Assembly: GCA_003858585.1 (NCBI GenBank)
Contig: RQZE01000012.1
Location: forward strand, 13,278-45,277
Source of the DNA: Erysipelotrichaceae bacterium OH741_COT-311
Lineage (GTDB): Bacteria; Bacillota_I; Bacilli_A; Erysipelotrichales; Erysipelotrichaceae
DNA: 32,000 nt
Direction of reading: 5' to 3'
Shown: positions 1 through 32,000 of the stretch, in pieces
Layout: the number at the start of each line of letters is the position of its first letter
Numbering within the stretch: the stretch's first letter is position 1
Notes under the pieces: model-generated
Told to the model about the DNA's origin: nothing
What the model saw: only the letters and a program-made list of their open reading frames with translations
Databases searched by the model: none
Translations under genes and position numbers: made by a program

Positions 1-143
1 AATTACGTGTCATATTTTTTACCAAGAGTATGCGTGAAGGTTTTGAAACATCTAGTGTTTTACGTAAAAAAGTGAAAAAAGCATTTGAGGAACATGGAAT
101 TAAAATACCATTTCCAACACGTGTTACATACAATAAGGAGTAG
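1..143 (+). CDS. C-terminal fragment of an MscS-family mechanosensitive channel (5' end outside window)
   Basis: The frame is open from the window edge (codons phased from nt 3): ...LRKKVKKAFEEHGIKIPFPTRVTYNKE*, with TAG at 141-143. The GI.IPFP C-terminal motif is typical of MscS-type channels. Only about 46 codons are visible. Confidence 0.5.
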   Translation, partial: LRVIFFTKSMREGFETSSVLRKKVKKAFEEHGIKIPFPTRVTYNKE

Positions 144-145
144 TT

Positions 146-1195
146 ATGGTATTTGGGATATTGCTAATCATTGTAGCCATTTGTTTTATACGCTTAGGCT
201 ACATTATAAAAAAAGATAAACGTTCATTGGCTTTGGGAGTATGGACATTTAATAGTGTGGTTGCTTTAGGGATATTTGTTTTGGCGCTTTTTGTTGCCAA
301 TACACATTTACTACCGGAGTGGCTTATGACTTTGATTATGGGTGGCATTCTTTTTGTTCTCTTTTTACTGTTAATCTTGCCATTTTTTATCTTGTTGTTA
401 TTTTTAATTAACGGTATTTTAATCTTATGGAAAGAAGGTATTAAATTACGAAATGTCTTAACTTTATTGATGACCTTCTTAATCCTCTTTTATTTAGTGT
501 TTTGGCCAAGTGTCGGTTCGATTATTCCGGATGGACCTGCCGGTTATCTCTATTTGTATGTCGGATTTATCTTTGGCTTTACGATTGTCTGGATTAGTGT
601 TTATGGCTTATCAAACTATTTAAATCAAATACACTTCTTTGTCAAACACATTGATTACATTGTAGTTTTAGGATGTGCTTTAAATAAAGATCAAGTAACA
701 CCGTTGCTTGCTTCAAGGGTAGATAAGGCATTGAAACTAGCAAGAAAGCATCCTGAGGCAACCGTAATTTTTTCAGGTGGAAAAGGAAGTGATGAACTGA
801 TTAGTGAAGCTATGGCAATGGCAAATTATGCAAGTAGTCAAGGTTTTGAGGTAGGGCGTATGTTACTGGAAGAACATTCAAGCAATACCAAAGAGAATAT
901 CGAAAACTCCTACACCATGATGAAAGAAACCAAACAAGTCGCTCTGGTTACGAGTAATTATCATGTCTTGCGTGCATTGATGATTGCCAAAACATTAGGA
1001 GTATCGTGTATTGGGTATGGTGCAAAAACAAAGTTATATTTTGCTTTAAATGCCTTCTTACGTGAATTTGTAGGGTATCTTTATTTGTATAAGAAACAAT
1101 TACTTCGATTGTTGGCATACTATACCTTTGGATATTTGGTGTTAATTGCAATAAAAGAACTTTTAGAATTATATTTTTTAAAAATGACTAGATAA
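146..1195 (+). CDS. DUF218 (YdcF/SanA/ElyC-type) domain membrane protein
   Basis: 349-aa ORF with AAGGAG 5 nt upstream of ATG 146. The N-terminal half is multi-pass hydrophobic. The C-terminal block VVLGCAL...VIFSGGKG...EEHSSNTKENI...LVTSNYHVLRA matches the DUF218 pattern as I remember it. Confidence 0.75.
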   Translation: MVFGILLIIVAICFIRLGYIIKKDKRSLALGVWTFNSVVALGIFVLALFVANTHLLPEWLMTLIMGGILFVLFLLLILPFFILLLFLINGILILWKEGIKLRNVLTLLMTFLILFYLVFWPSVGSIIPDGPAGYLYLYVGFIFGFTIVWISVYGLSNYLNQIHFFVKHIDYIVVLGCALNKDQVTPLLASRVDKALKLARKHPEATVIFSGGKGSDELISEAMAMANYASSQGFEVGRMLLEEHSSNTKENIENSYTMMKETKQVALVTSNYHVLRALMIAKTLGVSCIGYGAKTKLYFALNAFLREFVGYLYLYKKQLLRLLAYYTFGYLVLIAIKELLELYFLKMTR

Positions 1196-1218
1196 ACGTT
1201 TTATCTAGTTTTTATTTT
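1188..1218 (+). terminator. Rho-independent terminator of the DUF218 gene
   Basis: 9-bp stem ctagataaa / tttatctag (1188-1196 / 1200-1208) with loop cgt, followed by TTTTTATTTT. The stop codon lies in the 5' arm. Confidence 0.7.
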
Positions 1219-1243
1219 CGTTGGATTAAGTATCATGTTTTTG

Positions 1244-1269
1244 AATAATAAAAAGGACGTTTCGTCCTT
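1244..1269 (-). terminator. Rho-independent terminator of the 71-aa gene
   Basis: Hairpin aaggacg-ttt-cgtcctt (1253-1269). Read on the minus strand it is followed by TTTTTATTATT. Confidence 0.65.
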
Positions 1270-1278
1270 GTGTAGTGA

Positions 1279-1494
1279 TTATTTCTCTTTGTCTTTATTT
1301 TTTTTAGCGCGTCTATCGGTAAGTATTACATTTATGATTAGCAAAATAGTTATTGTAATTATTACAAATCCAAAGTACGGCCACTCAGTGTTACCTGCAT
1401 TATAAACTTTGAATGGATAAGATAAACTAACACCTGTCCATATAAAAGAAAGTAAAATAAATGGTATTGTTAATTGTTCAAATAGTTTTTTCAT
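1279..1494 (-). CDS. Small two-helix membrane protein (71 aa), paralog of 1686-1892
   Basis: ORF MKKLFEQLTIPFILLSFIWTG...FGFVIITITILLIINVIL...KKNKDKEK has two hydrophobic segments and a basic tail. AGGAG lies 11 nt upstream. It has its own terminator. I do not recognise a family. Confidence 0.6.
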   Translation of the reverse strand: MKKLFEQLTIPFILLSFIWTGVSLSYPFKVYNAGNTEWPYFGFVIITITILLIINVILTDRRAKKNKDKEK

Positions 1495-1557
1495 ATAAGT
1501 ATAATCTCCTTTGGCTTCATTTTATCTTGTATTGGATGAATATTCAATATGAGTATA
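1473..1557. repeat. 85-nt direct repeat, copy A (first 22 nt of the CDS, RBS and 5' leader of the 71-aa gene)
   Basis: 83/85 nt identical to 1871-1955. The only differences are a/g in caaatag vs caagtag and t/c in cattttatc vs cattctatc. Contains the 10-bp palindrome TGAATATTCA (1537-1546). Confidence 0.9.
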
Positions 1558-1573
1558 ATGGATATACTTTTTA

Positions 1574-1602
1574 AGCATAGAAAAGGTATTAATGATTGAC
1601 AA
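1574..1602 (-). promoter_or_regulatory. Candidate sigma-A promoter of the 71-aa gene
   Basis: On the minus strand: TTGTCA (1602-1597), 17 nt, TATGCT (1579-1574). This would give a leader of about 70 nt that contains the conserved block. Confidence 0.4.
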
Positions 1603-1685
1603 AATTATATGTTTGTTATAGTGCGAATAAAAAGTGATAATTTGTTTCAAGGTTTATTTAGATAATAAAAAGAATATTTTTTTAA

Positions 1686-1892
1686 CTAATGATTATTTTC
1701 CTTTGTCTTAGTTTTGTTAGAGTGCACTATACTTATAGCCAATAAAATAGATATTGTTATGATAACAAAGCCCAAAAATTTCCAAGCATAATAGGCATTT
1801 CCTAATCGAGAAGGTTCCTTAATGCTAATGATTGTCCATAAAAGAGAAGCTAAAGTAAATGGTTGAAATGATTGTTCAAGTAGTTTTTTCAT
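1686..1892 (-). CDS. Small two-helix membrane protein (68 aa), paralog of 1279-1494
   Basis: ORF MKKLLEQSFQPFTLASLLWTI...LGFVIITISILLAISIV...KTKTKENNH has the same architecture as the 71-aa protein, roughly 40-45% identical by eye. Its RBS and leader are identical to the paralog's. Confidence 0.6.
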   Translation of the reverse strand: MKKLLEQSFQPFTLASLLWTIISIKEPSRLGNAYYAWKFLGFVIITISILLAISIVHSNKTKTKENNH

Positions 1893-1955
1893 ATAAGTAT
1901 AATCTCCTTTGGCTTCATTCTATCTTGTATTGGATGAATATTCAATATGAGTATA
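1871..1955. repeat. 85-nt direct repeat, copy B (5' end and leader of the 68-aa gene)
   Basis: 83/85 identical to 1473-1557. Palindrome TGAATATTCA at 1935-1944. Confidence 0.9.
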
Positions 1956-2006
1956 GAGGTATGATGTTAAAGAATATTAAAATAAGAGTAATTTAATATA
2001 AATGCA

Positions 2007-2035
2007 TTGACATTTTAGTTTCTTACCTATATAAT
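2007..2035 (+). promoter_or_regulatory. Consensus sigma-A promoter of the rplJL(-rpoBC) cluster
   Basis: TTGACA (2007-2012), 17 nt, TATAAT (2030-2035). Both hexamers match the consensus perfectly. Confidence 0.8.
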
Positions 2036-2041
2036 ACAGAG

Positions 2042-2187
2042 GTCAATATACCATAGACAGCAACGGCTTAAAGCTTAATCATGTTGCCGAGGTTAACGTT
2101 TGTATAAACTTTTTAAACCCATGCTGTCTTTGTCGTGGGTTTTTTATTTACTATTGTATATTGCCATAGAAGAAAATGGAGGTATCG
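2042..2187 (+). promoter_or_regulatory. Ribosomal protein L10 leader (rplJ autoregulatory 5' UTR)
   Basis: A roughly 145-nt structured leader lies between the promoter and rplJ, where Bacillota carry the L10(L12)4-binding leader. GACAGCA (2056-2062) can pair with TGCTGTC (2122-2128), which competes with the terminator hairpin at 2115-2142. GCAAC (2060-2064) can pair with GTTGC (2083-2087). Confidence 0.6.
2115..2146 (+). terminator. Leader (attenuator) terminator inside the L10 leader
   Basis: Stem aaacccatg / cgtgggttt (2115-2123 / 2134-2142, one G-U pair) with a 10-nt loop, running into TTTTTTATTT. It lies 45 nt upstream of the rplJ start. Confidence 0.6.
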
Positions 2188-2739
2188 ATGATGAAACAAG
2201 CGGTGTTAGATTCAAAGGTAGCACTTGTCAATGAGATTAAAGAAAAATTTACGAATTCTCAATCAAGTGTTGTTGTTGAATATCGCGGATTAACTGTTGC
2301 CGAAGTTACTGAACTTAGACGTGCGTTAAGAGCTGAGGGTGTTGAGTTTAAAGTATATAAGAACTCAATGAGCCAAAGAGCTGCAGAGGCTGCTGGGTTT
2401 AATGGCTTAGTTGATCAACTAACTGGACCAAATGCGATCGCATTTAGTGATGATGCAGTTGCTCCAAGTAGAGTGTTAGCAAAGTTTGCGAAAACACATG
2501 AAAAACTGGTGTTAAAAGCTGGTATTGTTGAGGGGAAAGAAGTTAGCCTTGATACAATTAAAGAATTAGCTAGCTTACCTGGTCGTGAAGGTTTACTATC
2601 TATGTTACTTTCTTGCTTAAAGGCTCCAATCCGCAAGGTTGCTTGTGTAACTAAGGCGGTTGCTGAAGCAAAAGAAAGTGGCGCTAGTGCACCGGAAACA
2701 AAAGAAGTTGTTGAAGAAGCAGCGGTTGCTGCTGAGTAA
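2188..2739 (+). CDS. rplJ: 50S ribosomal protein L10
   Basis: [21 protein letters not shown]...[21 protein letters not shown]...FKVYKNS is typical L10. GGAGG at 2178-2182 favours ATG 2188 (or 2191) over the track start 2176. There is an acidic/Ala-rich C-terminal tail. Confidence 0.93.
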
Positions 2740-2761
2740 TTGCTAAAGGAGGAAAATTATA

Positions 2762-3130
2762 ATGGCAAAATTAACACATGAAGAAATCTTAGCTTATTTA
2801 GAAGAAGCTACAATTTTAGAACTAAACGAATTAGTAAAAGCAATCGAAGAAAAATTTGATGTAACGGCTGCTGCACCTGTTGCTGTTGCTGCTGTAGCGG
2901 AAGCTGCACCAAGTGGACCTACTGAAGTTTCTGTAATCTTAAAAGATGCTGGAGCAAGTAAAGTTGGTGTAATTAAAGTTGTTCGTGAAATTACAGGCTT
3001 AGGCTTAGTTGAAGCGAAGGGCTTAGTTGATAAAGCACCAAGTCCAATTAAGGAAAACATCAAACCGGAAGAAGCAGAAGAAATTAAGAAAAAATTAATG
3101 GATGCTGGTGCTTCTGTTGAAATTAAGTAA
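2762..3130 (+). CDS. rplL: 50S ribosomal protein L7/L12
   Basis: 122 aa with an Ala-rich hinge ([15 protein letters not shown]), then [24 protein letters not shown]...[25 protein letters not shown] is upstream. Confidence 0.95.
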
Positions 3131-3152
3131 GTAACTTTTTAATCCGTATTTG

Positions 3153-3180
3153 AAAGCCGAATGACCTTCGGCTTTTCGTT
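3153..3180 (+). terminator. Terminator or partial terminator after rplL
   Basis: aaagccgaa-tgacc-ttcggcttt hairpin (3153-3175) followed by TCGTT. The short U-tract suggests partial read-through into the methyltransferase and rpoB genes. Confidence 0.55.
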
Positions 3181-3200
3181 CATTATAGAAAGGGATAGCA

Positions 3201-3791
3201 ATGAGTCATTATTTTATAAATAATAGCGATTTACAACATGATGAAAAAGTATTGACTTGTTATATCAATGATGTGGCTTTTTCCTTTATCAGTGATCGAG
3301 GAACGTTTTCAAAAGATCAAATTGACTATGGTAGTTTTGTGTTTTTGAAGGCGTTGCTTAAGGAAGAGTTGGGTAAGTCCATTTTAGATGTGGGTTGTGG
3401 TTATGGAACGTTGGGCATCGTTTTAAAGAAATTGACGGAAGCCAGTGTCGATATGGTGGATGTAAATCTTAGGGCTTTAAAGTTGGCAAAGCGTAATGCT
3501 TTGTTAAATAAAGTGGATGTGAGTGTGTATGAGTCGGATTGTTTTAGTAAGGTTAGCAAGTCGTTTGATGCGATTGTGATCAATCCGCCGATTCGTGCCG
3601 GCAAGGAAGTAATCTATCGTATGTTTGAAGAGGCTTATCAACATTTAAATCAAAGTGGATCCCTTTTTATCGTGATACGTAAGAATCATGGTGCAAAAAG
3701 TGCAATAGCGAAAATTTCTAGTATATTTGGGGATTGTAAAGTGCTTGATAAAGAGGCTGGTTATTTTATTTTAAAAGCCGGCAAACATTGA
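3201..3791 (+). CDS. Class I SAM-dependent methyltransferase, RsmC/YbxB type (probable rRNA methyltransferase)
   Basis: 196 aa. SAM motif I is ILDVGCGYGTLG and the NPP-type motif is DAIVINPPIRAGK. Its position between rplL and rpoB matches that of ybxB in Bacillus subtilis. Confidence 0.8.
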   Translation: MSHYFINNSDLQHDEKVLTCYINDVAFSFISDRGTFSKDQIDYGSFVFLKALLKEELGKSILDVGCGYGTLGIVLKKLTEASVDMVDVNLRALKLAKRNALLNKVDVSVYESDCFSKVSKSFDAIVINPPIRAGKEVIYRMFEEAYQHLNQSGSLFIVIRKNHGAKSAIAKISSIFGDCKVLDKEAGYFILKAGKH

Positions 3792-3896
3792 CTTATTGCC
3801 ATAAATTGTGTAATATAATATATTGCAATAATATCAAAAAATTATTTTGGGGTATTATGCCTTTTTGGTGTTTATGCCCAAGAAAGGATGGCGTAC

Positions 3897-6800
3897 ATGA
3901 AGGAAAAACAAACATTTCGCATTATCGAATTAGGGAAAAAAGCGACTCGTCGTGATTATTCAAAGGTAAGTGGTTCTTTGGAGCTTCCAGATCTTGTTGA
4001 AATTCAAACAGCTTCTTTTGACTGGTTAGTCAAAGAAGGGATTAGGGAAGTTTTTGAGGATATTTATCCGATTCGAAACTATGGCGGTAACATTCGTCTT
4101 AAATTCGTTGATTATGAATTTGGTACACCTAAGTATAGCGTAAGTGAATGCAAATATCGTGAAACAAACTATGCAGCTCCACTAAAGTCTAAAATGGAGT
4201 TAGAGATTACAGATCCTGAAACAGGGGAAGTATTAACAAAGTGGGAAGATGTCTTTTTAGGTGACTTTCCGTTAATGACGGATACAGGTACGTTTATCAT
4301 TAATGGTGCTGAGCGTGTTATCGTATCTCAAATTGTGCGTTCTCCGGGGGCATATTTTGATATTGCTTCGGAAGAAAAGACAGGCAAGGATACATTTAAT
4401 GCGGAATTAATACCAAGTCGTGGAACATGGTTAGAGTTTATGACGGATGGTAAAAAGACAGCACTTGGTCGTCTTTTAAATATGTCAATTGATCGTAAGC
4501 GTAAGATTTTATCTACAATCTTATTTAAAGCGATTGGTTTTTCTTTAAATGTGGAAACAGGGGATGATGTTTTTGAGACTGTTTCAATTAAGAAGTTTTT
4601 AAAGGCTTTGAATTTTCCGGTGTATGAAGAGGTTGCGGTTGATGGTGAACAACGTGAGCTATTAGGGCAATACTTACATTTATATACATCAATGTTTGGT
4701 AATTATGAAGAGATTATTAATACCTTACAGGCGGATAAAGTAAAAACAACGCAAGAAGCGTTATTGAATATTTATGAGAACCAAAGATCGGATGAGGTTC
4801 CTACGATCGATGGGTCGATTACATTAATGAATGCGAAGTTCTTTGATCATAAGCGTTATGATTTAACAAAGGCTGGTCGTTATAAATTAAATAAGAAGTT
4901 AAATGTAATTGAGCGTATGGAAAAAAATATTCTAAAAGAGAATATTTATGATGCAACCGGTAAGTTGTTGGTTAAGAAGAATACCTTAATTACAAAGAAA
5001 GAGCGTGAAGTATTAAAAGAAGGTTTGGTACATGGTGGACACATGGAGGTCTTTCCATTTAATTATACGTTTTCACATCCGGATGTTGCTGTTGTTGAGA
5101 CAAAGTATAAATTGGGTTTACTTGGTCGTATCCTAGCTACAGATGTTGAATTAAAGAAAACCTTCTTAGAAAAGGGGACTGTATTAACGGAAAAAGATGT
5201 AGATCTTTTAGCGAAAGAAGTGACATCAGTTTCAGTATATGCAGGAATTCTTGCGAAAGAAGTTGTTTTAACAAAAGACATTGTTTCTAGTGTTTTAAAT
5301 TTCGGTCAAAGATTTTATGTGTTAGGTCGTGTTGTGGATGAAAACAATGAAGATCTATATATTAATAATGAATTAGCGGTGCAACGTTATATTCCGGATA
5401 CAAAGATAGATCGTTTAAGCAGTGAACATGAAAGTTTTATTAAATCATTAGTAACAAGTGGTAATAAAGTAAAAGTGTATTTGGTTGGGGCGGCTTGCCA
5501 AGTGGTGAGTGTTGCCTCTGTGGATAGTTTTGATTTTGAAGTACGTGTGATTGGGATTGACCCACTTATGAAGAAGCGTACGATTACTATGTCAGATATG
5601 ATTGCGTTTTATTCGTATGAATTAAATATGTTAGATGGCATTGGTAATGATGATGACATTGACCAATTGGGAAATCGTCGTATTCGTACGGTTGGTGAGT
5701 TAATTCAAAACCAATTCCGTGTAGGTTTAGCTCGTATGGAGCGTGTGGTAAAAGAGCGTATGTCAATTACAGATATTGCTAGTTTAACACCAAAGTCATT
5801 GACAAATATTCGTCCATTAACTGCGGCAATTAAAGAGTTTTTCTCGTCTTCACAATTGTCTCAATTCATGGACCAATTAAATCCTTTAGCAGAATTAACA
5901 AATAAACGTCGTATTTCGGCGTTGGGTCCGGGTGGATTAACGCGTGAGCGTGCCGGTTTTGAAGTGCGTGACGTTCATAATTCACATTATGGTCGTATTT
6001 GTCCAATTGAAACGCCGGAAGGTCCAAATATCGGTTTGATTTCAAACTTAACAACGTATGCTCGTATTAATGAGTATGGATTTATTCAAACACCATATCG
6101 TGTGGTTAAGAAAAATGGTGTGGTAAGTGAAGAGTATAAGTATTTATCTGCGGATGAAGAGGCGGATTATGTTATTGCCCAAGCCAACGAATGTGTGGAT
6201 GGGAAATTAATCAATGATCAAGTTGTCGTTCGTGTAGCAGGAGAAACGGTACAAGTGCCTCGTGAAGAAGTGGAGTTGGCGGACGTTTCACCAAAACAAA
6301 TTGTTTCAGTTGCGGCAGCTTGTATTCCATTCTTAGAAAATGACGATGCTTCTCGTGCCTTAATGGGTGCAAACATGCAACGTCAAGCGGTTCCTTTATT
6401 AAAACCAAGTTCACCTTATGTTGGTACAGGGATTGAGCATCGCATTGCTCGTGATGCTGGTAGTGGCTTGGTTGCTACTGGTAGTGGAGTAGTAAGTTAT
6501 GTCGATGCGAATAAAATTATCGTCAGTGAAGAAACCGGGGATAAGGAATATGAATTAACAAAATTTAGACGTTCAAACTCTGGTACGTGTTTAAATCAAC
6601 GACCAATCGTAAAGCGTGGAGAACGTGTGGAACGTGGTGATATCTTAGCGGATGGTCCTTCAATGGAAAATGGAGAGTTGGCGCTAGGACAAAACGTTAC
6701 GATTGCCTTTATGACATGGCATGGGTATAACTATGAAGATGCGATTATCTTATCAGAGCGTCTTGTAAAAGAGGATATGTATACGTCAATTCATATTGAA

Positions 6801-8018
6801 GAATATGACATTGAATGTCGTGATACAAAGCTTGGTCCTGAAGAAATTACTCGTGATATTCCAAACGTAAGTGAAAATGCATGTCGTCATTTAGATGGTC
6901 GTGGTATCGTTATGGTTGGTGCGGAAGTAAAAGAGGGCGACATCTTAGTTGGTAAGGTTACACCAAAGGGTCAATCAGAAGTATCGCCGGAAGAAAAACT
7001 ATTATTAGCAATCTTTGGTGAAAAATCACGTGAAGTGCGTGATAATTCCTTAAAGGTGCCTCATGGTGGGGCTGGTATTGTTCAATCGATTCGTATCTTT
7101 AAGCGTAGCGAAGGGCATGAACTTCCTCCTGGGGTAAATGAAGTTGTAAAAGTTTATATTGTTCAAAAACGTAAAATCTCGGAAGGAGATAAGATGGCAG
7201 GTCGTCATGGTAATAAGGGGGTTATCTCTAAAATTTTACCGGTAGAAGATATGCCGTTTATGGCGGATGGTACGCCGGTGGATATCATGTTAAATCCATT
7301 TGGGGTTCCTTCACGTATGAACATCGGACAAGTCTTAGAAATTCATTTAGGGATGGCTGCTAAGAAGTTAGGTGTTAAGTTTGCAACACCGGTATTTGAT
7401 GGTATTTCTAATGAAGAATTAAAGGCAATTATGGAAGAGGCACAAGTATCTGCTGATGGTAAGATTGTCTTACATGATGGTCAAACAGGAGAAGCTTATG
7501 ATGAGCGTATCTCGGTAGGGGTTATGTATTACATTAAGTTGGCTCACATGGTTGATGATAAACTACATGCTCGTGCGACTGGTCCTTATTCGTTAGTAAC
7601 ACAACAACCGTTGGGTGGTAAGGCTCAAAATGGTGGTCAACGTTTTGGGGAAATGGAAGTTTGGGCTCTGGAGGCTTATGGGGCTGCGCATACGCTTGCT
7701 GAAATCTTGACGGTTAAGTCAGATGATATTAATGGTCGTACAAAGACGTATGAAGCAATTATCAAGGGTAAAAATATTCCTGCTCCAGGCATTCCGGAAT
7801 CATTTAGAGTGTTAAAACATGAACTTCAAGCTTTAGCGATTGATGTAAAGATGTTAAATGAAGATGGAAGTGAAGTAAGCATTGAAAAGATTGAAGAGGG
7901 CGATGGTACTAGTGAAAAAGTAGTTGCGCCAATGGATTTCAATGAAGATGGATTATCAATCCAAACGGAAGAAGAGTTACAAGAAGCCGCAATTGTCGGT
8001 ATCGATGAAGAAATGTAG
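3897..8018 (+). CDS. rpoB: DNA-directed RNA polymerase subunit beta (expanded, about 1373 aa)
   Basis: Motifs [40 protein letters not shown] (rif cluster I), [22 protein letters not shown] and [24 protein letters not shown] at 3883-3888 is 8 nt from ATG 3897. The track start 3888 is in frame but overlaps the SD. Confidence 0.97.
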
Positions 8019-8029
8019 GAGGTAGCGTG

Positions 8030-11000
8030 ATGAGTGTTAATAATTTTGCAGCCTTACAAGTAGGTATTGCATCACCAGAACGTATTAAAGAATGGTCTTA
8101 TGGTGAAGTTAAAAAACCGGAAACAATCAACTACCGTTCACAAAAACCGGAACGTGACGGTTTATTTTGTGAAAGAATTTTTGGTCCATCGAAAGACTGG
8201 GAATGTTACTGCGGTAAATATAAGAAAGTAAGATATAAAGGGGTTATTTGTGATCGTTGTGGAGTTGAAATCACAAAGTCAAATGTGCGTCGTGAACGTA
8301 TGGGGCATATTGAACTTGCAGCTCCGGTGGCTCACATTTGGTATTTGCGTGGAATCCCTTCACGTATGTCATTGTTGTTAAATATTACGCCAAAGGCGTT
8401 AGAAGAAGTTGTATATTTCGTATCTTGGGTGGTTACCGATCCCGGGGAAACAAAATTACAATTTAAACAAATCTTATCGGAACGTGAGTATCGTGAAAAT
8501 GTAGCGATTTATGGTACCGGTAAGTTTGTTGCACAAACGGGAGCGGAAGCGGTTCGTACATTGCTTGAAAAGTGTGATGTTAAGGCGGAACAAGCGGAAG
8601 TGGTAAAAGAGTTGGAAGGTGCACAAGGTGATAAGCGTAAGAAGTTAATTAAGCGTTTAGAGACAATCAATGCGTTTGTAAACTCTGAAAATCAACCGGA
8701 GTGGATGGTACTTACTATGCTTCCGGTAATTCCGCCGGATTTAAGACCGATGTTGCAGTTGGATGGTGGTCGTTTTGCTACAAGTGATTTGAATGATTTA
8801 TATCGTCGTGTGATTACACGTAACAATCGTTTAAAGAAATTATTAGAGCTTGGTACTCCGGCTATCATTGTGCAAAATGAAAAGCGTATGTTACAAGAAG
8901 CAGTGGATGCTTTAATTGATAATGGTCGTCGTTCTAAGCCGGTTACCGGTGCTGGGGGACGTGCATTAAAGTCATTGTCGCATAGTTTAAAGGGGAAACA
9001 AGGTCGTTTCCGTCAAAACTTATTAGGGAAACGTGTTGACTTTTCAGGGCGTTCCGTTATTGCGGTTGGACCGGATTTAAAGATGTATCAATGTGGTATT
9101 CCACGTGAAATGGCAATTCAATTGTATAAACCTTTTATTATCAATGAAATTGTAAATGCAGGGATTGCATCCAATCCGAAAACAGCTGAGCGTTTAATTG
9201 ATCGTTTGGATGCTCGTGTTTGGGATATTGTAGAACAGGTAATTGATCATCATCCGGTATTCCTAAACCGTGCTCCTACGCTTCATCGTTTAGGAATTCA
9301 AGCGTTTAAGCCTAAGTTAGTAGAAGGACGTGCGATTCGTCTTCACCCATTAGTATGTACAGCGTTTAATGCTGACTTTGATGGTGACCAAATGGCGGTG
9401 CATTTACCATTATCGGAAAAGGCTCGTGCGGAAGCTGAAATTTTAATGTTAGGTTCTAACAATATCTTAGGTCCAAAAGATGGTAAGCCAATCGTTACGC
9501 CATCACAAGATATGGTGCTTGGTAACTTCTATTTAAATATGGAAGAAACAGCTCAAGAATTCTATGAAAAAGCGGAAGTAGTAGCGAAGACAATTGGTGA
9601 AACGGAAGCAGATATGTGGCGTCGTTTTGGAGATAATGAAGGACATGCCTTTAAGGATGTCAATGAAGTATTAATGGCGTATGATCAAAAAATTGTTCAC
9701 TTACATACTCGTATTGCTTTATTAGGTTCTTCATTAAAGAAAATATGTTTTAGTGACTATCAAAATAATTCATATTTGATTACAACCGTTGGTAAGGTTA
9801 TCTTTAATGAAATGTTTCCAAAAGATTTCCCTTATATTAATAAAGTAACGCATGAAAGCTTAAAGAATACCTTAGATGAGTATTTCTTGCCGGTAGGAAG
9901 TAATCTTAAGGAAGCAGTAGCGAATATGCCATTGAATCCTGAGTTTAAGAAAAAAGATTTATCTCTTGTTATTGCGGAAGTCTTTAAACGCTATCGTACT
10001 GAAGGTACTAGTGTTATCCTTGATAGCATTAAGGATTTAGGGTTTGAGTATTCAACGGTTGCCGGTATGACGGTATCATTAGCGGATATTAACGTTGCTC
10101 CAAATAAACAAGTGTATGTTGATAAAGCGAAAGAAAAAGCAGCTGTTTTACAACAGTTATTACAAAGAGGTCAATTAACACCTGCTGAGTGGGAACGTCA
10201 TTTCTCTAAGCTTTGGGCAGATACAAAAGATGTGATTGGGGATGAAGTTATGAGTAATTTACCTCGTAAGTCACCAATCAATATGATGGCGGTATCCGGT
10301 GCCCGTGGGAACAAGTCACACTTTACACAGTTAGCGGGTATGCGTGGATTAATGGCTCGTCCAACACAGTCAAAGAGTCGTAAGGAATATCAACCTTCGA
10401 TTATTGAGGTTCCTATTTATTCGTCATTCCGTGAAGGATTAAACGTGTCTGAGTTCTTTATTTCTACCCATGGGGTGCGTAAAGGGTTAACGGATACGGC
10501 GTTAAAGACAGCAGAATCTGGATATTTAACAAGACGTTTAGTCGATGTTGCTCAAGATGTGATTGTTATTGAAGAGGATTGTGGTACAGATCGTGGTTAC
10601 TTAGTAAGTGAAATTCGTGATCGTAAAACAAATACAGAGATTGAAAAATTATTTGATCGTTTAGTTGGTCGTTATACAAAAGATGCGGTAATTCATCCGG
10701 AGACAAAAGAAGAAATCTGTCCGGCAGATACGTATATGGATGAAGAACTTGCGGTAAAGATTACAAAAGCCGGTGTAAAAGAAGTCTTAATTCGTAATAC
10801 CTTCACTTGTGATAGTACAACAGGTGTATGTCGTAAGTGTTATGGTCGTAATATGGCAACAGGTAAATTGGTTGAAAATGGAGAAGCAATTGGTATTATG
10901 GCTGCTCAATCAATCGGTGAACCTGGTACTCAGTTAACAATGCGTACCTTCCATACAGGAGGGGTTGCCTCAGGTAACGATGGAGATATTACACAAGGGT

Positions 11001-11821
11001 TACCTCGTGTTGAAGAGTTATTTGAAGCACGTTGTCCAAAGTATGTAGCTGTTTTATCTAAGATTGATGGAGAAATTACTGAAATCGTAGAAGCAGATGG
11101 TACAACAGGTATGCGCATTACCGTATCAAATGATAAGGAATCAATTGAACATAAGTGTGATTTAACACAAACAATTCGTTCTTGGATTAAGGTTGGTACC
11201 AAAGTGAAAGCTGGTGATAAGCTAACGGAAGGTCAAGTAAATCCAAAAGAATTAATTGAAGTTGCAGGGGTATTGGCAGTACAAAACTACATCTTAAAAG
11301 AAGTAAAACGTGTATATGCTTCTCAAGGGATTGATATTTCAGATAAACATATTGAAGTTATGATTCGTCAAATGTTAAAGAAAATCATCGTGCTTGATGG
11401 AGGAGATACAGGATTATCAGCCGGTCAAACATTATCTTTAACACGTATGAAAGAAATTAACTTAAATACGTTGTTAAGTGGTAAAAAACCTGCGAAGTTT
11501 GGTCCTACATTATTAGGTATTTCAAAGGCTTCCGTGGAAACAGATTCTTTCTTATCAGCGGCATCATTCCAAGAAACAACAAAAGTCTTAACGGATGCAG
11601 CGGTAAATGGTAAGGTTGATAAATTAGTTGGATTAAAAGAAAATGTTATTATTGGTAAATTAATTCCAGCTGGTACAGGTTCAAAATTTGAGCGTGAAAC
11701 AACAGAAATGATTCATGCACGTGCATTAGAATTGGTTGAAGATCGTGAAGTAAGAAATATGATGGAAGAAGAACATCAACTTCCGGAAGAAGTATTACCG
11801 AAAGAAGCATATTTTGAATAA
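8030..11821 (+). CDS. rpoC: DNA-directed RNA polymerase subunit beta'
   Basis: Zn-finger motif [22 protein letters not shown], catalytic [12 protein letters not shown], and the trigger-loop/bridge-helix regions. GGAGG at 8018-8022 is 7 nt from ATG 8030. GTG 8027 is the track start. Confidence 0.97.
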
Positions 11822-11824
11822 GAG

Positions 11825-11850
11825 AAAGGCTAGTTTACTAGCCTTTTTTC
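11825..11850 (+). terminator. Rho-independent terminator after rpoC
   Basis: Stem ggctagt-tt-actagcc (11828-11843), extendable with aaa/ttt, followed by TTTTTT. Confidence 0.8.
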
Positions 11851-11911
11851 TATGTCAAAAAAAGAAAATCTCTATGATACAATAAAGGAAATAAGAAAGT
11901 GAAGGAAATAT

Positions 11912-12718
11912 ATGTTAAGTTCTGCTAAGAAGTTGTATCAATATAATCGAGGTAGTCATCCACTGATTATGTGGCTTATGAATGCGGTTGTCTTTTCCGT
12001 TGGGTTTGCCCTTTTAATCGGAATAGGGCATATTTCTTCGTTAATAGAGAATAAGTGGCTGAGATTACTTGTTCATTTTTGTGGTTATTTTGTGATTGAT
12101 AAAGTGCTAATCAGCATAAGATACATACGTTTTTGGCATAAACTTTCGATCATCTATTGTTTGTATGAGGGAGTAGATCCGACATCTTTTTATCAACGTA
12201 TTAAAAAAGGAAAAGGTGTTCTTCCATTGTATCAAGCAAAAGAATTGTTTCAGTTATATTTTGTTATTTATCAATATTCCCTAGGAAATTTTAATGAAGC
12301 ACTTCAACAATTGAAGGTGATGGATTCTAATGTGTTACAGTATGATGTATTAAAGATTATGTATTATCATTATTATGGTTTGGTATCCTTTGAGTTAAAG
12401 GACTATGATGGTATAGCACAATGTCAACAACAAGTGGAGAAGTTAATTTTATATAAGAAGAATTTTGCGTTAAGAGAAAAAATTGCTGAGGAGTTACGTG
12501 CACTAAAGACGTTGTCGGTAACAGAGAAAGAAACGTATTTTGATAGGGTAAAAGGGGATCATCGTTTTGATGAATTACGTTATACGTATTATCGTTTTCT
12601 ACATGCGTTAAGTAGTGATCAAAGAAAAAAAGCGTATGATTGTTGTGCGTTGTTAGAAAAAGAAAACGAAGCATTATTTATGATACAACGCGCGAAAGAA
12701 TTTTTATCAAAAAGATAA
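11912..12718 (+). CDS. Hypothetical membrane-anchored protein with a helical, TPR-like C-terminal domain
   Basis: 268-aa ORF with GAAGGA 5 nt upstream. It has two N-terminal hydrophobic helices (LIMWLMNAVVFSVGFALLIGIG; LLVHFCGYFVIDKVLI). The rest is helical and rich in Y/L/Q/K (LGNFNEALQQLKVM..., YYHYYGLVSFELKDYDGIAQ). No family recognised. Confidence 0.55.
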   Translation: MLSSAKKLYQYNRGSHPLIMWLMNAVVFSVGFALLIGIGHISSLIENKWLRLLVHFCGYFVIDKVLISIRYIRFWHKLSIIYCLYEGVDPTSFYQRIKKGKGVLPLYQAKELFQLYFVIYQYSLGNFNEALQQLKVMDSNVLQYDVLKIMYYHYYGLVSFELKDYDGIAQCQQQVEKLILYKKNFALREKIAEELRALKTLSVTEKETYFDRVKGDHRFDELRYTYYRFLHALSSDQRKKAYDCCALLEKENEALFMIQRAKEFLSKR

Positions 12719-12744
12719 AAGATAGTGTATGATAATAATGGTAA

Positions 12745-14095
<1,351 letters not shown>

Positions 14096-14097
<2 letters not shown>

Positions 14098-14125
14098 AAA
14101 ACAATATCATTGGATATTGTTTTTT
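14096..14125. terminator. Bidirectional terminator between convergent gdhA and cca
   Basis: 13-bp A/T-flanked stem aaaaaacaatatc / gatattgtttttt with loop attg. Both stop codons (gdhA TAA 14095-14097, cca TGA 14107-14109) touch the hairpin. Confidence 0.75.
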
Positions 14126-15246
14126 ATATAGTCTAGCAAGTCTTCTTTTGTATTGTTGATTTTTTTATTTATGACAAATTCCAAAAGAGTTTTTAAAACG
14201 AAACTACGTTGTTTTGGCTCAATACTGGTAGGTAAGTCTTTGCCGGTGATGGCTAAGTGTTTTACATCGTATATGTCAATGGTATGCAATTTATCTAATT
14301 CGTTTTGATAGTTTAAATCACGCAGACTACATAGATATTGTAGGATGAGTGGATACTCCTTGGGATAGTTTTGCAAAAGGGTGAGGGCTCCTTTTTGATC
14401 TAGGGGATTATGTTGTTGATGGATAATGGCATCGACTTGTTTTATGGTTTTCTTATCGTATTGTCGTTGTTTTAAAATGGTTTTATAGTCTTTATGATCT
14501 TTTAGTAAATGGGCTAGGCGTACCGGTAAAAGGTTTGGTAGATGATTCATTGTTGTATCCATCGTATGGACTTGAAATAAAAAGTATAAAATCTTTGGAT
14601 AATCTAAAAAAATAGCCGGGTGTTGGCTACATAGAATTTGGTTGGCTTCTTGTAGTAAACGAGCATTTGATATGTGGTTAAGCAAGCCTTGTTTTTCAAA
14701 AATGGCTTGTTTGGTTGTATCTTCAATCGTAAAGTGCAGTTGACTTGCAAAGCGGATGGCTCTAAGAATTCTTAGGGCATCTTCTTCAAAGCGTGCAAAT
14801 GGATCATCAATACAACGAATGCATTGGTGATGTAAATCTTTTAATCCATTGAAGTAATCAAGAATACCGGTATTCGGATGATAACATAAGGCATTGATGG
14901 TAAAGTCTCTTCGTCTACAGTCTTCTTGTAAAGAGGTTGTAAATTCAACGGTGGATGGAAATCGGTGGTTCGTATAGTTGCCTTCAATGCGATAGGTTGT
15001 AACTTCAACAGGATGGTTTTCTACGATAATCGTAATGGTACCATGTTTCATGCCATGTGTTAAACATGGATACTCTTTAAACAACCCTAATAGTTCATAC
15101 GGTTTGGCGTTGGTTGTGATGTCGTAATCTACAATAGGTAGGTTTAATAACGCATTACGAATAGAACCTCCTACAACAAAGGCTTCATAGTTATGAGTAT
15201 TTAATGTTGTTAGTATTTTTTTAATGTATTCTGGTAGAGTGATCAT
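14107..15246 (-). CDS. cca: CCA-adding tRNA nucleotidyltransferase
   Basis: 379 aa. PolyA-polymerase head motifs VVGGSIRNALLNLPIVDYDITT and RRRDFTINAL. AGAGGT SD upstream. Confidence 0.85.
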   Translation of the reverse strand: MITLPEYIKKILTTLNTHNYEAFVVGGSIRNALLNLPIVDYDITTNAKPYELLGLFKEYPCLTHGMKHGTITIIVENHPVEVTTYRIEGNYTNHRFPSTVEFTTSLQEDCRRRDFTINALCYHPNTGILDYFNGLKDLHHQCIRCIDDPFARFEEDALRILRAIRFASQLHFTIEDTTKQAIFEKQGLLNHISNARLLQEANQILCSQHPAIFLDYPKILYFLFQVHTMDTTMNHLPNLLPVRLAHLLKDHKDYKTILKQRQYDKKTIKQVDAIIHQQHNPLDQKGALTLLQNYPKEYPLILQYLCSLRDLNYQNELDKLHTIDIYDVKHLAITGKDLPTSIEPKQRSFVLKTLLEFVINKKINNTKEDLLDYIKNNIQ

Positions 15247-15295
15247 AGTTACCTCTTTTTTATCATAGCAAACTTTTTTTTAAATTGTTAGTGGG

Positions 15296-15329
15296 AAACA
15301 AAAAAGAAGAAGAGTTCTCTCTTCTTCTT
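15296..15329 (-). terminator. Rho-independent terminator of the cold-shock gene
   Basis: 11-bp stem aagaagaagag / ctcttcttctt (15304-15314 / 15319-15329). On the minus strand it is followed by TTTTGTTT. Confidence 0.75.
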
Positions 15330-15371
15330 TCTTAATAGCTTTATTACTTGTATGACAATACCTGAGTGCTA

Positions 15372-15572
15372 TTATAGTTTTGTAACATTTGTAGCTTGTG
15401 GTCCACGTGAACCTTCTGTTACATCAAATGATACAGCTTGGCCTTCATCTAAAGATTTGAAACCTTCAGTGTTAATTGCTGAATAGTGTACGAATACATC
15501 TTGTCCGTCTTCAGCAGTAATGAAGCCATATCCTTTTTCAGGATTGAACCATTTTACTTTACCTGTGCTCAT
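15372..15572 (-). CDS. Cold-shock protein (CspA family)
   Basis: 66 aa, [33 protein letters not shown]..., with RNP1/RNP2 motifs. GGAGG SD upstream. Confidence 0.95.
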
Positions 15573-15601
15573 CTACTTCCTCCATAACCATTGTACGACC
15601 T

Positions 15602-15646
15602 AATAAAAACACATCAATGAAACTATACACGCATATCATTGATGTG
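15602..15646 (-). terminator. Terminator-like hairpin inside the csp 5' leader
   Basis: Minus strand: perfect 11-bp stem CACATCAATGA (15646-15636) / TCATTGATGTG (15620-15610) with a 15-nt loop, followed by TTTTTATTA. It lies about 35 nt upstream of the csp start codon. Confidence 0.55.
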
Positions 15647-15671
15647 AATCGTATAAGCTTTACACTTATAT

Positions 15672-15700
15672 ATCATAAACTCTATAAGATACGATGTCAA
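15672..15700 (-). promoter_or_regulatory. Sigma-A promoter of the cold-shock gene
   Basis: Minus strand: TTGACA (15700-15695), 17 nt, TATGAT (15677-15672). This predicts a leader of about 90 nt, as is usual for csp genes. Confidence 0.65.
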
Positions 15701-15813
15701 TTCATTTTATAAAAATAAGGGTATTTATCTTATTATTTTGTCAAAAGAATACAAATGGGGTTCGTATATTGAAGATTCTTATGTTATAATCTAATGGAAT
15801 AGGAGGTATGATG

Positions 15814-16140
15814 ATGAAAGGTTTTACAGCAGTCGTAACAGATCCTGTGGGTATGCATTCAAGACCGGCAGTGGTTGTTGTTAATGCGGCTAATTGTTTT
15901 CAAAGTCAAATTTTAATTAAATATAATGGGAAACAAGCAGATGTTAAGTCAATTATGAATTTAATTTCTTTAGGGATTCCAACACATGTTGAAATTGAAG
16001 TAGAATGTGTAGGGGAAGATGAAGAGTTAGCTTGCGAAACAATTAGAAAAACATTAATTCACGAAGGTATTATTGAAGTAGCGAAAGATCGTATTTCAAG
16101 TGCCGGCATTGATAACACATTTAAAAAAGAAGTTCTATAA
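15814..16140 (+). CDS. HPr-family phosphocarrier protein with a C-terminal extension
   Basis: The His15 region is GMHSRPA and the Ser46 region is KSIMNLISLG. GGAGG at 15802-15806 favours ATG 15814 or 15811 over 15808. About 20 extra C-terminal residues compared with canonical HPr of about 88 aa. TGtTATAAT extended -10 at 15782-15790. Confidence 0.8.
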   Translation: MKGFTAVVTDPVGMHSRPAVVVVNAANCFQSQILIKYNGKQADVKSIMNLISLGIPTHVEIEVECVGEDEELACETIRKTLIHEGIIEVAKDRISSAGIDNTFKKEVL

Positions 16141-16142
16141 GT

Positions 16143-16171
16143 AAAAACGATTACCTAGGTAATCGTTTTTT
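16143..16171. terminator. Bidirectional terminator between the HPr-like gene and the convergent membrane-protein gene
   Basis: Stem aaaaacgattacc-ta-ggtaatcgttttt, flanked by A-runs and T-runs on both sides. Confidence 0.8.
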
Positions 16172-16811
16172 ATACTTTACGTTCTCTTGAGAAGCGATCA
16201 ATTAATACATTTGCCACTAGCATCAAGAAAATAATGGATAAGAAAGAAATAAGATAAAACATAAAGGTTGAAACATAAGGAAAAACAAAAACAATAATTC
16301 CTAAAGCAATCGCAAAGATTAACATATAAGTAATGGTACTTACAATTAAGTAGCGACGATATAGTTTTTGATAGTGTCGGTTTTTCATGTTGGTCAAGCC
16401 TTTTTGTTTTAAGGTATCGATGAGTGTTTCAAGGCGTGATTGTTGATCTAAGAAATTACGGTTGTTTCGATTGTTGATGCGTAGGAAAAAGCGATTACCG
16501 TTAAAACATTGAATGGTAATTAAGGTTACAAAGATTTGTTTGGTAATTTTAATACCTTGAATGTCATCGTATTTTAAGAAAGTAAAAGATGACGGTTTTT
16601 TAGGGTCAGTATAATTCATAATGACTAATAATAAACCATGCGGATTGTGTAAAAGGAAAAGATAACGTAAAAACGATGTACAATTATAGCGTGTAATTGT
16701 ACCTTGCATTAAGGCATTTGGGTGGAAGTCTTCTTGTCTTTTTAAAAGACCATATATGACTTCACGTTGTATCATACGCATAATGAGTTCTTCGTTGTAA
16801 TTTACGTTCAT
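16170..16811 (-). CDS. Hypothetical protein: soluble N-terminal domain (possibly PH-like) plus two C-terminal TM helices
   Basis: GGGGTGA SD lies 4 nt before ATG 16811 (MNVNYNEEL...). The track start 16841 is TTG and overlaps cysE. The C-terminus YLIVSTITYMLIFAIALGIIVFVF...FYLISFLSIIFLMLVANVLI is a hydrophobic hairpin. It lies 14 nt downstream of the cysE stop, so co-transcription is likely. Confidence 0.55.
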   Translation of the reverse strand: MNVNYNEELIMRMIQREVIYGLLKRQEDFHPNALMQGTITRYNCTSFLRYLFLLHNPHGLLLVIMNYTDPKKPSSFTFLKYDDIQGIKITKQIFVTLITIQCFNGNRFFLRINNRNNRNFLDQQSRLETLIDTLKQKGLTNMKNRHYQKLYRRYLIVSTITYMLIFAIALGIIVFVFPYVSTFMFYLISFLSIIFLMLVANVLIDRFSRERKV

Positions 16812-16825
16812 GTTATCACCCCATT

Positions 16826-17362
16826 TTATTTTGCAATCCAATCTTGATTTGTTTCACAGACTAAGCGTGCCGGAATACCGACGGCTGTGCAGTGTTCCGG
16901 AACATCTTTTAAGACTACGGCATTTGCTCCAATGCGAGCGTGTTTTCCAACGGTAATATTGCCCAGTACTTTAGCACCTGTACCAATGACAACGTGATCT
17001 TCAATGGTTGGATGACGTTTACCAAGGGTTGCTTTTACGCCACCTAAGGTTACATTGTGATAAAGTTTGACATAGTCTTTAATAATTGCTGTTTCTCCAA
17101 TGACAACGCCCATACCATGGTCAATAAATAATCCAATACCAATTTGAGCTCCCGGATGAATTTCAATACCTGTTAGAAAACGAGCCAATTGAGAAATCAT
17201 GCGTGCCAGAAATTTTAGCTTAATCTTGTATAAAACATGGGCAAGGCGATAAAAGCCTATGGCATGTATGGATGGATATAAGAAAAGAATTTCAAAGATA
17301 CTGTTTGCAGCAGGATCACTTTCTTTAATGTGTTGAATTTGTGCTTTTAAATCTTTAAACAT
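16826..17362 (-). CDS. cysE: Serine O-acetyltransferase
   Basis: 178 aa. N-terminal SATase helices ([27 protein letters not shown]), then hexapeptide repeats [28 protein letters not shown]...[26 protein letters not shown] is 6 nt upstream. Confidence 0.92.
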
Positions 17363-17496
17363 AAGCTTACCTCAAATTTATTCTATCATTATACACTATC
17401 TATTAAAATTTGCGGTAGATAAGACTTCCAGTACTTACATTTTACTATATTTCTTTTATATTTTAAAGAAAAGGCTTATTGGTTTAGTCAAAGTAT

Positions 17497-17525
17497 TTGC
17501 ATTACCTATAAAATAAAAATATAAT
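17497..17525 (+). promoter_or_regulatory. Sigma-A promoter of the leader ORF-hflX-cysK operon
   Basis: TTGCAT (17497-17502), 17 nt, TATAAT (17520-17525). Confidence 0.6.
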
Positions 17526-17550
17526 TATTCTATTGAATGGAGGTTAGATC

Positions 17551-17580
17551 ATGAGCTGTTGTTGTCTAGGACGTAAATAA
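17551..17580 (+). CDS. Putative regulatory leader peptide MSCCCLGRK (three consecutive UGU Cys codons)
   Basis: GGAGG (17539-17543), 7 nt, then ATG 17551: atg agc tgt tgt tgt cta gga cgt aaa taa taa. It lies 63 nt upstream of hflX and is too short for the ORF track. Confidence 0.45.
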   Translation: MSCCCLGRK

Positions 17581-17643
17581 TAAATAAGAAGGAGTGTCTT
17601 AGAAGTTTTAAGTCATTACTTTCTTATAGAAGGGAATGATGAA

Positions 17644-18912
17644 ATGAGAAAAGCAATTTTAGCGGGATTTAACCTATCAAAACATGATGCGGAATTTCAA
17701 CAATATATCGAAGAGTGCATTCAGTTGGCAAAGGCAAATCACATAGATGTAATAGATGTGATGATACAAAAAGGACGTAGCCTGGATCCAAAGAGTGTTT
17801 TTCGTTATGGAAAGTTAATGGAACTTGCAGATAGGGCAAGAGAATTAGACGTGGATTGTATTATTTTCTATAATGAGTTATCGATTGTGCAATTAGAGCG
17901 CATTCAACAAGAATGCCAGTGTCCGGTTATTGATCGTACCAATTTAATTTTAGATATTTTTTCTTCACGTTCTAAGACAAAGATAGCGAAGCTTCAAACA
18001 GAGATGGCACGTATTAAATATAGTTTACCAAGAATTTTAAAACAGGAGTATGGTGTTGGAAATCAACGTGGTGGTAGTGCCAATAATAGAGGTGCCGGAG
18101 AAAGTCGTTTGGAGTTAGTAAAGCGTAATATTCGTTTTCAACTTACCGATTTAAAGAAACAGATTCAAGTCTTAAAGAAACATCAAGCATTGCAGGATCA
18201 ATCTCGTAAGCATAATCCATTGAAGAAGATTGCATTAGTGGGTTATACCAATGCCGGAAAGTCGAGTTTGATGAATGCGATTTTAAAGAAAAATCAACGT
18301 TCAAAGGAAAAGATGGTGTTTCAAAAGGATATGTTGTTTGCCACATTGGATACTACAGTGCGTAACATTCAATTAGGGCATCATCAAGAGGCGTTGTTGT
18401 TTGATACGGTTGGTTTTGTTTCAAATTTACCACATTTACTGATTGAAGCGTTTCAATCGACGTTAAAGGCGGCGTGTGATGCCGATGTATTGATTCATGT
18501 TATGGATGCTAGTAATAGTCAGTTGGAATTACAAAGAGAGGTAACCATGGAGACATTAAGACAAATTCAGGCAGATCATATTCCAATAATTCATGTTTAT
18601 AACAAAATGGATTTAGTAAAAGATGCATCTTTGTTTGATGGTTTATGTATCTCTGCCATTCATCAAGAAGGGATTGATGCGTTATTGGATCAAGTGTCTA
18701 AGATCCTTTATCCCAATGAGTTTGATTTTGAGTGTTTAATTCCATATAAAGAGTTAAGTATTCTTCAGTTTTATCGTAAGGTGTGTAGAATTGTAAAGCT
18801 TGCGGAAAAGGAGGATGGCATTCAGTATCATGTTTCAGGGAGTTTTCAAGTGGTAAAGGGCTTGTATCCTTATCGTTGTAAAGAAGAGAATATACATCAA
18901 GAATATCATTAA
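17644..18912 (+). CDS. hflX: GTPase HflX
   Basis: 422 aa. HflX N-domain (...ARIKYSLPRI...GGSANNRGAGESRLELVKRNI...), G1 GYTNAGKSSLMN, G3 DTVGF, G4 NKMD. Confidence 0.9.
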   Translation: MRKAILAGFNLSKHDAEFQQYIEECIQLAKANHIDVIDVMIQKGRSLDPKSVFRYGKLMELADRARELDVDCIIFYNELSIVQLERIQQECQCPVIDRTNLILDIFSSRSKTKIAKLQTEMARIKYSLPRILKQEYGVGNQRGGSANNRGAGESRLELVKRNIRFQLTDLKKQIQVLKKHQALQDQSRKHNPLKKIALVGYTNAGKSSLMNAILKKNQRSKEKMVFQKDMLFATLDTTVRNIQLGHHQEALLFDTVGFVSNLPHLLIEAFQSTLKAACDADVLIHVMDASNSQLELQREVTMETLRQIQADHIPIIHVYNKMDLVKDASLFDGLCISAIHQEGIDALLDQVSKILYPNEFDFECLIPYKELSILQFYRKVCRIVKLAEKEDGIQYHVSGSFQVVKGLYPYRCKEENIHQEYH

Positions 18913-18924
18913 GGAGGAAGAAGA

Positions 18925-19848
18925 ATGTTATATCAAAATGTTGTAGAGACTATAGGGTTAACACCCTTAATTAAACTGAATCGTTTGAAAGAACAATTAC
19001 AGTTAAAAGGCAATGTATATGTAAAAGTAGAGGCGTTTAATCCGGGGGGGTCTGTAAAAGATCGCATTGCGTATCAAATGATTAAAGATGCCTTAGATAA
19101 GAAAGAAATCAATGAAACAACGCATTTAGTAGAGGCAACAAGTGGAAATACAGGTGTTGGTTTGGCGATGGTTGCATCGGCATTTGGATTGAAGTTAACA
19201 ATTGTTATGCCATCGACGATGTCTATTGAGCGTCAAAAGTTAATCAAGGGCTATGGGGCAGCATTAGTGCTAACCGATGGTAGTTTAGGTATGAAGGGTG
19301 CAATTGCTAAGGCGCAAGAGATTTTAAAAGAAGATCAGAACGCGAAGATGATGTTACAGTTTGAAAATCCTTCAAATCCAAAGGCACATTTATTGCATAC
19401 CGGGATTGAAATTTTAAATGATTTACCTAGTGTAGATGTTTTTGTGGCAGGAGTTGGAACCGGTGGAACCATTACTGGAGTAGGAAGTTATTTAAAGTCA
19501 AAAAAGAGTGACGTAAAGATTTATGCAGTAGAGCCTGTAGAGTCAGCGGTTTTAAGTGGAAAGCAACCTGGTCCGCATAAAATTCAAGGAATTGGTGCAG
19601 GATTTGTGCCGGAAGTTTTGAAAAAGGAGCTTATTGATGATATTATACAAGTAAGTAGTGAACAGGCGATTTCTCGTAGTAAGCAGTTAATGCAAGCAGA
19701 GGGCATTATGGCTGGGATCTCATCTGGAGCGGCTTTAGAAGCTGGAATTCAGTTGGCACTACAAGAAGAATTCAAAGACAAAGATATTGTGGTATTATTA
19801 CCTGATACAGCTGAGCGCTATTTAAGTACAGTATTATTTGGAGAGTAG
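18925..19848 (+). CDS. cysK: Cysteine synthase A (O-acetylserine sulfhydrylase)
   Basis: 307 aa. PLP-lysine motif KVEAFNPGGSVKDRIA, plus TSGNTG and GVGTGGTITG. AAGGAGG SD. It starts 12 nt after the hflX stop. Confidence 0.93.
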   Translation: MLYQNVVETIGLTPLIKLNRLKEQLQLKGNVYVKVEAFNPGGSVKDRIAYQMIKDALDKKEINETTHLVEATSGNTGVGLAMVASAFGLKLTIVMPSTMSIERQKLIKGYGAALVLTDGSLGMKGAIAKAQEILKEDQNAKMMLQFENPSNPKAHLLHTGIEILNDLPSVDVFVAGVGTGGTITGVGSYLKSKKSDVKIYAVEPVESAVLSGKQPGPHKIQGIGAGFVPEVLKKELIDDIIQVSSEQAISRSKQLMQAEGIMAGISSGAALEAGIQLALQEEFKDKDIVVLLPDTAERYLSTVLFGE

Positions 19849-19849
19849 T

Positions 19850-20512
19850 ATGAAATTAGTAAGTAAACAAGAGTTTGAAACAAAGGCATTGACTTCTTTA
19901 TCAAGTATGTATGATGCTTTAGATAACTTGGAAGTATTACAGTTAAGTTCGTTGAATGCGAATAAGACCGTTATTTTTTCGGTGGATTTAAATAATGGTT
20001 TTGCAAAAGAGGGGGCAATGTGTAGTCCGCGTATTTATGATTTAATTGAAGATACGGTAACATTATTTAAAAAGGCTCAACAAGTAGGCATTAAGATGTT
20101 TGCGTATACAGATAGTCATAGTAAGGATGCCTTAGAATTTAAATCTTATCCGGTGCATTGTTTAAAGGAAGAGGAAGAGTCAAAAGTGGTTGATGAAATT
20201 AAGCCATATTTACATCAAGTGATTGGAAAAGAGTCAACCAATGGATTTCATGCCAAGAATCCATTAGAGTTGGTCAATTCCGAAGTAGATACGTTTATTG
20301 TAACGGGAGATTGTACGGATATTTGTATCTACCAGTTTGCCTTAACATTGGTAACATATTTAAATCAAATCAAACGACAAGCAAGAGTCATTGTACCTTT
20401 AAATGTTGTGGATACCTTTGATGCTGTTGGGCATGATAGTGATTTATACAATGTGGTGTTTGTGCATAGTATGATTAATAACGGAGTTGTAGTTGTAAAA
20501 GAAATCGTATAA
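19850..20512 (+). CDS. Isochorismatase-family (cysteine hydrolase / nicotinamidase-like) protein
   Basis: VIFSVDLNNGF... (Asp of the catalytic triad) and TFIVTGDCTDICIYQFAL (nucleophile Cys). GGAGAG is 4 nt before ATG 19850. The track start 19838 is TTG inside cysK. There is a 1-nt gap to cysK. Confidence 0.75.
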   Translation: MKLVSKQEFETKALTSLSSMYDALDNLEVLQLSSLNANKTVIFSVDLNNGFAKEGAMCSPRIYDLIEDTVTLFKKAQQVGIKMFAYTDSHSKDALEFKSYPVHCLKEEEESKVVDEIKPYLHQVIGKESTNGFHAKNPLELVNSEVDTFIVTGDCTDICIYQFALTLVTYLNQIKRQARVIVPLNVVDTFDAVGHDSDLYNVVFVHSMINNGVVVVKEIV

Positions 20513-20541
20513 AAGATAAGTTAGTGCGCTTATCTTTTTTT
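20511..20541 (+). terminator. Rho-independent terminator of the hflX-cysK operon
   Basis: 10-bp stem aaaagataag / cttatctttt with an 8-nt loop, then TTT. Confidence 0.8.
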
Positions 20542-20725
20542 GTGCAAGTTATTCATGCTATTTAAAAGAGATATTTTTAGAAAACGTTCAAAAATTGAAT
20601 AATAGTTACAACAAGCAAACAGAGAAGAATACCAGTAAAGAAGTAAAATTTAAACTTATAAAATTAAATTGAAATATGATATAATTTCACAAATATAGAA
20701 TGGAATAAATAGGAGGAAATGAATA

Positions 20726-20914
20726 ATGTTTGGCAAGAAAGAGAAAAGATTTAAGAAAAAATCAGTGGAAGGGCTTGGATTTGGAGAAATTCAAATTGTT
20801 GTAGATACAGTAACAGGTGTGAATTATTTAGTAGTGATGACAGGAGCAGCACCTTGTGGAATTACACCGTTACTAGATGAATACGGGAATGTAGTTGTTG
20901 ATAAATTAGATTAA
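20726..20914 (+). CDS. Small conserved hypothetical protein (62 aa)
   Basis: AGGAGG is 9 nt upstream and TGaTATAAT extended -10 lies about 45 nt upstream. MFGKKEKRFKKK...VDTVTGVNYLVVMTGAAPCGITPLLDEYGNVVV resembles a small clostridial DUF family (I recall DUF6440). This is unverified. Confidence 0.6.
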   Translation: MFGKKEKRFKKKSVEGLGFGEIQIVVDTVTGVNYLVVMTGAAPCGITPLLDEYGNVVVDKLD

Positions 20915-21059
20915 CAAATTAGAATTTGACGAGATGATTAATCTAACGGAGAATTAGAAGGAGTAGAATTAACTCAAAAAAATATGGAGGCATAGTATGT
21001 GTGGAATCTCTACCGATTTATAAAATAATAAATTTACAGAATATAGATTGGAGGCAATT

Positions 21060-21530
21060 ATGGATTATGTAATTAGAGAATTAAAGCAGAATGAAATCAA
21101 TTTATTGGATACTTTTCTATATGAGGCTATTTTTATTCCTGAAGGAGTACAAGCTCCGTCCAAAGATATTATAGAACATCCCGATTTACAAATATATGTT
21201 GCAGATTTTGGGAAGAAAGATGATGTATGTTATGTTGCGGATTTTGATGGGAAGGTAGTAGGAGCTGTATGGACGCGTATCATCAATGATTATGGTCATG
21301 TTGATGACACAACACCTTCTCTTTCTATTTCACTTTTCAAGGAATATAGAAATTTGGGAATTGGAACAGAACTTATGAAGCAAATTCTTTTGACCTTGAA
21401 AGAGAGAAAATATAAGCAAGTTTCATTATCGGTTCAAAAGACAAACTATGCAGTGAGTATGTATAAAAAAGTAGGTTTTGAAGTTGTTCGTGAAAATGAA
21501 GATGACTATGTCATGATTTGTAAGCTTTAG
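21060..21530 (+). CDS. GNAT-family N-acetyltransferase
   Basis: Acetyl-CoA motif A is FKEYRNLGIGTELMKQ, followed by ...NYAVSMYKKVGFEVV. GGAGG (21049-21053) is 6 nt before ATG 21060. The track start 21048 is TTG. Confidence 0.85.
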   Translation: MDYVIRELKQNEINLLDTFLYEAIFIPEGVQAPSKDIIEHPDLQIYVADFGKKDDVCYVADFDGKVVGAVWTRIINDYGHVDDTTPSLSISLFKEYRNLGIGTELMKQILLTLKERKYKQVSLSVQKTNYAVSMYKKVGFEVVRENEDDYVMICKL

Positions 21531-21574
21531 TTTCCGGCAAATTCCAGTATGTTTAATTGAGTATAACAATTTGA

Positions 21575-21606
21575 AACAGCAAACCAAAAAGTTTGTTGTT
21601 TTTTTA
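21575..21606 (+). terminator. Rho-independent terminator after the GNAT gene
   Basis: Stem aacagcaaac / gtttgttgtt (one G-U pair), loop caaaaa, then TTTTTAT. Confidence 0.7.
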
Positions 21607-21668
21607 TTGTCATTACATTCAATCAAGTACAAAATATAGTGTTTTTAAGATATATTATCCTTTGCATC

Positions 21669-21697
21669 TTGCGAGGAAAAACAGATAGGCATATAAT
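21669..21697 (+). promoter_or_regulatory. Sigma-A promoter of the ABC exporter pair
   Basis: TTGCGA (21669-21674), 17 nt, TATAAT (21692-21697). Confidence 0.6.
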
Positions 21698-21780
21698 AAA
21701 AATAGTACACCGATGATTCGGTATATTTTTTAAAAATTAAGTTAGATAACACTAACTTATGATAGGAAAGGAGTTAAAGT

Positions 21781-23550
21781 ATGCAACAAAAGAAACAAGA
21801 TTCTGTGTTAAAGCGTTTGCTTCCATATAGTGGAAAGAAAGCTTATATGCTTCAAGTGGCAATGGTTTTATCTGCATTATCAGGTATTTGTATGTTGATG
21901 CCTATGGTGTTTATTCATCGAATTGTCAAAGAAATTATTTTACATGGAGTAACGGATACGTCCTTTATTTATCAAAATGCGATGTTCGCATTTGGGTTTG
22001 CAATTGGTGGTTTTGTGATATATATGGGGGCTTTGATTGTATCTCATATATTTGCCTTTGAGGTAGAGCATAACATCGTGAAGCTAAGTATGAAGAAAAT
22101 GATGGAGATGCCACTTGGTTTTTTCTCAAATCGTGAAAGTGGAAAGTTGCGTAAAATCATTATTGATGGAGCAGGTCAAACCCATACCTTTTTGGCTCAT
22201 CAATTACCGGATTTTGCCTCTACGATGATTTCACCGTTGGTATTAATGGTATTTTTTGTTATGTTTGATTGGCGTATTGGGATTGTTGGTTTAATACCGG
22301 TTATGTTAGGAATGGTTTTTATGGCAACCATGATGGGTAAAAAAGGGATTGCTTTGCGTAATCAATATTTTGATTCGATGGCACAGCTTTCCTCACAATC
22401 CGTAGAGTATGTCAGAGGAATTCCTGTTGTAAAAACATTTGCCCAAAGTTTAGAGTCGTTTGAACAGTTTCATGGTTTAATTCAAAAAGTACAAGCCATG
22501 GTCTTAAAGTTAACTTTACAATGGAAAAATAAGATGTCTTTATTTGAGGCACTTGCCCCTTCTTCTTCGTTTTTCATTGTTCCGGTAGCGATGCTTATGA
22601 TTAGTAAGGGTGGTAATATTCAGCAGGTAATCGCAAACTCGATTATTTATATTTTAATTGTGCCAACCTTTACCATTTTTATCATGCGTAGTGCACAGAT
22701 TCGTCAATATATGTATTTTGCAGAATTGGCTTTAAATAAGATTGATGAAGAATTAAGTTATCCAATCTTAATGTATGGAAATCAAGTTGAAGCAGATGCT
22801 AGTGTTACTTTTAAACAGGTTTCATTTTCTTATAATCAAGAAAAGGTTCTAGAAGATGTTTCTTTTACGATTCAAAAAGGAGAAACAGTGGCGATTGTAG
22901 GACCATCAGGTGGAGGGAAAACAACGATTGCTCGTTTGGCTTGTCGTTTCTATGATGTCGATGAGGGTGAAGTGTGTATTGGTGATGTAAATATTAAAGC
23001 GTTTTCTAAGGAAGCTTTAATGAAGAAGATTGCTTTTGTGTTTCAAAATTCACGTTTATTTAAAATGAGTTTAAAAGAGAATTTATTATTAGGAAATCCG
23101 CATGCCAGTGAACAGGAGATCACGCAGGCTTTAATTGATTCCGGATCTATGGAGATTGTGGAACGTTTAAAAGATGGATTAGATACCGTATATGGTAGTA
23201 AGGGAACGTATTTTTCAGGTGGAGAAGTGCAGCGTTTATCCATTGCACGTGCATTGTTGAAGAATGCGGATATTATTATTTTAGATGAAGCAACCGCATT
23301 TGCAGATCCGGAAAATGAAAAAGTAATTCAAGCTTCATTTAAAAAATTAGCGAAAGATAAAACAACGTTAATGATTGCCCATCGTTTATCTACGATTGTA
23401 GAAGCAGATAAGATTTTGGTGGTGGATGCAGGTCGTATTGTAGAGTGTGGAAGTCATGAAGAGTTGTTGGCATTCAATGGTGTATATAAAGAGCTTTGGA
23501 AGGAATATCAAAAGGCGGCTACATGGAGTGTGGGAGGTCAATATGCATAA
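21781..23550 (+). CDS. ABC exporter, fused permease/ATPase, heterodimer subunit 1
   Basis: 589 aa. Six-TM exporter domain, Walker A GPSGGGKTT, atypical signature FSGGEVQRLSIARAL, Walker B IIILDEATAFAD, H-loop IAHRLST. AAAGGAG SD. Confidence 0.9.
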   Translation: MQQKKQDSVLKRLLPYSGKKAYMLQVAMVLSALSGICMLMPMVFIHRIVKEIILHGVTDTSFIYQNAMFAFGFAIGGFVIYMGALIVSHIFAFEVEHNIVKLSMKKMMEMPLGFFSNRESGKLRKIIIDGAGQTHTFLAHQLPDFASTMISPLVLMVFFVMFDWRIGIVGLIPVMLGMVFMATMMGKKGIALRNQYFDSMAQLSSQSVEYVRGIPVVKTFAQSLESFEQFHGLIQKVQAMVLKLTLQWKNKMSLFEALAPSSSFFIVPVAMLMISKGGNIQQVIANSIIYILIVPTFTIFIMRSAQIRQYMYFAELALNKIDEELSYPILMYGNQVEADASVTFKQVSFSYNQEKVLEDVSFTIQKGETVAIVGPSGGGKTTIARLACRFYDVDEGEVCIGDVNIKAFSKEALMKKIAFVFQNSRLFKMSLKENLLLGNPHASEQEITQALIDSGSMEIVERLKDGLDTVYGSKGTYFSGGEVQRLSIARALLKNADIIILDEATAFADPENEKVIQASFKKLAKDKTTLMIAHRLSTIVEADKILVVDAGRIVECGSHEELLAFNGVYKELWKEYQKAATWSVGGQYA

Positions 23551-25261
23551 GTATTTTAAAGAGAAATATGGCATGTCGGAAATAGGTGCTAAGCATTTAA
23601 CGAAGTCTATTTTTTCGCATACCATTGTAAACTTAACTAAGATTTTTCCTGCTGTAATTGGATTTTTATTTATCTCACAATCGTTAGGGCAAGCCTTTGG
23701 TTTATCGAAGTATCCAAATCTTCCGATGATGTATTATTTTGTCATGATTGTTGTGATGTTTGTGGTGATGTTTCTTGTAGCTAGATGGGATTATGTTAAT
23801 TTATATGAAAATGTCTATAATGAAAGTGCGCGTACAAGGGTAGATGTTGCGAATCGATTAAAGAAGTTACCTTTGTCTTATTTTGCAAAGCGTGATTTAT
23901 CGGATTTATCCGCAACCATTATGTCGGATATTGAGTTATATGAAACGATTTTTTCACATTCCATACCACAACTTTATGCTACTACGATCTCTACGAGTAT
24001 GATTGCGATAATGTTGTTTGTGCATAATTGGAAGATGGCAATTGCAATTTTAGGTGTCATTCCGGTTGCGTTTTTATTGTATGTTACTTCAAGAAAGAAA
24101 CAAAAAAAGATTTTTAAAGAAGCAATGGGATCTGTTCGTGAGGTGTATGATGATGTACAAGAAAAGATTGATCAGATTCAAGAGATTAAGTCTTATAATT
24201 TAGAAGATGTGTTTGTGAGTGAATTTAATGATAAAGTGAATCATTTATCTAAGATTAAAATTAAAACAGAGTTTTCAACTTCGTTAGGGATTGGTATTTC
24301 AACTATTATCTTGAAGTTTGGCATTGTATTAACTGCTATCTATGGGGCGCATTTATTACTGCAAGGGGAAATAGATGTCATTATGTATATTGCATATTTA
24401 ATGATTACGGCAAGTGTGTATGCGCCAATTGAAGGGTTATTGGGTATGTTGACGATGATTATGATGATGGAAGAGGTTGTTAAGCGTATTAAAGAGATAA
24501 AAACAATGCCAATTCAAGAAGGAAAAACAGAGGTTGCGATTGATAATTATGACATTGAGTTCAAAGATGTTGTTTTTGGCTACCAAGAGTATTCTGTGAT
24601 TAATGGAGTTAGTTTTACAGCTAAGCAGGGTGAAATTACCGCCTTAATTGGTCCTTCCGGTAGTGGTAAAACAACATTAACAAAACTTGCTGCTCGTTTT
24701 TGGGATGTGCAACAAGGACAGATTTTGATAGGGAATCAGGATATTAGTACTATTGATCCGGAAACACTATTAAAGTCATTTTCGATTGTGTTTCAAGATG
24801 TCATCTTGTTTAATTCAAGCATTAAAGAGAATATTCGTGTTGGTAAAAAGGGAGCAAGTGACAAGGAGGTCTTACAAGCAGCTCGTATTGCTCGTTGTGA
24901 TGAGTTTTTTGATAAGTTACCAATGGGTATTGATACGATGATTGGTGAAAATGGTCAACGTTTATCGGGTGGACAACGCCAACGTATTTCCATTGCTAGA
25001 GCCATCTTAAAAGATGCACCGATTATTCTTTTAGATGAAGCAACTGCTTCTTTGGATGTGGAAAATGAAAGTTTAATTCAAGAAGCTTTGTCGGAGTTAA
25101 TTAAAGATAAAACGGTTATTGTCATTGCTCATCGTATGAGAACCATTCAAGGTGCTCATAAGATTGTGGTATTAAAGGATGGTAAAGTAGAAGCGATTGG
25201 TACAAATGAAGAGTTAAAAGAGACTTCTGCATTATATCGAAAGATGTTAAATCAAGCATAA
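23543..25261 (+). CDS. ABC exporter, fused permease/ATPase, heterodimer subunit 2
   Basis: GGGAGG is 5 nt before ATG 23543 (MHKYFKEKYG...), overlapping the upstream stop (ATGCATAA). The track start 23447 runs inside subunit 1. Walker A GPSGSGKTT, signature LSGGQRQRISIARA, Walker B ILLDEATASLD. Confidence 0.9.
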   Translation: MHKYFKEKYGMSEIGAKHLTKSIFSHTIVNLTKIFPAVIGFLFISQSLGQAFGLSKYPNLPMMYYFVMIVVMFVVMFLVARWDYVNLYENVYNESARTRVDVANRLKKLPLSYFAKRDLSDLSATIMSDIELYETIFSHSIPQLYATTISTSMIAIMLFVHNWKMAIAILGVIPVAFLLYVTSRKKQKKIFKEAMGSVREVYDDVQEKIDQIQEIKSYNLEDVFVSEFNDKVNHLSKIKIKTEFSTSLGIGISTIILKFGIVLTAIYGAHLLLQGEIDVIMYIAYLMITASVYAPIEGLLGMLTMIMMMEEVVKRIKEIKTMPIQEGKTEVAIDNYDIEFKDVVFGYQEYSVINGVSFTAKQGEITALIGPSGSGKTTLTKLAARFWDVQQGQILIGNQDISTIDPETLLKSFSIVFQDVILFNSSIKENIRVGKKGASDKEVLQAARIARCDEFFDKLPMGIDTMIGENGQRLSGGQRQRISIARAILKDAPIILLDEATASLDVENESLIQEALSELIKDKTVIVIAHRMRTIQGAHKIVVLKDGKVEAIGTNEELKETSALYRKMLNQA

Positions 25262-25284
25262 AAGACTCAATAAAGAGTCTTTTG
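25260..25284 (+). terminator. Terminator of the ABC exporter operon
   Basis: 9-bp stem aaaagactc / gagtctttt, loop aataaa. The U-tract lies partly within the stem. Confidence 0.6.
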
Positions 25285-25319
25285 TGTGATAGGAAGTAAT
25301 TTTAAAAATCATATATTTA

Positions 25320-25344
25320 AAAAGTGAGGGAAATCCTCACTTTT
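25320..25344 (-). terminator. Terminator of the FNT gene
   Basis: Stem aaaagtgagg-gaaat-cctcactttt overlapping the stop codon. On the minus strand it is followed by TTTAAATAT. Confidence 0.6.
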
Positions 25345-26104
25345 ATTTATGATGATAACTATAGAAATAAAATCCAGCTACAAAGATAGCGCCACCTACC
25401 ACATTACCTAAAAAGACGGGAATGAAGTTTTGGATAAAGGCAAGCCATGTAGATCCTTGTTCAAAAATAGCTGCAGTAATCACAAAGATATTTGCAACAC
25501 TGTGTTGAAAGCCGATGGCTACAAAAGTCATTACCGGAAACCAAATGGCTAAGATTTTACCAGCTCCATCTTTGGCACCATAACAGAGCCATAATGCAAT
25601 GCCTACAAACCAGTTACAGCCAATACCTGATAGAAAAGCTTGTAAAAAGGTTGCGTTTGTTTTAGCGGTTGCTACAAGTATCGTTTCTTCCAGGTAACTA
25701 CCACTTGCAGTTAAACCGACAAGGTGTCCGAAAAAGTAAGCGACAAACAGGGCTCCTAAGAAGTTTGCAAAGGTAATAACCGCAAGGTTTTTAACATAAT
25801 CCATCATGCTGATTTTTTTGCCAAAAACGGCACTTGCTACTGCCATCATATTCCCTGTGGCAAGTTCTCCTCCAGCTAGTAAGATGACAATTAAACCAAC
25901 GGGAAATACACATGCGCCAATAAAACTGGCAAATGATCCCCACTCATGTGCGATCGAAGCAATCACTCGTATATAAGCAAGATAGCCAAGGGAAATCATT
26001 GCTCCTCCTATAAAGCCTAGAATTAATTTGCTATGGAATGGTTTTAATACTTTTTGATGTCCGATTTCAATGGTTTTATTCATGATTTCTTGTGGACTTA
26101 ACAT
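25343..26104 (-). CDS. Formate/nitrite transporter (FNT) family channel
   Basis: Motifs AGGELATGN and FQHSVANIF with six TM helices. AAGGAGG (26116-26110) is 5 nt before ATG 26104. The track start 26122 lies upstream of the SD. Confidence 0.88.
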   Translation of the reverse strand: MLSPQEIMNKTIEIGHQKVLKPFHSKLILGFIGGAMISLGYLAYIRVIASIAHEWGSFASFIGACVFPVGLIVILLAGGELATGNMMAVASAVFGKKISMMDYVKNLAVITFANFLGALFVAYFFGHLVGLTASGSYLEETILVATAKTNATFLQAFLSGIGCNWFVGIALWLCYGAKDGAGKILAIWFPVMTFVAIGFQHSVANIFVITAAIFEQGSTWLAFIQNFIPVFLGNVVGGAIFVAGFYFYSYHHK

Positions 26105-26242
26105 AGAATCCTCCTTAAACATACCTATTCATTATACTAAACTTTATGGAAATTGGATGATTAATTTTTTATAAATAGAATTTGGATAAATACTGTTTAT
26201 CTCTTAGATTAATAATGATAGAATATACTAGAGGTGATTGTA

Positions 26243-27409
26243 ATGGAAAACGAGAATAAAATTGTTTTAACGTTAGAAAATAATAATGAAGCAGAAGAAG
26301 TGCAAGAACAAGAAGTGAAGCTAGAAGAAGTAAAGCCTGTTCCATTAACAGAAGAAAATATGGTTAAGTTTGATGATTCTGCATTAACAGATGAAGAACG
26401 TAAAATGGTAGCGGATTTTGCCGAAAAAATTGATATTACATCAAGTGATACCATTTTACAATATGGTGCAAGTGCACAGGCTAAGATTGCAAAATTCTCA
26501 GAAACAGCATTAGGTAAAGTTCGTACAAAAGACTTAGATGAAGTTGGAGATATGATGACCAACTTAATTGGTGAGTTAAAGGGTTTTAAAGTAGATGAAG
26601 AAGAAAAAGGAATTTTTGGTTTCTTTAAAAAACAAGGGATTAAGTTAAGCAATTTAAAAACAAAATATGATAAAGCAGAAGTAAATGTTAATAAGATTAG
26701 TAAGATTTTAGAGGACCATCAAATTGTACTACTAAAAGATATTGCGTTATTGGATGGTTTATATGATAAAAACTTAGTCAATTTTAAAGAGTTAACGATG
26801 TATATTTTGGCTGGGAATAAGCGTTTGGAAGAAATTAAAGCGAATGATTTACCGAAATTACGTGAAAAAGCTCAAGCTAGCGGTTTGCCGGAAGATGCAC
26901 AAGCTGCCAATGATTTAGCAAACGCAATTGATCGTTTTGAAAAGAAGTTGCATGATTTAGAATTAACTCGTGTTATTTCAATTCAAATGGCTCCACAAAT
27001 TCGTTTAGTACAAAATAATGACACATTAATTGCGGAGAAGATTCAATCAACATTAGTGAATACGATTCCATTATGGAAGTCTCAAATGTTAATTGCATTA
27101 GGTTTAACGCATTCAAAACAAGCGATGCAAGCACAGCGTGAAGTTACAAATATGACAAATAGCTTATTGAAGAAGAATGCTGAAATGTTAAAGACTGCGA
27201 CAATTGAAACGGCAAAAGAAAGTGAACGTGGCATTGTTGATATTGAAACATTAACAAATACAAACCAAAAATTAATTGAGACTCTTGATGAAGTTGCTCG
27301 TATTCAAAGTGAAGGACGTACAAGACGTGCAAATGCCCAAGTGGAATTACGTCGTATTGAAAAAGAAATTAATGAGAAGTTACTTTCTGTTCGACAAGGA
27401 GTGAATTAG
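26243..27409 (+). CDS. telA: Toxic anion resistance protein, TelA/KlaA/YceH family
   Basis: 388 aa. ...ILQYGASAQAKIAKFSE...VGDMMTNLIGELKGF... and a long coiled-coil body typical of TelA. GAGGTGA is 5 nt before ATG 26243. The track start 26234 is GTG inside the SD. Confidence 0.85.
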   Translation: MENENKIVLTLENNNEAEEVQEQEVKLEEVKPVPLTEENMVKFDDSALTDEERKMVADFAEKIDITSSDTILQYGASAQAKIAKFSETALGKVRTKDLDEVGDMMTNLIGELKGFKVDEEEKGIFGFFKKQGIKLSNLKTKYDKAEVNVNKISKILEDHQIVLLKDIALLDGLYDKNLVNFKELTMYILAGNKRLEEIKANDLPKLREKAQASGLPEDAQAANDLANAIDRFEKKLHDLELTRVISIQMAPQIRLVQNNDTLIAEKIQSTLVNTIPLWKSQMLIALGLTHSKQAMQAQREVTNMTNSLLKKNAEMLKTATIETAKESERGIVDIETLTNTNQKLIETLDEVARIQSEGRTRRANAQVELRRIEKEINEKLLSVRQGVN

Positions 27410-27431
27410 TAGGAGTAATCCTACTTTTTTA
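27408..27431 (+). terminator. Rho-independent terminator after telA
   Basis: Stem agtagga-gtaa-tcctact (27408-27425) followed by TTTTTTATT. It overlaps the telA stop codon. Confidence 0.7.
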
Positions 27432-27436
27432 TTGTT

Positions 27437-28108
27437 ATGTATAAGATATTAGTTGTAGAAGATGATGCTTTAATTTCAAAGTTAATTCAGGAGCATTTAA
27501 ATAGTTGGAATTATCAAGCAATCGGAATTTGTGATTTTACAGAAGTTACAAAAGAATTTTTGGCTTTTCATCCGGATCTTGTGTTGTTGGATATTCATTT
27601 ACCCTTTTTTAATGGCTATCATTGGTGCAATGAAATACGTAAGGTATCCAATGTCCCAATTATCTTTATTTCCAGTGCGAGTGATAATATGAATATTGTA
27701 ATGGCAATGAATATGGGTGGGGATGATTTTTTACCTAAGCCTTTTGATTTTAATGTGTTAATTGCTAAGGTGAATGCGATGATACGTCGTTGTTATAGCT
27801 TGAAGAATGAAGTATCTTTGTTGGAATATGAAGGGGTTGTTTTAAACGTCAATGATGCTTCTTTGTCCTATCAACAACAAAAAGTAGAGCTGACTAAAAA
27901 TGAATATAAGATTATGATGTTATTGCTGGAACATACCAAAGAGATTGTTTCAAGAGATAGTATTATGAAAGCATGTTGGCAAACCGATGAATTTATTGAT
28001 GATAATACGTTAACTGTGAATGTAACACGTTTAAAGAAAAAGTTAGAAGATATTGGGCTCAAGGATTTTATTAAGACAAAAAAAGGAATTGGGTACTATA
28101 TCGCATGA
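27437..28108 (+). CDS. OmpR-family response regulator, BceR/GraR type
   Basis: MYKILVVEDD...LVLLDIHLPFFNGYHWCNEIR...PIIFISSASDNMNIVMAMNMGGDDFLPKPF, plus a winged-helix C-terminus (LTKNEYKIMMLL...GIGYYI). No SD is visible upstream. Confidence 0.9.
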   Translation: MYKILVVEDDALISKLIQEHLNSWNYQAIGICDFTEVTKEFLAFHPDLVLLDIHLPFFNGYHWCNEIRKVSNVPIIFISSASDNMNIVMAMNMGGDDFLPKPFDFNVLIAKVNAMIRRCYSLKNEVSLLEYEGVVLNVNDASLSYQQQKVELTKNEYKIMMLLLEHTKEIVSRDSIMKACWQTDEFIDDNTLTVNVTRLKKKLEDIGLKDFIKTKKGIGYYIA

Positions 28109-29046
28109 AGTTATTAAAAACGTATGTAAAATTACGTCTATCTTTTCTGGTGTATTATCTTTCGTTTGTGTTGTTGTTTCTTTTGGTAAGTTATTTGTAC
28201 AATGATTCTTTAAAGAGTGCCGGTTATGTTGTTGTTTTGTGCAGTGTATCTGTGTTGGTGGAGTTTTTCTTATCCTTTTTGGCATTTAAAAAGAAAGTAG
28301 CGATTTTTTCTTACTATATGCAGCAGGATGTATATACTTTAGATCGTTTGCCTAAAACAAAGGGGTTATATGATACCTATTATTATTCTGTGATTGAAAA
28401 TTTATATCATAGAAATTGTGATTTGAAATCAGAGTATGATTTAAAATATCAAGATGTGTTAGATTACTATACCCTTTGGGTACATCAAGTCAAGATTCCA
28501 TTACAAGCGTTGCGTTTACTTAGTAAAGATAATCAAATGAATCAACAAATCTTTAAAGTAGAACAATATGTAGATATGGCATTACAGTATTTACGTGTGG
28601 ATTTTATGAATAGTGATTTATTGATTAAAGAGTATGAATTAGATACGATATTAAAAGGTGTCTTAAAGAAGTATGCGGATGCGTTTATTCAAAGTGGTTT
28701 GGCTTTTGAGTTTAAAGAAACCCATCAAATAATAATTAGTGATGCCAAGTGGTTATCTTTTGTCTTAGAACAGCTTATCAGTAATGCCTTAAAATATACC
28801 AAGAAAGGTCATATTAAGATTTATTATGAAGACGGTTTAGTGATTGAAGATAGTGGAATTGGCATTATTGAAGAAGATTTACAGCGTATCTTTGAAAAAG
28901 GATATACAGGTTATAATGGACGTAATCATAAAAAATCGACAGGGATTGGTTTGTATTTGGTTAAAAAGATCTTATCCAAGCTCAATCATGAAATTATTGT
29001 TACTTCAAAGTTAAAAGAAGGTAGTGCATTTAAGATTCGTTTCTAA
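28105..29046 (+). CDS. Intramembrane-sensing histidine kinase, BceS type
   Basis: Two N-terminal TM helices joined by a loop of only a few residues. H-box WVHQVKIPLQAL, N-box ISNALKYT, G-boxes EDSGIGI and GIGLYLVKKI. ATGA overlap with the regulator gene. Confidence 0.88.
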   Translation: MKLLKTYVKLRLSFLVYYLSFVLLFLLVSYLYNDSLKSAGYVVVLCSVSVLVEFFLSFLAFKKKVAIFSYYMQQDVYTLDRLPKTKGLYDTYYYSVIENLYHRNCDLKSEYDLKYQDVLDYYTLWVHQVKIPLQALRLLSKDNQMNQQIFKVEQYVDMALQYLRVDFMNSDLLIKEYELDTILKGVLKKYADAFIQSGLAFEFKETHQIIISDAKWLSFVLEQLISNALKYTKKGHIKIYYEDGLVIEDSGIGIIEEDLQRIFEKGYTGYNGRNHKKSTGIGLYLVKKILSKLNHEIIVTSKLKEGSAFKIRF

Positions 29047-29048
29047 AG

Positions 29049-29062
29049 TTACATAAATGTAA
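29049..29062. promoter_or_regulatory. BceR-type operator (inverted repeat TTACA-N4-TGTAA)
   Basis: TTACATAAATGTAA lies 3 nt after the kinase stop and about 85 nt upstream of the ABC ATPase start. It fits the TNACA-N4-TGTAA consensus recalled for BceR-like regulators. An extra half-site ATGTAAG is at 29077-29083. The 9-nt direct repeat CTAAAGTTA occurs at 29043 and 29084. Confidence 0.6.
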
Positions 29063-29146
29063 GGATTCAAAAGATAATGTAAGCTAAAGTTATGGTTTGC
29101 ATTATTTTTTATTTGTAAGATAGAAGTGTAGAAAGAAGGAAATAAT

Positions 29147-29911
29147 ATGACAATGTTAGAAGTAAACAATCTTAAAAAAGTATATACAACTCGTTTTGGT
29201 TTAAATAATGTAACAGCTTTATCCAACGTTACATTTTCAGTAGAAGAAGGTGAGTATGTTGCGATTATGGGAGAAAGCGGTAGCGGAAAAACCACTCTTT
29301 TAAATATTTTGGCTTCTTTAGATAAACCTACAAGTGGATCGGTGCATTTACAGGGAAACAACATCGTTAAAATTAAGGAGAAAGATATTTCAGCGTTTCG
29401 TCGAGAAAATCTAGGGTTTGTTTTTCAAGATTTTAATTTATTAGACACATTTAATTTAAAGGACAATATTTTCTTGCCTTTGGTGTTAAGCGGTAAGAAA
29501 TACCGTGAAATGGAAGAGCGTTTAAAAGGCATTGCTGACAAGTTAAAGATTCGTGATTTATTAGAAAAATATCCATATGAAGTGAGTGGCGGACAAAAAC
29601 AAAGAGTAGCGATTGCTCGTGCTTTGATTAGTCATCCTCGTCTGATTTTGGCAGATGAACCAACCGGGGCATTGGATTCTCGTAGTGCCGATCAATTGTT
29701 AGAGCTGTTTAAAACGATTAACCAAGAAGGGCAAACCATTCTTATGGTGACACACAGTGTTAAGGCAGCTTCAACCGCTTCTCGTGTTTTGTTTATTAAA
29801 GATGGTGAAGTGTTTCATCAGTTGTATCGTGGAAATCATAGTGATGAAGAGATGTTTGAAACGATTTCTTTAACACTTACAAATATGTTAAAAGGTGAAG
29901 TGTATGAGTAA
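29147..29911 (+). CDS. ABC transporter ATP-binding protein, BceA type
   Basis: 254 aa. Walker A GESGSGKTTLLN, signature VSGGQKQRVAIARAL, Walker B LILADEPTGALD. GAAGGA SD. Confidence 0.92.
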   Translation: MTMLEVNNLKKVYTTRFGLNNVTALSNVTFSVEEGEYVAIMGESGSGKTTLLNILASLDKPTSGSVHLQGNNIVKIKEKDISAFRRENLGFVFQDFNLLDTFNLKDNIFLPLVLSGKKYREMEERLKGIADKLKIRDLLEKYPYEVSGGQKQRVAIARALISHPRLILADEPTGALDSRSADQLLELFKTINQEGQTILMVTHSVKAASTASRVLFIKDGEVFHQLYRGNHSDEEMFETISLTLTNMLKGEVYE

Positions 29912-31880
29912 AGCATTTTTTCCAAAATTAGCGATTGATAACATTAAAAACAACACGAAAACATACGTGCCATTTCTTTTAGCCACGATTGGTATGATAG
30001 CAATGTTTTATGATTTATGTGCGATTACCTTTGATCCTGCTTTAAAGTCTATTCGTGGTGGGACTCATCTTGGTATGGTTTTATCGTTTGGTATTGTAAT
30101 TGTAAGTATCTTTTCCTTGGTCTTTATTTTCTATACCAATAGTTTTTTAGTGAAGCGTCGTATTAAAGAATTTGGTCTATATAATATTTTAGGGTTAGAA
30201 AAGAAACATATTAGTGCCATTATGTTTTTTGAAGCCATCTTCTCTTTAGTTATTTCTTTGATTGGTGGCTTGGTTTCCGGTTTTTTACTAAGTAAGTTTA
30301 TGAAACTTTTACTTGCGAAAATCATTGGAAATATTGCCGGATTTCGCTTTGAAATTTCCACGCATGGTATTTTCTTTACCGTTTTGTTGTTTAGTTTGAT
30401 TTTCTTATTGACTTACATCTACACGGTTATTAAAGTATATCGCAGTAAACCGATTGATTTATTAAAGGGTTCAAATGTTGGAGAAAAGGAACCAAAGGTT
30501 CGTTGGGTGTATTTCGTTTTTGGGTTACTTTCCTTAGGAAGTGGATACTATTTAGCTTTAACGATTCAATCACCTTTACAAGCGTTCTCAACGTTCTTTA
30601 TAGCAGTCTTATTGGTTATCTTTGGTACCTATGCATTATTTATTGCGGTGTCAATTTTTATCTTAAAGTTATTAAAGAAAAATAAAAACTTTTATTATCG
30701 TATTGAAAACTTTACATCTATTTCTTCTTTGATGTATCGTATGAAACAAAATGCAGTGGGATTATCTAATATTTGCATCTTATCAACTATGGTTTTAGTA
30801 GTATTGTCAACAACGATTAGTTTATATGTAGGGGTAGATTCGGTTTTAAAGAATCGTTATCCGTTAGATGTTGTGATTGTTTCTATGGTACAAAATGAAC
30901 AGGAGATGTTTGAAAAAAAAGAAGAAATCCAGATGGTATTAAAGGAGACAGGGGCAAAGGCGCTTGATATTGATGAAGCTGTTAAAACAAGCTTCTATTT
31001 AAGACAAGATGGAAATCAGTTAATAGATGAATATACCGGGTTTGAAAATAATGTCTTTGGTGGAGTAATACCATTGGATTATTACAATGCGCTTTATCAA
31101 ACAAATTATGAATTAGAAGATAATGAATTGTTAATCTTTGATAAAGATCATTTATTTACCCAACCGGAACTCATCATTATGGGGAAACCATTTTACATCA
31201 AACAGGAAATTCAATCATTTGGTAAAAAAGGAGATTTAGAAGTTGTTTTAGGGTCAACTGTTGGTGTTGTGGTAAAGGATGTTTATAGTTTTGCAAGTTT
31301 AGTCAAGCAGCCCAAAAATGTGGAGGACTCTCCTGTATCAACGAAGGCAGAATTTCATTATCAATTTAACATTGATGGAAGTAAAGAAGAAAAGATAGCA
31401 GTGGTAAATAAGTTAAATGCCATGTTCAAGAATCAAGGGTTGGATATGTATGCCGATGGAATTGAAAATTCTCGTGATGAATTTAATAGTTTATATGGCG
31501 GATTGTTCTTCTTAGGAATTTCACTTGGTACCATCTTTATGATGGCTACTGTGTTGATTATTTACTATAAACAAATTCAAGAAGGATTTGAAGATCAAAA
31601 GCGTTTTAAAATCATGCAGCAAGTTGGTATGGATCATCAAACGATTAAGTATTCGATTAATAAACAAGTATTGATTATGTTTTTCTTACCGTTACTTCTT
31701 GCGATGGTTCATGTTACCTTTGCTTTTCCAATGACTTCTAAATTATTAATGTTGTTTGGTTTGGCTGATAAAGTATTATTTGTCTTGTGTGTGATGGCAA
31801 CCGTCATTGTCTTTGCGGTTATTTATACCATTGTTTATGTGATTACCTCTAAAGTATATTATGGTATTGTAAAACACTAA
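29904..31880 (+). CDS. ABC transporter permease, BceB type (FtsX-domain, 10 TM, large extracellular domain)
   Basis: AAAGGTGA is 5 nt before ATG 29904 (MSKAFFPKLAIDNIKNN...), an ATGAGTAA overlap with the ATPase gene. There are two FtsX-like TM bundles separated by a soluble domain of about 190 aa (roughly residues 330-520). The track start 29895 is GTG. Confidence 0.9.
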   Translation: MSKAFFPKLAIDNIKNNTKTYVPFLLATIGMIAMFYDLCAITFDPALKSIRGGTHLGMVLSFGIVIVSIFSLVFIFYTNSFLVKRRIKEFGLYNILGLEKKHISAIMFFEAIFSLVISLIGGLVSGFLLSKFMKLLLAKIIGNIAGFRFEISTHGIFFTVLLFSLIFLLTYIYTVIKVYRSKPIDLLKGSNVGEKEPKVRWVYFVFGLLSLGSGYYLALTIQSPLQAFSTFFIAVLLVIFGTYALFIAVSIFILKLLKKNKNFYYRIENFTSISSLMYRMKQNAVGLSNICILSTMVLVVLSTTISLYVGVDSVLKNRYPLDVVIVSMVQNEQEMFEKKEEIQMVLKETGAKALDIDEAVKTSFYLRQDGNQLIDEYTGFENNVFGGVIPLDYYNALYQTNYELEDNELLIFDKDHLFTQPELIIMGKPFYIKQEIQSFGKKGDLEVVLGSTVGVVVKDVYSFASLVKQPKNVEDSPVSTKAEFHYQFNIDGSKEEKIAVVNKLNAMFKNQGLDMYADGIENSRDEFNSLYGGLFFLGISLGTIFMMATVLIIYYKQIQEGFEDQKRFKIMQQVGMDHQTIKYSINKQVLIMFFLPLLLAMVHVTFAFPMTSKLLMLFGLADKVLFVLCVMATVIVFAVIYTIVYVITSKVYYGIVKH

Positions 31881-31902
31881 AAGAAGCGTTAAGCTTCTTT
31901 TA
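31879..31902 (+). terminator. Terminator of the bceAB-like operon
   Basis: Stem aaaagaagc / gcttctttt, loop gttaa, then AATT. Confidence 0.6.
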
Positions 31903-31910
31903 ATTATATA

Positions 31911-31935
31911 GAAAAACCACGCCATAGTGGCGTGG
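31911..31935 (-). terminator. GC-rich terminator for a minus-strand gene entering from the right edge
   Basis: Stem ccacgcca-tag-tggcgtgg (31917-31935). On the minus strand it is followed by TTTTTC. Confidence 0.55.
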
Positions 31936-31947
31936 GTAAAGATGAGC

Positions 31948-32000
31948 TTAAGCGATGAACAAAAAAGTCCTTCTTATGCTAAACTTTGAATAAGCCAGCC
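31948..32000 (-). CDS. Possible 3' end of a minus-strand gene (about 17 codons, ...LAYSKFSIRRTFLFIA*)
   Basis: This is the only minus frame open from the window edge. Its TAA (31950-31948) lies 13 nt before the minus-strand terminator. Too short to identify. Confidence 0.25.
   Translation of the reverse strand, partial: LAYSKFSIRRTFLFIA

Follow-up and report, generated by a model that had tools for sequence, protein, structure and literature searches.

Upstream of hflX, the stretch of DNA analyzed here (32,000 nt from Erysipelotrichaceae bacterium OH741_COT-311, referred to as the window) carries a 9-codon open reading frame (ORF) with three consecutive Cys codons, followed by RNA segments that fold in mutually exclusive ways. 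With some reserve, and relying on folding models, we favor the interpretation that this leader is a ribosome-mediated translational attenuator that senses Cys-tRNA and acts on hflX, and probably on the co-transcribed cysK as well. The 9-codon ORF is probably a real sensor. It appears to belong to a known kind of switch, so far unreported in this bacterial group, and the sequences of two independent lineages support it.

A Cys-codon leader ORF between cysE and hflX

The leader lies in the 281-nt intergenic region (IGR; positions 17363 to 17643) between hflX and the divergent cysE (Table 1). The TIGR01172, TIGR03156 and TIGR01139 matches bore out the identities of cysE, hflX and cysK proposed in a first-pass annotation, and the tight packing that it had described was confirmed as well, with the IGR common to cysE, 12 nt between hflX and cysK, and only 1 nt between cysK and the ATG (19850) of an isochorismatase-family gene. 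Scanning of the plus strand from 18200 to 18925 revealed neither a promoter-like nor a terminator-like site between the hflX interior and cysK, and the sequence suggests that cysK is probably co-transcribed with hflX. In cis, the leader RNA does not control cysE, which adjoins it in both lineages described below.

Each detail read previously from the letters (the promoter, GGAGG, the 7-nt spacer, the ATG at 17551, the codons, the second taa and the 63 nt from the leader ORF to the hflX ATG at 17644) proved to be correct. The ORF reads atg agc tgt tgt tgt cta gga cgt aaa taa (17551 to 17580). Our promoter scan returned the same site as TTTGCA-18-TATAAT, with 10/12 matches. Its -10 element ends 25 nt 5' of the leader ATG, with GGAGG in between, and the predicted 5' UTR is roughly 20 nt long.

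Table 1. Positions of genes, signals and RNA segments at the leader locus (window coordinates)
Feature	Position	Strand	Remarks
cysE (serine O-acetyltransferase)	16826..17362	-	TIGR01172, 240.7 bits, EpsC-type; divergent from leader
Promoter, sigma-70-type TTGCAT-17-TATAAT (leader-hflX)	17497..17525	+	Predicted; consensus match only
Leader SD GGAGG	17539..17543	+	Read directly; 7-nt spacer to ATG 17551
Leader ORF MSCCCLGRK + tandem TAA TAA	17551..17583	+	ORF 17551-17580, second taa 17581-83
Three UGU Cys codons, proposed stall/sensing site	17557..17565	+	Read directly; no part in any conserved helix
Segment 1, UCUAGGACG (leader codons 5-8)	17565..17573	+	9 bp with segment 2b 17595-17603 (RNAfold)
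Segment 2: 2a AUAAGAAGGAGUG (SD-like anti-anti-SD), 2b UGUCUUAGA	17584..17603	+	Constrained folds
Segment 3, anti-SD CUUUCUUAU at 17619-27	17605..17627	+	Pairs with segment 2 or 4
Segment 4, hflX ribosome-binding site	17628..17646	+	SD AGAAGG 17628-33, spacer, ATG 17644-46
hflX (ribosome-splitting GTPase)	17644..18912	+	TIGR03156, 345 bits; gene directly controlled in proposed switch
cysK (O-acetylserine sulfhydrylase)	18925..19848	+	TIGR01139, 419 bits; own strong SD TAAGGAGGAA

Cys is rare in the proteins of the window, as had been claimed, accounting for 0.98% of 9504 codons; the 24 ORFs contain a single in-frame Cys-Cys pair between them, and CysK has no Cys residue at all. TGYTGYTGY as a mere string is fairly common (10 matches versus 2.1 expected, mostly out of frame); the unusual feature is the in-frame Cys run within an SD-preceded short ORF. 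Among 3158 SD-preceded ORFs of 3 to 40 codons in 605 kb of loci, a run of at least three Cys codons occurred only in the window leader, in its near-identical relative L001 and in one other case; the background of short ORFs with Cys runs was ∼1% for runs of at least two codons and ∼1 in 3000 for runs of at least three. When 101 hflX loci were compared, Cys-run ORFs preceded by an SD were found 5' of hflX only in the window, L001 and a more divergent relative, L010, and in all three cysE adjoins hflX. The distant HflX set used as a null for this comparison came from a metagenome protein search with the HflX alignment, in which the matches listed were all at most 40% identical.

L010 is the informative relative, its HflX and CysE being 55% and 70% identical to those of the window. 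Its leader, MYSCCLRQI-TAA-TAA, aligns without gaps to MSCCCLGRK-TAA-TAA of the window. The ORF and its Cys codons, whose loss from the orthologous IGR would have counted against the first-pass annotation by its own account, are thus conserved: L010 has retained the ORF length, the SD/start block, Cys codons 4 and 5, Leu codon 6 and the two stops, and most of the remaining leader codons differ. Within the SD/start block, AATGG(A/G)GGTTAGATCATG, the two sequences match save for one base, and a counterpart promoter (TTGAAT-16-TATAAT, 2124 to 2151) lies at a similar distance upstream of the L010 SD. The first gene downstream of the leader is hflX, and cysE is adjacent but divergent; the gene after hflX is cysK in the window and L001, that is, only in the window lineage, and a PHP-domain protein gene in L010. 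Since L001 is nearly identical to the window, these loci represent two independent lineages, too few for meaningful covariation statistics.

Further copies of the leader were sought in several ways. A scan of the genome collection with HflX returned L001 as the one close relative and otherwise distant homologues only, and in the HflX and CysE relatives that we looked up the IGR was mostly absent or short. Four related lineages with the cysE<>hflX arrangement have an IGR of only 67 to 79 nt, or an equivalent short upstream sequence, without the leader; cysK follows hflX in at least three of the four. The element is apparently dispensable, because these lineages do without it. No leader was found at hflX loci without neighboring cys genes, and no Cys ORF in L020 to L029, relatives with a cysK<>cysE arrangement. 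An in-frame TCG TGT TGT TTA TGA (SCCL*) in L020 lacks a start codon, and we discounted it as a chance occurrence or a remnant. A metagenome scan for the pattern GGTTAGATCATGN{48,78}TCATNACTTTCTT gave 0 matches, and nhmmer searches with both leader alignments found no further copies in 118 collected sequences.

Cys-run leader ORFs of another type were detected directly 5' of cysE in L030/L031 (MKLQHCCICCMKHHCPCKTAF) and L117 (MRIQSCCCCCFHVTVPAKTAF). They resemble the window leader in being SD-led Cys-run ORFs beside a cysteine-biosynthesis gene of the same family by source names (that of the L117 CysE cluster is Erysipelotrichaceae), but differ in having 21 codons with UGU/UGC runs and a classical G+C-rich terminator with a 9-bp antiterminator, and in preceding cysE itself; nhmmer revealed no sequence homology between the two types. 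When folded at equilibrium, the L030 and L117 leaders always kept the very stable terminator; only folding of the nascent RNA showed the antiterminator, without cleanly separating stalled from unstalled ribosomes. The presence of Cys-run leaders at cysE in other Erysipelotrichaceae favors a cysteine or tRNA-Cys reading of the window leader over antibiotic sensing. The first-pass annotation had offered both a cysteine or tRNA-Cys switch and a ribosome-stall sensor for hflX, and of these the former has gained and the latter, as a sensor of antibiotics, has lost.

Mutually exclusive folds and the hflX ribosome-binding site

Folding the leader, as had been suggested, yielded the mutually exclusive structures sought, namely 1:2 + 3:4 versus 2:3. 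In free RNA of both lineages the MFE structure is 1:2 + 3:4, segment 2 being paired with segment 1. When a ribosome footprint over the Cys codons, and with it segment 1, was masked, segment 2 shifted to segment 3 and the SD was left free in both lineages; masking at the stop codon gave 3:4. In the ground state, the 3:4 helix consists of CUUUCU:AGAAGG (17619-24 : 17628-33), GUCAU:AUGAU and GUUUU:GAAAU and reaches 17645; the SD partner is CUUUCU, and the UGU codons are unpaired or weakly paired. The alternative helix 2:3 comprises 17584-96 : 17614-27 plus 17598-603 : 17607-12. A point against a clean switch is that, even with 1:2b in place, segment 2a might pair with 3b as a pseudoknot; pseudoknots are beyond the scoring of the folding tools.

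Both alternatives are conserved. Helix pairs of the window and L010 were compared by hand, from constrained folds, because MAFFT misplaces a gap in segment 2b and only two independent sequences are available. The 17565-72 : 17596-603 stem noticed originally does exist and is lengthened by RNAfold to 9 bp (17565-73 : 17595-603). Its L010 counterpart, UUAAGACA:UGUCUUAA, contains the kind of compensatory change that had been looked for, C-G to U-A at one pair, together with G-U to A-U at two pairs and no broken pair. The arms of helix 2:3 are both 2 nt longer in L010, the segment 3 motif TAAGTCAT-N-ACTTTCTT is kept there, and the L010 3:4 pairing, CUUUCUUU:AAAGAAAG (2251-58 : 2273-80), is found 9 nt before the ATG of hflX. 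In L001, G17591A improves one pair of helix 2:3, from G-U to A-U.

The accessibility of the hflX SD changes with the position of the masked ribosome. The probability of the SD being unpaired in free RNA, with a ribosome on the Cys codons and with a ribosome at the stop was 0.36, 0.94 and 0.20 for the window, 0.43, 0.95 and 0.20 for L001, and 0.17, 0.69 and 0.17 for L010. In the window model, relief of the sequestration of the ribosome-binding site thus raises this probability from 0.20-0.36 to 0.94. The observed switch score was reached by 0, 0 and 1 of 300 dinucleotide shuffles of the spacer in the window, L001 and L010, respectively. Placing any of the three UGU codons of the window in the A site gave values of 0.93 to 0.94. 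In L010, the ON state was obtained with Cys4 or Cys5 in the A site and at a single neighboring codon (Ser3 or, under one of the footprint settings, Leu6), a result that held under three footprint assumptions, the footprint sizes used for masking being assumed. The free window RNA has two conformations of nearly equal energy (-22.0 versus -21.9 kcal/mol), and the stability of the whole leader was no greater than that of shuffled sequences (z of -0.7 and -1.5).

The lack of a strong canonical terminator, conceded at first annotation, agrees with our scans, which detected none in the window IGR or in the L010 IGR. The additional proposal of a weak terminator-like hairpin fared less well: UUUU (17606-09) follows the stem in the window, but L010 has UAUGUGAU at this place. 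Because the U-run is missing there and no terminator was detected in either sequence, we conclude that the stem is probably not a terminator; in the folding models it is probably helix 1:2 of a four-segment switch of the ermC kind, by which the hflX SD is either buried or left accessible. Rfam was searched with the whole window at the gathering threshold and with the IGR at E up to 10. Neither search placed a T-box, a riboswitch or a leader family in the IGR, and the matches were limited to an L10 leader elsewhere in the window (2033-2154) and two microRNA families matched by chance. Seven related loci gave no Rfam matches, and the T-box (tRNA-Cys) covariance model was unmatched in the IGR and in the related loci.

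Proposed mechanism and competing explanations

According to the proposed mechanism, transcription would start at about 17532 and a ribosome would translate the 9-codon ORF. If Cys-tRNA is plentiful, this ribosome would reach the tandem stops and cover the start of segment 2 (from 17584), upon which the anti-SD CUUUCU (17619-24) would bind the hflX SD (17628-33); after ribosome release, segment 1 (17565-73) would pair with 2b (17595-603) and lock the OFF state. If Cys-tRNA is scarce, the ribosome would wait with UGU in its A site, keeping segment 1 covered and segment 2 free. Segment 2 would then capture segment 3 (hairpin 17584-17627), leaving the hflX SD single-stranded and hflX translated. 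For cysK, which starts 12 nt after hflX on this transcript, the benefit would come from protection of the mRNA or from relieved polarity. We infer that the ORF is translated, that stalling occurs at the Cys codons and that expression of cysK follows that of hflX. Several points count against this switch, among them that the directly switched gene, hflX, is not a cysteine gene, that cysK has a strong SD of its own, that a PHP-domain gene takes the place of cysK in L010 and that related lineages do without the element.

The leader might instead sense drugs or general translation stress on behalf of hflX, like rli80, the leader of Listeria hflXr, or the uORFC-6-1 motif of Bacillales, with antibiotic-arrested ribosomes opening the ribosome-binding site and the Cys codons being incidental. 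We regard this as improbable. The SD that is switched is indeed that of hflX in both lineages, the four-segment layout resembles drug-induced ermC-type leaders, and the window also adopts the ON state for stalls at Leu6-Gly7. The best PDB sequence match of the window HflX, 8a57_D "GTPase HflX" (263 bits), which we take to be the Listeria HflXr complex, might point the same way, but the search is uninformative as to HflX versus HflXr type because the higher score of the Listeria chain over the E. coli chain may mirror phylogeny alone. Control of hflX by uORFs is, moreover, established (PMC6310831, PMC8632094). Against a drug sensor, none of the IFVI, RLR (Arg-Leu-Arg) and +x+ arrest motifs is present in MSCCCLGRK or MYSCCLRQI, the conserved part of the peptide being Cys-Cys-Leu, which is not a known arrest motif, and neither a terminator nor an Rfam match was found. 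Lincosamide-type drugs would be expected to stall the ribosome at initiation or on the second codon, and in L010 such stalls opened the SD unreliably (0.17 to 0.49). The absence of the leader from hflX loci without neighboring cys genes and the position of Cys-run leaders 5' of cysE elsewhere in the family also speak against it.

Less probable again is transcription attenuation, in which a ribosome on the Cys codons would decide read-through at a weak terminator (17565-73 : 17595-603 with UUUU 17606-09), or through Rho acting on untranslated leader or hflX RNA. The hairpin is real and covaries, it is followed by UUUU in the window, the sister elements L030 and L117 have intrinsic terminators, and Rho-type polarity has been proposed for terminator-less Cys leaders of actinobacteria (PMC1262725). 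The stem, however, closes a 21-nt loop, lacks the U-run in L010 and escapes terminator scans in both IGRs, and attenuation of this kind would leave the conserved anti-SD:SD pairing and the switch statistics unexplained. Rho-dependent polarity could still be a secondary consequence of a translational switch. The least probable of these explanations holds that the ORF is no sensor and has its Cys codons by chance, the conserved blocks serving the divergent cysE/hflX promoters as promoter, operator (e.g., a repressor site) or mRNA-stability elements. Consistent with it, the region is AT-rich, with 11 promoter-like matches versus 5.9 expected, only two lineages are at hand, the folding energy of the whole leader is unexceptional and related lineages do without the element. 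Yet the ORF length, start, Cys-Cys and double stop are kept gap-free next to proteins that are only 55 to 70% identical, at most 1 of 300 shuffles equaled the switch score in each lineage, Cys-run short ORFs are as rare in the background as given above, and the conserved blocks come after the -10 element and are therefore within the transcript.

Relation to known attenuators

The first-pass annotation held that nothing similar had been described, which does not stand, since both Cys-codon uORFs and uORFs of hflX have been published. The former are known from mycobacteria (bioRxiv 10.1101/834739), other Actinobacteria (PMC1262725) and Rhodobacterales cysS (PMC8632094), and the latter from Listeria and Bacillales (PMC6310831, PMC8632094). 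In the literature searched, Cys-codon leader ORFs are reported only for Actinobacteria and Rhodobacterales cysS. Among the closest systems are the mycobacterial polycysteine attenuators of Canestrari et al., for which the principle has been demonstrated: a ribosome stalled within the polycysteine ORF prevents the RNA from forming the structures that would otherwise occlude the ribosome-binding site downstream (bioRxiv 10.1101/834739). The window leader shares with them consecutive Cys codons in a short uORF, translational control as proposed and the lack of an intrinsic terminator. The mycobacterial LL-sORFs are, however, leaderless and about 30 codons long, whereas the window ORF is SD-led on its short 5' UTR and has 9 codons; their Cys tract pairs with the downstream SD directly, whereas the window leader would use a four-segment relay (1:2 / 2:3 / 3:4); and their hosts are Actinobacteria, whereas here the host belongs to the Bacillota (Erysipelotrichaceae) and the first controlled gene would be hflX.

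The layout itself is that of ermC-type leaders, in which a leader ORF is followed by segments with a ground state of 1:2 + 3:4, segment 4 contains the SD and start, and a stall in segment 1 leads to 2:3. Folds of two lineages give the window leader the same four segments, with the same ground state and with 2:3 upon occupancy, and segment 4 likewise contains the SD and start of the regulated gene. In ermC the stall is due to a drug-dependent arrest peptide and the regulated gene encodes an rRNA methylase, as opposed to the proposed hungry Cys codons, hflX and cysK in the window. Translational attenuation of ermC is also mentioned alongside the hflX leaders (PMC6310831). The rli80 and uORFC-6-1 leaders encode Arg-Leu-Arg, and Listeria rli80 acts via an intrinsic terminator (PMC6310831, PMC8632094). 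Like the window leader, they are short ORFs 5' of hflX in Bacillota within alternative RNA structures; unlike them, the window leader has no RLR and no terminator/antiterminator, contains Cys codons and has cys genes adjacent to it.

Among Cys-codon leaders, uORFC-8-2 of Rhodobacterales cysS has two tandem conserved Cys codons and has been interpreted as a Cys-tRNA-sensing ribosome-mediated attenuator (PMC8632094). It differs from the window leader in being alphaproteobacterial, with Cys codons 14 and 15 in the first stem and a U-run terminator, and in controlling cysS. With the trpL/hisL type, the window leader has in common an SD-signaled short ORF with a run of the sensed codon (three UGU codons; two in L010, codons 4 and 5), but the intrinsic terminator/antiterminator of that type is absent from the IGRs of the window and L010.

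The control usually described for cysteine genes in Bacillota is by T-box, S-box or CymR. If the element works as modeled, ribosome-mediated cysteine sensing would exist in Erysipelotrichaceae too, and in two mechanistically different forms; the two leader designs are unrelated, the one at cysE being terminator based and the one at hflX SD sequestering. The ermC-style four-segment layout would then be usable for amino acid sensing, and HflX would come under amino acid starvation control, suggesting a physiological role beyond heat and antibiotic stress. It is conceivable, though we consider it doubtful, that hflX is a deliberate target, with a Cys-tRNA sensor turning on both a ribosome-splitting GTPase and cysteine synthase and thereby coupling rescue or recycling of starved ribosomes to Cys resynthesis. 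This would amount to a family-wide cysteine "ribulon" of Bacillota that includes a ribosome rescue factor, an idea prompted by the position of hflX between cysE and cysK in several lineages, the two unrelated Cys-leader designs and the lack of T-box matches in the loci. The element itself is small, at about 115 nt.

A Cys-codon leader ORF between cysE and hflX

The region upstream of hflX reads exactly as the first-pass annotation had described it with respect to promoter, Shine-Dalgarno (SD) sequence, ORF, and spacing to the hflX ATG at 17644 (63 nt), and a consensus scan returned the same promoter with 10 of 12 matches. Cys is indeed rare in the proteins of the window, accounting for 0.98% of 9504 ORF codons with one in-frame Cys-Cys pair; the 307-residue CysK is free of Cys and CysE contains two, which fits a sulfur-sparing composition of cysteine-biosynthesis enzymes. 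The nucleotide string TGYTGYTGY was not rare (10 matches, mostly out of frame). In-frame runs of at least three Cys codons in an SD-preceded short ORF occurred only in the window, in the near-identical contig L001, and in one other case (3158 such ORFs, 605 kb compared); the remaining Cys-run short ORFs that we checked sit inside long coding frames. Upstream of hflX, SD-preceded Cys-run ORFs were found, among the 101 hflX loci listed, only in the window, L001, and the divergent relative L010, and cysE adjoins hflX in all three.

An ORF with at least two adjacent Cys codons, the feature by which conservation was to be judged, is present in the related intergenic region of L010. The two ORFs align gap-free throughout: they share the SD-start block, ORF length, Cys codons 4 and 5, Leu codon 6, and the double stop, and differ at codons 2, 3, 7, 8, and 9. 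Three blocks downstream of the ORF are also kept, namely AAGAA(G/A)GA(G/A)TGTCTTA, TAAGTCAT-N-ACTTTCTT, and the purine-rich SD of hflX, placed 9 nt upstream of its start. L010 has promoter-like hexamers at the position equivalent to the window promoter.

Features of the leader locus, its L010 counterpart, and the cysE leaders (window coordinates unless a contig is named)
Feature	Position	Strand	Remarks
Promoter	17497-17525	+	TTGCAT-17-TATAAT
Leader SD	17539-43	+	GGAGG; 7-nt spacer, then ATG 17551
Leader ORF	17551-17580	+	AATGGAGGTTAGATC ATG AGC TGT TGT TGT CTA GGA CGT AAA TAA TAA; second TAA 17581-83
Leader ORF, L010			AATGGGGGTTAGATC ATG TAC AGT TGT TGT TTA AGA CAA ATA TAA TAA
cysE	16826-17362	-	EpsC-type serine acetyltransferase
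hflX	17644-18912	+
cysK	18925-19848	+
Isochorismatase-family gene	start ATG 19850	+
Tiny out-of-frame ORF	17636-17647		ATG ATG AAA TGA
Inverted repeat	17397-17421		TATCTA-N13-TAGATA
Palindrome, L010	2033-2046		AATTCCTCGGAATT
cysE leader, L030	31-200		ORF 84-149
cysE leader, L031	3-68
cysE leader, L117	3816-3985		ORF 3870-3935
L10 leader	2033-2154		Rfam RF00557, 72.5 bits; upstream of rplJ-rplL
Apparent rpoB and rpoC	3888-11821		after rplJ-rplL

Possible cysE operators are the inverted repeat in the cysE-proximal half of the intergenic region and the palindrome at the equivalent end in L010; neither is shared by the two lineages. The tiny ORF overlapping the hflX start codon is probably incidental.

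Alternative pairings around the hflX SD

The mutually exclusive helices envisaged in the first-pass annotation were predicted by folding in both the window and L010, and its stem corresponds to the first helix (1:2) of a four-segment switch. In the free window RNA, segment 1 (17565-73) pairs with segment 2b (17595-603), and segment 3 with segment 4 (CUUUCU at 17619-24 with AGAAGG at 17628-33, GUCAU with AUGAU, and GUUUU with GAAAU, to 17645), a pairing that is predicted to sequester both the SD and the start codon of hflX. Free L010 RNA forms UUAAGACA:UGUCUUAA plus CUUUCUUU:AAAGAAAG. From the window to L010, helix 1:2 shows one compensatory change of the kind that had been sought, a C-G pair becoming U-A; two G-U pairs become A-U, and no pair is broken. 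Each arm of helix 2:3 is 2 nt longer in L010 than in the window, and the sole substitution in this region of L001, G17591A, turns a G-U into an A-U pair.

A ribosome was simulated by masking a 30-nt footprint during folding. In this structural comparison, which covers only two independent lineages, a footprint on the Cys codons led both window and L010 to refold to hairpin 2:3 (17584-17627 in the window) with the SD free, and helix 3:4 re-formed when the footprint was at the stop codon. The probability of an unpaired hflX SD in free RNA, with the Cys codons masked, and with the stop masked was 0.36, 0.94, and 0.20 in the window, 0.43, 0.95, and 0.20 in L001, and 0.17, 0.69, and 0.17 in L010; the observed contrast was reached by 0/300, 0/300, and 1/300 spacer shuffles, respectively. 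In a codon-by-codon stall scan under three footprint assumptions, stalls at Cys3 through roughly Gly7 turned the window ON (SD predicted unpaired), stalls at Lys9 or the stop left it OFF, and L010 was ON with the A site at Cys4 or Cys5 plus one adjacent codon (Ser3, or Leu6 in one setting). In L010, the leader's own SD-spacer-start (GUUAGAUCAUGUA) also pairs with the loop that joins segments 2 and 3, in an extra 13-bp helix (2168-2180 with 2229-2241) that the window lacks and that narrows the range of predicted ON stalls to the Cys codons. The two free-RNA conformations of the window are near-isoenergetic and its overall stability is unexceptional; a possible 2a:3b pseudoknot lies outside what folding scores cover.

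A putative cysteine-sensing attenuator and its precedents

The conservation, the alternative helices, and the change in SD accessibility form the computed basis of a model, which we favor with moderate confidence, in which the leader would act as a Cys-tRNA-sensing translational attenuator with an ermC-like four-segment layout. We infer that the ORF is translated and that ribosomes stall at its Cys codons. With plentiful Cys, ribosomes would reach the tandem stops and mask the start of segment 2, whereupon the anti-SD (segment 3) would capture the hflX SD; after ribosome release, helix 1:2 would lock this sequestered state. With scarce Cys, a ribosome waiting on UGU would mask segment 1 and leave segment 2 available for pairing with segment 3, so that the hflX SD would stay open. 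No promoter or terminator was found between hflX and cysK, and the two genes are predicted to be co-transcribed; a strong SD of cysK itself overlaps the hflX stop, so the presumed effect on cysK would have to act via mRNA protection or polarity.

Cysteine sensing stands as the best-supported reading of the switch originally proposed, with its predicted output shifted from termination to hflX translation via SD sequestration. The UUUU following the stem, previously read as part of a terminator, is missing in L010, and a scan detected no terminator in either intergenic region. This sets the leader apart from Listeria rli80 (PMC6310831), which works through a terminator; moreover, the hflX leaders rli80 and Bacillales uORFC-6-1 (PMC8632094) carry Arg-Leu-Arg, which the window leader lacks. 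Rfam gave no T-box match in the window intergenic region. The claim that such a system had not been described could not be upheld, since similar ones are known in other phyla. Mycobacterial polycysteine short ORFs (bioRxiv 10.1101/834739) share the principle that a stalled ribosome prevents ribosome-binding-site sequestration, but differ in being leaderless and in having the Cys tract itself base-pair with the SD. Further precedents are Actinobacterial Cys leader peptides without terminators (PMC1262725) and the Rhodobacterales cysS motif uORFC-8-2 (PMC8632094). The literature searched yielded no description of Cys-codon leaders from Bacillota or from Erysipelotrichaceae.

Distribution of Cys-run leaders

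The closest genome, the Erysipelotrichaceae MAG L001, has an identical leader ORF and 96% HflX identity; all further HflX relatives show at most 55%. L010, with 55% (HflX) and 70% (CysE) identity and a 262-nt intergenic region, carries the homologous leader, and there hflX is followed by a PHP-domain protein gene instead of cysK. Several relatives do without the leader: it is absent from four lineages with divergent cysE and hflX (L011-15, L114-116), which have intergenic regions of 67-79 nt or equivalent short upstream sequence, and hflX loci without cys genes (L016-19, L112-113) have no upstream intergenic region. Since HflX of L010 is no nearer to the window than that of leader-less lineages, the leader probably predates these lineages and was repeatedly lost.

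A scan of all compared loci showed that in L030/L031 and L117 cysE is preceded by a different, nonhomologous leader, the CysE cluster of L117 being named Erysipelotrichaceae in the source records. These classical-looking attenuators comprise a promoter (TTGAC(T/A)-17-TACACT), an SD (GAGGGA), a 21-codon ORF (MKLQHCCICCMKHHCPCKTAF in L030, MRIQSCCCCCFHVTVPAKTAF in L117) with 5-7 Cys codons (CCICC...CPC in L030, CCCCC in L117), a 9-bp antiterminator (CUGUCCCUG:CAGGGGCAG), and a strong G+C-rich intrinsic terminator with a U-run; they had no Rfam match. The antiterminator strand lies in different reading frames in the L030 type and L117 while the Cys run stays as codons in both, which suggests conservation at the RNA level for the strand and at the codon level for the run. 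Cys-run leader ORFs thus recur beside cysteine genes in Erysipelotrichaceae, which lends the cysteine-sensing reading independent support.

In the cysK-cysE intergenic region of L020 (about 2385-2400, - strand; same in L021 and L022), the string TCG TGT TGT TTA TGA (S-C-C-L-stop), lacking an in-frame start codon, resembles the window leader core and may be a remnant or chance. The placement of hflX, which encodes a ribosome-splitting GTPase, between divergent cysE and downstream cysK (16826-19848 in the window) recurs in several Erysipelotrichaceae lineages (L011-L015, L114-L116); in L114-116 the contig ends within the gene after hflX, and cysK is confirmed in the other three lineages. Relatives without cys genes share the MocA...hflX...esterase-plsY-gyrB neighborhood.
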